Positions 1 through 64,000 are shown, counted from the stretch's first letter. The stretch is DNA of 64,000 nucleotides from an uncultured Chloroflexia bacterium (GCA_963814375.1 CAWFCQ010000003.1:64001-128000); one strand, 5' to 3'. Numbers and translations: made by a program. Notes: a model not told the origin generated them from the sequence alone.

Positions 1-69
1 CCCTCCGCTGGTCCTGGCTTCCACGCGGCCCCCGTTGGGATTCACCGTGGCGCGGATGCGGGTCGGCAT
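1..69 (-). CDS. Partial gene running off the window start (MPTRIRATVNPNGGRVEARTSGG...), function unclear, possibly OsmC-like
   Basis: ATG at 69 with open frame to window edge; TAGGCT -10-like box 6 nt upstream. Confidence 0.4.
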   Translation of the reverse strand, partial: MPTRIRATVNPNGGRVEARTSGG

Positions 70-95
70 CGCCGCAGCCTACCCGAGCGGGGGTC

Positions 96-854
96 GTGCC
101 GATGCGGGTGATCCGCCCCGAGTCGATGGGCTCATCGCGCCGGCGCCCGGCTCTCCTGGCGCTGACCGTCCTGGCGGCCGGCGTGCTCTCGGTCGCGCTC
201 ATGACCGTCGGGCAGCCGACCCCGCTTCGCACGGGCGTCCTGGCCACGACCGCCGCCGTCGGCATCGGCGTCGGGCTTGCGTGGCTGGTGCGGGCCATCC
301 GGTCCGACCCGGGACGGCGCATCAGCGGCGCGCTGGTGACGCTCCTCTCGGCGACCTTCGATGACTCGTACACCCTGGTCGTCGCTCCCCGCCTCTCCAT
401 CCGCGAGGGAGGTCGCCTCGACGGTCTGCTCGTCGGCCCGGGCGGCGTACGGGCCCTGACCGCCCGAGACTGGGTGGGCCATTACCGGCTGCGAGGCAGG
501 ACCTGGGAGTTCGACTCGCACGGCCGCCACGGCTGGATCGTCTGTCGCACCAACCCGAGCCTCGAGGCCAACAAGCTGGCCGAGGGGGTCGGCCGCTGGA
601 TGCGCGAGGCGGGGCTGCCCGACCTCACGCTGCGCGCAGCGGTGGTCTTTCCGCACCGCCACTCGCAGGTCGTGCTCGAGGAGCCTGCCGACGAGATCGT
701 CACGACCGACAACGCGCCGTGGTGGGCGAACACGTTCGGTCGCGTGCGTCGCATCGATCCGGCCACTTCGGCGCGCGTCCTCGAGGCGGTGCTCGATGCC
801 GCCGAGCCGGCGCGCCGCCTGGCCGAGCCGCGAACCGGGGGCCAGCAGCTCTAG
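96..854 (+). CDS. Membrane-anchored NERD (nuclease-related domain) protein
   Basis: Two N-terminal TM helices then LDGLLVGPGGV...DWVG...NP motif typical of NERD. Confidence 0.6.
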   Translation: MPMRVIRPESMGSSRRRPALLALTVLAAGVLSVALMTVGQPTPLRTGVLATTAAVGIGVGLAWLVRAIRSDPGRRISGALVTLLSATFDDSYTLVVAPRLSIREGGRLDGLLVGPGGVRALTARDWVGHYRLRGRTWEFDSHGRHGWIVCRTNPSLEANKLAEGVGRWMREAGLPDLTLRAAVVFPHRHSQVVLEEPADEIVTTDNAPWWANTFGRVRRIDPATSARVLEAVLDAAEPARRLAEPRTGGQQL

Positions 855-1450
855 GCTGGCTCCTCCCCGGTGCCTCGCAGCCACACCTCGGCCGTCCGCT
901 CGTCGAGCACGTCCGCCAGGAGCTGCTCCGGGTTCTCGTCATCGGCCACGAGCAGGATGTGCGCGAGATCGCGCCGAACGGCGAGCGCGGGCACGCTGAG
1001 CTCGAGGTCCGGATGGGCTCCGGACGAGATCGTGGCGTCGGTCATCGCCACGAAGCGGTCGGGGACGTTGAGCAGTCCGTCGATCGGACGGCCGCCGGGC
1101 GCGACGTGGATACGCCCCGTCACGCGCAACGGGGGAAGAGCCATCTGGGCCAGGACGGGACGCTTCATGATCCGCATGTCCCGCGAGGCCTCCCCAACGA
1201 GGTTCGGAGCGATGAGCACGAGGATCTCGCTCACCGCCACCATCGCCACCGGGGCGGCGACGGCCGTGGTCGCATTGGCGAACTCGGTGATCTGGGCGCG
1301 ATCGATGGCGAGATGCGAGCCGGTCACCTGGTTGACGATGTCGGCGACGCGGGTGAACCGGGTATGGACCGTCCCGCTGACGCGATAGGCGGCGGTGTAG
1401 GCGTCAACCTCAACGGGTGCCGCCGTGCCGTCCATCCCGAATCCGCTCAT
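851..1450 (-). CDS. Hypothetical protein with two tandem DUF6812-like repeats
   Basis: Internal repeat YRVSGTVH...DIVN...LAIDRAQI / LRVTGRIH...GLLN...FVAMTDATI. Confidence 0.55.
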   Translation of the reverse strand: MSGFGMDGTAAPVEVDAYTAAYRVSGTVHTRFTRVADIVNQVTGSHLAIDRAQITEFANATTAVAAPVAMVAVSEILVLIAPNLVGEASRDMRIMKRPVLAQMALPPLRVTGRIHVAPGGRPIDGLLNVPDRFVAMTDATISSGAHPDLELSVPALAVRRDLAHILLVADDENPEQLLADVLDERTAEVWLRGTGEEPA

Positions 1451-1494
1451 GCCCGTCTCCCGCTCATGCGCGCCGGATCGTACCCCGCGCCGGT

Positions 1495-3222
1495 CTACTC
1501 TGCGTCGCCGACGGCCTCGATCCGCTCGGTCTCGCCCGCTGCGCCGGTGGCCAGCAGGATGCGACCGGACGCCTGCTCGCCAAAGAGTGCCTCGACCGTG
1601 TCGAGCGTGTCGATCTCACCGGGCGTCTTGTCGTCGCGGATCCGGACGATGCGGGGGAATCGCATGGCGAAACCTGACCGATGCCGGCCGGACCGCATGA
1701 TGCGGTCGAAGGCGATCTCGACCACCACCTCGGGCACCACCGTCCGATACCTGCCGAAGTCCTCGAGCGTGATGCCGTGGAAGTGGTCGGTCATGGTGGC
1801 GATCTCGGCATCGGTCAGGCCGGTGTACGCCTTGCCGATTGTCAGCAGGCGAGCATCGGGCTCGTCGCTCTCGCGCACCGCGAAGGTGTAGTCGGAGAGC
1901 ACGCCGCGGCGCTTGCCGTGGCCCCACTCGACGCCGACCACCACGCAGTCGAGCGTCGCCAGCGCCTTCTTCAGCTTCAGCCAGCCCAGGCCACGCCGGC
2001 CTGGCTGGTAGGTCGAATCGGGGTCCTTGACCATCAGGCCCTCGTTGTGCCTCGCCCGGGCATCATCGAAGTGCCGATCGACCTCGCCCGCGGAGGTGGC
2101 GGTCGCGAGGTGCGATCGAAGGATCCTCTCGCCGGTTCGCTCGGGGAGGGAGAGCGCGTCGAGCGCCGCGCGTCGCTCGCGGAGCGGGGCCTCCAACAGG
2201 TCCTCCCCGCCGCGGTGCAGCAGGTCGAACGCAACGAGCACGACCGGCACCTCGGCCAGCAGCTCCTTCGACGGCCGGACGCGCCCGAGCCTCGTCTGGA
2301 GCGACGCGAAGTCGAGGACCGACCCCTCGCGCCACGGGACGAGCTCCCCATCGATCACCAGGGTGCCGTCGTCGACGAGGGCGCTCGACGCGGCCGCGAT
2401 CTCCGGAAACGAGCGCGTCACATCGTTCAGGTCGCGGCTGAAGAGCCGGATGGCTCCGCTCGCCTCGAGGTGGAGCTGGGCGCGGATGCCGTCGTACTTG
2501 TCCTCGATCCACGCCTCGTCACCGACGCGGCGCATCACCTCGGCCGCATCGGCCACGGGGGAGGCGAGCATGAACCTGATCGGCCGCCCGACGTGCAGCG
2601 CCGCCTCCGCCAGCCGCCCCGAGCGCGCCAGCAGGGCCGCCTCGCCGATCTCGCCGGTCAGCATGTGGGCGCGACGCACCGCGTCGAGGTCAGCTTCGAA
2701 GGCCGCGCCGATGGCCTCCTCGAGCAACCCTTCCCGGAGGCCGATGCGGGTCTCGCGCGAGACGATCCGGCCGATGAACCGCGCCTCGTCTCCCGAGGCA
2801 CGGCGGAAGAGATCGGTAAGGAGCCGAACGCGCGCGTCCGTCTTCGCTGCGCCGGAGATGGCGCCGAAGCCGGCGGCGACATCGGCGACCGTCAGTCCTG
2901 CCGGACCGCTGTCCGCGAGCAGCTCGCCGGCGGCGTCGCCGAAGTCGGAGTGGCGCAGATATGCCGCTCGCAGGCCGTCCTCGTCGGCACCGCTGGCCGC
3001 CGCGAGGGCCGCGCCCTGCTGGACCCAGCCAAGGCCGAGCTTGGCAGTGGGATCCAGGAGCGGCCGCCCCGCAAAGAACACGCTCGCGGCTGCCAGGTCA
3101 TCGGCTGGGAGCGCGCGGAGATAGCCGGCGAGCAGATCGCGCTTCGCGTTCTTGCTTCTCGTGGATCCGACCGCGGCGGCCGTGGCCGCCAGATCGGCGA
3201 AGGGTGTCGAGGCTGCGGCCAT
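1495..3222 (-). CDS. ligB: ATP-dependent DNA ligase (LigB/archaeal type)
   Basis: Motif I EDKYDGIR, DGE, AFDLL, EGLMVK, WLKLK, OB domain RFPR. Confidence 0.93.
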   Translation of the reverse strand: MAAASTPFADLAATAAAVGSTRSKNAKRDLLAGYLRALPADDLAAASVFFAGRPLLDPTAKLGLGWVQQGAALAAASGADEDGLRAAYLRHSDFGDAAGELLADSGPAGLTVADVAAGFGAISGAAKTDARVRLLTDLFRRASGDEARFIGRIVSRETRIGLREGLLEEAIGAAFEADLDAVRRAHMLTGEIGEAALLARSGRLAEAALHVGRPIRFMLASPVADAAEVMRRVGDEAWIEDKYDGIRAQLHLEASGAIRLFSRDLNDVTRSFPEIAAASSALVDDGTLVIDGELVPWREGSVLDFASLQTRLGRVRPSKELLAEVPVVLVAFDLLHRGGEDLLEAPLRERRAALDALSLPERTGERILRSHLATATSAGEVDRHFDDARARHNEGLMVKDPDSTYQPGRRGLGWLKLKKALATLDCVVVGVEWGHGKRRGVLSDYTFAVRESDEPDARLLTIGKAYTGLTDAEIATMTDHFHGITLEDFGRYRTVVPEVVVEIAFDRIMRSGRHRSGFAMRFPRIVRIRDDKTPGEIDTLDTVEALFGEQASGRILLATGAAGETERIEAVGDAE

Positions 3223-3277
3223 CGGCCAAGTCTAGGGACCGATCGGCCTTGACCATGCCGGCGCCGGAACCGATGCT

Positions 3278-3886
3278 GTGGCCGTGGTCTTTCCATGGCA
3301 GAAGCGCAACGTGCCGCCTGAGCTTGCGGAGCGCGTGCCACCGGGGCAGGTGCTGACCGACAAGTTCCCGGTGCTGCACTTCGGTCGCGTCCCGTCGTAT
3401 CCGGACCTGTCGGGCTGGGACTTCCGGGTCTGGGGCGAGGTGGCGAGCCCGCTCACCCTGAGCTGGGGCGAGTTTCGCAACCTGCCGACCGCCGAGCAGA
3501 CGCTGGACATCCATTGCGTCACGCGCTGGTCGAAGCTCGACACCCGCTGGGAGGGCGTCGCCTTCAGCCAGCTGGCTGAGGCGGCGCAGCCGACGAGCGC
3601 CGCGCGGTTCGTGATCTTCCACGCCGAGGGCGGCTTCACGTCGAACGTGCCCCTGGCTACCGCGATGCGTCCGGAGTGCATCCTGGCCTGGTCATACGAT
3701 GGCCGCCCGCTCGAGCCGGACCACGGATACCCGCTACGGGCGATCGTGCCGGGAACGTACTTCTGGAAGAGCGCCAAGTGGCTCCGAGGCGTCGAGTTCA
3801 GCGCCGAGGACCAACCTGGGTTCTGGGAGCGCAACGGGTATCACAACGATGCTGATCCGTGGCGCGAGGAGCGTTACTCCTCCTGA
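3278..3886 (+). CDS. Sulfite oxidase-like molybdopterin oxidoreductase
   Basis: RVPPGQ, DIHCVTRWS, HGYPLR, KSAKWL, GFWERNGYH motifs. Confidence 0.88.
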   Translation: MAVVFPWQKRNVPPELAERVPPGQVLTDKFPVLHFGRVPSYPDLSGWDFRVWGEVASPLTLSWGEFRNLPTAEQTLDIHCVTRWSKLDTRWEGVAFSQLAEAAQPTSAARFVIFHAEGGFTSNVPLATAMRPECILAWSYDGRPLEPDHGYPLRAIVPGTYFWKSAKWLRGVEFSAEDQPGFWERNGYHNDADPWREERYSS

Positions 3887-4146
3887 TCCGCTGACGCCTC
3901 GTCCATCTCCTTGGCGCGCGCGATCAGCTCGGCGACGCGGCGGCCGCCCTTTCGGCCGATCTCGCGAAAGTGCTCGTTCGAATAGCGCTCGCTGACGGCC
4001 TTGCCGCCCTTCGCGCCGATCTCCTGGAAGAACTCGGCGCCATACCGAGCCCGGGTGGTCTTCCCACCCTTCCGACCGGCTTCGCGGACGCTCATGTTCC
4101 CCTGATCGGAGGAGTCGTGCTGCGTTGCGCGCTCGCGCTCCGCCAT
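3874..4146 (-). CDS. KGG-repeat general stress protein (GsiB/Em-like)
   Basis: Three EAGRKGG/EIGAKGG/EIGRKGG repeats; GGAGG RBS before ATG 4146. Confidence 0.85.
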   Translation of the reverse strand: MAERERATQHDSSDQGNMSVREAGRKGGKTTRARYGAEFFQEIGAKGGKAVSERYSNEHFREIGRKGGRRVAELIARAKEMDEASADQEE

Positions 4147-4240
4147 CTGGGGCCTCCTGTGCTTCGTCAAGGGTCGCGCCTCGCACGACCCAGCCAAGCG
4201 GGGAAGCAAGTTGCATACCGGCCGCTAGAATGGCGCGCCG

Positions 4241-4552
4241 ATGCACCCCCTCCTGCGCAATGCGGTGATCGGGCTCGTGGGCCTGATCATCGCCGCCGCG
4301 CTCGCCGCCCTGGCGCTCCTCGGACGAGACTCGAACCTCTCGATCCTGGCGCTCTTCGCTGCCGGCCTGCTCGGCACCGCCGTCGGCCTCTTTCTGTTCA
4401 CCCAGGGCTGGATCTGGGGCAGCCGCGCGGCTCGCCGGCGCGAGACCGGCCAGGCGACGATCATCGCGATCGGCGGCGGGCTGATGGCCCTCGTGGCCGC
4501 CGTCGCCCTCGCCGGCCTGCTGATCATGGCCCTCCTCTTCCTCCTCGGCTGA
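4241..4552 (+). CDS. Small membrane protein (3 TM)
   Basis: Hydrophobic ORF; TAGAAT -10 just upstream. Confidence 0.7.
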   Translation: MHPLLRNAVIGLVGLIIAAALAALALLGRDSNLSILALFAAGLLGTAVGLFLFTQGWIWGSRAARRRETGQATIIAIGGGLMALVAAVALAGLLIMALLFLLG

Positions 4553-4581
4553 CGCGCGCGCTGCTACGATCCTTCCACGCC

Positions 4582-4658
4582 GCCCCCATCGTCTAGAGGC
4601 CTAGGACGCCACCCTTTCAAGGTGGAGATCAGGGGTTCGAATCCCCTTGGGGGCACCA
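4582..4658 (+). tRNA. tRNA-Glu(TTC)
   Basis: GCCCCCA/TGGGGGC acceptor stem, CCACC-CTTTCAA-GGTGG anticodon arm, GTTCGAATC T-loop, encoded CCA. Confidence 0.96.
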
Positions 4659-5092
4659 CGTTCACTTCGGCCCCCGAGTCATGGAGGGCCCCGAGCGTGT
4701 TCTGGCAGCGAAAGCCCAAGGAGTCCAAGGCGCCTGACGGCCACGCCGATGAAGCCCCGGAAACGGCCTCGACGGCACGGTCCTTCGCACCCGACAGCAG
4801 TTCGTTCCCGTGACCCAGGCGTCGGTCGAGGGTCCAGCGCTGCCTGCCGTAGAGGAGCACGAGGTGGTCCTGCTCAACGTCGCCGACCTCGGCATCGGGC
4901 TGAAGGTCGACTTCGTCGAGTAGCCGCGGATCTGCCCGCCACGCGGGCTCGGCAGCCGGTCGTGCCAGCTTCCAACCCGCCTTATCAACGACCGTCCAGG
5001 ACCTGTGATGGTCGATGTTGGGCGGCGCAGCCGGTCCCGCCCGCTTGCCGGGGGAGCCGGGCGGAGCCGCCTCTCAGCGCCCTCCATCGGCC

Positions 5093-5272
5093 CTAGATGT
5101 GGTTGATCTCGATCCGGTCGCCACAGTTCGGGCAGTAGAGAAGGAGCAGCTTCGGGTCTTCGGGGATGGGCCGCCACGAATAGACATCGGCCTCCGACAT
5201 CTGCTCGCCACATCGAGGGCACTCGTAGCCCATGTCGAGCCACTGGTCGCGTGGCACGTTCTGGCGGCCCAT
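5093..5272 (-). CDS. Small zinc-ribbon protein
   Basis: CPRC...CPNC, 59 aa from ATG 5272. Confidence 0.7.
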   Translation of the reverse strand: MGRQNVPRDQWLDMGYECPRCGEQMSEADVYSWRPIPEDPKLLLLYCPNCGDRIEINHI

Positions 5273-5276
5273 CGAC

Positions 5277-5726
5277 TCAGCGGCGATCCGGAGGCGGCGG
5301 TGGGGCCCAGCCGGGCTTCGGGCCGGCGGGTGGCTGCTCCTCGTCGGAGGCGGCATCGGCGGCGATGATCGCCGCGCGCACCTCCTCGGCCCGATCGGAT
5401 GGGGTCAGCAGCGGGTAGGCCATGGTGTCGTAGCCCGGCCAGTGGCCGACGTCACCGTCGCGGATCATGACCTGCACCCTGTTGAAGGCGCCGGTGACAT
5501 CCCTCACCGACCGGTCGAGGACCTGGAGGTCGCGCCCGGTCACCTGCTTGAGGGCGGGAGGCAGCGTCTCGACCAGGTAGGCCGGGTTGGGGTCGGTTTC
5601 GAAGGCCAGCTCGAGCGCCTCGAGGACCTGCTCGTCGGGCAGGTCGCGGGGCATGGGGCGGCTGATGTAGGTCATGCGCGGATCGCGGCTGGGGCCGCGG
5701 ATGGTCCGAATGAGTGAGCTCAGCAT
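5277..5726 (-). CDS. Hypothetical protein
   Basis: Protein-like composition; TACAAT -10 upstream of ATG 5726. Confidence 0.6.
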   Translation of the reverse strand: MLSSLIRTIRGPSRDPRMTYISRPMPRDLPDEQVLEALELAFETDPNPAYLVETLPPALKQVTGRDLQVLDRSVRDVTGAFNRVQVMIRDGDVGHWPGYDTMAYPLLTPSDRAEEVRAAIIAADAASDEEQPPAGPKPGWAPPPPPDRR

Positions 5727-5890
5727 CGGCGGCGCGATTGTAACGTCACGGCCTCCGCGGAGGGCGCTGCAACGCCGGCCGGGTATACTTCCGTCCCCTG
5801 TGAACCACCCGGTCGCGGCCCGCTGCGCGCCCCGTATGAGCCCGCCATCGCCGCGCGACTGACCACGCAACAAGGAGCCCTCTCAGCACC

Positions 5891-6763
5891 GTGCGCGTCA
5901 GAAAGGCCGTCCTGCCCGCCGCGGGCTTCGGGACACGATTCCTGCCGGCGACCAAGGCGATTCCCAAGGAGATGATGCCGCTGGTCGACCGCCCGATCAT
6001 CCAGTACGCGGTGGACGAGGCGGCGGCCTCCGGGATCGACCAGATCATCATCGTGATCGCCACCGGCCGCAGCGCCATCGAGGACCACTTCGACTCCAGC
6101 CCATCGCTCGAGCGATGGCTCGAGGAGCGCGGTGACATCGAGATGCTGCGAACGGTCCGGCGCATCAGCGAGGTCGGCACGGTCGCCTTCGTCCATCAGC
6201 GTGAGCAGCTCGGGCTGGGCCACGCGGTGCTGATGGCCAAGGACCTCGTCGGGGACGAGCCGTTCGCCGTCCTCCTCTCCGACGACGTGATGCTCAATCC
6301 GCGCGGCCTGCCGGTGACGCGGCAGCTGATCGACGCGCACCTCGCGCATCGCGGATCGGTGATCGCCGTGCAGCGCGTCGAGCCGACCGAGGTGACGCGC
6401 TACGGGATCGTGGATCCACTGCACGAGGAGGGAAGGCTGGTCGAGATCCGCGACCTGGTCGAGAAGCCGTCGGTCGACGACGCCCCATCGGACCTCGCCG
6501 TGCTGGGCCGCTACGTGCTGACGCCGAAGATCTTCGACGTCCTCGAGCAGACGAGCCGCGGCGCCGGCGGCGAGATCCAGCTGACCGATGCCATCCGCGC
6601 CCTGATCCGCGAGCAGCCGGTGTTCGGCTACCAGTTCGACGGCACCCGTCACGACGCCGGCACCCGCCTCGGTTGGCTGAAGGCCAACATCGCGGTCGCG
6701 CTCGAGTCGGAGGACGCCGACGAGGTGCGCAGCCACATCCGTGGCCTCGACCTGCGAGACTGA
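5891..6763 (+). CDS. galU: UTP--glucose-1-phosphate uridylyltransferase
   Basis: KAVLPAAGFGTRFLPATKAIPKEM, QLGLGHAV, VEKP, GEIQLTDAI. Confidence 0.95.
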   Translation: MRVRKAVLPAAGFGTRFLPATKAIPKEMMPLVDRPIIQYAVDEAAASGIDQIIIVIATGRSAIEDHFDSSPSLERWLEERGDIEMLRTVRRISEVGTVAFVHQREQLGLGHAVLMAKDLVGDEPFAVLLSDDVMLNPRGLPVTRQLIDAHLAHRGSVIAVQRVEPTEVTRYGIVDPLHEEGRLVEIRDLVEKPSVDDAPSDLAVLGRYVLTPKIFDVLEQTSRGAGGEIQLTDAIRALIREQPVFGYQFDGTRHDAGTRLGWLKANIAVALESEDADEVRSHIRGLDLRD

Positions 6764-6769
6764 CGCGGC

Positions 6770-8416
6770 GTGGAGATGATCGGCAGGCTCATCAGCGGCC
6801 GATATCGCCTGATCGCCCCTCTCGGCGAGGGCGGCATGGCGACGATCTGGCGCGCGCTCGACGAGCAGCTTGACCGAGAGGTGGCGGTCAAGATCCTGCG
6901 CCCCCAGTTCAGCGCCGATGCGGGCTTCGCCGCCCGCTTCAAGCTCGAGGCGCGATCGGCGGCCGGCCTCTCGCATCCGAACATCGTGGGCGTCTACGAC
7001 TACGGCACCGACGGCGCCGATGGCGAGCAGTACATCGTCATGGAGCTGGTCGATGGCCGCGACCTGGCCGCGATTCTCAAGGAGCGCGGCTCGCTCTCCC
7101 GTGACGACGCGGTGCGGGTGGCCATCGGCGTCGCGAGCGCCCTCGAGGTGGCCCACCGCAAGGGGATCGTCCACCGCGACGTGAAGCCCGGCAACATCAT
7201 GATCACCGATGCCGGCGACGTGAAGGTGGCCGACTTCGGGATCGCCCGCGCCGTCAGCGAGGCCTCGATGACGGTGACCGGGACGACGCTCGGGTCGGTC
7301 CACTACTTCAGCCCGGAGCAGGCGCGCGGCGACGAGGTGACAGGCGCGTCCGACGTCTATGCCCTCGGGATCGTGCTGTACGAGACGCTCACCGGGAGGC
7401 GTCCGTTCGAGGGCGACTCCGCCGCAGCCGTGGCGCTGAAGCGACTCAACGAGGATCCGCCCACACCGACCGCCCTGGGTCATCCGCTGCCGCCCGGCCT
7501 CGAGGCGATCGTCATGCGCGCGCTGGCGCGCGATCCCGCCGACCGCTACCCCGATGCCGGCGCCTTCGCCGAGGCGCTGCGCGTCTGGCGGCGCGACCCC
7601 GACGCCCTGCCTGCTGCCGGCGTTGTCGGCGTTGCGGGTGCGGCGGCGATGGCCTCCACGCCTGCCGGCGGAGAGCCGACGGTGTACGTCCCACCCAGGG
7701 TCACCACCCCGGCCGACAATGCGCCCGTCGCCCCACCCCCATCTCGTGGTGACGGCTATCCGCCCGACGATGATCGAGGGCAGCCGTGGTGGATGTGGGT
7801 GCTCGTTACGCTCGGCATCCTCTTTCTCGCGCTGATCGGCTTCTTCGGCTTCCAGCTGCTGTCCGGAGACGGCACGGAGTCGCCAAGCCCCAGCGTGGCG
7901 CAGGTGACGGTTCCCGACTGCGACGACGTCCCGCTCACGACCCTGCGATCGGAGGCGCTCGAGCTCGGCCTGACGGTCCGCGAGGACGACGAGTTCTCGG
8001 AGGACGTCGAAGAGGACCGTGTCATCCGCTGCGAGCCGGCCACGGGGGAGCAGGTCGACGATGGCACGACCATCACCGCCTTCGTCTCCAGCGGCATCGA
8101 GCAGGTCGCCGTTCCTCGCCTGCGTGGCCAGTCGGAGGCGGATGCGCGGGCCTCGCTCGAGAGCGCCGGCCTCTCCATCGGTGCGATCGCGCGCGAGCCA
8201 GATCCCGATGTCCCGAGCGGGTCGGTCCTTCGCAGCGATCCCTCCGAGGGGACGGACGTGGACGTCGGCTCGCAGGTCGACCTCGTCGTCAGCACCGGGC
8301 CGACGCCGTCGCCGACCCCGACCCCCACGCCAGTGCCGACCCCGACCCCCACGCCGACGCCTACCCCGACCCCGGTCCCAACCCTGCCTCCGGTCACGCC
8401 GTCGCCGTCGCCGTAG
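6770..8416 (+). CDS. pknB: PknB-type Ser/Thr kinase with TM, two PASTA domains and a Pro/Thr tail
   Basis: GEGGMA, VAVK, HRDVKPGN, DFG, SPEQ; TM; PASTA VTVP/VAVP repeats. Confidence 0.92.
   Translation: MEMIGRLISGRYRLIAPLGEGGMATIWRALDEQLDREVAVKILRPQFSADAGFAARFKLEARSAAGLSHPNIVGVYDYGTDGADGEQYIVMELVDGRDLAAILKERGSLSRDDAVRVAIGVASALEVAHRKGIVHRDVKPGNIMITDAGDVKVADFGIARAVSEASMTVTGTTLGSVHYFSPEQARGDEVTGASDVYALGIVLYETLTGRRPFEGDSAAAVALKRLNEDPPTPTALGHPLPPGLEAIVMRALARDPADRYPDAGAFAEALRVWRRDPDALPAAGVVGVAGAAAMASTPAGGEPTVYVPPRVTTPADNAPVAPPPSRGDGYPPDDDRGQPWWMWVLVTLGILFLALIGFFGFQLLSGDGTESPSPSVAQVTVPDCDDVPLTTLRSEALELGLTVREDDEFSEDVEEDRVIRCEPATGEQVDDGTTITAFVSSGIEQVAVPRLRGQSEADARASLESAGLSIGAIAREPDPDVPSGSVLRSDPSEGTDVDVGSQVDLVVSTGPTPSPTPTPTPVPTPTPTPTPTPTPVPTLPPVTPSPSP
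8300..8413 (+). repeat. Low-complexity (Pro-Thr)n coding repeat
   Basis: PTPSPTPTPTPVPTPTPT... Confidence 0.8.
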
Positions 8417-8525
8417 GGACCGGTGCGGGCTGGCACCCGAGGTGCAATGCGGCCGCGCAGGACGGCGAAGGCCCGGTGCTAGCATGGCCGCAGCCCGTCC
8501 GTCGCGTGGAGGCAAGCTCATCCGC

Positions 8526-8858
8526 ATGGCAACCATCGCTCCGATCACGGTCGACGAATCGACCTTTGAGTCGGAGGTCCTCAATGCCGAGAAGCCCGTA
8601 CTGGTGGACTTCTGGGCCCCATGGTGCGGCCCCTGCCGCCTCGTCTCACCGGTGGTCGAGAGCCTCGGCGAGAAGCATGCCGAGAAGATCGGCATCGCCA
8701 AGGTGAATACCGATGAGAATCAGCAGCTGGCGATGCGCTACAGCATCTTCAGCATTCCCACGCTCATCGTCTTCCACGACGGCCGTGAGGCCGCCCGCCT
8801 GGTGGGCTACATGCCCCAGGAGGTGATGGAGGAGCGCCTGAGCCAATTCCTCGCCTGA
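8526..8858 (+). CDS. trxA: Thioredoxin
   Basis: WAPWCGPC active site; GGAGG upstream. Confidence 0.95.
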   Translation: MATIAPITVDESTFESEVLNAEKPVLVDFWAPWCGPCRLVSPVVESLGEKHAEKIGIAKVNTDENQQLAMRYSIFSIPTLIVFHDGREAARLVGYMPQEVMEERLSQFLA

Positions 8859-8961
8859 CCGCCATCCCGTTCCTCGGCGTCGGAGCCACGATCGTCAGGG
8901 TCTCCCGAGCCGATCGGCAGCCGCTACACTCCCGGCACCCAGGGAGGCTGCCCGAGCATCC

Positions 8962-9519
8962 ATGATCATCAAGACCGAACGTCGCGGTGGCGGCGACCGA
9001 CGCCAGGGCGAGGATCCGTTCGCCCCGGATCGACGCGAGGCCGACCGGCGGACCATGTGCTGGGAGGTCGAGAACTGCGACCTCACGATCCGCTATCGCT
9101 GTCCCGCGTTCATCCTGCGTCGACCGTGCTGGGAGCTCTGGGCGGTCGAGGGCATCGGACCTGCTCGCGCCTGCTGCTACAACGACAAGGAGTGCGAGCC
9201 GGGTCGGTGCGTGATCGCCGAGAAGCGCTACGCCGGCAGCGCGGAGCCGCTGACGGTCCACGTCGGACGACGCGGCGTTCCCCTCGGGTACACGAAGCCA
9301 CGGCGCCACCACTGCCCGCACTTCTACCTCACCCACGGACCGCAGGGCCGCGTCCCGATCCAGGCGCCGCAGCTGATGCGCACCCTGCTCAAGCAGGAGG
9401 GGACGGTCAGCCGGTGCGAGCTGCGCGGTGGTGTCCACCTCGATTCGGGCTACGTCAACGACCTGTGCCTGACCGGGCAGTTCAACGACTGCGTCTTCTA
9501 CGAGGACGCCGCGGACTGA
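8962..9519 (+). CDS. Cys-rich protein with two-CW-like domain and N-terminal ERR/DRR repeats
   Basis: 12 Cys; CWEVENC...CPAF...CWE; GGGAGG RBS. Confidence 0.65.
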   Translation: MIIKTERRGGGDRRQGEDPFAPDRREADRRTMCWEVENCDLTIRYRCPAFILRRPCWELWAVEGIGPARACCYNDKECEPGRCVIAEKRYAGSAEPLTVHVGRRGVPLGYTKPRRHHCPHFYLTHGPQGRVPIQAPQLMRTLLKQEGTVSRCELRGGVHLDSGYVNDLCLTGQFNDCVFYEDAAD

Positions 9520-9523
9520 CGGC

Positions 9524-10846
9524 TTGACCGACTCCCGCCGGCTCACCTACCGCGAGGCCGTCGCCGCTCTCAGCGAACGAGGGCGCTTCGGGATCAGCAT
9601 GGGGCTCGAGCGGGTCGAGCGGCTCATGGCCGAGGTCGGCCATCCCGAACGTGGGCTGCGGGGCGCGCTCGTTGGCGGCACGAACGGCAAGGGCTCGGTC
9701 GTCGCGATGGCTCGGTCCGTGCTCGCGTCGGCGGGACTGCGCGTCGGCACCATGCCGAAACCGCACCTCGTGAGCTACCGCGAGCGGATCGCAATCGACG
9801 GCGTCTCCATCAACCGCGACGACTTCGCGGCGGCGGTCGAGCGCGTGCTGCCCGCCGTGGATCGTGTCGGCGACGAGATCGGGCCGCCGACCGAGTTCGA
9901 GGCGCTCACCGCCGTGGCCATCACCGAGCTCGCGCGGCGCGAGGTCGACCTGGCGCTCGTCGAGGTCGGGATGGGCGGCCGCCTCGATGCGACCAACGTC
10001 CTCGACCTCGGCGTTGCGGCGATCACGAACGTCCAGCTCGATCACGAGGCCTACCTCGGGCCTACCCTGGCTGCCATCGGCGGCGAGAAGGCGCCGATCA
10101 TCAAGCGCGGCAACCTCGCGGTCACCGGCGCGTCCGGTCGCGGCCTCCGTCCGATCCTGGAGCGCTGCCGGACGCTGGAGACTCCGCTGCGCCGAGCCGG
10201 GCCGCGGCAGCCGTATCGAGCCGCGGTGCGCTCGGCCGACTGGGAGGGGATCGTCGTCGACGCCCGGACTCCCCTGCGCCGGCTGCCCGACCTGCGCGTC
10301 GGCCTCCTCGGAGCCCACCAGGCCGCCAATGCCGCGGTTGCGCTGGCACTCGTCGAGGCCATCGGGGAGCGGTGGGGAGTCGAGATCGGCGATGACCACA
10401 TTCGCCGCGGGTTCGCCGAGACGCGATGGCCGGGCCGCCTCGAGCTCATCGACGGCGGCGCGGCGGGCCTCGGCCGCGTGCTGCTGGACGGCGCCCACAA
10501 CCCGGCGGGTGCGCGGGCGCTCGCGGCCGCGCTCACCGAGCTCGGCGTGGCGCGGCCGACGATCGTCTTCGGAGCGATGCGGACGAAGAAGGTGGGCGAG
10601 GTGCTCCGCGCCCTCGCGCCCCTCGCGCCGCGCTTCATCTTCACCCGGGTCGACGATCCCGGGGCGCGCGAGCCTTCCGAGCTGGCAGCGGCCTGGCGCC
10701 GGATCTCGGGCGGGCGGGCACGCACTGCGCCAACGCCCGACGACGCGCTTTCGGTCGCGGGCGGGGATCCGGTCGTGGTCGCCGGCTCGCTGTACCTTGT
10801 CGGCGCGGTGCGCGGCATCCTCACCGGCACCGCGGAGGAGGACTGA
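9524..10846 (+). CDS. folC: Folylpolyglutamate synthase/dihydrofolate synthase
   Basis: GTNGKGS, EVGMGGRLDATN, WPGR, LDGAHNP, GSLYLVG. Confidence 0.94.
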   Translation: MTDSRRLTYREAVAALSERGRFGISMGLERVERLMAEVGHPERGLRGALVGGTNGKGSVVAMARSVLASAGLRVGTMPKPHLVSYRERIAIDGVSINRDDFAAAVERVLPAVDRVGDEIGPPTEFEALTAVAITELARREVDLALVEVGMGGRLDATNVLDLGVAAITNVQLDHEAYLGPTLAAIGGEKAPIIKRGNLAVTGASGRGLRPILERCRTLETPLRRAGPRQPYRAAVRSADWEGIVVDARTPLRRLPDLRVGLLGAHQAANAAVALALVEAIGERWGVEIGDDHIRRGFAETRWPGRLELIDGGAAGLGRVLLDGAHNPAGARALAAALTELGVARPTIVFGAMRTKKVGEVLRALAPLAPRFIFTRVDDPGAREPSELAAAWRRISGGRARTAPTPDDALSVAGGDPVVVAGSLYLVGAVRGILTGTAEED

Positions 10847-11697
10847 TGCCCGTTGACCTCGCGTGGGGCACGAAGACGTACCTGATGGGCATCATCAACG
10901 TGACGCCTGACTCGTTCTCGGGCGACGGGCTGGCCCGAGCCGAGCTGACGGTGGACGAGGTGGTCACCGCGGCGCTGGACCAGGCTCGCGCCTTCGTCGC
11001 CGCGGGAGCCGAGATCGTCGATGTCGGGGCCGAGTCGACCCGCCCGCGCTCGGCCTACGGGGAGCATCCGGAGGTCGACGCCGAGACGGAGGCCGCCCGC
11101 GCGGTGCCGTCGGTCCGCGCCATCGCGGCGGAGCTCGGCCAGAAGGCTCGCGTGAGCATCGACACGAGCAAGGGACCCGTTGCCCGCGAAGCGCTGGCGG
11201 CCGGCGCGACCATCGTCAATGACGTGTGGGCCGCACATCGCGATCCGGGGACGGCCGACGCGGCGGCGGAGGCCGGCGCGCATCTCGTCCTCATGCACAA
11301 CCGGGATGTGGCCGACTACCCCGATGGCGTCTTCAGCGAGGTGTGCCGATGGCTCGAGGGCGCGGTCGAGGCAGCCGTGGGGCGGGGCGTGCCGCGCGAC
11401 CGGCTCATCGTCGACCCCGGCATCGGCTTCGGCAAGGGAACCGAAGAGAACCTCGAGCTGCTCCACCGGCTGGCCGAGCTCAAGGCAGCGCTCGGTGGAC
11501 TGCCGGTCCTGGTCGGGACGAGCCGGAAGCGTTTCCTGGGGGAGCTGCTCGACGGCGCCGGCCCGGAGGACCGCGCGGAGGGGACGGCCGCGACGGTGGC
11601 CCTCGCCATCGCCGCCGGCGCCGATGTCGTTCGCGTGCACGACGTGGCGCACATGGCTCGCACGCGGCGGGTGGCTGACGCCATCATCCGCCGATGA
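10846..11697 (+). CDS. folP: Dihydropteroate synthase
   Basis: MGIINVTPDSFS, ESTRP, SIDT, DPGIGFGK, SRKRF, RVHDV; TGATG coupling to folC. Confidence 0.95.
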   Translation: MPVDLAWGTKTYLMGIINVTPDSFSGDGLARAELTVDEVVTAALDQARAFVAAGAEIVDVGAESTRPRSAYGEHPEVDAETEAARAVPSVRAIAAELGQKARVSIDTSKGPVAREALAAGATIVNDVWAAHRDPGTADAAAEAGAHLVLMHNRDVADYPDGVFSEVCRWLEGAVEAAVGRGVPRDRLIVDPGIGFGKGTEENLELLHRLAELKAALGGLPVLVGTSRKRFLGELLDGAGPEDRAEGTAATVALAIAAGADVVRVHDVAHMARTRRVADAIIRR

Positions 11698-12083
11698 GCG
11701 ATGCGCCGGACCGTCTGAGCCTGCTCGGCATGCGGGTCATGGCCCGCCACGGCGTGCTCGAGCAGGAGCGGCTGACGCCGCAGCCATTCGAGGTCGACCT
11801 CGTGCTCCACGCCGATCTGCGAACCGCCGCGGAGCGCGACGATCTCGCGGCCACCGTGGACTACGGGGCGCTTCACGACCTGGTGCGCACCATCGTCAAG
11901 GGGACGCGGTTCGACCTCATCGAGGCGCTGGCCGGGACGATCGCGACGGCCGTGCTGGATGCCACCGACCCGCGGATCGTCGAGGCAGTCGAGGTCCGCG
12001 TCCGGAAGCCGAACGCCCCGCTGGCCGGTCCCTTCCGCACGGTCGAGGCGGCGCTGCTTCGGCGCCGCCTCGATGGTGCCTGA
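11694..12083 (+). CDS. folB: Dihydroneopterin aldolase
   Basis: HGVLEQE, TVDY, LIEALA, KP motifs. Confidence 0.92.
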   Translation: MSDAPDRLSLLGMRVMARHGVLEQERLTPQPFEVDLVLHADLRTAAERDDLAATVDYGALHDLVRTIVKGTRFDLIEALAGTIATAVLDATDPRIVEAVEVRVRKPNAPLAGPFRTVEAALLRRRLDGA

Positions 12084-12092
12084 TCCGAGCGG

Positions 12093-13373
12093 TCAGTCGG
12101 CCGGAAGCTCTCCCAGGGTGACGTCGATGTTCTCGGTCGAGGAGCCGCGCAGGACGCGCAGGGTGATCGTGTCACCGGGCCGGTGCGGGACGATCAGCAT
12201 CGACAGGTCGGTGCCTGCCTCGAGCTGCTCACCGTCGATCGCGACGATCTGGTCGCCGTCCTGGAGCCCCGCCGCCTCGGCCGGGCTGCCGGAGATGACC
12301 GGCGGCGTGCCATCGGCCGTGCCGACCAGCGCGCCGTAGTCGGCGTTCAGGCCCTCCTGCTCGGCCAGGGCCGGGGTCACCGGCGTGTAGTAGACGCCGA
12401 TCCACGGTCGCGCCAGCGCCTCGCCGTCGACCGCCATCTCCATGATCGGCTTGGCGACGTCGATCGGGATCGAGAAGCCGATCCCCTGGGCCTCCTGGCT
12501 GACCGCGGTGTTGATGCCGATGACCTGGCCGGCGCTGTTGACGAGCGGTCCGCCCGAGTTGCCTGGGTTGATGGCCGCATCGGTCTGGATCAGGTTGCGG
12601 AGCTGCTCGGTGCTCGTCTGGGTCGCATCGGACGCCTGGATCTGACGGCCGAGGCCGGAGACGACACCGGTCGTGACGGTGTTCTCGTAGTCGCCCAGCG
12701 GGTTGCCGATGGCGATGGCCAGCTGGCCGGGCTCGAGGTCGGCCGAGCTGCCGATCGGCGCGAACGGCAGGTCCGAGCCCTCGATCGTCACGATGGCGAG
12801 GTCGGTGAGGGTGTCGATGCCGTACACGGTGCCGGGGAACTGGCGACCGTCGTTGAGGATGACCACGATATCGTCGGCGTCCTCGACGACGTGGCGGTTG
12901 GTGAGGATGAAGCCGTCGGCGTCGTAGATGAAGCCCGAGCCGGAGCCGGTCGTGCCGCCACCGAAGATGTCACCGCTCGAGCTCTGGATCGTGACCACCG
13001 ATGGCGCGACCTTGTTGACGGCGGTGATCACCGCGCTCGACTCGTTGATCGCCAGGTCCTGGACGGTCGTGGCGTCGGACCCGGTGGTCTGCGGGATCTC
13101 GGCCGATGGCTCGGCCATGAGGTTCGCGACCCCGACCGCCGAGAGGGCGCCGGAGAGGATGCCGGCAACCACCGCGATCGCGACCACCGCCACCGCGCCC
13201 ATCCCGCGCGAGCCACGCGCGGGTCGCGGCGGCTCCGGTGGGCGGCTCGTCCACGTCTGCGCCTCCTCCGGCGCTGCCCGGTACGGCGCGCGGCTGGGGA
13301 CGGGTCCGTAGTGCTGGACCTCGACCGGCTCGGTCGGGTCTCGCTCGATGCTGTGGCCTGGTTCGTGAGTCAT
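12093..13373 (-). CDS. htrA: HtrA/DegP-family serine protease with PDZ domain
   Basis: TM, TNRHVV, DLA, GNSGGPL, C-terminal PDZ. Confidence 0.92.
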   Translation of the reverse strand: MTHEPGHSIERDPTEPVEVQHYGPVPSRAPYRAAPEEAQTWTSRPPEPPRPARGSRGMGAVAVVAIAVVAGILSGALSAVGVANLMAEPSAEIPQTTGSDATTVQDLAINESSAVITAVNKVAPSVVTIQSSSGDIFGGGTTGSGSGFIYDADGFILTNRHVVEDADDIVVILNDGRQFPGTVYGIDTLTDLAIVTIEGSDLPFAPIGSSADLEPGQLAIAIGNPLGDYENTVTTGVVSGLGRQIQASDATQTSTEQLRNLIQTDAAINPGNSGGPLVNSAGQVIGINTAVSQEAQGIGFSIPIDVAKPIMEMAVDGEALARPWIGVYYTPVTPALAEQEGLNADYGALVGTADGTPPVISGSPAEAAGLQDGDQIVAIDGEQLEAGTDLSMLIVPHRPGDTITLRVLRGSSTENIDVTLGELPAD

Positions 13374-13418
13374 CGGTCTATTCAGATCCTTCTAGCTGCC
13401 TCGCCGGGCGGGCAACGC

Positions 13419-15002
13419 TCAACCTACGGTCCCTGGATTGCGCTCAGGACGGCCGGCGCGTGAAGTTTCGTTGACCTTGGGCGCGTCCTCCCCGGCCGGC
13501 GGACCGCCATCACGAGGCAGGCTGATCCGGAACTCGGTGCCCTTCCCAACCTCGCTGGCAAGGTCGATGCTGCCGCCGTGCATCTCCACGATCGAGCGCA
13601 CGATCGCCAGGCCGAGGCCGCTGCCCGACGCCCTCGCCTCCCCCGTGTTGGTCCCGCGGTAGAACCGATCGAAGATGCGCGGCAGCTCATCGGTGGGGAT
13701 CCCGGGGCCCGTGTCGCTGACCTCGATGAGAGCTTCGTCGGCACCGGTCTTGAGACGCACCGATACGGCACCGCCGCGTGGCGTGAACTTCAGGGCGTTG
13801 CCGATGAGGTTGGTCATGAGCTGCACGATTCGCTCGCGGTCGAAGCGGGCCACGACCGGCTCGGCCGGAACCGCCGAGTCCAGTGCCACGCCGCGCTCCA
13901 CGGCCACCTCGGAGAGCGCCTGCACCACGGCCTGGACGGGGTCGCGCAGATCGCCGTCCCGGATATCGAGTGGGAAGATGCCGGCGTCGATGCGCGACAG
14001 GTCGAGCAGGTTGGTGCTGAGCCACTCGAGCCTTCCGATCTGCTCGGTGGAGCGCTCGAGGAACTCGCGACGGGTCGCCTCGTCGGTGTCGTCGTTCGAG
14101 AGGAGCTCGGTGTAGACCCGAAGTGCCGCGATCGGCGTGCGCAGCTCGTGGCTGACGTCGGCGACGAACTCGCGGAGCCGGTCGCGGTCCGCCTCGAGCA
14201 TTCGCAGGGTGCCCGACAGCCGATCGGCCATGACGTTGAACTGCTGGCCGAGCTCATCGATCTCGAGAACGCCGGAGGGGACGGCGCGCTCGTCGAGCTG
14301 GCCCTGCGCCACGCGCCCGGCAACGCCGCGGAGCCGGCTGATCGGGACGGTCAGCGACCGCGCGGCGATGATGCCCGTCACCAGCGACGCCAGCAGGGCG
14401 AGCAGCCCTGCCCCGACCAGCGCGCTGCGGATCTGCTCGAGCGTCTCCTCGCGGGTCGTGTACGGCTCGCTCACGGTAACCGCGTAGCGCGTCTGGGAGC
14501 CATCCGGCAGGTCGACCGCCACGTTGGCAGTGACCGGCGAGACGTCGGTGTCGCGTCGCAGCCCCTGCGCCTCGAGCGCCTCCGGGTCCGACGGGCTCGA
14601 CTCGGCGACCTCGCGACCGGACGCGTTCTCGATCGTGACCGTGGCGTTGAAGATCTCGGCGGAGGTCTCAGCCACCGGCGGGACCACGATCGTGTCGCGC
14701 GTCTCCTCGGTGATCACGACGTTCGGCTGCGTGTCGCCAACCTGGCTGATTCGCTGGCGCAGCAGGATGCCGCTCGAGGCCGCGGCGGTCTGGATCCGCT
14801 CCTCGGTCTGCTCGATGAAGTAGCCCGGCAGGATCTGGTTGATGGCGACGCCGGATACGAGCAGACCGACGAGGGCGACGATGGCGAGCGCCCCCACGAG
14901 CCGGACGTTGAGCCGGCCCAGCAGTGCGCCGGTGCTGCGAGGATCGAAGCTCGCCCAGCGACTGGCGACGGTGCGGTCGGCGTCAGTCCTCGGCGAAGGC
15001 AT
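13419..15002 (-). CDS. Sensor histidine kinase (HAMP-HisKA-HATPase); start uncertain
   Basis: SHELRTP, NLIGNALKF, DTGPG, GSGLGL. Confidence 0.9.
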   Translation of the reverse strand: MPSPRTDADRTVASRWASFDPRSTGALLGRLNVRLVGALAIVALVGLLVSGVAINQILPGYFIEQTEERIQTAAASSGILLRQRISQVGDTQPNVVITEETRDTIVVPPVAETSAEIFNATVTIENASGREVAESSPSDPEALEAQGLRRDTDVSPVTANVAVDLPDGSQTRYAVTVSEPYTTREETLEQIRSALVGAGLLALLASLVTGIIAARSLTVPISRLRGVAGRVAQGQLDERAVPSGVLEIDELGQQFNVMADRLSGTLRMLEADRDRLREFVADVSHELRTPIAALRVYTELLSNDDTDEATRREFLERSTEQIGRLEWLSTNLLDLSRIDAGIFPLDIRDGDLRDPVQAVVQALSEVAVERGVALDSAVPAEPVVARFDRERIVQLMTNLIGNALKFTPRGGAVSVRLKTGADEALIEVSDTGPGIPTDELPRIFDRFYRGTNTGEARASGSGLGLAIVRSIVEMHGGSIDLASEVGKGTEFRISLPRDGGPPAGEDAPKVNETSRAGRPERNPGTVG

Positions 15003-15681
15003 AGCCGACGCCCCTGACCGTTCGGATGTAGCGCGGCTGCGAGGGATCGGGCTCGATCTTGTCGCGGATGTGGCTGATGTGGACGTTGATCGTGCGCTCG
15101 TCCTGCTCGAGCGCATCGTCGTAGTCACGCACCAGCTCGAGCAGCTGAGCACGGGTGTAGACGCGTCCCGGCCTCGCCGCCAGGTGGCGGAGCAGATCGA
15201 ACTCGGTCGTCGTCAGGCCGATGCGCTCGCCGCCGCGCGTGATCCTGCGGCGCTCGAGGTCGATGACGAGGTCGCCGCGGCGCAGGGTGCGCCCGGTCTG
15301 CGTGTCTGCCAGCTCGCCGTAGGCGCGGCGCAGCAGCGCCTTGATGCGGGTGACGAGCTCGCGCACGCTGAACGGCTTGACGAGGTAGTCATCGGCGCCC
15401 ATCTCCAGCCCGACCACCTTGTCGACCTCGTCGGCGCGGGCCGTCAGGAAGAGGACCGGCGCGCGCGTCTCGCGTCGCAGCTGGCGGAGCACTTCGAAGC
15501 CGTCGATCCCCGGCAGCCGAACGTCGAGGATGACGAGGTCGGGCGCGGCATCGGCGAAGTTCGCGATCGCATCCTCGCCGGTGGGCTGGACGCTGACCTC
15601 GTATCCCTCGCGCTCGAGAGCAACCTGCACGCCCCGAGCGACGGCGGGCTCGTCCTCGACGATCATGATCGTGCCGGCCAT
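14983..15681 (-). CDS. OmpR/PhoB-family response regulator
   Basis: IVEDE, LDVRLP, GADDYLVKPF, TVRGVGY. Confidence 0.93.
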   Translation of the reverse strand: MAGTIMIVEDEPAVARGVQVALEREGYEVSVQPTGEDAIANFADAAPDLVILDVRLPGIDGFEVLRQLRRETRAPVLFLTARADEVDKVVGLEMGADDYLVKPFSVRELVTRIKALLRRAYGELADTQTGRTLRRGDLVIDLERRRITRGGERIGLTTTEFDLLRHLAARPGRVYTRAQLLELVRDYDDALEQDERTINVHISHIRDKIEPDPSQPRYIRTVRGVGYAFAED

Positions 15682-15737
15682 GCGGCGCAGTATAGGAACG
15701 AACGCGCCCGGATCGGCTTCTGCCCGCTGAAGAACGC

Positions 15738-17042
15738 TCAATCTCCGAGGGCGAGCGCCGCCTCGAGTGCCGGGTCGCGCCCGGCGAAGAAGTCGGCGGC
15801 GGTGACCGGGAACGCCGGCGTCGGCTCGATCGTGAGCCGCGGGTCGTCGGGCTCGGCGAACTGCCAATAGCGCGTGCTGACGCCGACCTGCATCGGAACC
15901 GGGAGCGCGTCCAGCGTGACCCAGCGGACGTCGTCCCAGAAGTTCAGCCCGCCGCCCATCGCCTCGCCGATAAAGGTCGCGTCGGTGCTCTGCTCGATCT
16001 GGGTGGCCAGGTTGGCCGCGGCCGAGAAGGTGACCCGGTCGGTGAGGACGACGAGCCGGCCGGGATTGGCGCCGGCGAAGTCCTGGACCAGGCGGAGAAG
16101 GGGCCCGAACGTCGTGTTGTCGCCGCCGGGGTTCTGGCGGAGATCGAGGACCAGGTCTTCGACCTCGCCGGCGTCGAGACGGGCGCGAGCCTCGCCGACG
16201 TCCGGCGGCACGACCGCCCGATATCGAATGTAGAGCGTCGCCGGGTCGATCGCCTCCACCGTGACCGGCTCGGGCGCGGTGAGGTAGCGGACGCGCGCGT
16301 CCGCCGGCAGCTGGATCATGCCCAGCCCGCCCGCCCACGACACGTAGTCGGCGAACGCGATCGGCTCCAGGTCGAAGCTCGCGCTCGCGCCTCCGGGCAT
16401 CTCCACCGTCACCGGGACCGGCCCGTCGCCGATGAGCCCCAACCCGCGCAGCACCTCGGTGCGCAGCAGGAAGGCGGGCCTGAAAGTCGGCACCGTGGCC
16501 GGCCCGTCACGCGGCACGAGCGGCTCGAGAGCGTCCAGCACCTCGTCGACGGGGGTGCCGTTGATCGCCGAGATGCGGGAGCCGATGAGCTCCTCGTGGG
16601 GCGGTGCCGCATCGGTCACGAAGAGGCCCTCGTCGAACTCGTAGACGCGAAGCGGGAGCGCGTCGCCCTCGTTGCCAGGCTGCGGCCAGGCGAACTGGTG
16701 CCCGTCGCGGCCCTCGCGGCTGAGCAACGCGACGACGCGCATGAGCTCGACGACCGCCTCGTCGGCGGTGAGACCCGGGAGCCGGCGCTCGTACCCTTCA
16801 AGCTCCGCGACGAACTCGCCACGCGTGATGCCGTGGTACGCGGCGGGGTGCACGGTGTCGAGCGCCTCGAGCAGCGCCTCGAGATCGGCGGCAACGGGGT
16901 CGACGGAAGCGGCCGGCGATGGGAAGCCGGTCGGCTGGCCGTCGGCAGGGCTGGCGTCGGGGGTCGCGGATGGCGTCGCACCGCCGCATCCCACCAGAGC
17001 TGTGCAGAGCGCGACCAGGGGCAGCAGGCGAGAGCGTCGCAT
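15738..17042 (-). CDS. Lipoprotein with peptidase S41-like domain
   Basis: Lipobox LVGC; DLRQNPGG and TFSAA motifs. Confidence 0.7.
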   Translation of the reverse strand: MRRSRLLPLVALCTALVGCGGATPSATPDASPADGQPTGFPSPAASVDPVAADLEALLEALDTVHPAAYHGITRGEFVAELEGYERRLPGLTADEAVVELMRVVALLSREGRDGHQFAWPQPGNEGDALPLRVYEFDEGLFVTDAAPPHEELIGSRISAINGTPVDEVLDALEPLVPRDGPATVPTFRPAFLLRTEVLRGLGLIGDGPVPVTVEMPGGASASFDLEPIAFADYVSWAGGLGMIQLPADARVRYLTAPEPVTVEAIDPATLYIRYRAVVPPDVGEARARLDAGEVEDLVLDLRQNPGGDNTTFGPLLRLVQDFAGANPGRLVVLTDRVTFSAAANLATQIEQSTDATFIGEAMGGGLNFWDDVRWVTLDALPVPMQVGVSTRYWQFAEPDDPRLTIEPTPAFPVTAADFFAGRDPALEAALALGD

Positions 17043-17224
17043 CGACTTGCGGACCATTCGCTGCTCATACGTCGAGAGCGGACGATACGTTCGATCCGAT
17101 CGGGTGGCTGCTTGCCCGCGATCGGGCCGCGCGGTACCATGCCGCCTCGCAGCACGGCAGATCGCGCGATCGGCGCTGCCCGGCGGGCGAGGCACCCCGA
17201 CACGAGAGAGGATCACCACCACCG

Positions 17225-17920
17225 ATGGACCTGGAGCTCACCCTCAACGCGCGCGAGGCGCACGGCAAGGCCAACAAGCGGCTGCGCCGCGATGGCATCG
17301 TGCCGGGCATCGTCTTCGGCAAGGGCGAGCCGTCCACCCCGGTCCAGGTCGACATCAAGTCCTTCGAGACGCTCTACCGCAGCGCGGGTCGGACCCAGGT
17401 GGTGCAGCTCAAGTTCCCCGGCCAGACCACCGCGACCAGCGGGATCATCAAGAGCGTCCAGCGCCACCCGCTCGGTGGCAGCCCGATCCACGTCGACTTC
17501 TTCCTCGTCAACCTCAAGCAGGAGATGGAGATCGACGTCCCGCTCACTTTCGTCGGTGAGGCGCCCGCGGTCGAGGAGACCGGCGGCACCCTGCTCCACA
17601 ACCTGTCGAGCATCCACGTCAAGGCGCTGCCGAATGACATCCCGCAGGAGGTCGTGGTGGACGTCTCGGTCCTCACCAGCCTGGACGTGGCCATTCACGT
17701 CAAGGACCTCAATCTCAACCGCGACCTCGTCCACGTCCTGACCGATGGCGAGACGCTCGTCTCGACCGTGGTTCCGCCGCGGGTCGAGGAGGAGCCGGAG
17801 CCGGTCCTGGTCGAGGGCGAGGAGCTCGAGGGCGAGGGCGCCGAAGGCGCCGAGGGCGAGGCCCCGGCCGAGGGCGAAGGCGCAGAGGGTGCCGCGGGCG
17901 AGGACTCCTCCGAGTCCTGA
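17225..17920 (+). CDS. rplY: 50S ribosomal protein L25/Ctc
   Basis: RLRRDGIVPGIVFG, VQRHP...HVDF, acidic tail. Confidence 0.93.
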   Translation: MDLELTLNAREAHGKANKRLRRDGIVPGIVFGKGEPSTPVQVDIKSFETLYRSAGRTQVVQLKFPGQTTATSGIIKSVQRHPLGGSPIHVDFFLVNLKQEMEIDVPLTFVGEAPAVEETGGTLLHNLSSIHVKALPNDIPQEVVVDVSVLTSLDVAIHVKDLNLNRDLVHVLTDGETLVSTVVPPRVEEEPEPVLVEGEELEGEGAEGAEGEAPAEGEGAEGAAGEDSSES

Positions 17921-18041
17921 ACCGGTCGCGACCGTCGGCATCCGACCAGCCGTCAGCGCTGGAGTGCGCCCGCATGAGCCTCGGCTGCGGACCGCCTTCG
18001 CGAGAACGCACCCCAAGGTGGATCTGCGCGACCGATCGCGA

Positions 18042-18962
18042 TTACTCGGCGATGAGCGCCTGGACCTCCGCCCTGATCGCCTCGACGTCCGGCTCGAGGA
18101 TGTAACCCCGGCCGTCGCCTCGATCGCCCTCGAAGGTGATGAGCGGCGGCTGGATTACGAGGTTCTGGACCTCAGCCTCGCCGGCCAGGCGGGCCAGCTC
18201 CATGAGTGTCGGGAGCTCCTCGAGTGGCAGATCCGACTCGAGCGAGTCGAGGCCGTCGAGGAGGGCCGTGATGTCGAGCTCCGCCTCAGGGTCGACGAGC
18301 CGCTGGACGAGGTCGACGACGACCTCTTGCTGACGTCCCATGCGCCCGTAGTCCTGGTCGACGCGCGTTCGGACATATCCCAGCGCGGTGGGCCCATCCA
18401 GGATCTGCTCACCTGCCGGGATGTCGACCCCGGCCGCCGGATCAACGAGTGGCGCCGGCGGGTTGACCTCGACGCCGCCAACCCCGTCCACCAGTGAGCT
18501 GAAGTCATCCATGTCGAGCACGATGTAGCCGTCCATTGTCACGCCGTAGAGCGTCTCCATCGCGCCGACGAGCACCTCGATGCCCTGCTCGCGGTAGAGC
18601 CCGTTGATCTTGCGCGGATAGGTCGTGCCATCCGCCAGCGGCACGTCGACGGTGTCGCGCGGCAGCGATACGAGCGTCAGCTTGGATTGATCCGCGGAGA
18701 GGCTGACGAACATGAGCGCGTCCGTGTTCGCCGGGTCGCCCGCATCGGCGCGGGCCTGGTTCACGTCGGTGCCCACGTAGACAACGTTCCAGGCTTGCTC
18801 GAGCAGGGCCGCGTTGAGCGACGGCGATGGCGAGGCCGACGCACTGGCCGATGCCGACGGGCTCGCCTCGGGTTCGGATCCGCCGCCGAAGACCAGGAAC
18901 CCGACGATCACCGCGGCCACGAGCAGGACGCCGCCGATGATCAGCGCGGGGGTACGTTGCAT
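18042..18962 (-). CDS. LytR-CpsA-Psr (LCP) family protein
   Basis: TM, NTDALM, SLPRDT, KIN, YVRTR..DYGRMGRQQ. Confidence 0.88.
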   Translation of the reverse strand: MQRTPALIIGGVLLVAAVIVGFLVFGGGSEPEASPSASASASASPSPSLNAALLEQAWNVVYVGTDVNQARADAGDPANTDALMFVSLSADQSKLTLVSLPRDTVDVPLADGTTYPRKINGLYREQGIEVLVGAMETLYGVTMDGYIVLDMDDFSSLVDGVGGVEVNPPAPLVDPAAGVDIPAGEQILDGPTALGYVRTRVDQDYGRMGRQQEVVVDLVQRLVDPEAELDITALLDGLDSLESDLPLEELPTLMELARLAGEAEVQNLVIQPPLITFEGDRGDGRGYILEPDVEAIRAEVQALIAE

Positions 18963-19004
18963 CTGCTCATTGTCGCCGGATTCCCGGTGGCATGATCCGC
19001 TTGC

Positions 19005-20054
19005 ATGACCGAGGCCGCCCATCCCATCACCGTCGCGGAATACGAGCCGCTGGCGCGCGAACGTATGGAGCGCGGGCCGTGGGACTACCAGGCCGGCGGC
19101 GCCGGCGACGAGCGCAGCATGGCCGACAGCCGGGCGGCGTGGGATCGCCTCCGCCTGCGGCCGCGCGTGCTGGTCGACGTCTCGACGCGCGACCTGGGAG
19201 CGACCGCATTCGGCATTGCGCTCGACCACCCGATCGTGGTGGCACCGACGGCGAACCACCAGCTGGCCCACACGGATGCGGAGCTCGGCACCGCTCGCGG
19301 CGCCGCTGCGGCCGGGGCGGTGTACACGCTGTCGACCATCTCATCGGTGCCGATGGAGGAGGTTGCCGCAGCGGCTCCAGGCGCGCCCCGCTGGTTCCAG
19401 CTGTACGCGCCCTCGGATCGCGATGCCTGCCAGGCCCTGATCGAGCGCGCGGCCGCCGCGGGCTACTCGGCCGTCGCGCTGACCGTCGACCTGCCCCTGC
19501 CGGGGAACCGCGAGCGAGATCGTCGCAACGACTTCGCCGTGGATCTTGGCGTTCACCTGCCCGAGGAGCAGCCGGTCGACCCGGACACCGGCCTCGTGAT
19601 CCTGCCGACGATGGATTGGGACGAGCTCGCATGGATGCGGACCGTCTGCCCGATCCCGCTGGTGGTCAAGGGTGTCCTGCGCGCCGATGACGCGGTGCGC
19701 GCCGTCGAGGCCGGCTGCGATGGCATCTGGGTGAGCAACCACGGCGGGCGCCAGCTCGACACCTCGGTCGCTCCGATCGACGCCTTGCCGCCGATCGCCG
19801 AGGCGGTCGGCGATCGCACGGTCTTGATCGTCGACGGCGGCGTGCGGCGCGGGATCGACGTCCTCAAGGGCATCGCGCTCGGTGCCGATCTCGTCGCCAT
19901 CGGCCGACCGGCGCTGTGGGGCCTCGCCGTGGACGGGGCGGACGGGGTCCGGCGCGTGATCGAGCTGCTGCGGGACGAGCTGTCGCTGGCGATGGCCCTC
20001 ACCGGGGCCCGGACGCTGTCCGACATCACGCCCGACCTTGTCATGACCCGCTAA
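19005..20054 (+). CDS. FMN-dependent alpha-hydroxy acid oxidase
   Basis: WFQLY, LTVD, VVKG, SNHGGRQLD, DGGVRRG. Confidence 0.92.
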   Translation: MTEAAHPITVAEYEPLARERMERGPWDYQAGGAGDERSMADSRAAWDRLRLRPRVLVDVSTRDLGATAFGIALDHPIVVAPTANHQLAHTDAELGTARGAAAAGAVYTLSTISSVPMEEVAAAAPGAPRWFQLYAPSDRDACQALIERAAAAGYSAVALTVDLPLPGNRERDRRNDFAVDLGVHLPEEQPVDPDTGLVILPTMDWDELAWMRTVCPIPLVVKGVLRADDAVRAVEAGCDGIWVSNHGGRQLDTSVAPIDALPPIAEAVGDRTVLIVDGGVRRGIDVLKGIALGADLVAIGRPALWGLAVDGADGVRRVIELLRDELSLAMALTGARTLSDITPDLVMTR

Positions 20055-20066
20055 CCTGCCCAGACA

Positions 20067-21168
20067 ATGCCGATTCGCCAGCATCCCCGCCTCGCCATCG
20101 CCGTCCTGTCGCTGCTGCTCGTCGCCCTCGCCGGCTGCGGAACGGTCGGGACCGCCCTCTGCGGGCTCTCGACGTACGCCGCCGACCTCCAGGTCGACCT
20201 CGAGGCGCTCGGCGCGATGGACCCTGAGCTCGTCGTCCAGGAAGGCACGCCCGAGAATGCCGCGGCGCTGGCGGCCATCGACAACCTCGACGCGACTCGC
20301 GCGGAGGCGCAGGAGGCGCTCGACGCGGCCTCGGAGGATGACGTCGGGCAAGCGGCTCAGAGGGCATTCCAGGCCGCGCTGGACGCCACCGAGCTGGCGA
20401 CGACCGAGCTGCGCGCGGCGATCGACTCGGGCGATGCGGCGGCGGTGTCCGAGGCGCTGACCCTCGTGCAGCGAGCGAGTGAGGCCATCGACAGCTTCGT
20501 GACCCTCGTCGAAGGACTCCGGACCGAATGCCCTGACACCGCCTCCCCATCCGAGTCGGCCAGCGCGAGCGAGGCAGCATCGGCGAGCGCAAGCCCGTCC
20601 GACTCGGCCGCACCGACCGAATCGCCAAGCGAGAGCGAAGAGCCGAGCGAGACCGAGGAGCCCAGCGAAACGGAGGAGCCCACGCCGAGCCCATCCCCGA
20701 CGCTCACGGCCAGCCCGACGCCGACGGCAACACCGACGCCATCACCCACTCCATCGCCGACGGCGACACCCTCTCCCAGTCCCACGGCCTCGCCGTCCCC
20801 CACACCGAGCGCAACACCGACGCCGAGTCCGTCCGCGACCGCGACGGCGTCTCCGTCGCCGAGCCCTTCGGCTACGCCGTCACCATCGCCCTCCGCCACG
20901 CCCAGCGCGAGCCCTTCTGCATCGGCGAGCGCCAGCGCTTCGGTCTCGCCAAGCCCGTCGCCGAGTGGCGCGCCTGACGAGGAGGACGGTTCGGGCGCGT
21001 TCCTCTGGCTCGCCGTCCTGGGCCTCGGGCGCCCTCGGCGCGGGAGCGCTGGCCATCTGGATCCGATCGAGGAGCGAGGAGCCGCCCGAGGGCCCCGAAG
21101 GCAGCGACGAAATGGCCCCGCCCGAGGACGTGCCGCCAGGCGCTCCGCCGGCGAGCCCGACGCCCTGA
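20067..21168 (+). CDS. Lipoprotein with Ser/Pro/Thr-rich stalk and C-terminal TM; frameshift at ~21028
   Basis: Lipobox LAGC; TM segment continues in another frame ([14 protein letters not shown]...PTP*). Confidence 0.6.
20540..20965 (+). repeat. Ser/Pro/Thr low-complexity coding repeat
   Basis: [11 protein letters not shown]... repeats. Confidence 0.8.
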
Positions 21169-21180
21169 GCGTCGCCTAGG

Positions 21181-21960
21181 GTGACCCACCAGCCCCTCGA
21201 CGACATCCCCGTCTTCCTGTTCGTCGCCCTCTTCGTGCTGGCCAACGTGGTCGCGTACGAGGTCGGCTTCCGTGTCGGCCTGTGGTCGAAGCAACGCGAT
21301 CCCGATGGCGACGAGGGTCCGACCGGAATGATCGTCGGGTCGATCCTCGCTCTCATGGCGTTCCTGCTCGCGATCACGATGGGCATGGCCGGCGACCGGT
21401 TCGACACGCGCCGTGGCCTGGTGCTCGACGAGGCGAACGCACTCGGCACGACGTACCTGCGCGCCGGCTATTTGCCGGAGCCGGCGTCGACGGAGATGCA
21501 GGACCTGGTGACCGAGTACGTCCCGTACCGCATCGCGCCGAGCGACCAGGCGCAACTGGCGGCCAACATCGAGCGGTCGGAGGAGCTCCAGGCAGAGATG
21601 TGGGCGATCGCCGAGGAGGTAGCACGCACCGATGGATCGGACGTCACGGCGCTCTTCATCGAGTCACTCAATGAAGTCATCGACCTGCACACGAGTCGCG
21701 TCGTGGCCGGAATCTACGCCCGTGTCCCGGCCACCATCCTCTGGCTCCTGGTGATCGGCGTGATCAGCAGCCTCGGACTGGTCGGCTACAGCGCCGGCCT
21801 CAGCCGAAAACGGAGCCCGGCCATTGCGCTGGTGCTGGTGCTCTTTCTCGGCGCCGTCATTTGGCTCGTCGTCGACCTCGATCGGCCGCGCGAGGGCCTG
21901 ATCCAGGTCAGCCAGCAGCCCCTGATCGACCTGCAGCAGAGGCTGGAGAGCGAGCCCTAG
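21181..21960 (+). CDS. DUF4239/bestrophin-like membrane protein
   Basis: AFLLAITM..RF..RR..V.DEANALGT.YLR; DLDRPREG. Confidence 0.7.
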   Translation: MTHQPLDDIPVFLFVALFVLANVVAYEVGFRVGLWSKQRDPDGDEGPTGMIVGSILALMAFLLAITMGMAGDRFDTRRGLVLDEANALGTTYLRAGYLPEPASTEMQDLVTEYVPYRIAPSDQAQLAANIERSEELQAEMWAIAEEVARTDGSDVTALFIESLNEVIDLHTSRVVAGIYARVPATILWLLVIGVISSLGLVGYSAGLSRKRSPAIALVLVLFLGAVIWLVVDLDRPREGLIQVSQQPLIDLQQRLESEP

Positions 21961-21976
21961 CCCGTAGGCCGACCGT

Positions 21977-22939
21977 TCAGGGGATGCGAGCGAACCACGC
22001 CAGCGAGCCGGCCGCGGCCACGGCAGCCACCACGAGCGCAGCGATCGCGAGGCCGTCGGTGATCTCGCGCGGCTCCGTGCGCGTGCCGACGCCTTGGCCG
22101 AGGTCCTCGAACACGGACACGATCTCCTCCGCCGACTCGGCCTCGAACACCTTGCCACCGGTGGTCTCCGCGATGTCTCGCAGCGCCTCGTGGTTGACCG
22201 GAACGGGTACTTCCATGAAGTCGACCACCACCGACCCATGGTCGGTGCCGAAGGCGACGGTGCTGACCTTGACGCCTCGTCGCTCGGCCTCACGGGCCGC
22301 AGGACCCTCGGGTCGCCCCACCGTCGTGTCACCGTCTGACATCAGCACGACCGACCCGCCGGGGTCAGCCGCATCGGCGGGGATGTCCGACTCGAGCAGG
22401 TCGAGCGACGTGTAAATGGCCTCGCCGATCGCCGTTCCCTGGCCGAGGGTCAGCCGGTCGATCGCGCGGTCGAGGACCACCTTCGACGTGGTTGGAGGAA
22501 TGACGACCCGGGCGGCCTCGTCGAAGGCGACCAGGCCCACCTTGACACCGGCCGGGACGACCTCGATGAACCGATGGGCCGCCTCCTGGGCGGCCGCGAT
22601 GCGGCTGGGCGAGACATCCGTCGCCTCCATCGAGACCGAGGTGTCGAACGCGAGCACGACCGTTGGCTCGTTGGGCACCTCGGTTGCCATGGCGGGGCGG
22701 GCGGCCGCGATGACGAGCAGGGCGATCGCGGCCAGGTAGATGGCGGCGACGACGTGGCGGCGAAGGCCCGGGCGCCGCGGTGCCACCGTGTCGATCAGGT
22801 CCGGATCGGTGAATCGGACCACGTAGGCGTGGCGGCGGCGCTGCCTGACGAGGTAAAGCACGGCGAACGCAAGCGGCACCAGGAGCAGCACGAACCGCTC
22901 GGGCGCGAGGAACATGAGGTCTTCCGGGAACGGCGTCAT
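21977..22939 (-). CDS. vWA-domain membrane protein (BatA-like)
   Basis: AAARP, MIDAS DTSVSM, GTAIG, MSDG. Confidence 0.88.
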   Translation of the reverse strand: MTPFPEDLMFLAPERFVLLLVPLAFAVLYLVRQRRRHAYVVRFTDPDLIDTVAPRRPGLRRHVVAAIYLAAIALLVIAAARPAMATEVPNEPTVVLAFDTSVSMEATDVSPSRIAAAQEAAHRFIEVVPAGVKVGLVAFDEAARVVIPPTTSKVVLDRAIDRLTLGQGTAIGEAIYTSLDLLESDIPADAADPGGSVVLMSDGDTTVGRPEGPAAREAERRGVKVSTVAFGTDHGSVVVDFMEVPVPVNHEALRDIAETTGGKVFEAESAEEIVSVFEDLGQGVGTRTEPREITDGLAIAALVVAAVAAAGSLAWFARIP

Positions 22940-23898
22940 CGGGCAGCTCCAGTGGTGGAATGCGACGCCGCGTGCCGCCCCATCGTTCGGGCGCGACGGT
23001 GTCGGTACAGGCAGGCCGCGAGCGGACCGGTCCATTCGGAATCCGTGCGGAGCTGGAGGTGCGTGGCTCCCGCTCGGCGGATCGCGGACGACCTCGTGGC
23101 GCGCCGGCCATCGGCGGCCTCGGACAGGCGGGCGCGGAAGCGCTCGTCACTCGTGTCGATCGTCCGCTGGCGGCCGGTCTCCGGATCCTCGATCACGAGC
23201 AGGCCGACATCGGGCAAACGGAGCTCGCGCGGGTCGACAACCTCGACGGCAATGACCTCACTTCGACGTCCGAGCCGCGCGAGCGCCGGTCGCCAGGTCT
23301 CGATGGGAGCGATGAAGTCGGAGACCACGATCGCGAGCCCGCCTCGTCGCAGGACGTGGCGCAGACCGTCGATGGCGCGGCCGAGATCCACCTCTCCCCC
23401 GAGCGGTGACCGTGCGATGCTGCCCACGAGGCTGGTCAGGTGCCGGCGACCGCCGCGGACCGGCACGATCCGTGGCCCACCGGCGGTCGCGACGACCGCG
23501 CCGATCCGATCGCCGCCGAGGACGGCAAGCGCCGACACGGCCGACGCAACGTTGACGGCCAGATCGGCCTTCCGCCAGCCGACGGTCCCGAAGTCGAGGC
23601 TGCCGGATCGGTCGACCAGGACCGCGACGTCGAGGTCACGCTCCTGGATCGCGTCACGAACGTGCGGCTCGCCGGTCCGGGCGAGGATCGCCCAGTCCAT
23701 CCGACGCACGTCGTCGCCCGGCTCATATGGTCGAGCGTCTCCCGGCTCGACACCGTGGCCGAGCACCAGCGAGGGATGACGGCCGTCGCGACGGCCAAAG
23801 ACCTTGTGGCTCACCGCGAGCTCGATGCGACGGAGGCGTGCCGGCAGGTCGAGACCGCCGCCCTGGCCAGCTCCTGGGCCGGCAGCTGGCGAGGTCAC
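22936..23898 (-). CDS. DUF58 protein
   Basis: RPYEPGDDVRRMDW, DRSGS, VVSDF; in moxR operon. Confidence 0.88.
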   Translation of the reverse strand: MTSPAAGPGAGQGGGLDLPARLRRIELAVSHKVFGRRDGRHPSLVLGHGVEPGDARPYEPGDDVRRMDWAILARTGEPHVRDAIQERDLDVAVLVDRSGSLDFGTVGWRKADLAVNVASAVSALAVLGGDRIGAVVATAGGPRIVPVRGGRRHLTSLVGSIARSPLGGEVDLGRAIDGLRHVLRRGGLAIVVSDFIAPIETWRPALARLGRRSEVIAVEVVDPRELRLPDVGLLVIEDPETGRQRTIDTSDERFRARLSEAADGRRATRSSAIRRAGATHLQLRTDSEWTGPLAACLYRHRRARTMGRHAASHSTTGAAR

Positions 23899-25040
23899 CG
23901 CGCGGCCGGATCGCCCGGCAGGACGATCGGTGGCGCCCCCGCGGTCGCGCTCGCGAGCGGATTCGCGGCCGTGACTGGCGACGCGGCCGCCTGCGTCGGG
24001 TACGGCGCCGGTGCCGGATGCGGGGTCGGTGCAGCTACGGCGGATCCCACGGTCGGCGGCGGCCACGCATTCGAACCGGGAGCCGGAACGGTCGTGAGCA
24101 GCTCGACCAGGACGTCGTCGATGGTGAAGCCCTCGGCGAGCGCCCGGTAGGAGAGCGCGAGGCGCGAGTTGAGGATGTCGTACGCGACGTCGTAGACGTC
24201 CTGCGGCACGGCACGCTCGCGGCCACGCAGCAGCGCCATCGCCCGCGCGCTGCGGACCAGGCCCAGCGACGCTCGTGGGCTCGCGCCGTACTCGAGGAGG
24301 CCCACCAGCTTCGGCAGCCCATGCGCTATGGGGTCGCGGGTCGCGAGCACCAGGCGGATGGCGTAGTCGACCGCCGCCTCGTCGATCGCGACGCGGCGGG
24401 CCGCCATCTGAAGCTCGACCACGTCGGCCGGGTCGAGGAGGCGTGCTGCCTCGGGAGGCTCGTCGGCCATGCGGGCCACGATCGCCCGCTCCTCGGTCGG
24501 GGTCGGATAGTCGACCGGGACGCGCATCAGGAACCGGTCGCGCTGCGCCTCGGCGAGCGGGTAGACGCCCTCCGACTCGACGGGATTCTGGGTGGCCACG
24601 ACCAGGAATGGCCGCGGCATCGCGAAGGTGCGACCGCCGACGGTGACCTGTCGCTCCGCCATCGCCTCGAGCAGCGCCGACTGAACGCGCGCGGGGGCAC
24701 GGTTGATCTCGTCGACCAGGACCACGTTTGCGAGGATCGGCCCGGGCTCGACGTCGAACGCCTCGGCCGATGGGCGGAAGATCCGGGTCCCGACGATGTC
24801 GGACGGGATCAGGTCCGGTGTGAACTGGATGCGATTGAAGGAGCCACCCAGGATCCGCGCCAGGGTCGCCAGCAGCAGCGTCTTGCCGAGGCCGGGCGCG
24901 CCCTCGAGCAGGACGTGACCGTCCGCCAGCACGGCGACGAGAAGCCGATCGACGACTCGATCCTGGCCGACGATGACCCGGCCAAGCTCGTGACGAACCT
25001 GGGCGAGGCGGGTGTTCGTGAGGTCGATGCTCATGGTCAT
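23895..25040 (-). CDS. moxR: MoxR-family AAA+ ATPase
   Basis: EGAPGLGKT, IQFTPDL, DEINRA, ATQNP, DRF, GASPR. Confidence 0.93.
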   Translation of the reverse strand: MTMSIDLTNTRLAQVRHELGRVIVGQDRVVDRLLVAVLADGHVLLEGAPGLGKTLLLATLARILGGSFNRIQFTPDLIPSDIVGTRIFRPSAEAFDVEPGPILANVVLVDEINRAPARVQSALLEAMAERQVTVGGRTFAMPRPFLVVATQNPVESEGVYPLAEAQRDRFLMRVPVDYPTPTEERAIVARMADEPPEAARLLDPADVVELQMAARRVAIDEAAVDYAIRLVLATRDPIAHGLPKLVGLLEYGASPRASLGLVRSARAMALLRGRERAVPQDVYDVAYDILNSRLALSYRALAEGFTIDDVLVELLTTVPAPGSNAWPPPTVGSAVAAPTPHPAPAPYPTQAAASPVTAANPLASATAGAPPIVLPGDPAAR

Positions 25041-26347
25041 GCTCCCTGGCCGTCGGTGCCCGCATCCGGGGCGAATGGGTCAAGCGTGCCGCCCGGGCTC
25101 AGCCCCTGGAGAAGCTCGTCCAGGAGCTGGTCCATCAGGCCCTCCAGCGCATCGGCGGTCGGGTCGTCTGAACCGTCCGGCGCGGGTGTCGGCTCCGGGC
25201 TCGGTGTGGCATCAGGGGCCTGCGAATCCGGGGCGATCTCGCCCAGGAACGCGTCGAGCAGCTCGCGAAGCATCCGGTCGGCCAGCTCCGAGCCGGCGTC
25301 GGGAGCTCCCTGCGAGCCGTCAGGCCCGAGCCCGAACAGGTCCTCCAGTCCATCCAGCCCGTCGGGGCCGAGGAACTGGTCGAACAGCCCACCCAGGGGG
25401 TCCATGCTGTCGGCGGGGTTGTTGTCTTCCGGCTTCCACGTGCCGTCCTTGACCTTCTCGAGGATCTGGGCGGCCTGGTCGACCGGCACCGCGAAGCCGA
25501 TGCCGTCGCTCCCGCCGGAGGCGCTCGCGATGGCGGTGTTGATGCCGATCGCCCGGCCTTCCCGGTCGATCAGCGGACCGCCGGAGTTGCCGGAGTTGAT
25601 CGCGGCATCGGTCTGGATCAGGTCGTGCAGCTCGCCCATCGGGGTCGGGACGGTGCGGCCGAGCGCGCTCACGATGCCGGTCGTGACCGTCTGGCTCAGG
25701 CCGAACGGGCTTCCGATGGCGATCGTCATCTCGCCCACCTGCACATCGGCCAGGGCGCCGAGCGCGAGCGGCTCCAGGTCGGCCGCGGCGCTCTCATCGG
25801 CCCGGATGACGGCCGTGTCGATGGTCTTGTCGACCGCGACCACGGTGCCCGAGAGGCTCGTGCCGTCCTGGAGCTTGAGGGTGACCGTCTCCGATGGACC
25901 GACGACGTGCGAGGCGGTGAGGATCAGCCCCCCATCGGCCGCGACGAAGCCGGAGCCGACCGCGCTGCCCGCCTCGATCTGCACGACCGATGGAAGGAGC
26001 CGCGAGGCCGTTTCCGCGAGCGGCTCGTCGCTCGGCGGGAGGAGCGCGCCAGCCTTGTCCGGCCCGGCCGCGCCTCCGGCCGCGGCGGCCAGCAACGCGC
26101 CGAGCTGGTCGCCGGTGGCGAGCAGCCCGGTGCCGACCAGCGCGATGGCGGCGACCAGGATGGCCGTGCCGACCATGAGCCGGCGGCTGGGCCGCCTGGG
26201 TGCTCGGGCAGCGGGCATCGGGGATGCACCGGCGCCGGCTGCCGCTGTGGCGAGCGGTGGGGTGGCGGGCCAAATGAGCGGTGGTGTCGGCGGCAGGTCG
26301 CGCCAGCTGCGGTGCTGGCGATCGTCGCCGGCGAAGGGATCGTCCAC
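25037..26347 (-). CDS. Trypsin-like (HtrA-type) protease without PDZ, with acidic C-terminal tail
   Basis: TASHVV, DTA, GNSGGPL; TM near N-terminus. Confidence 0.85.
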   Translation of the reverse strand: MDDPFAGDDRQHRSWRDLPPTPPLIWPATPPLATAAAGAGASPMPAARAPRRPSRRLMVGTAILVAAIALVGTGLLATGDQLGALLAAAAGGAAGPDKAGALLPPSDEPLAETASRLLPSVVQIEAGSAVGSGFVAADGGLILTASHVVGPSETVTLKLQDGTSLSGTVVAVDKTIDTAVIRADESAAADLEPLALGALADVQVGEMTIAIGSPFGLSQTVTTGIVSALGRTVPTPMGELHDLIQTDAAINSGNSGGPLIDREGRAIGINTAIASASGGSDGIGFAVPVDQAAQILEKVKDGTWKPEDNNPADSMDPLGGLFDQFLGPDGLDGLEDLFGLGPDGSQGAPDAGSELADRMLRELLDAFLGEIAPDSQAPDATPSPEPTPAPDGSDDPTADALEGLMDQLLDELLQGLSPGGTLDPFAPDAGTDGQGA

Positions 26348-26481
26348 GAGAGCGGGCCTCCGGATCGGTACGGTCGAATGCAGGGTCGGACCGATGCCGG
26401 TCCAACCAGTGATTCCGGAGGCTAGGGAACCGCCGATAACGTGGGCGTTCGGACGGTATAAGGGCGACCTAAAGGATCAGG

Positions 26482-27750
26482 TCAGGAAGCAGCGTCCACC
26501 GTCCACAGCGGATCGGCCATCGCCCGGAGCTCGGCCACCGGGACCGCCTTCGAATCCGCCGACCGGTCCGGCAGCCACACGACGAAGCTGGCGCCGTGCC
26601 CGGGCACCGAGGCGACGCTGACGGTGCCGCCGTGTGCCTCCGCGATCTGGCGAACGAGCGCCAGCCCAAGGCCCTGTCCCTCACCCTCCGTCGTCGGAGC
26701 CCCGTCGCGCCAGGCGCGGCGGAAGACGAGGGCCTGATCGTCAGGCGCGATGCCGCGTCCCAGGTCGCGGACCCCGAACCATAGCCAGCCATCGGCGCGT
26801 CCGGCGCGGCAGTGGACCACCGAGCCGGGGGGAGCCACCCGGAGCGCATTCGAGACGAGGTTCGCCTGAGCGCGTTTCAGCGCGGTCCGGTCTCCGTCAA
26901 CGACCAACCCTGGGGGAGCGAGCCGCGCCAGCCTGATGCCCCGGGTCGAGGCCTCGGCCTCGTACTCCTGGGCGACCTCGGCCACCACCTCGGCCAGGTT
27001 GCAGGAGGTGCGTCGCTCGGGCTGGACGCTGGTTCGAGCCAGCGCCATCAGCTCGTCGACCGTGGTCGACATCCGGTCGGCGGTGCGGCGAGCGGTTTCG
27101 GCGGCGCGGCGCAGGCCCTCGGCGTCCCCGGGCTCCGAGAGCGCGACATCGAGGGTCGTGCGGATGACCGCCAGCGGGTTTCGCAGCTCGTGCGAGGCGT
27201 CCTCGACGAAGCGCCGCTGGGTCCGCACACCCTGGTCGAGCCGGTCGAGCATCGCGTCGAAGGTGTCGGCCAGATCGCGCATCTCGTCAGGTGGACCGCC
27301 GAGATGGATCCGTCGCGACAGGTCGGTGGCCTCGATCTCGCGCGCCACTCCGGCGATGGTGGCGACGGGCCGCACGACGCGGCCGGCGACCGCCCAACCG
27401 ATGCCGAGGCCAACCGGCACCAGCACGAGGAGCGCCACGAGCGACAGGTTGCGTACCGTCTGGAGCGTCTGCTCTCGGATGGCCTGCTCCACCTGGAGGA
27501 GCGCATCGGTCCCGGATTCGCCGCTTCCGTCGAGCTCGGCGAGGCTCATGTCGAGGATCCGCAGCAGCTCCCCCTCGAGGGTGGTCGGCTGCTGCTCGGG
27601 GATCGTCGCGACCACCGTGTCGAGGGCCAGGTTCACGCCCACCACGAGCACCCCCGCCGTCGCGAGCAGGGCAGCGGTCACCATGAGCGCGAGCCGGAAG
27701 CGGACCGACCGAACCGATGCGGTCAGGCGCCGCAGTGGCGATCGAGTCAT
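26482..27750 (-). CDS. Sensor histidine kinase
   Basis: HAMP, SHELRNP, NLVSNA, GQGLGL. Confidence 0.9.
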   Translation of the reverse strand: MTRSPLRRLTASVRSVRFRLALMVTAALLATAGVLVVGVNLALDTVVATIPEQQPTTLEGELLRILDMSLAELDGSGESGTDALLQVEQAIREQTLQTVRNLSLVALLVLVPVGLGIGWAVAGRVVRPVATIAGVAREIEATDLSRRIHLGGPPDEMRDLADTFDAMLDRLDQGVRTQRRFVEDASHELRNPLAVIRTTLDVALSEPGDAEGLRRAAETARRTADRMSTTVDELMALARTSVQPERRTSCNLAEVVAEVAQEYEAEASTRGIRLARLAPPGLVVDGDRTALKRAQANLVSNALRVAPPGSVVHCRAGRADGWLWFGVRDLGRGIAPDDQALVFRRAWRDGAPTTEGEGQGLGLALVRQIAEAHGGTVSVASVPGHGASFVVWLPDRSADSKAVPVAELRAMADPLWTVDAAS

Positions 27751-28442
27751 GCGACGGCCTCCGCCAAGCGATACCCCACGCCCACGACCGTCTCGATGGG
27801 CTGACCGGAGCCGGCTTCGGCGAGCTTGCGGCGCAGGTTGCTGACCGTGACGCGGACCGTGTTCGTGAACGGGTCGGCGCGGTCGTCCCACACGTGCTCG
27901 AGCAGGCGCTCCGGTGTCAGGACCTCGCTCGGATGAAGCATGAAGTATCGGAGGAGCGCGAACTCCTTCGGCGTCAGGTCGAGCCGTTGGTCGTTGCGGT
28001 GGGCCTCGTGCCGCGCGGCGTCGAGCCCAAGGCTCCCCAGCCGGATCGTCGCTCCACCGTTGATCGTCGGGCGGCGGGCGAGGGCGCGAACCCGCGCTGC
28101 GAGCTCGGCGAAGCTGAACGGCTTGACGAGGTAGTCATCGGCACCGTCGTCCAGGCCTCCGACCCGATCGTCGAGACCGTCACGGGCGGTCAGCATCAGG
28201 ACGCGCGGCGGCGTGGCGCCGGGCAGCCCCAGCTCGCCGGCGCGAAGCTTGCGGCAGATCTCGCGACCGTCGGCGTCTGGCAGCCCGAGGTCCAGGCACA
28301 CCACATCGTACGCAGCGTCGTCGAGGCGCTCGCGTGCCTCGGCGCCGGTCGCGGCGGTGTCGACGGCATAGCCTTCGCGGCGCAACCCGGTGGCCAGGGC
28401 AGTGGCGAGGTCGAGCTCGTCCTCGACGATGAGCAGTCGCAC
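27747..28442 (-). CDS. OmpR-family response regulator
   Basis: LIVEDE, LDLGLP, GADDYLVKPF, VVGVGY. Confidence 0.92.
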   Translation of the reverse strand: MRLLIVEDELDLATALATGLRREGYAVDTAATGAEARERLDDAAYDVVCLDLGLPDADGREICRKLRAGELGLPGATPPRVLMLTARDGLDDRVGGLDDGADDYLVKPFSFAELAARVRALARRPTINGGATIRLGSLGLDAARHEAHRNDQRLDLTPKEFALLRYFMLHPSEVLTPERLLEHVWDDRADPFTNTVRVTVSNLRRKLAEAGSGQPIETVVGVGYRLAEAVA

Positions 28443-28506
28443 GGCGGCGCAGCATAGCGCGGTCTCGCGAAATCGTCCCATTCGCCGATCCGCTAGGCTC
28501 CGCGCC

Positions 28507-29340
28507 ATGAGCGGTGATCCAATCAGCCTGCGCGAGGCGTGGCTCGATCTCGACGGCCGGCGCCTCCTGTACCGGACGAACGCCGAGCCGATGCCTCCGG
28601 CGGACGCGCCCGCCCTCATTCACGTCCATGGCTTCGCCATCTCGGGCCGATATCTCATGCCGACGGCATGGCGGCTGGCAGGCGACTACCGGACCTACGT
28701 CCCCGACCTGCCGGGCTTCGGTCGCAGCGAGCGCCCGCCGCGGCCCTACGACATTCCGCAGCTGGCCGACGCCCTGGCGCGCTTCATGGACGAGGTCGGC
28801 ATCGAGCGTGCGACGCTGCTCGGGAACTCGCTGGGCTGCCCCATCATCGGCGAGTTCATCGACCACTACCCGGACCGCGCCGAGCGGGCCATCTTCGTCT
28901 CACCCGCAGGTGGGCTCTACAACCAGCCGCTTCCGAAGGGACTCTCGCAGCTCATCGTGGACACCCTGCGAGAGCCGCCCGGCATGGGCAAGTTCGTCAT
29001 CACGGACTATCTCGCCTATGGCCCGGTCGCCGTGTTCAACCTCATCCGCTCGATGCTTGCCTATCCGACGACCGAGCGGATCGCTGAGCTCCTGCTGCCG
29101 ACGCTCGTCGTCCTGGGCAGTCGCGATCCGTTCGTCAACGAACGGTGGGTCAAGCGTCGAGCAGCCGGCCTGCCCCACGTCACGGGAGTGACCATCAAGG
29201 GCGCCGCCCACGCGATCAACTACTCGCATCCCGAGCAGCTGTCCAATGTCGTCCGCAGCTGGATGGCCGATCAGCCGATCGTGGACGACCCGACGCTACC
29301 GGGACGGGCACGCGTCTTTCTGAAGCCCGCCGAGGGATAG
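28507..29340 (+). CDS. Alpha/beta hydrolase
   Basis: HG, DLPGFG, GNSLG nucleophile, AH catalytic His. Confidence 0.88.
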   Translation: MSGDPISLREAWLDLDGRRLLYRTNAEPMPPADAPALIHVHGFAISGRYLMPTAWRLAGDYRTYVPDLPGFGRSERPPRPYDIPQLADALARFMDEVGIERATLLGNSLGCPIIGEFIDHYPDRAERAIFVSPAGGLYNQPLPKGLSQLIVDTLREPPGMGKFVITDYLAYGPVAVFNLIRSMLAYPTTERIAELLLPTLVVLGSRDPFVNERWVKRRAAGLPHVTGVTIKGAAHAINYSHPEQLSNVVRSWMADQPIVDDPTLPGRARVFLKPAEG

Positions 29341-29386
29341 CCGTGGCCGAGCGGGGGCTGCGTGCGCCTGCATCGGCGAGAGCGCC

Positions 29387-30103
29387 GTGAGCCCGCGCCG
29401 GCACGGTCCGGTCGTGGTTTCGCAGGCCGGCATGGACGGTCCGCCGCTCGTTCTGCTCCATGGGCTCGCCGGCTCGGCCGCCTGGTGGAAGCGCAACCTG
29501 CCCGCGCTGTCCGAGTCATTCCGGGTCACGACCATCGACCTGCCGGGATTCGGCTCCAGCCATCCTGACGCGCGGCTCATCCTCGACGAGGTGCCCGCCC
29601 AGCTGGCCGCGCTGCTTGGCGAGCTGGGCATCGAGCGTGCCCACGTCATGGGCCATTCGATGGGCGGCCTGGTGGCCGGAGGGCTCGCCGCCGACCACCC
29701 CGAGCGCGTCGATCGGCTCGTGCTGGTGGACGCCGGGTTCCTGTCGTTCGACCCCCACCTGCGACACCGGGTCACCGGTCTGCTGCGGACGCTGCCCTTC
29801 ACTTCTCCGACGATTCTCCCGACCCTCCTGCGCGACCTGGCTCGCTCGGGCCCCGTTCGGATGGCCGGTGCCACCGCCGAGATCCTGCGCAAGGACTGGC
29901 GTCACAAGCTGCCGGCCATCACGGCGCCGACGCTCGTCGTCTGGGGTGAGCACGATCGCGTCTGCAGCCCGCGCATCGGTGAGCAGATCGCGGCCACCGT
30001 GCCCGGCGCGCGGCTGGTGGTCATCCGCGGGGCGGCCCACAACCCGATGTGGGAGAAGCAGCCCGCCTTCGACCGCGAGGTGCTCGACTTCCTGCGCAGC
30101 TAG
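29387..30103 (+). CDS. Alpha/beta hydrolase
   Basis: HGL, DLPGFG, GHSMGG, WGEHD, AHNP. Confidence 0.88.
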   Translation: MSPRRHGPVVVSQAGMDGPPLVLLHGLAGSAAWWKRNLPALSESFRVTTIDLPGFGSSHPDARLILDEVPAQLAALLGELGIERAHVMGHSMGGLVAGGLAADHPERVDRLVLVDAGFLSFDPHLRHRVTGLLRTLPFTSPTILPTLLRDLARSGPVRMAGATAEILRKDWRHKLPAITAPTLVVWGEHDRVCSPRIGEQIAATVPGARLVVIRGAAHNPMWEKQPAFDREVLDFLRS

Positions 30104-30127
30104 CTGAGCGGTCGATCGCCGTGAGAG

Positions 30128-30202
30128 TGGAGCCGAAGGTGGGATTCGAACCCACGACCGACGGTTTACGAAACCGTTGCTCTACCCCTGAGCTACTTCG
30201 GC
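30128..30202 (-). tRNA. tRNA-Thr(CGT)
   Basis: GCCGAAG/CTTCGGC acceptor, ACGGT-TTCGTAA-ACCGT anticodon arm, GTTCGAATC, CCA. Confidence 0.96.
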
Positions 30203-30256
30203 AGCCGTGCCGCCCGAGTCTAGGGGATCGGCCAAAAGGCGTCGAACGCTCCGGAC

Positions 30257-30352
30257 TCAGCCTCCGACGAGCGGCTCCCCACAGTTGGGGCAGACCGTGT
30301 CGCTGTCGGCGACGGGCTCGCCGCAGCTGGGGCAGGTGCTCTGCTCGTCCAT
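30257..30352 (-). CDS. 31-aa zinc-ribbon microprotein
   Basis: MDEQSTCPSCGEPVADSDTVCPNCGEPLVGG; TGATG coupling with upstream gene. Confidence 0.65.
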   Translation of the reverse strand: MDEQSTCPSCGEPVADSDTVCPNCGEPLVGG

Positions 30353-30696
30353 CAGCTGCCGACGGTCGGCTCGCGCCGCCGATCGGCCATGAAGCCGCCG
30401 ATTCCAGCGCCAAGCATCAGCGGCACGGTGCCAATCAGCAGGACCACGAAGAGGCCAGCGCCGACCAGAGCACCGATGATCGGCAGGGCGACGACGGTGC
30501 CCAGCAGCAGGATGAGCCCTGCGACGAGCAGTGAGGGGATGATCGCTGCGATGAGTGCGCTGCTGACCTCCCCGGCCTGCAGGCCGCCGACAAAACCGGC
30601 GATGGCAGGTCCGATGAACGGGATCCAACTGAGAAGGAGGGCGAGGATGAACATCCAGAGCCAGGCGGGCCAGATGCCGCGATTCGAGCCAAACAT
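30352..30696 (-). CDS. Small membrane protein (DUF5518-like)
   Basis: Gly/hydrophobic TMs IPFIGPAIAGFVGG; GAGGAGG RBS. Confidence 0.7.
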   Translation of the reverse strand: MFGSNRGIWPAWLWMFILALLLSWIPFIGPAIAGFVGGLQAGEVSSALIAAIIPSLLVAGLILLLGTVVALPIIGALVGAGLFVVLLIGTVPLMLGAGIGGFMADRRREPTVGS

Positions 30697-30738
30697 GCCG
30701 CCTCCTCTCGCATGAGCCGTGCCACAGACGAGCCCTTC

Positions 30739-31548
30739 CTACTCCGGCGCCGGGCCGCCGTGGATGAGCTCATCGTGGTAGCGCGGCGGGCCATCCGCAG
30801 CTGAACCTTTGGGCACCGGGGCCATCGGCGCCTTGCCCTTGGCGGCGAGGACGAAGTAGGCGCAGACATCGGTCAGGGGACAGAGGCCGCAGATCGGTCG
30901 CGGGGCGCGGCAGGTGTGGCGCCCGTGACGGATCGTCTCGACGTGGAACGGGTACATCTCGTCCGGCTCGAGCACCTCCTCGAGCAGGTCGTGGGCCTTC
31001 GGCAGCGGGGTGCGTGGCGGGAGCATCCCGAGCCGGGTCGTGACGCGATGGACGTGGGTGTCGACCGGCATCTGCGGTCGCCCGAAGCCGAACAGCAGGA
31101 TGATGGCGGCCGTCTTGCGGCCGATGCCGGTGAGTGACGTGAGCCACTCGCGCGCGTCGCTGAGCGGCCACGTCCCCAGGAAACCCAGGTCCCAGGTGCC
31201 GTCCGTGGCGGCATGGACCTCGGCCAGGATGTGCTGGATGCGGCGCGACTTCGTCGGCGCCAGCCCGCCGGGTCGGATCACGTCCTCCAGCTCGTCCGTC
31301 GGCGCGGCGAGCACCGCGTCCCAGTCGGCGTAGCGCTCGCGGAGCGCGGTGAAGGCGCGGAACGAGTTCACGTCGGCGGTGTTCTGGCTCAGGATCGTGA
31401 GCACCAGCTCGCTGACGGTGTCCACGCGCGGGCCGGCCCAGGTCGGATGGTCGTACCGCTCGCCGAGCCGCTCGAGCACCACGTCCGCCAGCCTGCGCCT
31501 CTTGCGGCGGTCGGCCGCTCGCTTCTGCGGGCTCGGACCTTTTGCCAT
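30739..31548 (-). CDS. nth: Endonuclease III family HhH-GPD glycosylase
   Basis: ILSQNT, LTGIGRKTA, VDTH, C-x6-C-x2-C-x5-C. Confidence 0.88.
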   Translation of the reverse strand: MAKGPSPQKRAADRRKRRRLADVVLERLGERYDHPTWAGPRVDTVSELVLTILSQNTADVNSFRAFTALRERYADWDAVLAAPTDELEDVIRPGGLAPTKSRRIQHILAEVHAATDGTWDLGFLGTWPLSDAREWLTSLTGIGRKTAAIILLFGFGRPQMPVDTHVHRVTTRLGMLPPRTPLPKAHDLLEEVLEPDEMYPFHVETIRHGRHTCRAPRPICGLCPLTDVCAYFVLAAKGKAPMAPVPKGSAADGPPRYHDELIHGGPAPE

Positions 31549-31562
31549 GGGCCGATGCGCGC

Positions 31563-32759
31563 CTAGGGGCGCGCCAGCTCCCAGCCGATGCCGATGCTGC
31601 GCGCCAGCCGCGCCGACGCGGCCTCGAGAAGTCGCGGGGTCTCGGCCATCGCCTCCGACAATGCCATGGGCCGGTCGACGATCGGCTGCACCACGCTCAG
31701 CGCCGTCGCCACGTCGAGGGCCTCGGCGCCGGGACCGAGCCCACCGCACAGCAGCGCGACCGGCGTGCTACGCGGCCGGGCGAGCGTCGCGACGCCGATC
31801 GCCGTCTTGCCCTGGAGCGTCTGCTCGTCGGCGCGGCCCTCTCCGGTGATGACGAGGTCGGCCGCATCGAGCGCCTCCGCCAGGTGGACCAGCTCGGCGA
31901 CGACCTCGACGCCCGGCCTCAGCGTGGCGGACGTGAAGCCGAGCAGGCCGGCGGTGGTCCCGCCCGCCGCGCCCGCGCCGGGAAGATCGGCGACGAGCCG
32001 CCCGGTGGCGCGCTCGATGAAGCGGCCCCACGCCGCGAGTGCGGCGTCCAGCTCCTCGACGGCGTCGGGGTCGGCGCCCTTCTGCGGCCCGTAGGTGGCG
32101 GCGGCGCCCCGCGTTCCGCACAGCGGATTGTTGACGTCGGAGGCGACCACGATCCGGGTGCGCTGGAGCCGTTCGTCCAGCGCCGCGCCGGTGATCGGCC
32201 CGACGCGCGCGAGCGCGACCCCGCCATCGGGCAGCTCCGCGCCGCCGTCGTCGAGCAGCACCAGGCCCAGCTGGCGAAGCAGTCCGCTGCCGCCGTCGGT
32301 CGTGGCCGACCCGCCGAGGCCGATCGTGATGCGCTCGACGCCGGCATCGAGCGCCGCGCGGACCAGGTCGCCGGTCCCGCGAGTCGAGGCACGACGGGCG
32401 GCGTCCGGCGTTCGTTCGTCGGGAGCCAGCCGTGCGAGTCCGGAGGCGGCCGCCATCTCGATGAAGGCCCCGGTCCCCCCGTCCAGGAGGAGCCAGTCGG
32501 CCTCGATCGGTCGCCCGAGCGCATCGGTCGTGTCGACGCTGCGACGCTGCGCGCCGTCTCCGAGCGCTGCGGCAACAGCGGCGAGGGTTCCCTCACCCCC
32601 ATCGGCCATCGGGCGCAGGTCGATCTCGTCGCCGGCCCGCACGCGTGACCATCCGGCGGCGATTGCCCGGGCCACGCCGATCGAGTCGAGCGCCCCGCCG
32701 AAGGAGTCGGGCGCGATGACGACGCGAAGCGATCGGCCGAGCCCGCGTCCCAGGCTCAT
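31563..32759 (-). CDS. glxK: Glycerate kinase (GlxK/GarK family)
   Basis: APDSF, PMADGGEGT, GGSATTDGG, DVNNPL, YGPQKGA, GAAGG, TGEG. Confidence 0.9.
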   Translation of the reverse strand: MSLGRGLGRSLRVVIAPDSFGGALDSIGVARAIAAGWSRVRAGDEIDLRPMADGGEGTLAAVAAALGDGAQRRSVDTTDALGRPIEADWLLLDGGTGAFIEMAAASGLARLAPDERTPDAARRASTRGTGDLVRAALDAGVERITIGLGGSATTDGGSGLLRQLGLVLLDDGGAELPDGGVALARVGPITGAALDERLQRTRIVVASDVNNPLCGTRGAAATYGPQKGADPDAVEELDAALAAWGRFIERATGRLVADLPGAGAAGGTTAGLLGFTSATLRPGVEVVAELVHLAEALDAADLVITGEGRADEQTLQGKTAIGVATLARPRSTPVALLCGGLGPGAEALDVATALSVVQPIVDRPMALSEAMAETPRLLEAASARLARSIGIGWELARP

Positions 32760-34732
32760 CGGCCTTTCAGGGAGCGGCGTCGCTCGACGTAGGCCGGGAT
32801 GGAGGTCATCGGCGGCCTGATCTCGTCGCCGATCTCCCGCACCTCGAGGTTGAAGTTCTCCTTGCCGGTGTTGATGAGCTTCATCCCGCGCCCGACCTCG
32901 GTCAGCAGCTCGATCCGATGCCGCTCCTCCAGCTTGCGGATGGCGCCCTGGAGGATGACGTAGGCCATCTGGGACAGGTTCGGCAGCGGCTGGTTGCGAT
33001 GGATGCGCCGCTCGAGGTCGACCTGCCCCATCGCCGCGAGGCCGGCCTGGTCGAGGATGTCGATCAGCAGCCCGGTCTCGACCGCGTAGCCGGTGAAGAA
33101 CGGCAGGCGCTCGAGGAGGTCCCGCCGCCCGGCGTACTCGCCCGACAGGGGCTGGATCATTCCCGACAGCTCGGGGAAGAAGAGGTTGATGAGCGGTCGG
33201 GCCATGAGCTCGGTGACGCGCCCTCCGCCCTCGGCCTGGAGGATGTCGCCCTGCCGGATCGGGCGCTGGTAGAAGCCCTTGACGTACTTGAGCTGTGGCT
33301 CGCGGAGGAGCGGCCCCAGGAGGCCGAAGACGAAGCGCGGCTGGATGTTGCTGATGTCGGTGTCGATCCACGCCACGATGTCGCCGTCGAGCACGTGGAG
33401 GCTCTTCCACAGCGCCTCGCCCTTGCCGGTGAAGGAGCCGACCTCCGGCAGGATCTCGCTGTGCTTCACGACCGGCACGCCCAGCTCGGTGGCGATGGCG
33501 ACCGTGCGATCGGTGCTGTCGGAGTCGATCACCACCATCTGGTCGATGAGCGGCGCGCGATCCATCAGCGCTCCGCGGACGCGCTTGATGACCGTGCCGA
33601 TCGTCTTCTCCTCGTTGAGGGCTGGCAGGCCGACGCTGATCGTCAGGTTCTGACGCTCCTTGAGCGCGACGAGCTTGCGGATGTCGGCGAACTCGCTGGC
33701 GTGGAAGGTGTTCTCTGCGAACCACCTGTCGACGACCACCGGCAATGAGCGGCTGCGCTCCACGAAGGCATCGGCGTGGGCAAGCGTCCCCTCGCTCGCG
33801 CGCAGCTCCTCGAAGGTGGCGAGCCCCACCGACTGCTTCGTCTTGACGACGATCACCGTGGGCTTGGCCTTGCTGGCCACCGACTCGGCCAGGGTCCCGA
33901 ACAGGTAGCGGCCATCCGGGCTGGCATTGCTTGGCTGCGCCGATGCGCCCATCACCACCAGGTCGTGGTTCGCCGCCTCCCTGATGATCGCCTGCCGCAC
34001 CCCGCTCGCCTCCAGGATGAGGCCGGTCGCGCGCCTCGCTCCGGCATGCGTCCGCGTGAACGCGTCAAGCGCGGCCTGCTCGTGCTCGACGGCGCGGGCG
34101 CCGATCCCCTTCGGCACGACGTGGAGCACCACGATTCGCGCGCCGAACCGCTTGGCCAGGTCGCGGCTGATGCGCATCGCCAGCTCGGCGTGCGGGCCAC
34201 CCCGGACCGGCACGAGGATCGAGGCGACCTTCTCCATGCCTCGCTGCTTGACGACCGCGATGTCGCACGGAGACTCGCGGACGACCGCGTCGATGGTCGG
34301 CGAGAAGACGGCCCGTGGCAGCACGCTCTCGCCGGCGAGAACCATCTCCGTCGCCTCGGCCTCGGCCCGAACGACCTGCGCATTGGTGGGCGGCCCGCCC
34401 CAGCCGAAGATCACGAGGTCGGTGCCCTCCTCGCCGACGGCCTCGATCACCCCATCGGCGGCGTGGCGGCTGATGCGGACCAGCGTTCGCAGCTCGACGC
34501 TCTCCTCGTCGCCGAAGTCGAGGACACGCTGGAGGAGGCGGCGCGAGGTCCGCGCCTGGGTCGCGCCCTCGGAGAGGCTGACTCCCTCCGGCACCTCGAC
34601 GATGCCGAGCGCCGTGATCTCGGTCGCGCGCCCGTTGGCCACCCCCGCGCCGATGCGGACGAGGTCGCGCGCGGTGCGTGGGTTGGCCAGCGGCAGGAGG
34701 ATCCGGTACGGCGTGCGGCGTCGGGCGGCCAC
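32756..34732 (-). CDS. gpgS: Glucosyl-3-phosphoglycerate synthase with two N-terminal universal stress protein domains
   Basis: USP motifs ILLPLAN/ILVPVRGGPH; GT PALNEE, GKGEALW, DTD, GGRVTEL, QPLSGEYA. Confidence 0.85.
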   Translation of the reverse strand: MAARRRTPYRILLPLANPRTARDLVRIGAGVANGRATEITALGIVEVPEGVSLSEGATQARTSRRLLQRVLDFGDEESVELRTLVRISRHAADGVIEAVGEEGTDLVIFGWGGPPTNAQVVRAEAEATEMVLAGESVLPRAVFSPTIDAVVRESPCDIAVVKQRGMEKVASILVPVRGGPHAELAMRISRDLAKRFGARIVVLHVVPKGIGARAVEHEQAALDAFTRTHAGARRATGLILEASGVRQAIIREAANHDLVVMGASAQPSNASPDGRYLFGTLAESVASKAKPTVIVVKTKQSVGLATFEELRASEGTLAHADAFVERSRSLPVVVDRWFAENTFHASEFADIRKLVALKERQNLTISVGLPALNEEKTIGTVIKRVRGALMDRAPLIDQMVVIDSDSTDRTVAIATELGVPVVKHSEILPEVGSFTGKGEALWKSLHVLDGDIVAWIDTDISNIQPRFVFGLLGPLLREPQLKYVKGFYQRPIRQGDILQAEGGGRVTELMARPLINLFFPELSGMIQPLSGEYAGRRDLLERLPFFTGYAVETGLLIDILDQAGLAAMGQVDLERRIHRNQPLPNLSQMAYVILQGAIRKLEERHRIELLTEVGRGMKLINTGKENFNLEVREIGDEIRPPMTSIPAYVERRRSLKGR

Positions 34733-34737
34733 CTGTA

Positions 34738-36045
34738 TCAGGCTCCGGCCTCGGCGCGCATCTCGCCCCAGCGGGTGACGAGGTACGGCTTGAGCTCCTC
34801 GAACTGGCGCGCCTGGTCGTCGATCACCCTCTCCGCCTGGTCGGTGTTGATCTCGAGCGTGTCGCTGATGAAGCCCGCGGTGCGCCCAAAGTACAGGGGG
34901 GTGAGGGCGGCCAGCAGCCGCTCGCGATCGATCCCGGGCCGGTGGAAGGCGACGAGCGAGTCGTAGAGGCATCGCACCCAGAGCTCGGCGCTGAAGTGGA
35001 AATCGGCCGGGTCGCCCTCGGTGTCCAGGCCCATGACCCGGTCCAGCTGCTCGGGGCTGAGCATCTCGGCCCACACCTCGCGCTGGGTCAGCCGCGCCTG
35101 GTCGAGGTTGTCGACCAGCTTGGCGTGGTTGACCTTGATCTCCTCCGGCGCGACGACCCGCTCGAAGCCGTACTCGGGAATCGGATGCGAGCCCTTCACG
35201 CGCAGCCATCGGTCCTCGTAGTGTCCGGCCAGCTTGAAGAGGGTGCCGACCACCTGGCGGAACATCGGCCCCAGGTCGGAGGCCGGATCCTTGGCGTCGT
35301 GGATCTTGGCGCCGAGCCGGGCCTGGCACACCGCGAAGCCCTCGTTGATGGCGCTGTGCGTCATCCAGATGTCGATCCCGAAGCGCGCCGACAGGTCGTC
35401 GAAGGTGTCGAGCTCGAGGTATCGGCTGACGAGATCGCCGGAGACCGCGAAGTCGCCGCCGATGGGCTGGCGGATGCGGGTGCCGTACAGCGCCCGGGTC
35501 AGTGGGTAGCTGATGTTGTTGGTGATCGTGCCGTCGTACTTGTAGCGCGCGTACATCGGCGCCACGAAGTCGTAGCCGCCCTTGAGGATCGGGCCGGCGA
35601 GGAGCTCCACCCACTCGGGCACGATCGAGCGCAGGTCGGAGTCGACCATGACCATCGCCTTGACCTTGAGCTCGTGGGCCACCTCGAAGAGGGCGCGGAC
35701 CGCGGTGCCCTTCCCGCTTATGCCCTGGTACGTGAAGCTGATGCGCTGGAGCTTGTGCTTGGGGCTGACGAGGATGACCTTCTCGAGGTAGTCGGGGCTC
35801 TCGGTGCTGACCGCAACCCTCGGGGTGTCGTCGGGGGAGCCACCGTCGCTGTTGACCAGGATCGGCTTGAGCTCGGGGAAGTACTGCACCATCCCGGCGG
35901 TCGTGGCACGGACCACGTAGCCGATGGTCTCAGCGTTGCCGAAGGACGGGATCCCGACCATGAGATCGGCGTTGCCCACGCGCCTGACCTCGGCCAGCCC
36001 ATCGGTATCGAGGGCCGATGGCGCCGTGGTGGGATTCGAGGTCAG
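34738..36045 (-). CDS. GT-A glycosyltransferase, glucosylglycerate/mannosylglycerate synthase-like; probable CTG start
   Basis: VGIPSF.NAETI, DGGS.D.T, GKG, DSDLRS, YDGTITN, RQPIGGDF, FGIDIWMT. Confidence 0.75.
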   Translation of the reverse strand: MTSNPTTAPSALDTDGLAEVRRVGNADLMVGIPSFGNAETIGYVVRATTAGMVQYFPELKPILVNSDGGSPDDTPRVAVSTESPDYLEKVILVSPKHKLQRISFTYQGISGKGTAVRALFEVAHELKVKAMVMVDSDLRSIVPEWVELLAGPILKGGYDFVAPMYARYKYDGTITNNISYPLTRALYGTRIRQPIGGDFAVSGDLVSRYLELDTFDDLSARFGIDIWMTHSAINEGFAVCQARLGAKIHDAKDPASDLGPMFRQVVGTLFKLAGHYEDRWLRVKGSHPIPEYGFERVVAPEEIKVNHAKLVDNLDQARLTQREVWAEMLSPEQLDRVMGLDTEGDPADFHFSAELWVRCLYDSLVAFHRPGIDRERLLAALTPLYFGRTAGFISDTLEINTDQAERVIDDQARQFEELKPYLVTRWGEMRAEAGA

Positions 36046-36126
36046 GGCGAGCCTCCTCGGTCGCTGGGGTGGGAGCTCAGGGGGTCACCGATGGTAGCAC
36101 TCGCCGTGATTCGGCCCGCCGGCACC

Positions 36127-36804
36127 TCAGTCGCGGATGCGGCGGATCCGCTCCCGGGAGCCGACGAGCCGGCCGATCATGCCGCGCGGGGTCTCGGCTC
36201 GCAGTGACAGCTTGAGCCAGTCGTCGTTGCGCTCGCCAGGGACGTAATGCGAGTTCTGGTGCTTCGCGAGGTAGTGGGTGAACCCGTTCGTGCGCCACCC
36301 GATGACCCAGCCGCCGAGCGGGTGCTTCACCACGGGGCTGAGACGAACCTGCACGCCCTCGTCGACGACCGACTCGAGTAGGCGGCGACGCTCCTGGAAC
36401 GGGACGTCGAAGAGGGGCTCATCGTCCAGCTCGACGAGGTCGACGGCCACGAAAGCGCGACGCCGCTCCGCCTCGAGCGGATCGGGCAGCTCGTCGGCCA
36501 GGCCCTCCTCGGCGATCGTGTCGGCCCAGGTGCGGGCGAGGCTGCCGTCCCCGACGAAGGGCTGCGCGGTCCAGACCCCGTCGATCACGGCGCGGTCGGC
36601 CAGGACCGCCGATGCCAGCAGCGACCCGGCCTCGGCGAGATCACCGCCAACCGGCTTGCCGAGCTCGTCGTTGACGGCCGCATCACCGCGATCGATCCGC
36701 GCCATCAGGCGCTCTCCGGGCCAGAGCGGCTCGAACAGCCACTCGACGCTCATGATCTCTGCGTTGGCGACGGTAGGGCGCTGCGGGAAGACCGGATCGG
36801 CCAT
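36127..36804 (-). CDS. ATP-dependent ligase adenylation-domain-like protein lacking the catalytic Lys
   Basis: WLFEPLWPGER, VIDG, AVDLV, RRRLLE, YVPGER.DDWLK; no OB domain. Confidence 0.7.
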   Translation of the reverse strand: MADPVFPQRPTVANAEIMSVEWLFEPLWPGERLMARIDRGDAAVNDELGKPVGGDLAEAGSLLASAVLADRAVIDGVWTAQPFVGDGSLARTWADTIAEEGLADELPDPLEAERRRAFVAVDLVELDDEPLFDVPFQERRRLLESVVDEGVQVRLSPVVKHPLGGWVIGWRTNGFTHYLAKHQNSHYVPGERNDDWLKLSLRAETPRGMIGRLVGSRERIRRIRD

Positions 36805-36838
36805 TCGCTACAGCCTACTGCCGACGGCTCGGATCGGT

Positions 36839-38107
36839 TCAGCCGCGGTCGTACAGGTTGAGCTGGCCCTCTTCGACGTTGGCGCCGACCTCGCTGCGGA
36901 TCGCCTCCCAGGCGTCGAGGTCCCACTCGCCGACGAAGGTGATGGCCGTCCCCTCGCGCCCCGCGCGACCGGTCCGCCCGATGCGGTGGACGTACGTATC
37001 CGCGTCCTCGGGGATGTCGAACGACAGCACGTAGGGCAGGTCGGTGATGTCGAGCCCGCGGCTGGCCACGTTCGTGGCGATGAGGAACTGGATCTTGCCG
37101 GCCTTGAAGGCGGCCAGCGTCCGGTCGCGCTCGCGCTGCGAGAGGCCGCCGTGCAGGGCGGCCACGTTCTTGCCGCGGCGCTTGAGCGTTGCGGCCAGGC
37201 GGTCGACCCCGATCTGGGTGTGGCGGAAGGTGAGGAGGCGGTCGAAGCCGTAGTGCTCGTTGAGCTCGACCAGGGCCGCGACCTTGTCCTGCTCGGCGAC
37301 GAAGTAGACGAGCTGGCGCACCGTCTCGACGGTCCGCAGGTCGGGGCGGACCGTCACGTGCGCGGGATCGCGCTTCATGAACCGATCGCAGATGCGCAGG
37401 ATGGCGTACGGCATCGTGGCGCTGAAGAGGGCGGTCTGGCGCTCGCGCGGGCAGCGCGAGAGGATCGTCTCGACGTCGACGATGAAGCCCATGTCGAGCA
37501 TGCGGTCCGCCTCGTCCAGGATGACGGTGTGGACCCGGTCGAGCGCGAGCTCGCGACGTCGGATCAGGTCGAGCACCCGACCCGGTGTCCCGACCACGAC
37601 CTGCGCGCCGCGCTTCAGCGCCTCGACCTGGCGATCCATCGACGCGCCGCCGTAGATCGCCACCGTGCTGACACCGCGGAATCGGCCGATGCGGGCGATC
37701 TCGTCGGTGACCTGCACGCACAGCTCGCGCGTCGGGGTCAGCACCAGGGCCTGGACGTGCACCGATGACGGATCGATCTTCTCGACGATCGGGATGCCGA
37801 ACGCGGCGGTCTTGCCGGTTCCCGTCTGCGCCTGGCCGATGAGGTCCTCGCCTCGCCGAAGCGGCGGGATCGCGCGGGCCTGGACCTCGGTCGGCGTGAC
37901 GAATCCCATCGATTCGATCGCGCGGGCGATGGTCGCGGGGACCTCGATGTCGCCGAAGCGGTAGCCGCGGGCGGCGGCGAGGACGGCCGTCTCGAACTCG
38001 GACGGCTCGTGGGCCGCGGCCGGGGAGACCTCGATGGCCACCGCGTCGGTGGCGTCGGGTCGATTGCGCGACCGGCGTCGGGCGCGGCTGGTTTCGGTAT
38101 CGGGCAA
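36839..38107 (-). CDS. DEAD-box RNA helicase
   Basis: Q motif, AQTGTGKT, PTREL, TPGR, DEAD, SAT, HRIGRTGR; likely TTG start. Confidence 0.93.
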   Translation of the reverse strand: MPDTETSRARRRSRNRPDATDAVAIEVSPAAAHEPSEFETAVLAAARGYRFGDIEVPATIARAIESMGFVTPTEVQARAIPPLRRGEDLIGQAQTGTGKTAAFGIPIVEKIDPSSVHVQALVLTPTRELCVQVTDEIARIGRFRGVSTVAIYGGASMDRQVEALKRGAQVVVGTPGRVLDLIRRRELALDRVHTVILDEADRMLDMGFIVDVETILSRCPRERQTALFSATMPYAILRICDRFMKRDPAHVTVRPDLRTVETVRQLVYFVAEQDKVAALVELNEHYGFDRLLTFRHTQIGVDRLAATLKRRGKNVAALHGGLSQRERDRTLAAFKAGKIQFLIATNVASRGLDITDLPYVLSFDIPEDADTYVHRIGRTGRAGREGTAITFVGEWDLDAWEAIRSEVGANVEEGQLNLYDRG

Positions 38108-38274
38108 GCGGGACTCCAGATGGGGTGGGCGGCGGCGCCGGGGCGCCGAGAGCGGACGCAGAGAGGGCGCACCTGCTCGGCCGCTCTCGGATGCTACCAC
38201 GGCAAGGCGCCGGTCCCCCTCGTGGCGACCTTGACGGGTGGCGCTTCCTCCAGATGATACTCAGTCTCGTCCCC

Positions 38275-39030
38275 ATGCCTATTGCCGTCGCCGCCGTCCT
38301 CGTCTCGATCGGCGCCTTCGCCTCCGCCTTCGTCGGCGGTCTGCTCGCGCTGCGCGCGGTCACCCACGTCGGGCTGATCATCGCGGCGGGAGCCGGGATC
38401 CGCATCGGGGCCGCCTATTTCGACCTCATCCCGGAAAGCGTCGAGCATCTTGGCTCGCTCGATCTGGCGATGATCTTCACCGCCTTCGGCTTCCTCGCCT
38501 TCTATGCGGTCGAGAAGATGACCGCCCTGCACGTGGGACACGAGACGGCCACCGAGCTCGATCACGGCGAGGTCGAGCACCGCCACATCGGCATCCTGGG
38601 TGCCGCGGGGATGAGCCTCCACAGCTTCCTCGACGGCGTCGCGCTCGCCGCCGGCCTCGCGGTCGGCGGCGGCCTGGGCCTGGTGATCGCGGTCGTCGTG
38701 GTCGTGCACCGCTTCAGCGACGGCATCGGCATCGTCAGCCTCCTGCTGGCGAGCCGCACCCCGCGCAACGAGATCCTGCGCTGGGTGGCGCTGTCGGCGC
38801 TGGCGCCGGTGGTCGGCGTCGTCGTCGGCCTGCTGCTGCCGATCCCCGACAGCGTCCTCGGCGGCATGCTGGCGGTGTTCGCCGGCTTCTTCCTGTACAT
38901 CGGCGCCGCGGAGCTCCTGCCCGAGGCGCACCGCAGCGATCGCTCGCGCTGGGTCGTCGCGGCAACCCTGGCCGGGGTCGCGGCGATCTACGCCATATCC
39001 ATCTTCGCGGAGGCGGTGGCGGCACCGTGA
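38275..39030 (+). CDS. ZIP family metal transporter
   Basis: DLIPES, His-rich loop, HSFLDG, HRFSDG, ELLPEAH. Confidence 0.88.
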   Translation: MPIAVAAVLVSIGAFASAFVGGLLALRAVTHVGLIIAAGAGIRIGAAYFDLIPESVEHLGSLDLAMIFTAFGFLAFYAVEKMTALHVGHETATELDHGEVEHRHIGILGAAGMSLHSFLDGVALAAGLAVGGGLGLVIAVVVVVHRFSDGIGIVSLLLASRTPRNEILRWVALSALAPVVGVVVGLLLPIPDSVLGGMLAVFAGFFLYIGAAELLPEAHRSDRSRWVVAATLAGVAAIYAISIFAEAVAAP

Positions 39031-39452
39031 CCGGCGCATCGACGGCCGATCGGCTGCGCGGGGCGGGTGAACGCGTCACCCGGCAGCGTCTGCTGGTGGC
39101 GGATGCGCTCGGTGCCATGGGCCGGCAGGCCACCGCGCAGGAGCTGTACGACCACCTTCGGCGAAGCGATCCGAGCATCGGGCGCGCCACCGTCTTTCGC
39201 ACCCTGGAGTCGCTGGTGATCGCGGGCGTCGCTCGCCGCCTCGAGCTTGGCGGTCACGTCTACGGCTACGTCGCCTGCCGCCCGGAGCACCATCACCACC
39301 TTGCCTGCGACCGATGCGGGCGCGTCGAGGAGATCGGAGAGGCGTACATCGCTCCGGTTGCCGAGCGCGTGGCGGCCGACATCGGGTTCCGGATCGACGA
39401 CGCGCGGATGGACTTCTACGGCCTCTGTGCCGACTGCGCCCGGACGGCCTAG
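39027..39452 (+). CDS. Fur/Zur family regulator
   Basis: RVTRQR, ATVFRTL, HHHLACDRCG, CADC. Confidence 0.9.
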   Translation: MTGASTADRLRGAGERVTRQRLLVADALGAMGRQATAQELYDHLRRSDPSIGRATVFRTLESLVIAGVARRLELGGHVYGYVACRPEHHHHLACDRCGRVEEIGEAYIAPVAERVAADIGFRIDDARMDFYGLCADCARTA

Positions 39453-40489
39453 CCCGCCGAGCCTGCCACCTGTGCCGGGCGCAGGGTGCCTGCCCCGTTC
39501 GAGGCGGCATCGGCATAGCCGGTCGGATGCGCCTCGCGCCACGCCCATGCGTCGGCGAGCATGTGCTCGAGTGACGAGTGCGTCGGCTGCCATCCGAGCT
39601 CACGCCGCGCCCGCCGCGACGAGGCCACCAGCACCGGGGGATCCCCGACCCGACGCCGCACCGGGCGCGCCGGTATGGCGCGTCCGGTCACGCGCCGCGC
39701 CGCTTCCACCACTTCGCGCACGCTGAAGCCCGCCGCCGACCCGAGGTTGTAGACCTCGAGCGATGCATCGGCCTCACCCGTGGCCTCGAGCGCGAGCAGG
39801 TGCGCGTTCGCGATGTCGCGAACATGGAGGAAGTCGCGAATGCAGGTCCCGTCCGGCGTCGGGTAGTCCTGGCCGTGGATCTGAACGTGGGTCGCCTCGC
39901 CGGCGGCCACTCGAAGCACGAGCGGCATGAGGTGGGTCTCCGGGTCGTGGTCCTCGCCGTTGCGCTCGGTCGCGCCGGCCACGTTGAAGTAGCGCAGGCT
40001 GATGGCGCGGAAGTCGTGGGCCGCGCAGAACCAGCGCATCGCCCCCTCGAATGCGAGTTTCGTCTCGCCGTACGGATTGATCGGCTGGGTGCGATCCGCC
40101 TCCGCGATCGGGACACGCTTCGGCTCGCCGTAGACCGCGGCCGTCGAGCTGTACACCAGGCGCGTCACGCGTGCCTCACGCATCGCCTCGAGCAGCGCGA
40201 CCCCACCTGACACGTTGGTGCGGTAATAGAGGCCTGGCTCGAGCATCGACTCGCCGACGAGCGATCGCGCGGCACAGTGCAGCACGGCATCGACGCCGTT
40301 GGAGAGGATGCGCACCAGCCGCTGCTTGTCGCCGATGTCCCCGACGACGAGCCTCGCGCCGTCGGGCACCGCCGCGGCGTGGCCGCTCGAGAGGTTGTCG
40401 TAGACCACCACCCGATGACCGGCGTCGACGAAGCGCTCGACGCTGGTCGAGCCCACGTAGCCGGCGCCACCCACGACGAGGATCTTCAA
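39449..40489 (-). CDS. galE: UDP-glucose 4-epimerase
   Basis: GGAGYVGS, SSTAAVYG, YGETK, LRYFN, DGTCIRD. Confidence 0.93.
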   Translation of the reverse strand: MKILVVGGAGYVGSTSVERFVDAGHRVVVYDNLSSGHAAAVPDGARLVVGDIGDKQRLVRILSNGVDAVLHCAARSLVGESMLEPGLYYRTNVSGGVALLEAMREARVTRLVYSSTAAVYGEPKRVPIAEADRTQPINPYGETKLAFEGAMRWFCAAHDFRAISLRYFNVAGATERNGEDHDPETHLMPLVLRVAAGEATHVQIHGQDYPTPDGTCIRDFLHVRDIANAHLLALEATGEADASLEVYNLGSAAGFSVREVVEAARRVTGRAIPARPVRRRVGDPPVLVASSRRARRELGWQPTHSSLEHMLADAWAWREAHPTGYADAASNGAGTLRPAQVAGSAG

Positions 40490-40508
40490 ACCGACGGCCC
40501 TCCGATGC

Positions 40509-41207
40509 CTAGACCGACGCGGCGCCGGCGAGCGCGCCGGGCTCTGCGAGCGATCGCGCCATGGTCGTGGTCAGGAGCGTCGAGATCCGCGTCGCGCCGG
40601 CGGCCACCGCCTCCGCGAGCTGATCCGTGCTGCGGAAGCGGCCGGAGGCCTTGACCCCGATGCGCGGTCCCACGCTGTCGCGCAGCAGCCGCGTGCCCGC
40701 CAGCGTGGCGGCCGCGCTGGCAGCGCCGTCGCCGGTGACGACATAGTCCGCTCCGGCGCGCTCGGCGAGGTTGCAGGCCCGGCGCACGAGGTCCTCGGCC
40801 AGGGAATCGGTGCTGACGATGACACCCGCCGACGCAAGCGCGGAGTGAGCCATATCGATGACAGCGAGCATGTCGTTGTAGACGGTCTCGTCATCGCCCG
40901 AGGCGAGGGCCCCGCCGTTGACGACGAAGTCGATCTGGGTCGCGCCCTGCTCGAGCGCCTTCGATGCCTCGAATGCCTTGACGCTCAACAGCTGCGATCC
41001 GTGGGGATAACCGACGACCGTCCCGAGCGTCACGCGCGAGCGCCCGAGCTGACGCTTGGCGGCCTTGACCAGCCAGGGGTTCACCGTCAGGGCCGCGAGT
41101 TCATGGTCGGCCGCCATCGTCACCGCCGCTGCCAGATCGGCGAGCGACGCGTTGGGTGTGGTGAGCCGGTGCTCGAGACGAAGGGCCCGACGCACGCTGG
41201 CGGTCAT
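40509..41207 (-). CDS. Deoxyribose-phosphate aldolase-like protein lacking the Schiff-base Lys
   Basis: TVVGYPHG, K.FEA, GA..ID.V, GVKASG, GATRI; ADYVVTGDG instead of ADFVKTSTG. Confidence 0.75.
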   Translation of the reverse strand: MTASVRRALRLEHRLTTPNASLADLAAAVTMAADHELAALTVNPWLVKAAKRQLGRSRVTLGTVVGYPHGSQLLSVKAFEASKALEQGATQIDFVVNGGALASGDDETVYNDMLAVIDMAHSALASAGVIVSTDSLAEDLVRRACNLAERAGADYVVTGDGAASAAATLAGTRLLRDSVGPRIGVKASGRFRSTDQLAEAVAAGATRISTLLTTTMARSLAEPGALAGAASV

Positions 41208-41342
41208 CGGAGCACGATCCCTCCGGTCGTTGTCGGCGGTCGATGATGAGGGTGAAGGCATGGCCCGGACGGCCGATTGTAGCAGCGTCCTTTCGGGTAC
41301 CGACCACCTAGGGTCGAAGATCGGTCCAGGTGGTGCCGGTGG

Positions 41343-42732
41343 TCACCGCTGAGCGGCGGCCTGGCGGGCGATGTCCAGGAGCGCGTTTCGCTCATTGCGG
41401 GTCGGATCCTCCAGCACCGCCTCGACGAGTCGGTCGAGCATCCGCCCGATCTCCGGCCCGGCGGAAATGCCCAGCTCGCGCTGGAGGTCGTGGCCGTCGA
41501 CGGCCAGCCGGCTCCGGAGCGGCATGTCGGGTTGTCCCTCCAGCTCGGCGCGGATGCGCGCCTCGAGCCGATCCTGGTTCGCCTCGCCGGCGGCGCCAGC
41601 CCCGGAGGCACGGTTGTCGGCGCGCCGCAGGGCGAAGAGCAGCTCGCGGTCGATCCCCTCGAGGCGGTGGATGAAGCGGCGCACCGCCGCATCGGTCCAG
41701 GTCTCGTCGTAGGCGTACATGTGCTGCCGAATGACGTCGGGGATGCGCGCGTACGTCCCACCGATGCGCAGCCGCCGGAGAACGGCCGCGGCGAGATCGG
41801 CACCGACCAGCTCGTGGCCGATGAAGTGGCCATCTGCCCGCGTCGTCGCCTTGCCGAGGTCATGGAGGAGGGCGGCCAGTCTTACCGTGCCGTCGAGCGT
41901 CATCGGCGCCGCGTCGACAGCGGCGAGGGTGTGCTCCAGCGCGTCGCCCGACGTCGCCTTGTGCTGGGGGATCCCGCGCAGGGCCGCGAGCTCGGGGAGC
42001 AGCACGGCGAGAAGCCCGAAACGCTCCAGGAGCAAAAAGGCGTGCGACGGCCGCACGTCGAGCCGCAGGATGCGCAGCAGCTCGTCGCGGACCCGCTCGG
42101 CCGACACCGAGGCGACGGTCGGAGCGAGCTCCCCCAGCGCCGCAGCGGTGGCCGGATCGATCGTCATCTCGAAGCGTCCGGCGAACCGTGCAGCTCGGAC
42201 GAGCCGAAGGGCGTCCTCGGCGAAGCGCTCTCGCGCGTCCCCGACGGTGCGAAGCAGGCGCGCTTCGAGGTCGTCGCGGCCGCCGAACGGGTCGAGGACG
42301 ACTCCGGCACCCGCGTCCACGTCGCTCGGCAGCCAGGCGATGGCGTTGATGGTGAAGTCGCGTCGAGCCAGGTCGTCCGGTGAGCGAGACCCCGAAGCGG
42401 ACCTCGTCCGGGCGGCGCCGATCGCCGTACGCGCCCTCGGCGCGGTACGAGGTGACCTCCACCGGCGGCTCGCCGGCAATCGTCACCGTGCCGAATCGGT
42501 TCTCCCAGGTGGCGGCGGCGAAGAGCCCGGCAACGACCTCAGGCCGAGCCGAGGTCGCCGCGTCCCAGTCCCAGCCCCCCTCGCTGCCCAGAAGGCGATC
42601 TCTCACGCAGCCGCCGACCAGGGCGACCTCGTGCCCGGCGGCGGCGATCGCACGGAGCACCTCGGCCACCCGAGCCGGCATGGCCGGAAACGTGAGGTGC
42701 GATCCCCCGTCGGATGGTGGCGGACCCGCCAC
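41343..42732 (-). CDS. cca: CCA tRNA nucleotidyltransferase with HD domain; frameshift at ~42378
   Basis: VGGCVRD, DWD, RRP (one frame); DLARRDFTINA, EDALR, ERVRDE, LHDLGK (next frame). Confidence 0.85.
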
Positions 42733-42734
42733 GG

Positions 42735-43274
42735 TCAGCCGACCGGCTGATGCGTGGCGATCGGCTCCAGGAAGAGGAAGGTACGCCAGGCGTCGTTGCG
42801 CTCGTCGGCCAGGTACGTGCCGAACAGGTAGCGGAGATCCGCGCGTGGCGCCCGCGGCTCGCGCAGGAGGTGCATCCGCGCCTCGGCGACCGTCTTGCCG
42901 CCCTTGCGGTGGTTGCAGGGCCGGCATGCGGCCACGAGGTTCTCCCACTCGTGGCGCCCGCCGCGGTGCTTCGGCGTGACATGGTCGAGGGTCAGGTCGC
43001 GGCTCACCTTGCCGCAGTACTGGCAGGTGTGGCGGTCCCGGCTGAAGACCTCACGACGGCTCAGCTTCACGCGCGGCTGCGGTCGCTTGACGTGGTACTG
43101 CAGCCGGATCACCGACGGCGCCGGGATCTCGATCGTCGGCGTGTGAATCACCTGGTGGTTCTTGGCCAGGAGCTCCGCCTTCGCAGCGCCGAGCAGCCGG
43201 AAGGCACGCCTGATGTCGCAGACGTTGAGGGGCTCGTAGTTCTGGTTCAGGACCAGTACCGGGACATTGAGCAT
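42735..43274 (-). CDS. HNH endonuclease (McrA-like, common chromosomal type)
   Basis: VLVLNQNYEPL, RD..CQYC, TLDHV.P, WENLV.AC..CN..KG. Confidence 0.9.
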   Translation of the reverse strand: MLNVPVLVLNQNYEPLNVCDIRRAFRLLGAAKAELLAKNHQVIHTPTIEIPAPSVIRLQYHVKRPQPRVKLSRREVFSRDRHTCQYCGKVSRDLTLDHVTPKHRGGRHEWENLVAACRPCNHRKGGKTVAEARMHLLREPRAPRADLRYLFGTYLADERNDAWRTFLFLEPIATHQPVG

Positions 43275-43444
43275 CGTTCGTACGCCTTCCTGCGCCGGAT
43301 CATACCAATCAGGCGGCGCGTGCTGGCGCGGGGTGCTTTCTGCTGGACTCCCCTTGTGACACGGGCCTACGATGCGCGCGGCTTCACGTGCCGAGCAACG
43401 GAGGTGCAGAGCGTGACGTCCTCGCACGGGCGCGCCTCGCGACG

Positions 43445-44683
43445 ATGAGCAGCGCGTCCCCGAAGGCCCAGACCCGGGCCTTCCTGTTCGCCGACCTCAG
43501 GGGCTATTCCGCGTACACCGATCGGCATGGGGATGACGCGGCTCGACTCCTCATCCGCCGCTTCCGTGAGCTGGTCCGCGCGGAGATCGACGCCCATGAC
43601 GGCGCCGAGATCCGGACCGAGGGCGACTCCTTTTACGTCGTGTTCGACTCGATCAGCGACGCGGTGCTGGCAGGGCTCTCCATCCAGGACGCCGCCCGGA
43701 GCGCCGCCTCCGAGCCGGATAGCGTCCCGCTGCGCATCGGCATCGGCATCCACGCGGGCGAGGTCACGGACGGTGCCGAGGGGATCGTCAGCTCGGCGGT
43801 GAACACCGCCGCGCGGGTCTGCGCGATCGCCGAACCCGGCGAGGTCCTCGTCACCGACACCGTCCGCAGCCTCACACGGACCCTCCTGCCCAACGGCTTC
43901 ACCAGTCGCGGACGGCGACGGCTGAAGGGCATCGCCGAGCCGGTCGCGCTCTTCGCCGTGCGGCCCTCAGCGTCCGAGGATCGCTTGTTGCACACGCGTT
44001 CGCGGCGACCGCGGTTCGCGGTGGCGGGCGCGTTCGTGGCAGGCGTCGTCGTCATCGTCGGCGTGGCTCTCAGCGTCAGGGGACCGGCGCCGAGCGGTGG
44101 CGCCGAGACCACGCCGTCCGCGAGCACCACTGCGACCGAGCCGGAGGAGACGCACGACCTCGGCCGCTTCAACGACCCTGGGGAGTACCCCAACGGATTC
44201 GAGACGGCGTTGCTCGACCAGCTGCCGTCCGCCACGATCTCGAGCTGCGAGCGCGCCGATCCGTCGACGTATCCCGTCACCGTCATCGCGGCCGAAGATG
44301 CTGGCGTGTATGCGGCGGGGACGTACACGGCGGTCGTTCGCGCGGGCGTCACGTGCCTGACCGGCGGGAACCGCGCGACGTATCACCAGCTCGGCAGGCG
44401 TGGGGCCGGGTTCGCCCTGGACTCAGCCTTAGAGATCTTCCATAACGGCGTCTTTCGACGCTCCCTGGCGGAGGGCTCGTGCGAGGAGCGCACACGGGCG
44501 TACGCAGAATGGACCTCCGGCGGCCACACCGGCCACGTCATGTGCTTCATGCGGGATGGTGAGGCGGTCCTGGAGTGGACGTACCTCGACCCGAACATCT
44601 ACGCCATTGCGACGCGGCGTGACGGGGATCTGGCCGCGCTGTACGCCTGGTGGGAAGACTCCGGTCGGCGGCTGTCGAGATGA
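43445..44683 (+). CDS. Class III adenylate/guanylate cyclase with TM and extracytoplasmic Cys-containing domain
   Basis: FADLRGYS, TEGDS, IGIHAG, VNTAARV, LKG; TM; C-terminal DGDLAALYAWW. Confidence 0.85.
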   Translation: MSSASPKAQTRAFLFADLRGYSAYTDRHGDDAARLLIRRFRELVRAEIDAHDGAEIRTEGDSFYVVFDSISDAVLAGLSIQDAARSAASEPDSVPLRIGIGIHAGEVTDGAEGIVSSAVNTAARVCAIAEPGEVLVTDTVRSLTRTLLPNGFTSRGRRRLKGIAEPVALFAVRPSASEDRLLHTRSRRPRFAVAGAFVAGVVVIVGVALSVRGPAPSGGAETTPSASTTATEPEETHDLGRFNDPGEYPNGFETALLDQLPSATISSCERADPSTYPVTVIAAEDAGVYAAGTYTAVVRAGVTCLTGGNRATYHQLGRRGAGFALDSALEIFHNGVFRRSLAEGSCEERTRAYAEWTSGGHTGHVMCFMRDGEAVLEWTYLDPNIYAIATRRDGDLAALYAWWEDSGRRLSR

Positions 44684-45971
44684 CTGACCAAACGCCGAGC
44701 CCATCCACGCCGCAGACACGCGGATTCCTCTTCGCGGATCTCCGCGGCTACTCGAAGTTCACCGACCAGCACGGCGACGCCGCGGCGGCCGAGCTCATCG
44801 GCCGCTATCGCGAGCTGGTCCGGACCGAGATCGCCGCCTTCCACGGCGCGGAGATCCGCACCGAGGGCGACAGCTTCTACGTCGTCTTCGGCGTCGGTCA
44901 GCGAGGCGGTCCAGGCCGGGCTGGCGATCCGAGACGCGGCGGCGACGGCATCGGCCGAGCCTGGTGCTTCCGCCGATCGACGTCGGGATCGGCATCCATG
45001 CCGGCGAGTCAACCGACGGCAGCCAGGGAATCGTCAGCTCGGCAGTCAACATCGCGGCTCGCGTCTGCGCGGTGGCGGAGCCGGGCGAGGTCCTCGTTAC
45101 GGACACCGTTCGCGGAGCTGACGCGGACCTTCCGGCCGAGTCGGATTCACATCGCGCGGGCGGCGACGGCTGAAGGGCATCGCGGAGCCGATGCGGCTGT
45201 CTCCGGCGTCGCCGTCGATCGCCCGATGGCCCTGCGCGGCTAGGCGGCGCGGGGCGCGTTCGATCGGCGCGCGGGTCGCGTTCGTTGGCGGCGATCGTCA
45301 TCGTCGCTGGCCGCGGCCGTCGTCGTCGCAGGGCGCGACTCGACACGCGCGACCACGGAGCCGTGGCCGACGATCACCCCTGGCCGTCCGTCATCGACCT
45401 CGGCGTCCAGCAGCTGCGGAGGCGACCCACGACCTCGGGCGATTCACGGACGCCCAAGGCGAGTTCCCGAACGCGGACGGAGACCGCTCTGATGGAGAAG
45501 CTGGCGAGCGGGCGTGACGTCGAGCTGACGACCGGGTAGATCCGTCGATCGTACCCGGCCGACTCCTATCCGAGCGAAACGGAAGCGACGAGCTCGCGTC
45601 AGGGTGCCGGAGTCGGCGCTCCGCGCGGGCATCAGGCTGCCTCACGCGGCGGCAACACTGCGACCTACCTCGCAGGTGGCCATCGCGGAGCTGCACCCAG
45701 GATCAACACCGCGAAGAGCTCTTCGGCAACCTGCTCTTCCGCCGCTCGATCAAGGAAGGCTGCGTGCACGGACGACGGCCGGGCGTACGAGGCATGGACC
45801 GTCGGAGCTCACGACCGGCCACGTCATGTGCTTCATGCGCGACGGCGAGGCGGTCGTTGAGAGTGGACCTACGTCGACGCAAACATCTACGCCATCGCCA
45901 CGCGCCGCGACGGTGATCTCGCCGCGCTGTACGCATGGTGGGAAGACGTCGGGCGGCGGCTGTCGAGGTGA
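44680..45971 (+). pseudogene. Tandem paralog of the cyclase with multiple frameshifts (pseudogene or assembly errors)
   Basis: Same motifs spread over several frames; near-identical 3' end to the first copy. Confidence 0.75.
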
Positions 45972-46082
45972 CTGACCGAGCGCCGAGCTCGCCCGTACCA
46001 CGGGGTGCATCCGTGCTCGAGTGGGACGGCCGATGTGGTCGATGGGCGGTGAGGCCGCCCCAGAGTAGAATTGGCGGCTGAT

Positions 46083-46973
46083 ATGACCACGATCGAACGA
46101 TCCACCTGGGCCACCAAGGTCGGGCTGGCCCGCATGCTCGCGGGCGGCGTGATCATGGACGTCGTGACCGCCGACCAGGCGAAGGTCGCCGAGGAGGCCG
46201 GCGCCGTGGCGGTCATGGCGCTCGAGCGCGTGCCTTCGGACATCCGCAAGTTCGGTGGCGTGGCGCGGATGAGCGACCCGCAGCTGATCAGCGAGATCAA
46301 GGCGGCGGTCAGCATCCCGGTCATGGCCAAGTGCCGCATCGGCCATTTCGCCGAGGCCCAGATCCTGGAGAGCCTCGAGGTCGACTACATCGACGAGTCG
46401 GAGGTCCTCACTCCGGCCGACGAGGAGCACCACATCGACAAGCACCGGTTCAAGGTGCCGTTCGTGTGCGGCTGCCGCGACCTGGGCGAGGCGCTGCGGC
46501 GCATCGGTGAGGGTGCGGCCATGATCCGCACCAAGGGCGAGGCGGGAACGGGCGACATCGTCGAGGCGGTGCGGCATATGCGCGCCGTCCAGAAGGGGAT
46601 CCGCGAGCTCAAGGGGATGCGGGAGGACGAGCTGTTCGCCGCCGCCAAGGAGCTCCGGGCGCCGCTGGACGTGGTGAAGCGCACCGCCGAGCTCGGCGCC
46701 CTGCCGGTGCCGAACTTCTCTGCGGGTGGCGTCGCCACTCCGGCAGATGCGAGCCTCATGCGCCAGCTCGGTGCCGAGGCCGTCTTCGTCGGCAGCGGCA
46801 TCTTCAAGAGCGAGTACCCCGAGCGATACGCGGCGGCGATCGTCAAGGCCGCGACCCACTACGACAATCCCGAGATCCTGGTCGAGGTCAGCACCGGCCT
46901 CGGCGAGCCGATGCGCGGACAGTCGTTGGGCGAGATCCCGCCGGAGGAGCGGCTCGCCGTCCGCGGCTGGTAG
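46083..46973 (+). CDS. pdxS: Pyridoxal 5'-phosphate synthase lyase subunit
   Basis: [35 protein letters not shown]. Confidence 0.96.
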
Positions 46974-46984
46974 CGACGCCACCG

Positions 46985-47593
46985 ATGGAAACCGAGCGCC
47001 GGCCCCGCATCGGGGTGCTCGCCGTCCAGGGCGCAGTGCGAGAGCACGTCACCGCCATCCAGGACGTCGGCGGAGAGGCGGTCGAAGTACGCCTCCCTCG
47101 CGATCTCGTGGGCCTGGATGCCCTCATCCTGCCCGGCGGCGAGTCCACCACGATGCGGCACCTGATCGACGCCTACAACCTGCGCGAGCCGATCGCCGCA
47201 CTGGCACGCGCCGGGGCGCCGATGCTCGGCACCTGCGCCGGGATGATCCTGCTCGCCGATCGCATCGCCGATGGTGACGGCCCGGTCTTCGGCCTGCTCG
47301 ACCTCGAGGTGCGCCGCAACGGCTACGGCCGGCAGCTCGACAGCTTCGAGGCAGACCTCGAGGCTCCCTCGCTCGGCACCGAGCCGCTCCATGGCGTCTT
47401 CATCCGCGCGCCGATGGTCACCGATGTCGGGCCCGGAGCGGAGGTCCTGGCGCGTGACCCGGACGGTCGGCCGGTGGCAGTGCGCCAGGGGCGGGTGATC
47501 GCGACCGCGTTCCACCCCGAGCTGACGGCCGATCGGCGGGTGCATCGGCTCCTCGTCGAGATGATCGGGGAGGAGGCGAGGCGACCGGCGTGA
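46985..47593 (+). CDS. pdxT: PLP synthase glutaminase subunit
   Basis: PGGEST, GTCAG, RN.YGRQ, FIRAP, FHPEL. Confidence 0.95.
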   Translation: METERRPRIGVLAVQGAVREHVTAIQDVGGEAVEVRLPRDLVGLDALILPGGESTTMRHLIDAYNLREPIAALARAGAPMLGTCAGMILLADRIADGDGPVFGLLDLEVRRNGYGRQLDSFEADLEAPSLGTEPLHGVFIRAPMVTDVGPGAEVLARDPDGRPVAVRQGRVIATAFHPELTADRRVHRLLVEMIGEEARRPA

Positions 47594-48651
47594 TCGAGGC
47601 AGAACGGACGATCCGCAGCGCCGGCCTGACCGACCGCCAGGCGCTGGCCGACCTCTCGCGCCGGGTCCACTCGACCTTCGACGCTCATCGCCGCAGCCTC
47701 GGGGTGCCGGCACCCAGCACCGAGTCGCGGCGCATCAGCCTCTCGACCCTGATGCCCTCGTGGCTCCCGCTGCGGGCTCCGTCCGTTCACCTGGTGGCCG
47801 AGGTCGACGGTGAGCTGGTCGGCAGCTGCCGCGCGATCGAGGAGCCGCACCGGGAGGACTGGGTGATCACCGAGCTCGATGCGGTCGACGGTCCGCTGGC
47901 TGCCGAGATCCGATACGACCTTCTCAACGCGCTGGTCGAGGAGGGCCAGCGGCACGACGTCGCCCGCTTCCACGCTGCCTGCGCCGATGTGAGGGAGAAC
48001 CTCGAGCTCTTCGGCCAGCTCAGCTTCATGGCCTATGCACAGGAGGAGATCTGGTGGCGCGCTCCCGAGCCGATGCGCGGCCCGCGCTCGTGGCTGCGGT
48101 CGCTGGTCAGCCGTGACGGGCCGAGCTCGACGCGAGCCGAGGCCGGCGCGGACCTGCCGGACCTCCAGCCCGCGGGCGCCCCGGACGCCTGGCACCTCTT
48201 CGACCTGTGGACCCACGCCACGCCCCCGGCGATCGCGCGCATCGAGGGCTACGGCGCCGCCGACTGGAACGCCGTGGGACACGAGGCGATCGTGCCGCGT
48301 TCGTCGCTCAACCCGGTGCTCCACTTCAGCGAGGTTGCCGCGTGGCTGATGCCGTCCGAGCAGCGCGCCGGGGGCTTCGCGCAGCACGGGACCTGCCGCG
48401 GCGGGCCGCACTACCTGCGCTTCCTGGTGCGCGACGGAGCGGACGGCGCGCGCTTCCTGCGCGCTGTCCTGGCCCGCATCGGCAGTGATGCACTGGCTGC
48501 AGGCATCCTGTCGCCGGTGCGAACATATGAGTCGGCCGGCATGCGCGCGGCCGAGACATACGGCTTCGAGCCGATCGGCCGCGTGACCCTGCTCGTGCGC
48601 GAGGTGCGCGCGCAGGTCCGGCAGCCGGCGATGGTGGCGGTGACGCGATGA
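47590..48651 (+). CDS. Hypothetical protein, probable tandem GNAT-like folds
   Basis: LVAEVDGELVG, LF.QL.F, YGFEPIG patterns; coupled to pdxT. Confidence 0.55.
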   Translation: MIEAERTIRSAGLTDRQALADLSRRVHSTFDAHRRSLGVPAPSTESRRISLSTLMPSWLPLRAPSVHLVAEVDGELVGSCRAIEEPHREDWVITELDAVDGPLAAEIRYDLLNALVEEGQRHDVARFHAACADVRENLELFGQLSFMAYAQEEIWWRAPEPMRGPRSWLRSLVSRDGPSSTRAEAGADLPDLQPAGAPDAWHLFDLWTHATPPAIARIEGYGAADWNAVGHEAIVPRSSLNPVLHFSEVAAWLMPSEQRAGGFAQHGTCRGGPHYLRFLVRDGADGARFLRAVLARIGSDALAAGILSPVRTYESAGMRAAETYGFEPIGRVTLLVREVRAQVRQPAMVAVTR

Positions 48652-50501
48652 GCAGCGACGGGGAGGGCAGGACCAAGGTGCAGCGGCGCGAGACGACCGA
48701 CGACCTGGATGCGCTCATGGAGGCCCTGCCGCCGGAGATCGTGGCGCGCCTGGCCGGGCTGGCGAATCGGACGGATCTGCTCGAGGTGGTGATGGACCTC
48801 GGGCGGCGTCCCGAGGCGCGCTTCACGACCGGCGAGGAAGACCTCCTCGACCGCGAGGTCACTGACGCCGACATCGCCCACGTCATCGATCACATCGGCG
48901 TGTTCGGCGACGACAACCGGGCCGGCATCGAGCGCACCCTCCATCGCATCAGCGCCATCCGCAACCGCTCCGGCAAGGTCGTGGGCCTGACGTGCCGCAT
49001 CGGCCGAGCGGTGTTCGGGACGATCGACATCATCCGCGACATCACCGAGGCCGGACAGTCGCTGCTCATCCTCGGACGGCCCGGCGTCGGCAAGACGACG
49101 ATGCTGCGCGAGGTGGCCCGCGTCCTCGCCGACGACCTGGGCAAGCGCGTCGTGGTGGTCGATACGAGCAACGAGATCGCCGGCGACGGCGACATCCCGC
49201 ACCCGGGCATCGGCGATGCCCGGCGCATGCAGGTCCGCACTCCGACCGAGCAGCACGCGGTGATGATCGAGGCGGTCGAGAACCACATGCCGGAGGTGAT
49301 CGTCATCGACGAGATCGGGACCGAGCTCGAGGCCGGTGCAGCGCGCACCATCGCCGAGCGCGGTGTGCAGCTGGTCGGGACAGCCCACGGCAACACGCTC
49401 GACAACCTGATGCTGAACCCAACGCTGTCGGACCTCGTGGGCGGCATTCAGCCGGTGACCCTCGGCGACGAGGAGGCGCGCCGGCGCGGGACGCAAAAGA
49501 CCGTCCTTGAGCGCAAGGCGCCGCCGACGTTCGATGTCCTGGTCGAGATCGTCGAGCGCGACAACGTCATCGTCCACCGCAACGTAGCCGAGACGGTCGA
49601 CGCCATCCTCCGCGGGCACATGGTGCCTCCGGAAGCGCGCTACCGCGACGAGCGCGGTGACCTGAAGGCCGCGACGAAGTACGACTACCGGATCAGCGAG
49701 ACCTCGTCCGGCAACCCGGCATTCGCACCGCTCGAGCCGACAGGTGGCTTCGGCGCCTTCGGGCGCGGCCGCTCGGCCGGTGGAGGCGGCGGCGCGCGCT
49801 ACGAGCGCGCCGGATTGCGTCCGCTCCCCGGTGGCGGCTCCGGAAACTTCGGTGGTGAGGCGCGCGGAGCGCGAGCACTCCCCGGCGAGCGCCTCTCCGG
49901 CGCAGCGGCCGGCGGCGATGATCGCAATCCGCGACGCGAGCTGGAGCAGGCGCTGGCCGAGATGGACGATCGCGCCGCGCTCGACCGGCCGATCGGCGCG
50001 CAGCGACCGAAGGACGAGCGGGCGCAGGCGCATCGGCCGATGAGCGTCTTCGCCTTCGGCGTCAGCCGCAAGCGGCTGGAGCAGGCGGTTCGCGAGCTCG
50101 GTGTCCCCGTCAACGTGGCGCGCGACCTCGACGAGGCGGACGCGGTCGTGACCCTGCGCAACTACTACAAGCGCAAGCCGGCAGCGCTGCGCGACGCCGA
50201 GTCCAACGGCGTGCCGATCTATGTGCTCAAGACGAACACCACTCTCCAGATGGGGAGCATGCTCGCGTCGCTGTTCGACCTGGAGGCCGATCCGCAGGAG
50301 GCCGCGCTGCGCGAGACGGCCGAGGCGATCGGGCTGGTGCAGGCCTCCGGCCGGCCGGTCGAGCTCGCGCCGCAGAACGCCTACGTCCGCCGGCTCCAGC
50401 ACCAGATGGCCGAGCGCAACGCGCTCATGAGCCGATCGCGAGGCTCCGAGCCGAACCGGCGCGTCGAGCTGATCCCCGAGGACGGCGGGCGCTGGAGGTG
50501 A
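48648..50501 (+). CDS. SpoIIIAA/Ycf45-like AAA ATPase with C-terminal R3H domain
   Basis: DLGRRP, GRPGVGKTT, DTSNEIAG, IDEIG, TAHG; RRLQH R3H. Confidence 0.88.
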   Translation: MSSDGEGRTKVQRRETTDDLDALMEALPPEIVARLAGLANRTDLLEVVMDLGRRPEARFTTGEEDLLDREVTDADIAHVIDHIGVFGDDNRAGIERTLHRISAIRNRSGKVVGLTCRIGRAVFGTIDIIRDITEAGQSLLILGRPGVGKTTMLREVARVLADDLGKRVVVVDTSNEIAGDGDIPHPGIGDARRMQVRTPTEQHAVMIEAVENHMPEVIVIDEIGTELEAGAARTIAERGVQLVGTAHGNTLDNLMLNPTLSDLVGGIQPVTLGDEEARRRGTQKTVLERKAPPTFDVLVEIVERDNVIVHRNVAETVDAILRGHMVPPEARYRDERGDLKAATKYDYRISETSSGNPAFAPLEPTGGFGAFGRGRSAGGGGGARYERAGLRPLPGGGSGNFGGEARGARALPGERLSGAAAGGDDRNPRRELEQALAEMDDRAALDRPIGAQRPKDERAQAHRPMSVFAFGVSRKRLEQAVRELGVPVNVARDLDEADAVVTLRNYYKRKPAALRDAESNGVPIYVLKTNTTLQMGSMLASLFDLEADPQEAALRETAEAIGLVQASGRPVELAPQNAYVRRLQHQMAERNALMSRSRGSEPNRRVELIPEDGGRWR

Positions 50502-51145
50502 GCGCCCCCGGGCGCTTCATCACGCTCGAGGGACCCGAGGGCAGCGGCAAGACCACCGCCGCCCGCCACCTGGCGGAGTGGCTGCGCGGGCGCGGCATCG
50601 CCACCCTCCTCACGCACGAGCCCGGCGGGACGCCGCTCGGCGAGGAGGTGCGGCGGATCGTGCTTCACATGCGCGGCATGAGCGACGACCTCGACCCGCG
50701 GGCCGACGCGCTTCTCTACGCCGCCGGCCGCGCCCAGCACGTCGCGCGCGTCATTCGGCCGGCCCTCGCGCGTGGTGACTGGGTTGTCTGCGCGCGCTTC
50801 CTCGATTCCTCGCTCGCCTACCAGGGCGCGGGCTACGGCAACGAGATGGACGAGCTTCGGCACCTCCAGGAGTTCGCCACCGGCGGCCTTCTCCCCGACC
50901 TGACGATCCTGCTCGACGTCCCGGTCGAGGTCGGGCTCGAGCGCACCCGCCGCCGCGCCGAGTGGAACCGCTTCGAGGACACCGAGGAGGCAGCCTTCTT
51001 CGAGCGCGTGCGCTCCGCGTACCTTGCCCTGGCGGCGGCCGAGCCGGAGCGATTCCGGACGGTCGACGGATCGGGCGCGGTCGAGGCTGCCGACGACGCC
51101 ATCCGCGCAATCGTCGAGGAGCTCGTGCCCCAGGCATCGGTCTAG
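50498..51145 (+). CDS. tmk: Thymidylate kinase
   Basis: EGPEGSGKTT, EPGG, R.LDSSLAYQG, PDLT. Confidence 0.93.
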   Translation: MSAPGRFITLEGPEGSGKTTAARHLAEWLRGRGIATLLTHEPGGTPLGEEVRRIVLHMRGMSDDLDPRADALLYAAGRAQHVARVIRPALARGDWVVCARFLDSSLAYQGAGYGNEMDELRHLQEFATGGLLPDLTILLDVPVEVGLERTRRRAEWNRFEDTEEAAFFERVRSAYLALAAAEPERFRTVDGSGAVEAADDAIRAIVEELVPQASV

Positions 51146-51153
51146 TCGCTCGG

Positions 51154-52156
51154 CTACGGCCCGAGCGGAGGATCGATCGAGTCGACCCTATCGAAGGTGA
51201 GGTCCGGAACGCCCTCGGGCCTGGCCACGGTCGCAACGAGCTGATCCTGGTTGCTCTCGTCGACGGCGACGTTGATTTCGATATCCTCCGCCGCCCCTGA
51301 CTCCGCTCCGACCGTGAACGTGATCGTGTAGGCGACGGGCGTTCCGGCGGAGTCTCGCAGTGCGAATACCGATGCGGGGACCTCGTGCACCTCGCCGCTG
51401 CGCGTCAGGCACTCCGCGGGATTGCCGGGATCGGCAACCGCGCGCTCCCACCACCTGACCGACGCGGCACCTGCCGCGCTCGGGTCAGTTGGGTACGAGG
51501 TCTCGTCGAGGTCGAGCACCAGGCAGGGTCCGTCGGTATTGAACGGGCCGCGGAGCAGGTAGAGGCCGTTGGGCTGGAGCGCGGTGACGGCCGGGGTCGG
51601 CAGCGGATCCAGCGGCGGATCGATCACCTCGACGCGGTCGAAGACGAGGCCCTCTCCGGCACCGGCGATCGCCTGGATGAGCTCCGGCGTGCTTCGGGCT
51701 GCCAGGATCGTGACCTCGATGTTCGGGTCCCCGGCCGGCGTCGGAAGTGAGAAGCCCACGACGTATCCGACCGTCTCGTCCGGCGCATCGTCGTCTGCGA
51801 GTCGCGTCACGGACGCGGTGACCTCCTCGACCTCGCCGGTCCGGGTGTCGCAGCCGGTCATCCCGCGCTCCCAGTGCAGGACGGTCGCGACGCCATCGGG
51901 CGCGTCGGTGCCGACCGGGATACGAACTCGGCTCCAGCTGGAGCGCCAGGCACGGGCCGAAGAACGCCTCGCGCAGCCGATACAGGCCGATGGGCGGAAT
52001 CTGGGCATCCGTCGAGGGGGAGGGTTCGGGCGTCGCCGTGGCCACCGCCACCGGGGCCGCCTGCGGCAGCAGCGGCGCGGCCAGCATCAGGCCGAGAAGG
52101 ACCGCCGAGAGGACGGCCGCGACGGCGACGCCGGCGTCGAGGATGCGGGAGCCCAT
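51154..52156 (-). CDS. Membrane-anchored protein with two copies of an unknown domain; frameshift at ~51918
   Basis: N-terminal TM in one frame; repeats GLY.LR..F.GPCL...SYP...WER...C.TR.GEV...FDRV..IDPPL.P. Confidence 0.6.
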
Positions 52157-52314
52157 CGGCACAGGATGCCCGAAGTTGTCGGTGAGCGGAACGCGCTCGA
52201 TGGCAGGGCTGGCGAAGGAGCCGCGGGGCGCGCGACGGGTGGCCCTCGGCTGCTCCCCTGCGCCATACTGAACGCCTTCGTTGCAGCGCCCCATCCTTGT
52301 AGGAGCCGCCGCCC

Positions 52315-52644
52315 ATGAAGCTGGTTACCGCGATCGTCCATAACGAGGACGCCGGGACGCTCGTCGACGCACTGCTCGAGAAGGAGTACCGCGCAACGCG
52401 GGTCAACTCGTCGGGCGGATTTCTGAAGCAGGGAAATGCCACGATCCTCGTCGGGGTCGAGGACGACCAGGTCGATTCGGTGCTCGAGCTCATCAGCGCC
52501 AACTGCACGAGCCGCAAGCAGTTCGTGAACCCGATGCCGCCGATCATGGAGCCGGGCGAGTTCTACATGCCCTACCCGGTCGAGGTGGAGGTCGGCGGTG
52601 CGACGGTGTTCGTCCTGCCGGTGGAGCGCTTCGAGCGCCTCTGA
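52315..52644 (+). CDS. darA: PII-like cyclic di-AMP receptor (DarA/PstA)
   Basis: MKL..AIV..ED, SGGFLKQGN.T, VEVGGATVFV; near tmk as in Bacillota. Confidence 0.9.
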   Translation: MKLVTAIVHNEDAGTLVDALLEKEYRATRVNSSGGFLKQGNATILVGVEDDQVDSVLELISANCTSRKQFVNPMPPIMEPGEFYMPYPVEVEVGGATVFVLPVERFERL

Positions 52645-52885
52645 GGCTCGGCCCGCGTAGCAGCGCACGATGTGGCGAGCGAAATGCGCGCGAGGGCCGT
52701 CGAGCGTGTCAATTTCGCGGTAGATCGAGCGCGAGGGTGCGTAACGGGCGCCCACAGGCGCGGCTCGTGCGCATCGGTGCTCGACCCGGCGTGCAATTCG
52801 CGCCTGTCGAGCCGCCCTGGTGGAGATCGCCCGATTGATCGAGCGCCACGTCAGCTGCCGGCACGCGGCCGAGGATAATTCGGCC

Positions 52886-53497
52886 GTGAGCACGAACACC
52901 CCTGCCTGGGCCATCGATCTGGAGCGTGATGCGCCAGACGTCGTCGTCTGCTGGCACGCGCTCGACAACACATTCTCCGGCCTGAAGGCGCTTCGCCGAG
53001 AGCTCCGCGCCAGGGTCGCCACCGGCGACGCGTCCCGGATCCTGGCGCAGCAGGAGGCCGCGGGCGACGCCCTCGAGCGGGTGTTGCGCGCCATGCCCGA
53101 GCCGCTGCTGCGCGCCCCGGGCGGCGAGGAGGATTGGAACGTGGCGCAGGCCTTCGCGCACACCACCGCCGCCCGGCGGTTCCTCGGGACGTGGGCCGCG
53201 CTCGACGCGGGCGGCGAGTGGCCCGCAGAGCGCGCCCCGACCGTGACCCCGTCTGTGCCGGGCCGCCCTGACGCCACCCGCGAGGAGCTGTTGGTCCTGC
53301 TCGACAAGTCGAGGCGAGCGATCAGGGAGGCGGCGGAGCGCATCGAGGGCAACGAACGCCAGCGCTGCGGCATGCAGCACCCGCTGGTGGGCCGTCTGCG
53401 CTGCGGGGAGTGGCTCCTCTTCCTGGGCATCCACGACTGCATGCATCTCGAGCAGCTCCACGGCCTCCTCGCAGCGCACGGACGCGCCGATGCCTGA
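52886..53497 (+). CDS. DinB family protein
   Basis: W...Q..AH, HP..G, W...HD..HLEQ. Confidence 0.75.
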   Translation: MSTNTPAWAIDLERDAPDVVVCWHALDNTFSGLKALRRELRARVATGDASRILAQQEAAGDALERVLRAMPEPLLRAPGGEEDWNVAQAFAHTTAARRFLGTWAALDAGGEWPAERAPTVTPSVPGRPDATREELLVLLDKSRRAIREAAERIEGNERQRCGMQHPLVGRLRCGEWLLFLGIHDCMHLEQLHGLLAAHGRADA

Positions 53498-54620
53498 GCG
53501 CCCGGCGCCCCTCGTCCTGGTCACGACCCCGCCCGAGGGCCAGCCGTTCGGGTCGCATGCCGCCGTCGCGGCCGACGGGCAGCGGCTCCTGGCCACCGAT
53601 CTCTCCCGACGGCTCGGCCGCCTCGGGGCGGCGGTCGCGCCGTTGCCGCCCGGCGCGCCGGACGCCGGCGAGCCCTTCCATTGGGGCCGATGGTTCACCG
53701 CGGCGGCCCGCCGGTCCCTCGCCGACGCGGCCGAACCGCTCGACGCCATCGGCTATGCCGGTGGCTCTGCGCTCTCGCTGGTCGCCGACGATGACCTGGA
53801 TGCGCTTCTCTCGCCGATCCCCGGCGAGGTCGTGGCCAACAACCGCTTCAGCGCCGATGCGTTCGTCGTGGCCGGCGAGCTCGACGCAGCCTTGGGGGCG
53901 CTCGAGGGTTGCCCGAGTGACAACGCCGCACCACGCCGGCTGAGCGAGGCGGGATTCGCCTGGCGCGATCTTGGCGAGGCGGCGTGGGCCCGGTTCGACG
54001 TGGACACGACCCTCGACCTGGCGTTGCTCCGGCTCGCCACCCGCCTGCCCGGCACGCGCTCTCCGGAGCCATCGGTGGCGGCATTCCTGGAGATGGCGCG
54101 CGTGCCCGGCGACCGGCCGCTCGAGGTGCCGAACCTCGCGCCCATCGGCGAGGTCATCCGCGATCAACGTGCCGAGCTGGTGGTGGCGGGTCGGGTCCCG
54201 GGCTCGACCCAGCAGCACCTCGAGACCGAGACGGCCTGCCGCGTCCGATCCATCGTCGAGGAGCGCGGGATGCGCTCGGCGCGGGAAGGGCGGCCACCTC
54301 GCTCCATCCTGTCGGCGCTCATGGAGCGATCCTCACCCGCTGAGCTCATCGGCGAGCTTGCGCGTCTCGGCGACGCGGTCGTGCTCGACACGCGAGTGCT
54401 GATGGCGGCGGTGGCTGAGTCGGCGGAGGCCTCGGCCTGGCCGCTGGAGGAGGATCGCTTCGCGTCCGACTTCGGCGATCACGCGCGCATCTCGACGCCG
54501 TGGCTGAGGGATCTGACCGAGGCGGCCGCGGACGCGCAGGTGCCCTTCCTGTTCGGCGGCCACGCCCTCGTCAGCGATGGCCTGCGACTGATCGTGGCCG
54601 CTGCATGGCAGGGCCGTTGA
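53490..54620 (+). CDS. Hypothetical protein, CofC/GT-A nucleotidyltransferase-like
   Basis: NNRFSAD, DN, FDVDTTLDL motif reminiscent of CofC DVDTP.DL. Confidence 0.5.
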   Translation: MPERPAPLVLVTTPPEGQPFGSHAAVAADGQRLLATDLSRRLGRLGAAVAPLPPGAPDAGEPFHWGRWFTAAARRSLADAAEPLDAIGYAGGSALSLVADDDLDALLSPIPGEVVANNRFSADAFVVAGELDAALGALEGCPSDNAAPRRLSEAGFAWRDLGEAAWARFDVDTTLDLALLRLATRLPGTRSPEPSVAAFLEMARVPGDRPLEVPNLAPIGEVIRDQRAELVVAGRVPGSTQQHLETETACRVRSIVEERGMRSAREGRPPRSILSALMERSSPAELIGELARLGDAVVLDTRVLMAAVAESAEASAWPLEEDRFASDFGDHARISTPWLRDLTEAAADAQVPFLFGGHALVSDGLRLIVAAAWQGR

Positions 54621-54770
54621 TGTGGCGGGATGAGCGTGGATCGGCGCCAGGGTCCCCCTGCTAGACTGTGATCGAGGCGCCCGCCTCGTGCAGCGTCTCG
54701 CCAACGATTGACAACATCGCGGACCGCGAGGTCCGCTCAGCAATCACCGCGCGTTGCGACCGGAGTGGAG

Positions 54771-55130
54771 ATGGATCACACCGGACTGCTCTACGTCATC
54801 GGTTTCGGGTTCGCCGCGACGACGTTCGTCTTCGGGACGATCCTGTTCAGCTGGCTGATCACCCATCGGCGCCGCAGCCCTCAGAAGGGCCTCCCGTACG
54901 AGTCGGGCGTCGACACCATCGGTGACACCTGGAGCCGGTTCGGACTGGCCTTCTATCTGTACGCCCTGCTCTTCGTGGCCTTCGACGTCGAGATCATCTT
55001 CGTCTACCTGTGGGCCATCACGGTGCGGGCCATCGAGTTCCAGGGGATCGTCCTGATCGGCATCTTCCTTGCGATCTTGATGTTCGGCGAGCTGTACGCG
55101 TGGAAGAAGGGGGACCTGCGATGGCAATAG
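54771..55130 (+). CDS. nuoA: NADH-quinone oxidoreductase subunit A
   Basis: [28 protein letters not shown]. Confidence 0.93.
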
Positions 55131-55801
55131 ACCGAACGCCTCCGAGCGGCCACACCGAACCGCCCACGTCCGGAACCGAGCTCGTCGCCAACGACGGCGG
55201 GGGGCAGATCATCATCCCCGAGGGCGCGGGCGACGCCGATCTGCTGCGCCCGTTCGGGATGGAGGAGCATCCGCAGGGCGGGTTCCACGGCCTGCTCGAG
55301 GTGATTCCGACCAAAGCCGACCTCATCCTCGACCTGATCCGGGCGAACTCGCTATGGCCGCTCCTCTCGGGCCTGTCGTGCTGCGCGATCGAGATGATGA
55401 GCACGGCCACGAGCGTCAACGACATCGACCGATTCGGCTCGTTTCCGTTCCGTGCCAGCCCGCGACAGGCCGATGTTCTGATCGTGGCGGGGACACTCAC
55501 GACCAAGATGGCCGGGCCGCTCGTGCGCCTCTGGGAGCAGATGCCCGAGCCGAAATGGGTCGTGGCGATGGGGACCTGCACGACATCCGGCGGCCGCTTC
55601 AAGCGCTCCTACTCGGTCGTCCAGGGAGTCGACCGGGTCATGCCCGTCGATGTCTACGTGCCGGGCTGCCCGCCGCGCCCGGAGGGCCTCATCTACGGGA
55701 TGATGAAGCTCCACGAGCTCGTGAAGCAGCGGCGCGGCGAATGGAGCACGTTCGTCGACCGCGGACCGCAGCGGACGCGCTGGGAAGGAGACGTTCGCTG
55801 A
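55121..55801 (+). CDS. nuoB: NADH-quinone oxidoreductase subunit B
   Basis: [29 protein letters not shown]. Confidence 0.95.
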
Positions 55802-56439
55802 GCACGCCCGCGACCGCAGGCTCGCTCGTCCGAACCCTCACCGAGCGCCTGGGCCCCGACGTCGGCGACCTCTGGACCGATGAGGACACCGTCGAGTTCT
55901 CGATCGACGGTGCGCGCAACCTCGAGGTCCTGGCGCAGCTGCGCGACGATCCCGACCTCGGCTTCTTCATGCTGGCCGACGAGGCTGCCGTGGACTACGG
56001 CGTCGGCGCCCACTTCGAGGTGGTGTATCACCTGTTCAGCTGGAAGCACCCCGCCTGGCTTCGCGTGCGCGCCAAGGTCGACCGCGCCGACCCGCGCATC
56101 CGCTCCGTTACCCACCTGTGGGAGGGCGCGATGTTTCACGAGCGCGAGGCCTACGACATGATGGGCATCGTGTTCGAAGGCAACCGCGACCTGCGCCGGA
56201 TCTACATGTCGCCCGACTACCGCAGCTTCCCGCAGCGTCGCGACTTCATCCTGCCCGACGACGCCGCCGACTCGCCCGCCGCCGGCGTCAATCCGCTGGA
56301 GCGACCGGAGACGTGGGACCTTGCCCGCTTCCGTGACGCGCCGGCGGTGACGTATCCACCCGCGTCCGAGCGTGAGGACGCGCCGGCCGAGCGGGTCGAG
56401 TCTGGCGAGACGCTGGCCGATCGGAGCCGGCCGCGATGA
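55798..56439 (+). CDS. nuoC: NADH-quinone oxidoreductase subunit C; probable CTG start
   Basis: [27 protein letters not shown]; CTGA overlap with nuoB stop. Confidence 0.88.
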
Positions 56440-57719
56440 CGACGACTGATCCGGAGGTCCGCATCCCGGACCCGATCGAGCTCGACCGGGCCGAGGAGGC
56501 CCGCCTGCGTGCCGCCTCCGGTTTGACGCCGCCCGTCGAGCGGCGGCCCGAGTACGCCGGCTTCGAGTCGGTCGGGATCCCGGACCGGCCGCCGCAGACG
56601 GACCGCGAGCGAGACGTCTACAGCCTCGAGGAGGGCGAGATGCTCCTCAACATGGGGCCACAGCATCCGTCCACCCACGGTGTCATGCGCCTGGTCGTGA
56701 AGGTGCGCGGCGAGGTCATCATCGACATCGACCCGGTGCTCGGCTACCTCCATCGCGGGATCGAGAAGCTGTGCGAGAACGCGACCTACACGACCGTGCT
56801 CACCTACGTCGACCCGATGGACTACCTCGGCACGATGCACAACGAACACGCCCCGGCCATCGCCTTCGAGAAGCTGTACGGCATCCGGCCGCCGAAGCGG
56901 GCCGAGTACATCCGCGCGCTGGTGGTGGAGCTGAACCGCATCTTCAGCCACGGCCTGATGATGGGCTTCCTGGCGCTCGACATGGGCGGGCTGACCCCGA
57001 TCCTCTACAGCTTCATCAACCGCGACGAGATCGTCGACATGCTGTCGGCCATCAGCGGACAGCGGATGCTCTTCAACTTCTTCCGCGTCGGCGGCGTGAA
57101 CTGGGACACCAACGACGAGTTCCTCTCGCGGCTGGGGACGTGGCGCGGCACCGTCATGAAGAACATCGAGATGAACGAGCGGATGATCACGGAGAACGAG
57201 ATCTTCACCGCCCGGACGCGCGGGATGGGCGTCCTGACCGGCGACGAGGCCATCTCGCTCGGTGTCACCGGCCCGAACCTGCGAGCGTCCGGCGTGCCGT
57301 TCGACGTGCGCAAGGCCCACCCGTACTCGATCTACCACGAGCTCGAGTTCGACGTCATCACCCACCAGACCGGCGACTCGTACGCCCGCTACCTCCAGCG
57401 CATCGCCGAGGTCAAGCAGAGCATCCACCTCATCGACCAGATCGTGGACCGCATGCCGCACGGCGCGGTGCAGGCCCAGGTGCCGGGCATCATTCGCCCC
57501 AAGCCGGGCCGCGCCTACGGCGCCGTCGAGTCGCCGCGCGGGCTCTACAGCGTCTACGCCATCAGCGATGGCGGGCCCAACCCGTATCGGTTCCGAATGC
57601 GCGACCCGTCGTTCATCAGCCTCCAGGCGCTGCCCAAGGTCATGCCAGGCAAGCTCATCGCCGACACGATGGCGGTGATGGCCAGCTTCGACCCGGTCAT
57701 GGGCGGCGTGGACAAGTAG
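56436..57719 (+). CDS. nuoD: NADH-quinone oxidoreductase subunit D
   Basis: NMGPQHPSTHGV, GYLHRG.EK, DY, ELNRI, GP.LRASG, ESPRG, D.V.GGVDK. Confidence 0.95.
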   Translation: MTTTDPEVRIPDPIELDRAEEARLRAASGLTPPVERRPEYAGFESVGIPDRPPQTDRERDVYSLEEGEMLLNMGPQHPSTHGVMRLVVKVRGEVIIDIDPVLGYLHRGIEKLCENATYTTVLTYVDPMDYLGTMHNEHAPAIAFEKLYGIRPPKRAEYIRALVVELNRIFSHGLMMGFLALDMGGLTPILYSFINRDEIVDMLSAISGQRMLFNFFRVGGVNWDTNDEFLSRLGTWRGTVMKNIEMNERMITENEIFTARTRGMGVLTGDEAISLGVTGPNLRASGVPFDVRKAHPYSIYHELEFDVITHQTGDSYARYLQRIAEVKQSIHLIDQIVDRMPHGAVQAQVPGIIRPKPGRAYGAVESPRGLYSVYAISDGGPNPYRFRMRDPSFISLQALPKVMPGKLIADTMAVMASFDPVMGGVDK

Positions 57720-57746
57720 CCGATGGCCCCATAGATGGCTGTATAG

Positions 57747-58757
57747 ATGGACTGGGAGCTCGTCCTCGGCCTCGGGCGCTTCGTGCTTGCCACGACGCTG
57801 ATCCTGCTGCTCACCGTGCCGACCGCGTTCGTGATCATCCAGATGGAGATGAAGATCATCGCCCAGCTGGCGCTGCGCTTCGGGCCGAACCGGATCGGTC
57901 CGCGCGGCATTTTCCAGAGCACCATCCACGGCTTCAAGGTGCTCGCCAAGGAGGACACCGTCCCCGACCAGGCCGACCGGGTCGCCTTCACGATGGCCCC
58001 CTGGATGGTGTACATGGCGGCGGCGATGAGCATGCTCGTCATGCCCTTCGCGCCCGGGGCGATCGCGGCCGACATGAACATCGGCATCGTCTACTTCTTC
58101 GCCGTCCTCGGTCTCTCGGTGGTCGGCCTGCTCGTGGCCGGGTGGGCCAGCTACAACAAGTACTCGCTGCTCGGCGGGCTGCGCTCCGCGGCGCAGATGG
58201 TGAGCTACGAGATCCCGCTGACCCTGTCCATCGTCGGGGCGGTCGTCCTGGCCGGGACCCTCAGCTTCAGCGAGCTCATCGCCTGGCAGCTGGAGCACGG
58301 CTGGCTGCTCTGGTGGCAGCCGGTCGGCCTCGCCATCTTCTACGTCGCCAGCCTGGCCGAGATCAACCGCACTCCGTTCGACATGGTCGAGGCCGACAGC
58401 GAGCTGGTGGCGGGCCCGTTCACCGAGTACTCCGGGATGCGCTTCGGCTTCTTCTTCTTCGCTGAGTACGTCGCGCTGTTCATCATGAGCGGCATCCTCA
58501 TCAGCCTCTTCTTCGGCGGCTGGCTGGCGCCGTGGCCATTTCCGGCCCAGCTGGGCGGGTTCGCCGGGACGCTGTACGGCATCTTTTGGTTCTTCCTCAA
58601 GACCTACATCTTCGTGGCGATCGCGGTCTGGCTGCGCGGCACCCTGCCCCGCGTCCGGGTCGACCAGCTGATGGGCATGGCCTGGAAGGTCCTGCTGCCG
58701 CTGGCGCTCATCAACCTGTTCGTCACGGCCATCGCGGTCGTCGTCTTCGAGCTGTAG
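57747..58757 (+). CDS. nuoH: NADH-quinone oxidoreductase subunit H
   Basis: GPNRIGP, KY.LLGGLRSAAQM.SYE, AE.NRTPFD..EA.SELV, TLPR.R.DQ. Confidence 0.95.
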   Translation: MDWELVLGLGRFVLATTLILLLTVPTAFVIIQMEMKIIAQLALRFGPNRIGPRGIFQSTIHGFKVLAKEDTVPDQADRVAFTMAPWMVYMAAAMSMLVMPFAPGAIAADMNIGIVYFFAVLGLSVVGLLVAGWASYNKYSLLGGLRSAAQMVSYEIPLTLSIVGAVVLAGTLSFSELIAWQLEHGWLLWWQPVGLAIFYVASLAEINRTPFDMVEADSELVAGPFTEYSGMRFGFFFFAEYVALFIMSGILISLFFGGWLAPWPFPAQLGGFAGTLYGIFWFFLKTYIFVAIAVWLRGTLPRVRVDQLMGMAWKVLLPLALINLFVTAIAVVVFEL

Positions 58758-58769
58758 GAGGACGGACCG

Positions 58770-59609
58770 ATGGCGTTCCCCGGTGCCGGCATCGCCAAGG
58801 GCATGGCCACGACATTCCGCAACTTCTTCGCGCCCAAGGTGACGCGCCAGTACCCCGAGGAGCGGCCCCAGATCCCCGATCGCTGGCGCGGTCGGCTCGA
58901 CCTGATCTACGACCCCTTCGGCGAGCACAAGTGCGAGGTCTGCTTCCAGTGCGCGCAGGTCTGCCCGGTCGAGGCCATCGACATGAGCGGATTCGACTCG
59001 ACCGGGAACCGGATCCGATACGGCCTGCCCGAGATCTACGACGAGCGCAAGGACGCCAACGCCTACCGCCGAGCGGGTCTGCCGGCTCGGCCGATGCGCA
59101 ACGCCGCGCGCTGGGATGAGGCCGTCGACACGCCGTGGGTCGACGAGACGATCGACGCCTTCGGCGGCCGATCCGAGGCTCTGGTCGCGATCTTCCGGGC
59201 CGTCCAGGATCGCTACGGCTACCTGCCCGAGCATGCGCTGCGTCGGATCAGCGATCGGCTGACGATCCACTGGGCACAGGTCTTCGGCGCCGCCGGGCTG
59301 GGCGGCTTCCGCCTGCTCCCGGCCGGCGGCCACGTCATCACCGTGTGTGACTGTGCCGCCTGCCGCTTCGCGGGCGGCAGCGCGGTCCTGGCGGCGGTCG
59401 AGAGCGAGCTCGGCATCCGGGCGGGCGAGGAGACCCCGGACGGGACCTTCAGCCTGGAGCGCGGCACCGATGTCGGCGCGGGCTCGCTGAGCCCGGCGAT
59501 CCGCATCGACACCCTCGTATTCGGGCCGGTCGACGCCGCCAAGGCTCGGCACATCGTCGGAGAGCGCCGCGCCACCGCAGCGCGCCCTGCGAGCGGGGCC
59601 GTCAGCTGA
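58770..59609 (+). CDS. Fusion of NuoI N-terminal half and a degenerate NuoE-like domain
   Basis: T.QYPEE..RWRG..CEVCFQCAQVCPVEAI (single motif); then VQDRYGYLP, TVCDCAAC, TPDG.FSL. Confidence 0.85.
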   Translation: MAFPGAGIAKGMATTFRNFFAPKVTRQYPEERPQIPDRWRGRLDLIYDPFGEHKCEVCFQCAQVCPVEAIDMSGFDSTGNRIRYGLPEIYDERKDANAYRRAGLPARPMRNAARWDEAVDTPWVDETIDAFGGRSEALVAIFRAVQDRYGYLPEHALRRISDRLTIHWAQVFGAAGLGGFRLLPAGGHVITVCDCAACRFAGGSAVLAAVESELGIRAGEETPDGTFSLERGTDVGAGSLSPAIRIDTLVFGPVDAAKARHIVGERRATAARPASGAVS

Positions 59610-60961
59610 TGGCCAGCACGATCTCCCCCCAGATCAGCATTCTGCCCGGCGGCGAGCACCGCCTGCTGACCGACATCGGTCGGGTCGACCCTACGAGCCT
59701 CGCCAGCTATCGCGAGCGCGGCGGGTACGGCGGCCTCGAGCGTGCGGTCACACGCCTCGCTCCAGAGGAGGTCATCGGTGAAATCGAGGCAGCCGGGCTA
59801 CGCGGCCGCGGAGGCTCCGGCTACTCGACCGGCGCGAAGTGGCGCGTCGCGCGGGAGGCGCCCGGCGACCGCACGATCGTCGTCGCCAACCTCATGGGCG
59901 CGGATCCGAGCGCCCTCGGCGATCGGGCCCTGGCCGAGGGCAATCCGCACCTGGTCGTCGAGGGCGCGCTGATCGCCGCCTATGCCGTCGGAGCAACCGA
60001 GGCGATCATCGCCGTCCGCCGCGACTGGACCGATGCGATCGCGCGGCTCCGGGCCGCCGCGGCCGAGGCGACCGAGGCGCACCTGGCCGGCTACCTCGTG
60101 CTTGGCACCGACACGAGCATCCAGCTCAGCGTGTGGGAAGGGTCCGGGGCGTACGTCGCGGGAGAGGAGACAGCGCTGCTGAACGCCCTGGCCGGCGACC
60201 GCGGCATGCCGGCCATTCGTCCGCCGTATCCGGCCACGCGCGGCCTGGGAGACGCACCGACCGTCGTCCAGAACGGCGAGACCCTGGCGCATGTCGCGTG
60301 GATCCTGTCGCACTCGGCGGAGGCGTTCGCATCGGTCGGCAGCGCGGCCAGCCGGGGCACGAAGCTGGTCACGGTCATGGGGCGGGTCGGCGAGCCCGGC
60401 CTGGTCGAGGTCCCGCTGGGCACCTCGCTGCTCGACATCGTAACCCTCGCCGGCGGCGGCACCGGCGCGAGCAAGGCGGCCTTCGTGGGCGGGCCGGGCG
60501 GTGGCGCGATCGAGTCCGGCGCGTTCAGCGGCACGCCATACGACTACGAGGCGCTCGAGGCCGCCGGCGCGATCATCGGCTCGGGCGCCGTCCTCGTGGT
60601 GGATGCGGCAACCTGCATGGTCGACAGCGCTCGATTCTTCGTCGACTTCAGCGCCCGAGAGGCGTGCGGCAAGGCCGTCCCGTGCCGCATCGGTACCAAG
60701 CGCCTGGTCGAGGGGCTCGACCGCATCCTGGCCGGGACGCCCCGACCGAACGACTTCAATCTTCTCCGCGAGCTCTCGCGCAAGATGAGCGACACGGCGC
60801 TGTGCAAGCTCGAGCGCCTGGCGCCGGGACCGATCCTCACGACGCTCGATCGGTTCGGCGACGAGTACCGGGCGCATGCCGAGCGCGGCGAGTGCCTGGC
60901 CGGCGCCTGCGCCACCGGCGGGCTGCCGCCCCTCATCTCCCCGTTGGCCGGGCTAGAGTAG
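59609..60961 (+). CDS. nuoF: NuoF/HydB-like flavoprotein subunit, degenerate
   Basis: GLRGRGG, GAY..GEETAL, GTKL, GGPGGG, CGKAVPCRIG. Confidence 0.8.
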   Translation: MASTISPQISILPGGEHRLLTDIGRVDPTSLASYRERGGYGGLERAVTRLAPEEVIGEIEAAGLRGRGGSGYSTGAKWRVAREAPGDRTIVVANLMGADPSALGDRALAEGNPHLVVEGALIAAYAVGATEAIIAVRRDWTDAIARLRAAAAEATEAHLAGYLVLGTDTSIQLSVWEGSGAYVAGEETALLNALAGDRGMPAIRPPYPATRGLGDAPTVVQNGETLAHVAWILSHSAEAFASVGSAASRGTKLVTVMGRVGEPGLVEVPLGTSLLDIVTLAGGGTGASKAAFVGGPGGGAIESGAFSGTPYDYEALEAAGAIIGSGAVLVVDAATCMVDSARFFVDFSAREACGKAVPCRIGTKRLVEGLDRILAGTPRPNDFNLLRELSRKMSDTALCKLERLAPGPILTTLDRFGDEYRAHAERGECLAGACATGGLPPLISPLAGLE

Positions 60962-60967
60962 GCCGCG

Positions 60968-63355
60968 ATGAGCTTCGGCACGACGAACGGCCACCCCACC
61001 AACGGCAATGGCGCCGGTGACGGCAAGGTCACCGACTACACGCCTATCTGGCCGATGGTGCCCGGGACCCGGAAGATCGCCGTCACCATCAACGGCGCCC
61101 AGGTCGAGGCCGAGGAGGGCCAGACCATCCTCCAGGCCTGCCGGGTGCTCGGCATCGAGGTCCCGACGCTGTGCTACGAGCCGAAGCTGGCGCCCTACGG
61201 GGCATGCCGCATCTGCGCGGTTGAGGTCGAGGGCCAGGACGACACGCCGATCTCGTGCGGTACCGCGATCACCGAGGGGATGGTCATCACCACCCACTCC
61301 GACCGGGTCGTCGAGAACCGTCGGATGGTGCTCGAGCTCATCTTCAGTGACCACGACGCGTACTGCCTGCCGCCCTGCCAGTTCAAGTGCCCGACCCGGG
61401 TCGACATTCCGGGCTACCTGAAGCAGAACACCCTGGGCAACTGGGAGGAGGCGACGCGCATCCTGAAGCGCTCCCTCCCGTTCCCGGCCATCCTCGGCCG
61501 CGTCTGCCCGGCGCCGTGCGAGACGCACTGCCGGCGCGAGGAAGTCGACACCGCCATCGCCATCCGCGACTCGCATCGGTACTGCGCCGACCGTGTGCTC
61601 GAAGTCGACGCTCCCGCGCCGATCCCGTGGCCGAAGGAGCCGGACACCGGGCGTCGAGTCGCGGTCATCGGCGCCGGCCCGGCCGGCATGAGCGTCGCCT
61701 ACTATCTCCAGCTGCGCGGGCACCACTGCGACGTCTTCGAGGCCGATCCTGAGCAGGGCGGCATGCTCCGCTACGGGATCCCGCAGTACCGCCTGCCGAA
61801 GGGCTGGATGGACCGCGAGCTCAACCACGTGTGGGAGCTGGGCGCGACCTTCCGCCCGAACATGCGGCTCGGGCGCGACTTCCATCTCGGCGACATCATC
61901 GACGAGTACGACGCGATCTACGTCGGCATCGGCTGCTACAAGCCGAACGAGCTCGGGATCCCGGGCGAGGAAGCCGACGGCATGGTCAACGCGTTGGAGA
62001 ACCTCTACAACTCGACGCGCGGAATTCCCGTGCCGCGGCTGAAGGGCGCGCGGGTGGTCGTCATCGGCGGGGGCTTCACGGCCATCGACTGCACGCGGAC
62101 CTCGGTGCGTCAGGGCGCCGCGGAGGTGACGCTCGTCTACCGCCGCGACCTGAAGGACATGCCCGCCGCGGACGAGGCGCACGAGGCGATCGAGGAGGGA
62201 GCGCGCCTCATCTTCCAGGCGGCGCCTACACGCATCGTCACCGACAACAAGAACAAGGTCACCGGCGTCGAGTTCCAGCGCATGAAGCTGGGCGAGCCGG
62301 ACGCCCAGGGCCGCCGCCGACCGGAGCCGATGCCGGGCACCGAGTTCATCGTCGAGTGCGACACCGTCCTCGGCGCCATCGGCCAGGGTCCGGAGCTGTC
62401 CTGGATCGAGTCGGAGCCCGACGAGCTCAAGGCCGGCCTCGAGGTCGACCGCCGCGGCAACCTCGTCAGCGAGGAGCACATCTTCCGCACCAACGTGCCG
62501 AAGATCTTCGCCTCCGGCGACGTGCGCACCGGCGCCGCCACCGTGGTGGAAGCGATCGGCGAGGGTCGCCGCGCCTCGTACGCGATGGACTACTGGCTGC
62601 GCGGCCACGACCTCGACGACCCGCAGGTGCGGCGCATCGTCACCGAGCCGCAGCCCAACTTCCTCACGATCGTGCCCTTCACCGACGACGTGAAGGAGCC
62701 GCGGGCGATCATGGGCAAGCAGGAGGCGGACGAGCGCAAGGGCAACTTCAACGAGTACGAGTTCGGCTACACCGGCGACCAGGCCATGGCCGAGGCGTCG
62801 CGCTGCCTCCAGTGCACCTGTGAGGCGATCGGCCACTGCGACCTGCGCGAGGCGGCGATCGAGTACGAGACGACGCTCAACATGGCGATCGACGAGCGCT
62901 CGATCCAGGACAACCCGTACGTCGGCGTCAACCACGGCTACGGCCGCGACGAGACCCACTCCTTCATCCTGCGCGACTACTCGCGCTGCATCGACTGCGG
63001 TCGATGCGCCCAGGTGTGCAAGGAGATCGTCGGCGCCGGCTGCTATGACTTCATCGGCAAGGGCTTCGACTCGCTGGTCACCACCGCCGACTACGTCAGC
63101 CTCAACGAGACGCCGTGCGTTTCCTGCGGCCGATGCGCGGAGACCTGCCCCGTCGGCGCCCTCATGCCGCGCCCGCGCATCCTCGAGACCTACCAGCTCG
63201 ACGTGTCGCGCTGCATCTTCTGCGGCATCTGCGCCGATGCCTGCCCGTACGACGCCCTGCGCTGCGGCCCCGAGTTCGAGTTCAGCGAGTATCAGCGCGA
63301 CCTGCCCATGCTCGACATCCTCGAGATGTCCGACCGGGAGCGACCTACCCGCTAG
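60968..63355 (+). CDS. NuoG-N/GltD-like FAD-NADPH/2[4Fe-4S] fusion capped by the NuoI C-terminal half
   Basis: 2Fe-2S TLC..GACRIC..SC; PPC..CP, GRVCPAPCE..C; GAGPAG; GGGFTAID..YRR; CIDCGRC/CVSCGRC; final RCIFCGICADACP.DAL..PEFE. Confidence 0.88.
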   Translation: MSFGTTNGHPTNGNGAGDGKVTDYTPIWPMVPGTRKIAVTINGAQVEAEEGQTILQACRVLGIEVPTLCYEPKLAPYGACRICAVEVEGQDDTPISCGTAITEGMVITTHSDRVVENRRMVLELIFSDHDAYCLPPCQFKCPTRVDIPGYLKQNTLGNWEEATRILKRSLPFPAILGRVCPAPCETHCRREEVDTAIAIRDSHRYCADRVLEVDAPAPIPWPKEPDTGRRVAVIGAGPAGMSVAYYLQLRGHHCDVFEADPEQGGMLRYGIPQYRLPKGWMDRELNHVWELGATFRPNMRLGRDFHLGDIIDEYDAIYVGIGCYKPNELGIPGEEADGMVNALENLYNSTRGIPVPRLKGARVVVIGGGFTAIDCTRTSVRQGAAEVTLVYRRDLKDMPAADEAHEAIEEGARLIFQAAPTRIVTDNKNKVTGVEFQRMKLGEPDAQGRRRPEPMPGTEFIVECDTVLGAIGQGPELSWIESEPDELKAGLEVDRRGNLVSEEHIFRTNVPKIFASGDVRTGAATVVEAIGEGRRASYAMDYWLRGHDLDDPQVRRIVTEPQPNFLTIVPFTDDVKEPRAIMGKQEADERKGNFNEYEFGYTGDQAMAEASRCLQCTCEAIGHCDLREAAIEYETTLNMAIDERSIQDNPYVGVNHGYGRDETHSFILRDYSRCIDCGRCAQVCKEIVGAGCYDFIGKGFDSLVTTADYVSLNETPCVSCGRCAETCPVGALMPRPRILETYQLDVSRCIFCGICADACPYDALRCGPEFEFSEYQRDLPMLDILEMSDRERPTR

Positions 63356-63385
63356 ACCGGTGCGGCGGGCGGCGTTGATGGGCTC

Positions 63386-63436
63386 CCGGAAGTGTCGGCG
63401 GCTCGCGCTTCGCTAGCTCGCCGGCGACCCTTCCGG
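63386..63436. terminator. GC-rich imperfect hairpin between convergent genes
   Basis: CCGGAAG...CTTCCGG plus inner TGTCGGCG/CGCCGGCG pairing; no U-tract. Confidence 0.35.
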
Positions 63437-63555
63437 CCGCTGCCCGAACCGCTTGGAGATCGTGTTTTATTCGATGGCGGCCGTGAGCCACCAGGTCCGC
63501 CACCGCCGTGCGCCGACCCGCGGTCCTGCGAGTAGGGGCGCGCGGGCGACTGTTC

Positions 63556-63927
63556 TCAGAACTTGTTCAGGTTGACCTGCCACTCGTCGCAGTCGCTGAC
63601 GACGGTGATGGTGTACTCGCCCTCGATCAGGTCGTTCACGAACGAGGTCGTGACGCGCTGCTGCTGCTCGTAGGTGAAGCCACCGTCGACCGAGGTGATC
63701 GAGACGACGACGTCCTCGCAGGTTGGTGCGGTGTACGAGAGGCGGTAGCGACCTGCCTGAAGCGGGAACGTCGTCCCCTCCTCGTCCTCCGACGTCGCTC
63801 TCGCGGCCTCGGGAAATTCCGAGGCGCCGTCATCGCCGCCTCCGCCACCACCACCTCCGCCGCACGCGGCGAGAAGCACGGTCAACGAAAGGAGCGCGAG
63901 CAGCGTGGTCCGTCTCAGCATCTCCAC
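63556..63927 (-). CDS. Small lipoprotein
   Basis: Lipobox LAAC, poly-Gly linker, beta-rich domain with 2 Cys; GGAGG RBS. Confidence 0.75.
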   Translation of the reverse strand: MEMLRRTTLLALLSLTVLLAACGGGGGGGGGDDGASEFPEAARATSEDEEGTTFPLQAGRYRLSYTAPTCEDVVVSITSVDGGFTYEQQQRVTTSFVNDLIEGEYTITVVSDCDEWQVNLNKF

Positions 63928-64000
63928 GGGTCCTCCTACCCTCCAGAGCTCGGGGTTGGTCCGTTACGGGGAACCGCTTTGCTGTTGTGTGCGCGCTACC

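Follow-up and report, generated by a model that had tools for sequence, protein, structure and literature searches.

Complex I is among the best-studied bioenergetic enzymes, and to our knowledge both clusters that its core subunit NuoI (TYKY/NDUFS8) contributes to the electron wire have been described only within one polypeptide. In the canonical 14-subunit enzyme (T. thermophilus Nqo1-15, E. coli, and the mitochondrial core), the genes for NuoE, NuoF, and NuoG lie between nuoD and nuoH, and NuoG has a C-terminal molybdopterin-like domain. In the 11-subunit relatives (Fpo with FpoF, and cyanobacterial NDH-1 with ferredoxin), a core of A-B-C-D-H-I-J-K-L-M-N takes electrons at NuoI from a donor other than NuoEFG. 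In both Fpo and NDH-1, this subunit (NuoI, FpoI, or NdhI) is made in one piece, and docking of the donor is non-covalent.

The other relevant systems are the Nfn-Bfu/Stn enzymes, which bifurcate electrons: NfnABC of C. saccharolyticus (9BOV and 9BP5), StnABC of S. ovata (8OH5), and 9N5U. Their A subunit (BfuA) has a [2Fe-2S] domain, a GltD insertion, NuoG-type clusters, and a tetramer-forming, Fdh-like C-terminal domain that holds A5. According to the portions of two reports that were available, the path FAD-A7-A6-A3-A2-A1 leads to the flavin site while A4/A5 form a dead-end branch (PMC11829005, PMC10482914). In the first of these, homologues without the B2-B5 clusters do not bifurcate, and deletion of B3/B4 abolished bifurcation (PMC11829005).

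Schut et al. (2022; PMC9304861, available in part) predicted Nuo-Bfu, a 14-subunit, proton-pumping quinone reductase in which a Bfu-type module with a bifurcating BfuB replaces NuoEFG and is encoded midway along the nuo cluster. They reported it from Deferribacteres, Proteobacteria, Planctomycetes, and Nitrospirae, and they also predicted a Por-Bfu. The main text of that paper, in the form available, has no occurrence of "NuoI" and no split subunit or GltD in the context of Nuo-Bfu. A distinct arrangement has been reported from mbx-like operons, where a gltD-related flavoprotein takes the place of NuoI (Degli Esposti 2015, PMC4758237, available in part). The literature that we searched yielded neither a split NuoI nor a complex I with GltD, nor any account of nuo genes in Limnocylindria.

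NuoI in two halves within one operon

We analysed a stretch of 64,000 nucleotides (the window) from the draft genome (8 contigs, 89% complete) of an uncultured Chloroflexia bacterium. All features are on the + strand. The gene order is nuoA-B-C-D-H, then three genes that we call P6, P7, and P8, and then nuoJ-N directly beyond the end of the window. nuoA (54708..55130; PF00507, E = 1.6e-29) has an uncertain start codon. nuoB (55010..55801; TIGR01957, 221 bits versus a cut-off of 142.7) and nuoC (55354..56439; PF00329, E = 6.3e-35) are given as the longest open reading frames. Because the NuoB domain covers residues 98-242, the true start of nuoB is probably downstream of 55010, and nuoC probably also begins downstream of 55354. 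The nuoB translation contains SCCAIEM, GTC, and PGCPP, a pattern of four cysteines (CC...C...C) that we take to be the ligands of N2. These genes are followed by nuoD (56436..57719; PF00346, E = 6.7e-84; NF004739, 415 bits versus a cut-off of 360) and nuoH (57747..58757; PF00146, E = 1e-106), which is single-copy in the genome. Matches to Pfam and NCBIfam models (PF00361 for nuoM) show that A, B, C, D, H, J, K, L, M, and N are encoded together. These are the same membrane and Q-module subunits as in the canonical complex, and the N2 cysteines of NuoB, the NuoI sequence, and homologies to NuoE, NuoF, and the N-terminal part of NuoG are also common to both.

The differences from the canonical complex are in the three closely spaced genes after nuoH. 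P6 (58770..59609; 279 amino acids), whose ATG has GGAGGA 6 nt upstream, joins the N-terminal half of NuoI, a conserved linker, and a NuoE-like domain. Its stop codon overlaps the ATG of P7 (TGATG). P7 (59609..60961; 450 amino acids; PF01512, PF10589) is a NuoF/BfuB-like core, and after a gap of 6 nt, P8 (60968..63355; 795 amino acids) combines the [2Fe-2S] domain of NuoG, a GltD domain (FAD/NADPH), a NuoG-type ferredoxin domain, and the C-terminal half of NuoI. In contrast to the canonical arrangement, nuoI is interrupted by the E/F/G-type genes and its product consists of two polypeptides, and the NuoG-like protein has a GltD insertion but no C-terminal molybdopterin-like domain.

An earlier note on this DNA had read the gene after nuoH as a NuoI start with one CxxCxxCxxxCP motif that turns into NuoE, and had placed the missing half at the C-terminus of P8 (about 63170-63355). 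Both readings agree with the model matches. P6 residues 11-81 (58800..59012) match positions 1-70 of the 121 positions of TIGR01971 (E = 1.4e-15), with PF01257 further along, and P8 residues 737-778 (63176..63301) match positions 71-112. Two CxxCxxCxxxCP motifs are present, the first in P6 and the second in P8, and all eight cysteines are invariant (C55, C58, C61, and C65, along with P66, in 48 of 48 sequences; C749, C752, C755, and C759, along with P760, in 53 of 53). Of the parts compared, the two NuoI halves evolve the slowest. If the C-terminal 71 residues of P8 are searched alone, then seven NuoI models come out on top (TIGR01971, 2.2e-13) and FdxA_fam, a generic ferredoxin model, reaches 4.5e-7, so this segment is NuoI-like rather than a generic ferredoxin, as the note had proposed. 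Its best single-stretch matches in the PDB are TYKY/NuoI chains (about 48-51 bits); polyferredoxins outrank these solely because eight repeats, each of them weak (about 20 bits), are added up. As a rough sum, the two halves score 60.0 + 49.8 bits, versus a cut-off of 113.05 for a whole NuoI. When placed on the intact NuoI of a genome from the same genus (G075), P6 residues 10-70 align to residues 413-474 of the translated frame and P8 residues 725-777 to its residues 480-532, so that the halves abut within 5 residues.

No intact nuoI above the TIGR01971 cut-off of 113.05 was found in the 89%-complete genome, in line with the expectation that none elsewhere serves this complex. The best matches to this model are in two different proteins, at 58.4 bits for positions 1-70 and 47.5 bits for positions 71-112. 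The genome has one nuoH, three antiporter-like subunits, one NuoE-like gene, and one NuoF-like gene (P7, its sole match to PF01512); a second nuoH or a second nuoF was not found in the 89% that is present. G075 has a second nuo operon, and because the genome is 89% complete, it could conceivably have one as well.

In 2[4Fe-4S] ferredoxins, each cluster is bound by three cysteines from one motif and the fourth from the other. Given this textbook pattern and the invariance of the eight cysteines, we infer that N6a and N6b form between P6 and P8, with ligands from both. Structure prediction of the single chains lends no support to shared clusters or to docking. The model of P6 is confident for the NuoE-like domain alone (residues 34-114 have pLDDT under 50), which may reflect a shallow alignment as much as an absent partner. 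The model of P8 is poor throughout (mean pLDDT of 55, and under 50 for residues 613-795).

Conservation of the split and related loci

All 80 related loci, which are from independently assembled species, show the same colinear layout. The match to P8 extends to at least residue 789 in 50 of the 71 loci that carry it, and the rest are cut by contig ends or aligned piecewise. Of 543 hits, 120 full-length protein clusters were listed, and every one of these has the fusion junctions. Across the class, 5 of 151 genomes have an intact NuoI and 146 have none. In a sample of the phylum, each of the 44 matches starting at residue 1-3 belongs to family f1, f3, or f4 of the class. Family f2 has a weaker P6-like gene, and its peripheral-arm genes are grouped as nuoB-nuoD-P6-P7-P8, away from nuoH. 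Record titles name soil and other environmental MAGs. Median identities are 92% for P8, 80% for P6, and 77% for P7, and dN/dS is 0.07-0.19 across all parts; even the highest value (0.19, for P7) still indicates purifying selection.

We considered whether the split could reflect misassembly, a frameshift, or a pseudogene in decay, and found nothing in favor of this. Among public sequencing runs, we found none that holds at least half of the stretch's words (the best share was 0.29, and six RNA runs, to which we give no weight, had 0.07-0.12). Because the junctions recur in all 80 loci, from different assemblies, and in the 120 clusters listed, the frames are open, and dN/dS is low, we reject this explanation and give it virtually no chance of being right.

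Relatives at about 30-37% identity are found beside pyruvate oxidoreductase genes (metagenome loci L095-L168, of the Por-Bfu type). The cassette proteins of these loci are the same three: the NuoE-like one begins with a half-ferredoxin, and a NuoI-like half follows the NuoG-type clusters (TIGR01971 positions 69-120, E = 1.3e-14). They differ in that the C-terminal half is followed by PorB, the cassette lies between porA and porB, BfuB is full-length, and the N-terminal half lacks positions 1-35 of the NuoI model. There are no nuo genes nearby (none within 8 kb, for 27 loci of over 9 kb). Such loci would be expected if P6-P7-P8 were a separate, soluble Nfn/Stn-like enzyme that happens to sit in the operon and its split ferredoxin were not the NuoI of complex I. 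However, P6 retains the NuoI-specific N-terminal segment (model positions 1-35) that is absent from the Por-linked form, the genome has no other NuoI, family f2 clusters nuoB and nuoD with P6-P7-P8, and the halves of NuoI evolve more slowly than the rest of these proteins. We consider a separate enzyme to be very improbable.

The Por-linked loci also bear on the origin of the operon. The earlier note envisaged that a three-gene oxidoreductase was inserted into nuoI. The cassette does lie inside nuoI, but because an operon for pyruvate oxidoreductase likewise has cassettes with half-ferredoxins resembling NuoI, insertion is not the sole possible history. A more general idea, which we offer tentatively and hold to be somewhat doubtful, is that the cassette is a portable electron-input plug that brings its own socket (the NuoI-type half-ferredoxins at its ends), and that it was fitted both to pyruvate oxidoreductase and, in Limnocylindria, to complex I. 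In Limnocylindria it would have been stripped down to run a proton pump mainly on NADPH, with N6a and N6b held between two polypeptides.

Domains and ligands of the cassette

The cassette had been described as a NuoE-F-G/GltD module. It does comprise three genes and bear GltD, but it is of the Nfn-Bfu/Stn type rather than canonical NuoE-F-G, and its NuoE and NuoF parts are trimmed and to some extent degenerate. The equivalog models all score below their cut-offs (NuoE TIGR01958, 64.4 versus 142.4 bits; NuoF TIGR01959, 333.5 versus 558.65; NuoG TIGR01973, 98.5 versus 470.05). Among solved structures, all three proteins match Nfn-Bfu/Stn enzymes best; for P8 these are 9bov_A (1.5e-167, across P8 residues 35-759), 8oh5_C (1.7e-152), and 9n5u_A (4.6e-141).

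P8 is the best-conserved part. It has the BfuA layout, beginning with a [2Fe-2S] domain of the NuoG/HydA type (61070..61300; residues 35-111; PF13510, E = 2.3e-19), in which 63% of positions, including C69, C80, C83, and C97, are invariant. Next is the GltD/NfnL-type domain (61367..62605; residues 134-546; PF14691 and PF07992; NF009454, 549.8 bits), with two [4Fe-4S] sites, FAD, and a YRR motif, which in GltD-type proteins is presumably of the NADPH type. In this domain, 65% of positions are invariant among 49 orthologues. The NuoG-type ferredoxin-like domain (62966..63163; residues 667-732; PF22117) is the most constrained, with 89% of residues 661-735 invariant. Overall, 63-89% of positions are invariant in the domains of P8, versus 18% in P7. 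All Fe-S ligands of P8 that align to NfnA, up to the A4 site, are invariant. Unlike the solved chains (963-1178 residues), P8 ends at residue 795: the Fdh-like C-terminal domain with A5 is replaced by the NuoI half. The cassette further differs from Nfn-Bfu/Stn in lying within the operon of a membrane complex and in being fused to the halves of NuoI.

The other two proteins have lost more. After the linker (59013..59114; P6 residues 82-115; most positions at least 90% conserved in 81 sequences, pLDDT under 50), the NuoE-like domain (59142..59561; residues 125-264; PF01257, E = 3e-25) lacks the second cysteine pair of its [2Fe-2S] site (C1, in BfuC of the solved enzymes): in alignments to HydC-type chains, C..C has become D..G, and two of four cysteines are left. 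In other families of the class, this site is lost or the domain is truncated (truncated in L171 and L172). P7 aligns only to residues 106-524 of the 584-residue chain 9bov_B and, unlike the Por-linked relative, has no match to Fer4 or PF01257. A thioredoxin-like domain at the N-terminus and a ferredoxin domain at the C-terminus, which carry B2-B5 in bifurcating BfuB, are both absent. It has NLMGADPSAL in place of NADEGDPGAF, a motif that the three aligned Bfu B chains all share and that is also changed in the four other aligned loci of the class. At the N3/B1 site, in Bfu enzymes a [4Fe-4S] site beside FMN, CxxCxxC reads CGKAVPC...C, with three of four cysteines. Few stretches of P7 are as conserved as this altered motif, and all four cysteines are kept in locus L173 and in family f2. 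[3Fe-4S] sites typically show a CxxAxxC pattern. P7 also keeps the GRGG loop and GEET.

Active electron bifurcation was a candidate that we rejected: two of four cysteines remain at C1 and the B2-B5 domains are absent. As a rival account, the cassette could still be a bifurcating or confurcating Bfu enzyme, as in Nuo-Bfu, in which quinone reduction is coupled to NAD(P)H and ferredoxin. The closest solved relatives do bifurcate, Nuo-Bfu has been predicted in other phyla (PMC9304861, in part), more distant fusions (P0144, P0147, and P0174) retain all four NuoE cysteines, and the Por-linked relative has a full BfuB. But with these sites lost, with B1 at three of four cysteines, and with the published behavior of enzymes that lack B2-B5 (PMC11829005, in part), we judge this highly improbable.

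A putative route from NADPH to quinone

We propose that nuoABCDH-P6-P7-P8-nuoJKLMN encodes the organism's sole, functional respiratory complex I, with a rebuilt peripheral arm, and that it is a non-bifurcating NADPH (possibly also NADH):quinone oxidoreductase with N6a and N6b between two proteins. We put the probability of this explanation as a whole, including the NADPH route, at roughly 0.6. The cassette (NuoE-like, NuoF-like, and NuoG-N::GltD), which would derive from an Nfn-Bfu/Stn-type transhydrogenase, lies inside nuoI, so that its first and last proteins each carry one half-ferredoxin of NuoI. Both halves would dock on NuoB, NuoD, and NuoH and jointly ligate N6a and N6b. NADPH would reduce the FAD of the GltD domain, and electrons would pass via its two [4Fe-4S] clusters to the NuoG-type clusters. 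They would then leave by what is the dead-end branch of the soluble enzymes (A2-A4) to N6a, N6b, N2, and quinone, which would drive the NuoL/M/N pump. Because the parts needed for bifurcation are lost, the cassette would act as a plain dehydrogenase. The docking, the electron path, and the substrate are predicted from sequence, and NADPH specificity in particular from the YRR motif and homology.

The GltD route is favored over the flavin branch by the identity of P8, its invariant positions, and its intact ligands. Constraint on the NuoF-like branch is weaker, and electrons of NADH may still enter or leave by it. NADH could be a real substrate, or even the main one, because GRGG, GEET, the N3-like motif, and the [2Fe-2S] domain of P8 that leads to the flavin branch are conserved and P7 is under purifying selection. 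With the same architecture, then, NADH via the FMN of P7 might be the main or an equal input, with NADPH at GltD as a second fuel, or the head might work as a built-in NADH/NADPH transhydrogenase, with one Fe-S chain serving both this reaction and the quinone route. The four-cysteine N3 of f2 and L173 and the lack of any other NuoF-type gene in the genome would fit. On the other hand, NADEGDPGAF is altered here and in other loci of the class, the NuoE domain is truncated in some families, dN of P7 and of the NuoE-like domain is two to three times that of GltD, and the genome's PntB could link the NADH and NADPH pools instead. We regard NADH as main or equal input as possible but unlikely.

The proposed NADPH-driven complex would mean that in a class of uncultured Chloroflexota, the NuoI part of the wire is assembled from two fusion proteins and fed by a GltD-type NADPH flavoprotein. 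Fusions of half-NuoI to an Nfn/Stn-related module would be an undescribed wiring of a fuel inlet to a proton pump. If this is correct, it is a second, independent way for complex I to gain an electron-input head, a natural proton pump that is driven by NADPH, and a natural split two-cluster ferredoxin that serves as a covalent docking device. It would also account for annotation pipelines scoring such genomes as lacking nuoI, nuoE, and nuoG.

Gene order and the two halves of NuoI

On the + strand of the window, between 54.7 and 63.4 kb, open reading frames and matches to Pfam and NCBIfam give nuoA, nuoB, nuoC, nuoD (56436-57719), nuoH (57747-58757), and the genes for P6 (279 aa, 58770-59609), P7 (450 aa, 59609-60961), and P8 (795 aa, 60968-63355), in that order. 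GGAGGA precedes P6, the start of P7 is overlapped by the stop of P6, and only 6 nt separate P7 from P8. Coupling between the genes is tight. The window spans C3:64001-128000 of the source genome, G000, and nuoJ, nuoK, nuoL, nuoM, and nuoN lie just beyond it (C3:128096-134124), so the overall order is A-B-C-D-H-[P6-P7-P8]-J-K-L-M-N. This is an operon of the 11-subunit type with three extra genes at the exact place where nuoI is expected.

The earlier note held that the gene after nuoH opens as NuoI with one CxxCxxCxxxCP motif and continues as NuoE, and that the missing half of NuoI is the C-terminus of the third gene downstream. Both statements are borne out: residues 11-81 of P6 match positions 1-70 (of 121) of the NuoI model TIGR01971, and residues 737-778 of P8 match positions 71-112. 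When the ends were scanned alone, NuoI models were the top match both for the first 100 residues of P6 (60.0 bits) and for the 71 C-terminal residues of P8 (49.8 bits). For both ends, models of generic ferredoxins scored orders of magnitude below those of NuoI, which speaks against the C-terminal segment being a generic ferredoxin, the outcome that the note gave as a refutation. In the PDB, TYKY/NuoI chains are the best single-stretch matches for the C-half; polyferredoxins outrank them solely by summing eight weak repeats.

As a reference we used the intact NuoI from the second, canonical nuo operon of a genome from the same genus (G075). P6 10-70 aligns to its frame residues 413-474 and P8 725-777 to 480-532, so the halves meet with at most five residues between them, in the loop that joins the two cysteine motifs. 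One CxxCxxCxxxCP motif is found in each half, and all eight cysteines are invariant (48 P6-type and 53 P8-type sequences). In 2[4Fe-4S] ferredoxins, every cluster is held by three cysteines of one motif and the fourth of the other. With one motif per protein, both NuoI clusters (N6a and N6b) would therefore have ligands from both proteins, and P6 and P8 would ligate them jointly. A feature that defines the single-chain NuoI family was looked for and is absent, and we would not count the split protein as a member.

We also note some features around these genes. A minus-strand ORF follows P8, before nuoJ (63556-63927, 123 aa). It encodes a signal peptide, a lipobox-like LAAC and, after that, a run of glycines; it has no Pfam match, and 9 of the 80 related loci have a homologue. 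The gap between P8 and nuoJ differs in length across 31 loci (72 to 1920 nt), so this interval is a variable spot within the operon. At 55010-56439, nuoB and nuoC were read as their longest ORFs (263 and 361 aa), which carry N-terminal extensions of ~100-150 residues reaching back over upstream genes. Because the family matches begin well inside them (at residue 98 and about residue 155), the true starts are probably downstream. otsA/otsB follow nuoN: right after it on the same contig (locus L010, 17129-19672) are a trehalose-6-phosphate synthase (PF00982) and a trehalose phosphatase (PF02358), the latter encoded on the other strand.

Conservation of the layout and other Nuo genes

The earlier note had left room for an intact nuoI elsewhere in the genome; no NuoI over the family cut-off is present in the 8 contigs of G000 (2.52 Mb, 89% complete). 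This genome has one nuoH, a single NuoF-type gene, a single NuoE-type gene, and three antiporter-like subunits, all three of which lie within the split-NuoI operon. Across 151 sampled genomes of the class (seven of them unpublished), five have a NuoI over the cut-off and the other 146 have none that reaches it. G075 is one of the five and has a complete canonical nuoA-N operon besides the split one. The subunits of this canonical operon (locus L177, G075:C2:1500-21400) are 30-57% identical to the window's, and its NuoI is intact.

The same split and synteny, which the earlier note had proposed to look for, recur in related genomes. Among 8000 candidates scored, 543 were relatives of the P6 fusion at E <= 1e-5, and the 120 listed range from 273 to 289 aa, cover at least 94% of the query, and are 79-89% identical. 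When one genome per species was scanned, 158 stretches were confirmed, and 80 of these were used for comparison. Most scanned stretches are titled Limnocylindria, Chloroflexota, or uncultured Chloroflexia; six have other labels (one Binatia, one Angelobacter, and four Steroidobacteraceae) and two bear no label beyond "uncultured bacterium." In every one of the 80 loci, whichever genes are present are colinear and on one strand (nuoD in 74, nuoH in 77, P6 in 80, P7 in 80, P8 in 71, and nuoJ in 34). The P8 match extends to residue 789 or further in 50 of 71 loci.

In a sample of 401 genomes from the phylum (two unpublished), 44 of the P6 matches listed begin at residue 1-3, and they fall in three families of the class: 17 in f1 (G000 included), 23 in f3, and 4 in f4. 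Among the 150 listed, matches from outside the class begin at residue 51 or later (191 others are weaker). The fetched loci of f3 and f4 have the same order, nuoD-nuoH-P6-P7-P8-nuoJ-nuoK. Family f2 has the cluster nuoB-nuoD-P6-like-P7-P8, with unrelated genes on both sides and its single nuoH elsewhere. This places the cassette with the Q-module on evidence that does not depend on the f1 operon. In these f2 loci (L178, G004:C8, and L179, G001:C9), the neighbors are phosphatase and methyltransferase genes, no nuoC was seen between nuoB and nuoD, and nuoH is on another contig.

We considered an assembly artefact or a pseudogene and excluded both: dN/dS is 0.07-0.19 for every part of the cassette when compared to ten orthologues. 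We did not find a description of this architecture in the literature that was covered (subscription journals and supplements lay outside it).

Relationship to Bfu-type enzymes

The closest solved structures for the NuoE part of P6, for P7, and for P8 are Bfu-type transhydrogenases. P8 matches 9BOV chain A (1.5e-167), 8OH5 chain C (1.7e-152), and 9N5U chain A (4.6e-141); P7 matches chain B of 9BOV (4.2e-121), 8OH5 (1.6e-117), and 9N5U (1.9e-117); and the NuoE part of P6 matches 9BOV chain C, 8OH5 chain A, and 9N5U chain C. Matches of P6 also include HydC. 9BOV and 9BP5 are described as NfnABC from C. saccharolyticus (PMC11829005), and 8OH5 as StnABC from S. ovata (PMC10482914). The earlier note's inserted NuoE-F-G/GltD module thus holds in that three such genes lie where nuoI is expected, but the module is of the Bfu type. 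A defining feature of the canonical N-module was not found, so going by sequence we would not count the cassette there; the complex appears to be a complex I whose input module is non-canonical.

The flavin part is reduced. The NuoE-like domain of P6 retains the first cysteine pair (CDCAAC) but has D and G in place of the second. In other families of the class this cluster site has three or two cysteines, or the entire thioredoxin-like domain is missing (L171, 225 aa; L172, 186 aa; f2, 239 aa, where Pfam gives no match to NuoE). Three distant fusions (P0144, P0147, and P0174) have all four cysteines, so the loss is derived. P6-like matches in f3 (such as G014, G047, G029, G008, G050, G002, and G062) often have one or two in-frame TGAs or an early end (frames of 199-241 aa). 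These fall in the NuoE-like part and leave the NuoI N-half intact, a pattern suggesting that the NuoE domain is decaying progressively.

The BfuB chains have 584 residues, and P7 aligns to just residues 106-524 of them; neither Pfam nor this alignment places a ferredoxin or thioredoxin-like domain in it. NADEGDPGAF of the aligned B chains is NLMGADPSAL in P7, and the N3/B1 motif CGKCxxC is CGKAVPC, which is almost invariant; the four N3/B1 cysteines are kept in L173 and f2. Homologues without B2-B5 are described as non-bifurcating (PMC11829005), so no bifurcation is expected. A feature that defines the bifurcating Bfu family is absent, and we would leave the cassette out of that family.

Schut et al. 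2022 predicted Nuo-Bfu, Mbh-Bfu, and Por-Bfu; the main text of that paper does not mention NuoI (PMC9304861). With the distant fusion P0174 (~30% identity to P6) as query, we obtained 80 metagenome loci. In the 27 of these over 9 kb that we examined, the counterparts of P6, P7, and P8 are neighbors, with no nuo genes within 8 kb. L104 (5784-13926) encodes porG, porD, porA, [half-ferredoxin::NuoE], a full BfuB-type NuoF, and [NuoG-N::GltD::ferredoxin::NuoI-like half::PorB]; its NuoI-like half matches TIGR01971 positions 69-120 (E 1.3e-14). This operon is of the predicted Por-Bfu type (PMC9304861), and its half-ferredoxin ends are of the kind seen in the complex I cassette. Since such ends occur in both nuo and por settings, they travel with the cassette. 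The pyruvate oxidoreductase form is also found among L095-L168.

Putative electron input and exit

P8 is the most constrained of the three proteins. Median identity is 92% for P8, 80% for P6, and 77% for P7; 63-89% of positions are invariant in the domains of P8 and 18% in P7; and dN is 0.049 for the GltD domain of P8 and 0.12 for both P7 and the NuoE-like part of P6. This points to GltD as the essential electron input. Docking, cluster sharing, the electron path, and the substrate of the complex are what we infer from these sequences.

G000 also encodes the beta subunit of a proton-translocating NAD(P) transhydrogenase (pntB, G000:C7:143787-145145, minus strand, 607 bits). PntB could connect the two nicotinamide pools.

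In enzymes of the NfnABC/StnABC type, NADPH is described as reducing the FAD of the GltD-like domain (PMC11829005, PMC10482914). Electrons then pass along A7-A6-A3-A2-A1 to the [B1-FMN-C1] site, and A4/A5 form a dead-end branch toward an Fdh-like domain (PMC11829005); in Stn, the branch is C1/C2 (PMC10482914). Compared to NfnA, P8 retains every aligned ligand up to the A4-type motif, and at its end the Fdh-like domain is replaced by the NuoI C-half. Electrons would then leave through A2-A4-N6a-N6b-N2-quinone. On the simplest reading, the branch that was once a dead end serves here as the exit to quinone.
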